13,732 nucleotides of DNA. Source: Vulcanimicrobiota bacterium. GTDB taxonomy: Bacteria; Vulcanimicrobiota; Vulcanimicrobiia; Vulcanimicrobiales; Vulcanimicrobiaceae. The notes under the pieces were generated by a model. The model worked only from the letters and a program-made list of their open reading frames with translations. It was not told the origin of the DNA and did not search any database. Position 1 is the stretch's first letter. Each line of letters begins with the position of its first letter. Shown here piece by piece: positions 1 to 13,732 of this stretch. The stretch lies in contig PKZK01000087.1 in assembly GCA_003133025.1 (NCBI GenBank), forward strand, positions 1 to 13,732, read 5' to 3'. The translations under genes and the position numbers were made by a program.

Positions 1-18
1 CACGCGAAAGGACCCTGG

Positions 19-573
19 ATGATCGCTCAGGTTGGTAAACCTGCCCCCGAATTCAAGCTCAAGAGCACCAAAAACGCGACCGGCCCGAAGGACCTCGGCT
101 TCGAGATCAGCCTCGCCGACTATCGCGGCAAGTGGCTCGTGTTCTTTTTCTACCCGCTCGACTTCACGTTCGTTTGCCCGACCGAGATCCTCGCGCTCTC
201 GGATCGCTACGAAGACTTCACCGCGCTCGGCGCCGACGTGCTCGGTTGCTCGACCGACTCGGTCTTCAGCCACTGGGCCTGGATCAGCACACCCGTCGCG
301 CAGAACGGCATCGCCGGCCTGAAGTACCCGTTGGTTGCCGATTACAAGAAAGAGACGGCCCTCGCGTACAACGTGCTCGACGAAGACGACGGCAAGGCGC
401 AGCGTGGCCTCTTCATCATCGATCCCGAAGGCGTCTTGCGCTATTCGACGGTCACCGCCGATAACGTCGGCCGCAGCGTCGACGAAACGTTGCGCGTGCT
501 GCAGGCGCTGCAAACCGGCGGGCTGTGCCCCGCGGAATGGAAGCCGGGGAAGCAACTCCTCTCGGTCGCGTAG
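19..573 (+). CDS. ahpC: Typical 2-Cys peroxiredoxin (AhpC/Prx1 family; B. subtilis YkuU/AhpA-like)
   Basis: Peroxidatic motif FFYPLDFTFVCPTE, RGLFIIDPEG, and C-terminal GRSVDETLRVLQALQTGGLCPAEWKPG carrying the resolving Cys. SD-like AAAGGA at 7-12. Confidence 0.96.
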   Translation: MIAQVGKPAPEFKLKSTKNATGPKDLGFEISLADYRGKWLVFFFYPLDFTFVCPTEILALSDRYEDFTALGADVLGCSTDSVFSHWAWISTPVAQNGIAGLKYPLVADYKKETALAYNVLDEDDGKAQRGLFIIDPEGVLRYSTVTADNVGRSVDETLRVLQALQTGGLCPAEWKPGKQLLSVA

Positions 574-577
574 TCCG

Positions 578-1054
578 ATGGCCTTGCGCATGCGTAGCCC
601 GCTGCCCGCGCTGTCGGGCGTCGCGACCTGGATCAACGCCGAGCCGATGCAAGCCGAACTCGCCGATGCGCCGTTGGTCGTGCACTTTTGGTCGATCAGT
701 TGCTACATCTGCCACGACGTTGCCGAGCAAGTCGCGGCGTGGCGCGAACGCTTCGAACCGCTCGGCGTAAAGTTCGTGGCAATACACCAACCGCGCGGGC
801 CCGAAGAACTCGATCTCGCCAAGGTCACCGCCGACGCGCTGGGTCCGATGGGTTTGACCCAACCCTGCGCGGTCGATAACGAGCACACGCTCGTGGACCG
901 ATTCGAAAATCAATTCGTCCCGGCGTATTACGTGTTCGACCGTAACCACCAACTGCGTCACTTCCAAGCCGGCGATAAGGGCTACGACCGCATCGTCGGT
1001 GCCATCGAGCGCGTCCTCGCTGAGGAGCCCGCGCCCGCTCCGGCCGGCGCCTAG
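578..1054 (+). CDS. ykuV: TlpA-like thiol-disulfide oxidoreductase (YkuV/AhpT-like), likely reductant of the upstream peroxiredoxin
   Basis: ATG 4 nt after the ahpC stop, inside track ORF 335..1054. HFWSISCYIC contains a CxxC. VAIHQPR and FENQFVPAYYVFD...LRHFQAG match my recollection of YkuV. Confidence 0.88.
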   Translation: MALRMRSPLPALSGVATWINAEPMQAELADAPLVVHFWSISCYICHDVAEQVAAWRERFEPLGVKFVAIHQPRGPEELDLAKVTADALGPMGLTQPCAVDNEHTLVDRFENQFVPAYYVFDRNHQLRHFQAGDKGYDRIVGAIERVLAEEPAPAPAGA

Positions 1055-1102
1055 GAGCTCGTAGGGCTTCTCGGCTCCGAGACCCGAGTCGACACATCCA
1101 TT

Positions 1103-1148
1103 GAGGCCGCCCGGCGCACGCTGCGACCGTCGGGCGGCTTCTCTATTT
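1103..1148 (+). terminator. Probable intrinsic terminator of ahpC-ykuV
   Basis: 14-bp stem GAGGCCGCCCGGCG (1103-1116) / CGTCGGGCGGCTTC (1128-1141) with two G-U pairs on the + strand, followed by TCTATTT. Confidence 0.6.
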
Positions 1149-1192
1149 GCGAGTAGGTGAAGCCGGCGAGCGTACCTAAGGCCTGATGTCCT

Positions 1193-4000
1193 GTGTCGCG
1201 CCTGGGATCTACGGAATCATCTATACCGGACCGGCTGGAGGCGCTTTCGAGCGCTCTCGATTTGCTGCCGGTCGTCGCATATCTCAGCGACACCGACGGC
1301 AACATCACGTTCGTCTCGACCGGCTGGCAACGGTATACCGGAAACGATGCGCGCGACCTGATGGGGCGAGGTTATCTCGCCCTCGTGCATCCGGACGACC
1401 TCGACGTCGCGCTTGCGGCCTACGAGCGTTCGCGCGCCGCGGGCAGCATCTTTAGTCAGGAAGTGCGGCTGCGCTTTGGCGACGGTTCCTACCGTTGGGT
1501 CTCCACCCGCGCGGATCCGATCCGCGACGAAGCCGGTGAGATCCGTGCATGGTGCGGCCTCATCCGCGAAGTGCACGAGTGGCGCCTCGCCGAGCAGGCC
1601 ATGCGCGAAGCCTTGCGCGCCGCGGACGAGCGAGCCGATTCGTTGGCGCGTTCTGAAGAGCGTTACCGCCTGCTCGGCGAGTCGCTTCCCGGCACGACCT
1701 GGACCGCAACGCCCGACGGAAAACTCGATCACGTCACCGGTGGCAATCTGCGGGTCGCGCTTCGGCCTGTGGAAACACGGTTGGGCGACGGCTGGCTCGA
1801 CGGGCTCCATCCCGACGATCGCGAGCGGGCACGCGCGCGCTGGCGCGCATCCGTGGAGAGCGGGGAGCCATACGATATACAGTTCCGCGTGCGCATGGCC
1901 GGAGGCGAGCATCGCTGGCACCTCGTCCGCGCCTTGCCGCAACGCGACGAATCGGGCGCGATCGTGCGTTGGGTGGGCGTGAACGTCGATATCGACGACC
2001 AGCGCCGCGCCGACGAGGCGCGCGAGAAATTCGTCGCGCTCGTGGAGAATAGCGGCGACATCATCGCGATGACCGACGGCGAAGGCCGGTTGACCTACGC
2101 CAATCCGGCCGCACGCGAACTGCTCGGCATCGACGCTTCGCGTCTCACGCACATCATCGAATGCTTCCGGCCCGAGGATCGCGCCTTCGTCGAGTCGGTG
2201 ATCGTGCCCGCGATCGAACGCGAAGGCCGCTACGTCAGCGAGTTTCAGATGCAGAACGTGCGCACGGGCGCCGCGGTGCCGATCCTGCATAGCGCCTTCG
2301 CCCTTACGGGCGCCAACGGCGAGAAGCTCGGGATGGCGACGATCAGCCGCGATCGCCGCGACCGTCAGCGGATCGACATCGGCATGCGCGCGCTCGCCGA
2401 GGCGGGCGCCGTGATGTACAATTCGCTCGACTACGAGCAGACGCTGCGCAACATCGCCGAAGCCGTCGCTCGAACCTACGCGACGTTCTGCTCGATCGAC
2501 GTGGTGGACGGCGACGGCGCGTTCCGTCGCGTTGCGGTCGCGCATTCCGATCCCGAGCTGCGTCGCTTTCTGCTGCGCTACGCCGACCAGGGCCGGTTTT
2601 CCGATTCGCACCCGGTGTCGCGCGCGATTCTGCTGGGCGCGTCGACGTGCGTCACCGATGCGGCCTCCGGCTGGGCGGATTCTTTTACGCCGTCGTTGCA
2701 GTCTGCGTTCGATACGTTGCGCGTGCGCTCGTTCGTGACCGTTCCGGTGCGTGCGCCCGACGGTACGATCCTCGGCGCCCTGAGCTGTTCGCTCGATCTC
2801 GACGATCTCGACCGTCCGTCGTACACGCCCGACGATCTGCCCTTCGCCGAGGAGCTGGGCCGGCGCGCGGGCATTGCCGTGCAGCACGCGCGCGCATACG
2901 AACGCGAACACGCGATCGCCATGCGCTTTCAGGAAGCGTCGTTGCCGGGCAACCTTCCGCAAACGCCGGGCGTCGTGCTCTCGGCCGATTACCGCCCGGG
3001 TAATACGGAGGCCACGATCGGCGGCGACTGGTACGACGCGTTCGCGCTCGAGGACGGACGGCTGGTGATCACGATCGGCGACGTGCTGGGCAAGGGGCTC
3101 GATGCGGCGGTAACGATGGCCAAAGTCCGCCAAGCGATGCGCTCCGCGGCTGCACTCTTGCCCGATCCGCTCGCGATGCTCACCGCGGCCGACAGCGCGG
3201 TGCGCGACGTCGCGCCCGACACCTATGCGACCGCGCTCGCCGCCGTCTACGATCCGCGCAGCCGGCAACTGACCTTCGCCACCGCCGGCCACGCCGGTCC
3301 GACCATCGTCACGGCCGACGGCACGATCGAAGATCGCGGCGCGCGCGGCATCATGCTCGGATTGCGCCCGACCGACGGAGGGGAATCCGTCACGCTCGCT
3401 GCGTCGCCGGGCTCGGCGTTCGTGTTCTTCACCGACGGGTTGACCGAGGCGACGCGCGATCTCGACGAGGGTTATCGTCGTCTGCATGCGGCCCTCGGGA
3501 CGCCGTACGTCGTGGCTGCGAAGAATCCGGCGCGCGAGCTCGTCGACCACGTGTTGGACGGTCGCGCCGCAGCCGACGACGTGGCCGTGCTCGTCGCGCA
3601 GATCGCGCCGCTGCCGGTGCGCGGAACGTGGCGCGTGCCGGCTCGGGTCGATGAGGTCGCCATCGTGCGCAAGGCCGTGCGCACGTTGTTGCGCGAGGCG
3701 GCGATCGATGACGACGATCGTTCCAGGCTCGAACTCGCCGCGGGCGAACTCGCGTCGAACGCGGTGAAGTACGGCCGTGGTGGTTTCGTCGAGGTGTCGC
3801 TCGAGATTCTCGGCGAGCGCGCGGCGTTGGGCGTGGTTAATTCCGGCGACATCTTCGAACCGCCGAGCGTCGATCTGCGTTCGATCGGGCTGGGCGAAAG
3901 CGGACGAGGTCTCGCGCTGCTCTGCGAACTGGGCTTCACGCTCTCGATCGCCCGCGCCGCCGAGTGTTGCGCGGTAACCGCAACGCTCGATTTGCGCTAA
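1193..4000 (+). CDS. Multi-sensor PP2C/SpoIIE (RsbU-like) phosphatase: 3x PAS, GAF, SpoIIE, C-terminal RsbW-like HATPase_c
   Basis: PAS/PAC motifs (VHPDD..., LHPDD..., G.YRW), a GAF segment (FAEELGRRAGIAV), PP2C motifs GGDWYD, IGDVLGKG, FTDGLTE and ADDVAV, and HATPase N-box ELASNAVKYG plus ESGRGL. The GTG start at 1193 is uncertain. Confidence 0.92.
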   Translation: MSRLGSTESSIPDRLEALSSALDLLPVVAYLSDTDGNITFVSTGWQRYTGNDARDLMGRGYLALVHPDDLDVALAAYERSRAAGSIFSQEVRLRFGDGSYRWVSTRADPIRDEAGEIRAWCGLIREVHEWRLAEQAMREALRAADERADSLARSEERYRLLGESLPGTTWTATPDGKLDHVTGGNLRVALRPVETRLGDGWLDGLHPDDRERARARWRASVESGEPYDIQFRVRMAGGEHRWHLVRALPQRDESGAIVRWVGVNVDIDDQRRADEAREKFVALVENSGDIIAMTDGEGRLTYANPAARELLGIDASRLTHIIECFRPEDRAFVESVIVPAIEREGRYVSEFQMQNVRTGAAVPILHSAFALTGANGEKLGMATISRDRRDRQRIDIGMRALAEAGAVMYNSLDYEQTLRNIAEAVARTYATFCSIDVVDGDGAFRRVAVAHSDPELRRFLLRYADQGRFSDSHPVSRAILLGASTCVTDAASGWADSFTPSLQSAFDTLRVRSFVTVPVRAPDGTILGALSCSLDLDDLDRPSYTPDDLPFAEELGRRAGIAVQHARAYEREHAIAMRFQEASLPGNLPQTPGVVLSADYRPGNTEATIGGDWYDAFALEDGRLVITIGDVLGKGLDAAVTMAKVRQAMRSAAALLPDPLAMLTAADSAVRDVAPDTYATALAAVYDPRSRQLTFATAGHAGPTIVTADGTIEDRGARGIMLGLRPTDGGESVTLAASPGSAFVFFTDGLTEATRDLDEGYRRLHAALGTPYVVAAKNPARELVDHVLDGRAAADDVAVLVAQIAPLPVRGTWRVPARVDEVAIVRKAVRTLLREAAIDDDDRSRLELAAGELASNAVKYGRGGFVEVSLEILGERAALGVVNSGDIFEPPSVDLRSIGLGESGRGLALLCELGFTLSIARAAECCAVTATLDLR

Positions 4001-4001
4001 A

Positions 4002-5558
4002 TTACACCGGCGTCTTCGGGTAGTCGCGGCGCAGGCGTGCGGCGCTCTCGAGCGCGTCCATCACCGCGAGCGCAACGTCCTCGCGCCAGGGCCGTGCGAT
4101 GACTTGCACGCCGATGGGCAAACCTTCGCTGCCGATCTCGCTCTTGAAGGCCGCGTTCTCGAGCCGGTCGCGCGACCGCGAGCGGCCGACGGCTTCGTCC
4201 TTATCGACGCGCGTGAAGGGCACGACGCCCGCCGGATAGCCGAGCAGATTGTAGAGCGTGGCGTACGGGCCGGCCGTGCCGATCGCGCGGCTCGCTCCGT
4301 GACGCAGCGCGGGTAACGCGCAGGCCGGCGCGATCAGCGCGTCCAGCGGTCCGCCCTCGGCATCGTCGAGCGCGGCGCGGAATTGCTGCCGGTAGGCCTG
4401 CTGGCCCGACACCGCTTGCCAATAGTCGGCCGCGCTGTGGAAGCCGTGCATGTCGGCCAGATCCGCCGTGCCCTTCTGCCCGAGCGCGCGCAGCGCGCGG
4501 ACGATCAATTCGACGGTGGGACGCGACTTCGAGGCGATCGAGAGCAGGTCGTCGACGCGCGGATCGCGCCGGTCGTCGCCGAGAAACGCGATGGCCGCGC
4601 GCGCGCCGTCTGCGGCGAGGATGCGATAGAAGAGCGCGAGCGAGAGATCGGGATCGGGCGGCACGAAGGGCACGACCTGCGCGCCCGAACGCGCGAGCGC
4701 GCCCGCGGCTTCTTCGACCGCGCGCGCGACGGCGGGGGCGACGCCGAACGAACCGGCTTCGACGTATGCGCCCACGCGCAGGCCCGCGACGTCGACGGAA
4801 TAGGCCGCGCGTAGCGGCGGTGCGGGCGCGTCGTCGTCGCCGCCGCGGCCCAGCACTTCGAGCGCGAGCGCGATGTCGGCCACGTCGCGCGCGAGTATGC
4901 CCGCCTGACTCTCGATCGCGGTTTCGCCGGGGAAGAGTTCCGGCGTGGTGCGGTCGGGGTACCGGCCTGCCGTGGGTTTGAGCCCGGCGATGCCGCAGAA
5001 CGCCGCAGGCACGCGGATGCTGCCGCCGATGTCGGTGCCCAGGCCGAAGGGCGAGCCGCCCGCGGCGACGAGCGCGGCTTGGCCGCCGCTGCTGCCGCCC
5101 GGCGTGCGTTGCAGGTCCCATGGATTATTGCTGCGCCCATACAGCGGGTTGTCGGATTCGATGAAGACCATCAATTGAGACACGTTGGTCTTGCCCAGCA
5201 CGATCGCGCCCGCTTCGCGCAAACGCGCGACGTACGGTCCGTCGCGAACGGCGACGTGCTCGCGCCGCGAACGCAGGCCCAGGGTCGTCGGCAACCCGGC
5301 GACGTCGAGCGATTCCTTGACCGTGATCGGTACGCCGTGCAGCGCGCCGCGCGGTTTGCTCGAACCGCGCTCGCCGTCGGCGGCGCGTGCTTCGGCGCGC
5401 GCCGCGTCGAAACGTTCGCAGACCAGCGCATTGAGCGGTGCGTTGACCTCTCGGATGCGCCGAATGTGGGCCTCCACGGCCTCCACTGCGGATAGTTCGC
5501 CGCGCGCGATCAGCGCCGCGATCTCGGCCGCCGAAAGCCGCCATATCTCACCGGCCAT
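4002..5558 (-). CDS. Amidase-signature family hydrolase (FAAH-like)
   Basis: LHGVPITVKE (catalytic Lys), TPGGSSGG and GTDIGGSIRVPA (Ser-cisSer), GLPIGVQV. Start placed at ATG 5558 (MAGEIWRLSA), not at track start 5624. Confidence 0.93.
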   Translation of the reverse strand: MAGEIWRLSAAEIAALIARGELSAVEAVEAHIRRIREVNAPLNALVCERFDAARAEARAADGERGSSKPRGALHGVPITVKESLDVAGLPTTLGLRSRREHVAVRDGPYVARLREAGAIVLGKTNVSQLMVFIESDNPLYGRSNNPWDLQRTPGGSSGGQAALVAAGGSPFGLGTDIGGSIRVPAAFCGIAGLKPTAGRYPDRTTPELFPGETAIESQAGILARDVADIALALEVLGRGGDDDAPAPPLRAAYSVDVAGLRVGAYVEAGSFGVAPAVARAVEEAAGALARSGAQVVPFVPPDPDLSLALFYRILAADGARAAIAFLGDDRRDPRVDDLLSIASKSRPTVELIVRALRALGQKGTADLADMHGFHSAADYWQAVSGQQAYRQQFRAALDDAEGGPLDALIAPACALPALRHGASRAIGTAGPYATLYNLLGYPAGVVPFTRVDKDEAVGRSRSRDRLENAAFKSEIGSEGLPIGVQVIARPWREDVALAVMDALESAARLRRDYPKTPV

Positions 5559-5629
5559 GAGGCGTCGTTTCGACGCTCGGGCGGCCTCGCCCGCGCGGGG
5601 GCCGGTTCGCCTCCGGCGAATCACTCGGC

Positions 5630-6352
5630 ATGGCCTTGAAGGTTGTGCTGCTCTCGCATTCTCCCGACCCCGAGCGCGCCGTCGCCACCGCCGCGCGGAA
5701 CTGCTACAGCCCGCGCGACATCGAGACGATCGACGAAAACTGGACCGACGCCGAGGTCGAGAAAATGGTCGGCCGCGTGCGCGATGCCGGGCACCTCTCC
5801 ACCTTCGAGCATACGATGTTCACCTTCGGCGTCTCGGGCGTTTCGCGCGCGCTGACGCATCAACTCGTGCGCCACCGGCACATGTCGTACGAGCAGAAAA
5901 GTCAGCGCTACATCAAGGTCAAGGGCCAGTTCCCGTACATCACCCCGCCCTCGATTGCGGCGCGTCCGGAGGTGAAGGCCAAGTACGACGCGCTGATGGA
6001 GCAGATCTCCGACTTCTACCAAGACGCGCTCGAAGCGGGTACGCCGCCCGAAGATGCGCGCTTCGCCTTGCCCAATGCGGCCGAGACGCAGATCGTGATC
6101 ACCGCCAACGCGCGCGCGTTGCTCGACTTCTTCACGCTGCGCACGTGCAACAACGCGCAGTGGGAGATCCGCGAACTGGCCTTTGCGATGCTCCGCTTGG
6201 CCAAGCGCGCCGCGCCGACGCTCTTCGTACGCGCGGGCGCCACCTGCGTGCGCGGCTATTGCAACGAGCCCAACGGGCCCGAGTGCCCGCGCTACGTGCT
6301 CGTGCGCAACCCCGTGGCCGCCCGTCGCGCCGAACCGGCAAAGGCAAGCTAA
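5630..6352 (+). CDS. thyX: Flavin-dependent thymidylate synthase ThyX
   Basis: GHLSTFEH, VSRALTHQLVRHRHMSYEQKSQRY (RHRx7S motif), EDARFALP, NARALLDF, AQWEIR. Confidence 0.96.
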   Translation: MALKVVLLSHSPDPERAVATAARNCYSPRDIETIDENWTDAEVEKMVGRVRDAGHLSTFEHTMFTFGVSGVSRALTHQLVRHRHMSYEQKSQRYIKVKGQFPYITPPSIAARPEVKAKYDALMEQISDFYQDALEAGTPPEDARFALPNAAETQIVITANARALLDFFTLRTCNNAQWEIRELAFAMLRLAKRAAPTLFVRAGATCVRGYCNEPNGPECPRYVLVRNPVAARRAEPAKAS

Positions 6353-7620
6353 CGCGGCCCCTGCTGGTCGCGATCGCGTTCTGCCTCGGGCTCGCAGCGT
6401 GGGTTCCCGCCGCGGCGTCGGCTTCGGGAGCATCGCCCGCGCAGGCCTACGTCGATCGCCGCGTCACCGCGCTGCCGAGTTCGGCCCTGCTGCACGACGA
6501 TCCGCGGACGCTCATCGATCCGCGCCGGCAACAGATCGCGGGCACGCTCGTCGTCTACCGCCGCGTTCTCTTTCTCTTCTGGGCGTTCTCGCAGATCTAC
6601 GTGCTCTTCTGGGTGTGGCGCAGTGGAACGGCCGCGCGCATTCGCGACGCGCTGCGGCGCTCGGTGCGCAATCCGGTGCTCTTGCGTTTCTGCTTCGGCA
6701 CGGCGCTCGGCGCCATTGCCGGCGTCGCCTCGATTCCGGCCTCGCTCGCGCGCTATCGCGTGGCCCTGGTCTTCGATCAATCGAGCCAACCCATCGCGCA
6801 GTGGGCGCTCGACGGTCTGCTGCGGCTCACGCTCGATGCGGTCGCCGTGGGCCTCGTGGTTGCGCTCGCCCTGACGCTCGTGGAACGCACGCGGCAGTGG
6901 TGGATCTACTCGATCGTGGGGCTCTTCGCGGCGAGCATCGTGGTCGGCTGGCTCGAGCCCGTCACCATCGCGCCGCTCTTCAACAGCTACGTGCCCTTGG
7001 CTGCGACCGATCCGTTAGCGCCGCGGCTGCACGCGCTCGCGGAGAAAGCCAAGGTGCCGCGCGCGCCGTTCTACGTGGCCAACGTTTCGCGTCAAACGGA
7101 TCTGCCCAGCGCCCGCGTCCTGGGGTATGCCGGCACGGCGCGCATCGTGCTGGGCGATACGCTCTTTCGCGAATTGACGCCGGGCGAGATCGAGTTCGCG
7201 GCCGCGCAACAATTGGATTTATACCGGCACGGCGACGCGGCGCGCACCTCGTTCGTCTTCGCGTTTCTCTTCGTGCTCTCGATTGCAGCGGGCGTGCTGC
7301 TGACCGACCGGGTGCGCTTTCGCGGCGACGACGACGCGCTTTCGCGACTGGCGCTGGTGGGCGCGCTCTCGGGCCTCGCGGGGCTCGTGGCCTATCCGCT
7401 GTACAACGGCTATTCGCGGCACATCGAGCGTAAAGCCGATGTGTTCGCACTCGAATTGACCGGCGATCGCGCCTCCGCCGTGCGCGCGTTCGTGCGCGCC
7501 GCCGACACGCGTTTCGTGCCCTTCTGCACGCCGCGTGCGGTCGAGATCTACTTCTCGGCCGAACCTTCGCTGGGCACGCGCATCGCCTCGGCCACCGGGC
7601 GGCTCAACCCCTGTCGCTGA
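6349..7620 (+). CDS. M48 (Ste24/HtpX-like) membrane peptidase homolog with a degenerate zinc site
   Basis: Signal-like N-terminus and several TM segments. PLFN, SRQT, RIVLGDTL, EIEFAAAQQLDL (HExxH position), SRHIERKADVFA and EPSLGTRI (HP..RI position). Start uncertain: CTA 6349 overlapping the thyX stop, CTG 6361, or GTG 6283 inside thyX. Confidence 0.85.
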   Translation, partial: LTRPLLVAIAFCLGLAAWVPAAASASGASPAQAYVDRRVTALPSSALLHDDPRTLIDPRRQQIAGTLVVYRRVLFLFWAFSQIYVLFWVWRSGTAARIRDALRRSVRNPVLLRFCFGTALGAIAGVASIPASLARYRVALVFDQSSQPIAQWALDGLLRLTLDAVAVGLVVALALTLVERTRQWWIYSIVGLFAASIVVGWLEPVTIAPLFNSYVPLAATDPLAPRLHALAEKAKVPRAPFYVANVSRQTDLPSARVLGYAGTARIVLGDTLFRELTPGEIEFAAAQQLDLYRHGDAARTSFVFAFLFVLSIAAGVLLTDRVRFRGDDDALSRLALVGALSGLAGLVAYPLYNGYSRHIERKADVFALELTGDRASAVRAFVRAADTRFVPFCTPRAVEIYFSAEPSLGTRIASATGRLNPCR

Positions 7621-7629
7621 AAGCCGCCG

Positions 7630-8511
7630 CTACGCGGGCGGGCTGGCCTTGGGTGCAGGCGCAGGCGCAGGCATCTGCATCGGCATGTGCATGGGAGATG
7701 CATTTCCCAGGATCACTTCCAGCGGGTTCTTGACCAGCTTGTAGCCCGCGGGCAAGAGAAATGCGGAGGCCGGGGGATCGCGCCTGTCGATCGAGGTGAC
7801 TTCGGCGCGCAGCGTGCCGGTGAGTCCGCTCTGTGCGGCGACCTTCAGCGTGAAGAGCAACGGCAAGCCGCCGAGATCGTCGGCGGTCTGCAACTCGCCG
7901 TTGAGATCGTTCACCTTGCCGTCGTTGGTTTCGGTGTGCAGATGGTAGGTGAAGCCGGTCGAGGGATGACCGATGGTGGTACCGTGCCCGCTCAAGTCCG
8001 CGCCGATCGAAAAAGCCTTGAGATTCTTGAGCCCGGCGAACGGCGACGTGTCGGCCTTGGGCGGCGCGCTGCGCGCGGGCGCAGGCGTCGGCCTGGGCGG
8101 CGCGCTCGGGGCGCCCAGCGGCGACGGCGGCTTGGGCACGTCGCCCACGAAATAGGTGCGCCGCGCTGACGACCAGATGACGTAGCGTTGCGTCGTCCGG
8201 TTGAGCACGAGCGTCAGCGGGCCGGGCAAGATCTGCACCGCCGTCGCGTTGCCGCTCGCGAGCGACAAGGCGGTGATGTCGATGCGCGATCGATCCGCGC
8301 CCTGCTCGAAGGCCATGTTACCGGTGAAGGCCATCGGCCTGCCCGCCGGATTGGTGAAGTTCACGTCGAGCTGCGCCGCACCGACGACCCCGCGCGGCGT
8401 GGCGACGGCCGCGGGCGCGGCCGGAGCGGGGTCGGAACGCGAAACGCCCGGGAGCAGCACCGCACTCGCCAGCAGCGCGCAACCGAGCGCCGCCGCGCGG
8501 GCGCGGCTCAA
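7630..8511 (-). CDS. Exported protein, DUF4412-like
   Basis: TTG start overlaps the upstream TGA (TTGA). Signal peptide MSRARAAALGCALLASAVLL, Pro-rich linker, and GTTIGHP and PPASAFLLPAGYKLV resembling DUF4412-type motifs. Confidence 0.7.
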   Translation of the reverse strand: MSRARAAALGCALLASAVLLPGVSRSDPAPAAPAAVATPRGVVGAAQLDVNFTNPAGRPMAFTGNMAFEQGADRSRIDITALSLASGNATAVQILPGPLTLVLNRTTQRYVIWSSARRTYFVGDVPKPPSPLGAPSAPPRPTPAPARSAPPKADTSPFAGLKNLKAFSIGADLSGHGTTIGHPSTGFTYHLHTETNDGKVNDLNGELQTADDLGGLPLLFTLKVAAQSGLTGTLRAEVTSIDRRDPPASAFLLPAGYKLVKNPLEVILGNASPMHMPMQMPAPAPAPKASPPA

Positions 8512-9194
8512 GCGCTTTCGCCGAGATAGATTGCGCCGGTTATTTGCGTTCCGAGATGTTGTGCGGTGATGAACTCGACGATCGTCGCGTGCGCGACGCG
8601 TCCGTCGAAGATTTGCGCGGCGGCGACGCCGGCGCGCACGGCGTGGGCGGCGGCGCGGATAGCGGCCGCGAGGTCGGCATCCATGTCGCCGGCTTCGGCC
8701 AGGGCGAGCGCTTCGGCCGGGGTCAATTCCGAAACCAGCGCCAGCGTGGCCGGATCGACGACGCCGCCCGAGGCGTGGAAGAAGATCGCGCGCGCCGCGT
8801 CGGTTGCGGCGGCGATCGCCACGGCCACTTCGTCGGCTGCGACCTCGACGTCGTTGCCGCCGATGCCGAGCGCGGTCGGCTCGATCACCGGCACGTATCC
8901 GGCCGCGGCCAGCGTCGCGAGAATTCCGGTCTGCACGCGCCCGACGCGTTCGGCGCCGCCCGCAGGCAGCAGCGCGGCGTCGGCGCCCGAGAGCCCGACG
9001 GCGACGTTGCCGCGCCGATTGAGCGCCCGCACGTATCCGCGAGCGATGTCGCCGGTGGGCGCCACCACGATCGGGCGCACCTCGCGACGCAGCAGAAAAT
9101 CGATGTCGTCCTCGAGCGTCGTCCGCTCGAGCAAAGGTGATTCGTCGATGCGAACGACGACGGTGCGGCCGGCGAACCTGCGCCCATCAATCAT
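8508..9194 (-). CDS. Degenerate acetylglutamate kinase (ArgB)-like amino-acid-kinase-fold protein
   Basis: RRFAGRTVVV, AVGLSGADA, GYVPVIEP, ADEVAVAIA and IFDGRVAHATIVEFIT...GTQI align in order with ArgB, but the catalytic motifs are altered. ATG overlaps the pth TGA (ATGA). Confidence 0.8.
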   Translation of the reverse strand: MIDGRRFAGRTVVVRIDESPLLERTTLEDDIDFLLRREVRPIVVAPTGDIARGYVRALNRRGNVAVGLSGADAALLPAGGAERVGRVQTGILATLAAAGYVPVIEPTALGIGGNDVEVAADEVAVAIAAATDAARAIFFHASGGVVDPATLALVSELTPAEALALAEAGDMDADLAAAIRAAAHAVRAGVAAAQIFDGRVAHATIVEFITAQHLGTQITGAIYLGESA

Positions 9195-9802
9195 CGGGCT
9201 GTGTTGTCGTCGCCCCCGGCCTCGTTCCTGCTTGCCTCGGGCCGCCAGGCGTTGACCAGGTTCATCGCGTCGACCGGACCTCGTTCGAGCCAGCGCACGA
9301 CGCCTTCCGCCGCAACGTCGATGACCGGCCCGAGCCGTCGCTCTTCGTCGGGCGTAAACGTCGAGAGCACGTGGTCGATCGCCTCACTGCCGCTGCGGCC
9401 GATGCCCACCCGCAAGCGGGGATAGGCCGTACCGAAGTGTTCGATGATCGACTTGAGCCCGTTGTGTCCGCCCGAACTGCCGTTCTCGCGCATGCGCAGC
9501 CGTCCGAAGGGCAGGTCGAGATCGTCGACCACCACGAGCACGTCGGCCGGCTGCGTCTTCCACCAGCGCGCTATTTTGCCGAGCGGACGACCGCTGTCGT
9601 TCATGAACGACAGCGGCTTGACCAGCACCACGGAGCGCGAGGCGACGTGCGCCTGGGCCGCTTCGTCCTTGGTTTTCCACGGACCGGCGCCGAGCCGTCG
9701 CGCGACCTCGTCGACAATGCGAAACCCGACATTGTGCCGGGTTCGCTCGTACTTGGACCCTGGGTTGCCGAGGCCGGCAACGATGCGAGTGCCGCTCGCT
9801 AC
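9191..9802 (-). CDS. pth: Peptidyl-tRNA hydrolase
   Basis: The frame extends upstream of track ORF 9191..9631: RIVAGLGNPGSKYERTRHNVGF, KPLSFMNDSG, VVVDDLDLPFG, GGHNGLKSI, RLRVGIGR. Proposed start is non-canonical GTA 9802 (alternative ATC 9784). Confidence 0.96.
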   Translation of the reverse strand, partial: VASGTRIVAGLGNPGSKYERTRHNVGFRIVDEVARRLGAGPWKTKDEAAQAHVASRSVVLVKPLSFMNDSGRPLGKIARWWKTQPADVLVVVDDLDLPFGRLRMRENGSSGGHNGLKSIIEHFGTAYPRLRVGIGRSGSEAIDHVLSTFTPDEERRLGPVIDVAAEGVVRWLERGPVDAMNLVNAWRPEASRNEAGGDDNTAR

Positions 9803-10440
9803 GACGCGCTCTCCGCGCCCGCGGCTTCAGCCGCCACGGCTTCGGCGCTACCCACTGCCGTCTCGGGTTCGGCGGCGCGCAGCGGTTCGACCGAGATCAG
9901 CGTGGTCAGCGGGTCGACGTCGAGCACGAGCCCATCGGGCAGCTTGACCTCGCCGGCGGTAACGTGGCCGTGGATTTCGAGATGCGAGACGTCGATCTCG
10001 ATGCTCTCGGGAATCTTGTTCGCCGGGCCGCGGACTTGCAGCGCGTGCAGCACCACGTCGAGCACGGCGCTCTTCGACTGCACCGGGGCGGGGACGCCGA
10101 CGGTAACGATCGGCAGCGAGGCCGAGACTTGCTCGCTCGCGCCGACGCGCTGCAGGTCGACGTGCACGATGCGCCGCGTCACCGGATCGCGTTGCACTTC
10201 GCGCACGAGCGCCGTTTCGCCGGACTTGCCGTCGATCGTCAAGTTGAGGAGATGGTTCTTGCCGCCGCCGTGCTTCATCAGATCGAGGAAGGCTTTGGCG
10301 TCGAGTGCGATCGGCAGCGGCGCAGCGCCGTGTCCGAAGAGAATTGCCGGCGTGTGGCCTTCTTCGCGCAGATGTTTGGAGGCGGTGGTGCCGATGCCGT
10401 CGCGGGTGACGGCGTTGAGCGTGTCGGTTGAACTGGACAT
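9799..10440 (-). CDS. rplY: 50S ribosomal protein bL25 / general stress protein Ctc (long form)
   Basis: LREEGHTPAILFGHG, VREVQRDPVTRRIVHVDLQ, PANKIPESIEIDVSHL, Ala/Glu-rich tail; classic prs-rplY-pth order. Confidence 0.95.
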   Translation of the reverse strand: MSSSTDTLNAVTRDGIGTTASKHLREEGHTPAILFGHGAAPLPIALDAKAFLDLMKHGGGKNHLLNLTIDGKSGETALVREVQRDPVTRRIVHVDLQRVGASEQVSASLPIVTVGVPAPVQSKSAVLDVVLHALQVRGPANKIPESIEIDVSHLEIHGHVTAGEVKLPDGLVLDVDPLTTLISVEPLRAAEPETAVGSAEAVAAEAAGAESAS

Positions 10441-10447
10441 GAGGTGT

Positions 10448-10453
10448 ACGGTA
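10448..10453 (-). promoter_or_regulatory. Putative -10 element (TACCGT) for a leaderless rplY transcript
   Basis: TAnnnT hexamer 7 nt before the rplY ATG; no SD in the 17-nt prs-rplY gap. Confidence 0.35.
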
Positions 10454-10457
10454 CTTT

Positions 10458-11498
10458 CTAGCGTGCTGGGGTGAGTTCCGGAAGCTCCAGCGTCGGTTGC
10501 TGCAGTGCAGCAGTTTGCGCGGCGGCGGCCTCCTCGTCGCGGGCGAAGAGCTCCGAGACGGAACGATTGGCGGTGATGCGCTTGATCGCATCGGCGAGAA
10601 TCTGTGCGACCGAAAGCACCCGGAATTTCGGGCCGAGTTCGAGTTCGGTATTCGGCAGCGAGTTGGTCACGATCACGCGATCGATGGCCGACTCGTTGAG
10701 CACGCGCACCGCGTCGCCGGCGAAGATGCCGTGCGTCGCGCAGGTGACCACCTTGGTAGCGCCGCGCTTGATCAACGCTTCGGCCGCTTTGGCCAGCGTG
10801 CCGCCGGTCGAGATCATGTCGTCGACCACGACCGCGATGCGGCCCGAAACGTCGCCCACGATCTCGGTGACTTCCGAAACGTCGGGTTCGGGCCGGCGCT
10901 TGAAGACGATCGCGATGTCGGAGCGCAGGCGCTTGGCGAATTTTTCGGCGCGCGCCACGCCGCCCGCATCGGGCGAGACGACGACGATCTTCTCGCCCTC
11001 GAGTCCGGCCGATTTGAGGTAGGTGCAGAGGGCCGGCGTCGCTTCGAGGTTGTCGACCGGGATGTCGAAGAAGCCCTGGATTTGGGCCGCATGCAGGTCG
11101 AGCGTGACCAGGCGCTTGGCGCCGGCCGTCTGGAGCAAATTGGCCACCAGCTTGGCCGAGATCGGCTCGCGGCCTTTGGTCTTCTTATCCTGTTTGGCGT
11201 ACCCGTAATAGGGCACGACCGCCGAGATGCGATAGGCCGATGCGCGGTTGAGCGCGTCGATCATCAGCAGCAGCTCCATCAACGAGTCGTTGACGGTCTG
11301 GCCGTTACGGGCGCGGCAGATCGATTGGAAGATGAAGACTTCCGCGCCGCGCACGTTTTCGCGGATCTCGATGCGGCATTCTTCGTTCTTGAATTTGTCG
11401 ACCAGCGCGCTGCCGAGGCGCGAGTCCATCTTCGCAGCAATCTCGCGGGCTAAATCCGGGTTCGAGTTGCCGCTGAACAGCAGAGGCTTGTGGCTCAC
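10458..11498 (-). CDS. prs: Ribose-phosphate pyrophosphokinase (PRPP synthetase)
   Basis: LFSGNSNPDLA, ENVRGAEV, VPYYGYAKQDKK, DLHAAQIQGFFDIP, VVSPDAGG, VDDMISTGGT, ATHGIF. GTG at 11498 with AGGAG (11510-11506) 7 nt upstream. Confidence 0.97.
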   Translation of the reverse strand: MSHKPLLFSGNSNPDLAREIAAKMDSRLGSALVDKFKNEECRIEIRENVRGAEVFIFQSICRARNGQTVNDSLMELLLMIDALNRASAYRISAVVPYYGYAKQDKKTKGREPISAKLVANLLQTAGAKRLVTLDLHAAQIQGFFDIPVDNLEATPALCTYLKSAGLEGEKIVVVSPDAGGVARAEKFAKRLRSDIAIVFKRRPEPDVSEVTEIVGDVSGRIAVVVDDMISTGGTLAKAAEALIKRGATKVVTCATHGIFAGDAVRVLNESAIDRVIVTNSLPNTELELGPKFRVLSVAQILADAIKRITANRSVSELFARDEEAAAAQTAALQQPTLELPELTPAR

Positions 11499-11555
11499 GT
11501 CTTCTCTCCTACCGAGCGGGGAGACCGGAGTCTCGCGACGACGGGGGGGCAATAA

Positions 11556-11573
11556 ATACAGGGTTCCCTGTAT
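11556..11573. promoter_or_regulatory. 18-bp near-perfect palindrome ATACAGGG-TT-CCCTGTAT upstream of prs (operator or attenuator hairpin)
   Basis: 8-bp inverted repeat seen directly; on the minus strand it is followed by TTATT. Confidence 0.45.
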
Positions 11574-11768
11574 GCGCACCACCTTCCCGGCTTCGGGCGG
11601 TAAATCGCTCGCCGGACCGGGCTGCCGAACCCGTAATCGGCCCGAGAGCCGATAGTCTACTTATGTCGGAGGGTGACGGACGGACCGTGGTGACCGCTCG
11701 TCCGGCGGCCGGGGCGCGACGGAGCCGTCTTGCGTTCGCTTCGTCGCCGATGAGTCCCCGATGATTGG

Positions 11769-11797
11769 TTGACAAAGAGCGGCAAACCGCGGAAACT
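11769..11797 (+). promoter_or_regulatory. Putative sigma70-type promoter of the secreted protein gene
   Basis: Perfect TTGACA (11769-11774), 17-nt spacer, weak -10 GAAACT (11792-11797). Strong SD GAGGAGG at 11819-11825. Confidence 0.5.
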
Positions 11798-11830
11798 GGA
11801 TTGCAGAGCGTTATTCGTGAGGAGGTTCTC

Positions 11831-12988
11831 GTGAACCGAATCGTACCGGCCGCCGTGGCCTTGCTTATCGTTCTCTCGAGCCGGGCTCCCGCATCCGCGG
11901 TGCCGAGGTTCGGTATGCCGATGCCCGTCTTTGAGGCGAAGGCCGCGCAGTCGCTCTACGTCTACAATGCCGGAGTGCCGGGCGAGATATCGGGCGAGTA
12001 CGCGCGTTACAGCCTGCCGGATCTGCAATTGCAAGAGACGACCGTCGCCGACGGCGTGGGCAGCCCCGTCGCATTCGGCAAGGCCGGTCAGCCGTATTTT
12101 CTCGACGAGGCGACGACGAGCGGGTTTGCCCTCTACGGCATTCCGGCCGGCAAGGGCGCGAAGCCGGGGGTCGAGGAGTTCTCGGGAATCCCGTGCTACG
12201 CTTCCTCGCTCGCTACGGGACCGACGGGAAACGTCTACGTCGTGCAATATTGCAGCGGCAACGTGCTCGAGTACACCTCGAAGCCCGTTGCCGGCGGCGG
12301 CTCGAAGAAGCCGGTCGCGACGTATGCGGGTGGTAACCTCGGCCAGAACGGACCGTACCCGACCGCAGCCATCGTCGATAAGAAGGGCGGCCTGTACATC
12401 GGCGATACGGGCGGCGGCGTGACCTATTTCGCAAAGGGCAGCAAGACGCCGGTGATCGCTTACCCCACCGGCGATGCGGGCTATGTGAACCAGCTCGTCG
12501 TCGACGACAAAGACGACGTCTGGAGCATCCACGGCCCGAACCCCTCGGACGTGAATTTCCGCGACGAAACGCACTGCGTGATCGATCCCAGCGGAAGCGT
12601 CGCCCGCAACGAGGTGGGCGAGGAATTCTCGGCGGGCACGTTCGTCGCGCATCTGTATTCCGGCGTCGTCACCGGGGCCGACGAGGGAGCCGACGGCCTC
12701 TCCATCGCGGTCGATTCGAAGTTACGCGTCTATGCGGGCGTCGGCGCGCAGGACGATTCGGTCGTGCTCGACTACGCTCCCGGCGACGGCTGTCCCAACG
12801 ATTCCCTTTCGATCCTCGGCGTCAAGAGTCAGGATCCGCAGATCGCCGTCGATGCGAAGCGAAACGTCTACGTCACGGACACCGTCGACAACACGATCTC
12901 GGTCTACGCCGAGGCGTCGACGAAGCGGCTCGAGCAGATCACCCAGCAGAGCGGCTTGATCGACATCCTGTACGCAGCGATCCACTAG
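11831..12988 (+). CDS. Secreted beta-propeller (NHL/SMP-30-like repeat) protein of unknown function
   Basis: GTG 5 nt after GAGGAGG; signal peptide MNRIVPAAVALLIVLSSRAPASA. Repeats LATGPTGNVYV, AIVDKKGGLYIGD, LVVDDKDDVW, IAVDSKLRVY, IAVDAKRNVYVTD. Confidence 0.82.
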   Translation: MNRIVPAAVALLIVLSSRAPASAVPRFGMPMPVFEAKAAQSLYVYNAGVPGEISGEYARYSLPDLQLQETTVADGVGSPVAFGKAGQPYFLDEATTSGFALYGIPAGKGAKPGVEEFSGIPCYASSLATGPTGNVYVVQYCSGNVLEYTSKPVAGGGSKKPVATYAGGNLGQNGPYPTAAIVDKKGGLYIGDTGGGVTYFAKGSKTPVIAYPTGDAGYVNQLVVDDKDDVWSIHGPNPSDVNFRDETHCVIDPSGSVARNEVGEEFSAGTFVAHLYSGVVTGADEGADGLSIAVDSKLRVYAGVGAQDDSVVLDYAPGDGCPNDSLSILGVKSQDPQIAVDAKRNVYVTDTVDNTISVYAEASTKRLEQITQQSGLIDILYAAIH

Positions 12989-13028
12989 GCCGGCTCCGGG
13001 TCGCTGCAAAGTGAAACCGGAGCGGGCC
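12988..13028 (+). other. Stem-loop with a GNRA (GCAA) tetraloop after the propeller gene
   Basis: GCTCCGG (12993-12999) / CCGGAGC (13017-13023), inner TCGCT/AGTGA, loop GCAA; no U-tract. Confidence 0.4.
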
Positions 13029-13039
13029 GGCCGGTGTCG

Positions 13040-13045
13040 TACGTT
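13040..13045 (+). promoter_or_regulatory. Putative -10 element (TACGTT) for a leaderless uvrB transcript
   Basis: TAnnnT hexamer 6 nt before ATG 13052; no SD present. Confidence 0.45.
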
Positions 13046-13051
13046 CACACC

Positions 13052-13732
13052 ATGCCGGAGCGGTTCGAACTCGTCAGTCCCTACCAGCTCGCGGGCGATC
13101 AGCCGGTCGCCACGCAGGCGCTGGCCGAGGGCGTGCTCCGCGGCGACCGGGCGCAGACGCTGCTGGGCGTCACGGGCAGCGGCAAGACGATGGCCATGGC
13201 CCGGGTCGTGGAACTGGTGCAGAAGCCCACGCTCGTTCTCTGCCACAACAAGACGCTCGCCGCCCAACTCTGCGCCGAATTCCGCGACTTCTTCCCCAAC
13301 AACGCGGTCGAGTTCTTCGTCTCGTACTTCGACTATTATCAGCCCGAAGCGTACATCGCGCACACCGATACCTATATCGAGAAGGACAGCTCGATCAACG
13401 ACGAGATCGAGCGCCTGCGCCATTCCGCCACGCAATCGCTGCTCACCCGGCCCGACACCCTGATCGTGGCCTCGGTCTCGTGCATCTACGGCTTGGGTTC
13501 GCCCTCCGACTACATGGAGATGTCGCTGCGCGTCGCCGTCGGCGACGAGTTCGACCGCGACGTGCTGCTGCGCCGTCTGGTCGACATGCAGTACCGGCGC
13601 AACGACCTCAACCTGGTGCGGGGCACGTTCCGCGTGCGCGGCGACACGCTGGAGTTCGTGGCGGTCGACGAAGAGCTGGTCCACCGCATCGAGTTCTTCG
13701 GCGACGAGATCGAAGCGATCAACGTGGTCAAC
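13052..13732 (+). CDS. uvrB: Excinuclease ABC subunit B (5' part; runs off the window)
   Basis: Translated by hand because it is absent from the track: [28 protein letters not shown] (Walker A), [53 protein letters not shown]. Confidence 0.98.

Follow-up and report, generated by a model that had tools for sequence, protein, structure and literature searches.

Gene organization of the locus

The window is the whole stretch of DNA that was analysed (13 732 nucleotides). On its minus strand the genes follow each other in the order prs (11582-10458), rplY (10440-9799), pth (9802-9191), an amino-acid-kinase-like gene and an unknown gene, prs being the upstream gene of the prs-rplY-pth cluster. rplY encodes ribosomal protein bL25/Ctc (213 aa; TIGR00731, 120 bits for a cut-off of 73) and ends in TCG TAG, with the stop TAG at 9801-9799. 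pth encodes a peptidyl-tRNA hydrolase recognized by Pfam and TIGR00447, of 203 aa when counted from a GTA codon (9802-9800). Its TGA overlaps the ATG of the next gene (9194-8508, ATGA overlap). The latter gave a weak match to amino-acid kinase families, with the N-terminal part absent (TIGR00761, 57 bits for a cut-off of 151), and is possibly a degenerate kinase.

No promoter-like site was found between 7400 and 11900, no minus-strand terminator-like site at the rplY-pth junction, and no Rfam match in the window. In RNA runs X15 and X16 there is coverage of prs and rplY, both in part, and none of pth; the RNA contigs do not cover the junction and no inference was drawn from them. On the plus strand, an M48 peptidase-like gene (6349-7620) follows thyX. 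It has a CTA over the thyX TAA (6349-6352) and then a signal-peptide-like stretch; after the thyX stop, no canonical codon occurs before 6601, and on the upstream side the nearest is a GTG located 70 nt inside thyX. This gene likely carries a second non-canonical start in the window.

The open frame of pth

Pth is normally an essential enzyme. The initial annotation had claimed that pth must begin at a non-canonical codon, most likely GTA 9802, and reading of the minus strand gave the same sequence: an in-frame TGA (9829-9827) closes the frame 27 nt upstream of GTA and is followed by AGC CGC GGG CGC GGA GAG CGC GTC GTA GCG AGC GGC ACT CGC ATC GTT GCC GGC CTC GGC AAC. In-frame reading confirmed that no ATG, GTG, TTG or CTG occurs between this TGA and GTG 9631-9629. 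The Pfam Pth model (PF01195) is covered over positions 1-183 by a match starting at 9784, and TIGR00447 scores 183 bits for a cut-off of 100. A start at 9631 would thus cut off GLGNPG (9775-9758) and TRHN (9742-9731), as had been annotated; the His of TRHN is the catalytic residue. With a full-length match over the curated cut-off and both motifs, the product belongs to the Pth family, provided that translation begins upstream of 9784. Public gene calls start at GTG 9631 and give a truncated 146-aa product on 17 contigs, from which the catalytic N-terminus is missing.

Survey of the rplY-pth junction in the class

A pth match was obtained in 106 genomes of the class (families f1-f3, including the genome under study, G000), and the junction was read in 105; G036, whose pth is split over contig ends, was left out. 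For the other classes of the phylum, 31 of 57 genomes were read (32 were fetched; G070 had no anchor). A canonical start was considered present when ATG, GTG or TTG lay at least 9 nt before GLGN.

No canonical start precedes the conserved N-terminus in 78/105 class genomes (76/103 without the unpublished genomes G018, with ATA, and G020, with CTA) versus 1/31 in the other classes, related genomes not being independent, so that p-values at the genome level are overstated; GLGN is immediately preceded by a GTG in ten of the 78, uncounted under the 9-nt rule. The sole exception outside the class is G092, in which ATGs are present 54 and 66 nt upstream. Among pth loci from other phyla, none of 67 was without a canonical start. 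Counted by genus, 36 of the 52 class genera are wholly without a canonical start (four are mixed and 12 canonical) versus 1/21 genera of the other classes. This comparison strongly supports the non-canonical initiation initially proposed for pth.

The frame relation of G000 is shared by 39 of the 78 non-canonical genomes; in 28, pth is in frame with rplY, in nine it is in +1 and two could not be placed. For the 102 placed class junctions, frames -1, 0 and +1 number 48, 43 and 11. In the 39 genomes, the rplY stop is overlapped by ATA (24), GTA (12), CTA (2) or CTG (1), never TTA, and the overlaps are ATAG (18), GTAG (7), ATAA (6), GTAA (5), CTAG (1), CTAA (1) and CTGA (1). An A precedes the stop in 24/38 TAA/TAG overlap cases, compared with 88/584 genome-wide in G000 and 10/37 in the other frames. 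The K-L-V of G024, G075, G108 and G118 is immediately preceded by the overlapping ATA or GTA, at the place that Met usually takes. Among the 37 genomes in frames 0 and +1, a CTG occurs in the spacer just after the rplY stop, 28 times in the pth frame and once out of frame; it is in the pth frame in 11/11 genera having one. A conserved ACG takes its place in genus g29.

GLGN is invariant in the 78 non-canonical genomes, with varied synonymous codons, a TRHN-type motif is present in all 78, and an R or K is found four codons before GLGN in 69. Since synonymous changes are seen at the R/K, I/L, V/I and GLGN codons and the residues themselves are retained, this region must be translated.

A tree was built from Pth and bL25 of the 103 genomes of the class that contain both. 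The class forms one clade (support 0.995) with a non-canonical root state by parsimony. Nine start types were distinguished, with at least 41 changes of type on the 103 leaves (mean of 62 in shuffles). Between canonical and non-canonical states, 19 changes were counted (mean of 23 and minimum of 18 in shuffles), canonical starts being therefore dispersed over the tree. No single near-cognate codon is conserved for pth among the relatives, and five class genomes (G097, G112, G125, G130 and G162) have no near-cognate candidate under the rule of the survey. The alignment of the relatives' junctions, which had been suggested with the initial annotation, thus revealed a class-wide lack of canonical start with several codons. 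Judged from these junctions, this lack is a lineage trait of the class, the codon of which is not fixed.

Two further observations were made on these junctions. At L157 (G112), L189 (G125), L186 (G162) and L147 (G130), neither a canonical nor a one-mismatch codon follows the rplY stop, and three of these loci (G112, G125 and G162) carry CCG where their relatives have CTG. rplY ends in TAG in 72/102 class genomes, versus 330/1404 upstream stops in G000 and 10/28 in the other classes; in the closest metagenome relatives of G000 the rplY stop is mostly TAA.

The probable start codon

GTA 9802 forms a GTAG 4-nt overlap with the rplY stop and is, judged from the relatives' junctions, the best candidate for the pth start, in agreement with the first proposal. 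It is kept in L462 (84% identical), L036, L483, G004, G138 and G147. The codon after it is GCG in L462 and GCA, AAC, AGA, GGA or GGT in the five others. In addition, tmk of G000, G010 and G021 lacks a canonical start and has a GTA overlapping the stop of the preceding gene, which supports separately the possible use of GTA as a start. In E. coli, low-level initiation occurs from 46 of the 64 codons; AUA, AUC, AUU and CUG reach 1-2% of AUG in reporters and other non-canonical codons 0.1-1%, according to the available text of 10.1101/063800. GTA, two mismatches away from ATG, would fall into the weakest of these groups (0.1-1% of AUG, T7 reporter), GUA itself not being named in that text.

Initiation might instead adjoin the rplY stop at GCG (9799-9797) or at ATC (9784-9782). 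GCG, a further start candidate suggested by alignment, occupies the common 1-nt overlap position where the other closest relatives start, one codon downstream of GTA, with CTG, ATG, GTG or TTG. It is kept in L462, and in G112, G125 and G162 the corresponding codon is CCG instead of CTG; however, L036, L483, G004, G138 and G147 keep GTA and not GCG. ATC had been annotated as an alternative start. It holds as a candidate, being position 1 of the Pfam model, ATG in some relatives, and among the four near-cognates that work better in E. coli (available text of 10.1101/063800), but it is weaker than GTA: it lies 26 nt from the GGAG discussed below, a start there would lose the R/K conserved in 69 of the 78 non-canonical genomes, and the codon at this position is CTC in 38 of them. 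Initiation at either codon is rather unlikely, and GTA is retained as the probable start.

SD-like signals and apparent weakness of the start

A GGAG (9814-9811) inside the part of rplY that encodes the bL25 tail lies 8 nt before GTA, as annotated, and this spacing fits the 5-9 nt range. The 14-nt stretch upstream of GTA has a pairing energy of -6.6 kcal/mol with the anti-SD taken from relatives; the 16S 3' end was standard in 5/5 relatives, no 16S being assembled in G000. Pairing at -4.5 kcal/mol or better was used as the SD criterion, and was found for 50/72 non-canonical candidates, 2/27 canonical starts in the class and 24/30 in the other classes. This contrast is confounded, the G/A-rich bL25 tail being generally more distant from canonical codons, and is therefore partly a matter of geometry. 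Selection on the signal was assessed against synonymous shuffles of the final 10 codons of rplY. The signal upstream of non-canonical candidates is not above these shuffles (109/200 and 43/200 as strong). The position of GGAG thus stands; in strength it is equalled by 109 of 200 synonymous shuffles.

These data bear on the possibility that GTA is the start but is reached through GGAG by free 30S subunits, uncoupled from rplY termination. The pairing energy peaks 4-8 nt upstream of the candidates in both junction types, and this genome does have an SD-led near-cognate start, the ATA of infC, preceded by GAGGAG. Against this, the amino acids of the bL25 tail account for the SD-like signal, in all three frames the candidates stay close to the rplY stop, a few bases away at most, and the GGAG/GTA site lies inside a translated ribosomal protein gene. 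Independent entry of this kind is quite unlikely, and a start at GTA coupled to the end of rplY is preferred.

A canonical 4-nt overlap occurs in 2/105 class pth junctions versus 410/1511 coupled pairs in G000. In eleven junctions (ATAA 6, GTAA 5), a single transition would produce ATGA or GTGA and still leave a stop. From these counts, it seems that selection keeps the weakness of the pth start rather than its codon. In the alignment of IF3 (25 sequences; five of 30 could not be extracted), only three V/I/A-type differences separate the class from the outgroup and no class-specific loss was seen. The IF3 of the class carries a C-terminal extension.

Frameshift, readthrough and assembly error

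A bL25-Pth fusion could arise by -1 frameshift at the rplY stop or, in the in-frame relatives, by stop readthrough. Such a product would suit the distribution of frames (48 of the 102 placed class junctions in -1 and 43 in frame, only 11 in +1), the TAG that ends rplY in 72/102 class genomes and the in-frame junctions of G125, G130 and G162, from which a near-cognate codon is absent. However, three frames would require three recoding mechanisms, and the enrichment of CTG in the pth frame also holds in frame +1. Features of a programmed -1 frameshift were not found: a slippery site is present in 0/39 -1 junctions, in none of which P-site re-pairing is possible, there is no single frame relation, and no stimulatory structure was detected, the junction fold being no better than shuffles (z -0.58).

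At least 10 bL25-Pth fusion entries were found among the 120 listed of 346 longer proteins, and one of them is 56% identical to the Pth of G000; but all ten entries listed are clusters of one or two sequences on one contig, and two of them, P0037 and P0039, look like products of frameshifted assemblies. The entry with 56% identity, P0001, is a single fusion with an Ile at the junction, in a cluster of one, on a 3.56-Mb contig; it is either a real fusion or an indel error. The listed entries do not show a fused lineage, and may be compatible with occasional real fusions. The initial annotation had already placed a frameshift fusion behind a non-canonical start; given the three frames, the lack of a slippery site and the ordinary fold, this fusion is very unlikely, and separate initiation of pth remains the preferred explanation.

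The assembly and the number of pth genes had been named as points to check. The rplY-pth junction is unchanged in the contigs of six DNA-type runs from six studies: it is bridged in one piece in X1 (which may be the source sample), X3 and X13, and the pieces from X4, X9 and X6, which cover it but have ends close by, are likewise unchanged there. A profile search found a single pth, at this locus, and no Pth2 in G000 (genome 80% complete). One base change at 9798 would create a TAGTG overlap, and in a genome 80% complete another hydrolase gene could be unassembled, but the idea that the missing start is an assembly error, or that pth is a pseudogene replaced by another enzyme, is largely refuted by the bridging contigs without change, the single pth and the pth motifs intact in 78/78 non-canonical genomes with synonymous variation.

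Candidate non-canonical starts in other genes

A self-trained gene model was used on G000 to seek coding sequence upstream of the first canonical start, and 21 chosen candidates were compared with NCBIfam and Pfam. The family match starts upstream of the first canonical codon in recR (L234), hisH and hisB (L230), truA (L235), rsmE (L236), tmk (L237), coaE (L238), scpA (L241), recG (L244), lspA (L245), hemD (L246) and others. The overlaps of these core-gene candidates include CTGA, ATAG, GTAG and ATTAG. In 19 of the 22 genes of a follow-up check (pth included), the open frame has no canonical codon further upstream. The model gave candidates in 48/1500 gene pairs of G000, 8/383 in two other genomes of the class and 6/403 in two genomes of other classes; the rates (about 3%, versus 2% and 1.5%) do not differ significantly (p 0.09 and 0.60). 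Against this background of a few percent at coupled junctions, pth is singled out by its 74%.

In four ortholog sets picked as non-canonical in G000, such starts were counted in 9/50 cases in the class versus 1/36 in the other classes (p 0.04), the recR part having been read by eye and rows without motif match dropped (recR 9, coaE 1, hisH 8). A generally relaxed start selection across the class was considered and not retained: the gene-pair rates are not significantly different, and the ortholog sets (9/50 versus 1/36) give it weak support at best. In G000 genes after TAA or TAG stops, no overall excess of the overlap frame was found (9/36 versus 16/48 and 3/23).

Candidate CTGA, GTAA and ATAA overlaps without canonical starts were also seen at loci of other classes (L410, L411, L418 of G081 and L396 of G092). 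Non-canonical overlap junctions may thus form a general, under-annotated background. The ATA start of infC in G000 (L222, C90) has counterparts in the class, which uses ATA, ATC or ATT for this gene.

Proposed mechanism

The preferred reading, to which a probability of about 0.6 is assigned, is that pth is translated by reinitiation at GTA 9802, coupled to the termination of rplY and held weak by selection. The ribosome that ends rplY at TAG would stay on the mRNA and restart one base back, at the overlapping GTA. fMet-tRNA would be loaded at this codon, possibly with the help of the SD-like bL25 tail, so that initiation would depend on rplY termination. The predicted product begins with fMet-Ala-Ser-Gly-Thr-Arg, and full-length Pth would be made at a small fraction of the bL25 rate. 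Weak initiation would let a catalytic enzyme follow a ribosomal protein gene without being produced in ribosomal-level amounts, which is what selection is supposed to act on. In E. coli, reinitiation needs the initiator tRNA and IF2, is lowered by an excess of IF3 and is partly protected by an SD, according to the available text of PMC2268962.

A more tentative proposal, itself improbable, is that the rplY-pth junction acts as a sensor, Pth output tracking the fidelity of reinitiation and any weak codon beside the stop sufficing. Split, stalled ribosomes would leave free 30S subunits, IF3 would be titrated and Pth would rise when peptidyl-tRNA needs to be cleared. If true, initiation fidelity and ribosome quality control would be linked across the class by a feedback that works through two-mismatch codons such as GUA and UAG/UAA 4-nt overlaps.

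Comparison with known systems

One of the nearest likenesses to coupled reinitiation at GTA in pth is infC, a gene of translation housekeeping whose output is set by a non-canonical start; in pth such an effect on output is proposed from sequence comparison. The ATT start of infC is needed for autogenous control (available text of PMC2830850), whereas for pth any feedback loop is a proposal only. infC keeps ATH codons (ATA, ATC, ATT) behind its own SD. By contrast, pth of the class sits on the upstream stop and switches among ATA, GTA, CTA, CTG, ACG, ATC and SD-poor canonical codons. The available text of PMC2830850 also describes rpsL (CTG) and dnaA (ATC) of Deinococcus as lineage-wide non-canonical starts of core genes that were missed by gene callers. 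Those cases are supported by N-terminal proteomics and one codon is kept in each, whereas the evidence on pth is comparative and its codon is not conserved.

The 4-nt overlap (ATGA/GTGA) is given as the commonest gene overlap in the available text of PMC10666635. Termination-reinitiation overlaps of this type and the pth junction have the same geometry, the downstream frame opening one base before the upstream stop. That text describes the 4-nt overlap with ATGA and GTGA only, whereas the pth overlaps are mostly ATAG, GTAG, ATAA and GTAA.

A GUA initiation codon under IF3 control is said to be known from E. coli recJ, in which Haggerty and Lovett in 1997 reportedly found the GUA start mutant to be suppressed by an IF3 mutation. 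The recJ codon is a laboratory mutation, whereas the GTA of pth would be a natural start, kept across genera.

In the literature searched, most of it outside subscription journals, no report was found of a non-canonical pth start or of start codons in this phylum. Non-canonical starts as such are known; what is new is the repeated switching of codons and the overlap of ATA or GTA with TAG and TAA stops.

Implications

Public gene calls truncated like that of pth are likely elsewhere in the class too, as well as in further core genes of G000. If coupled reinitiation at a weak codon is right, GUA would join the natural start codons and 4-nt coupling would extend to UAG and UAA stops. The weakness of the start site would then be selected while its codon turns over, and the class would offer a natural allelic series of the start choice made by post-termination ribosomes.
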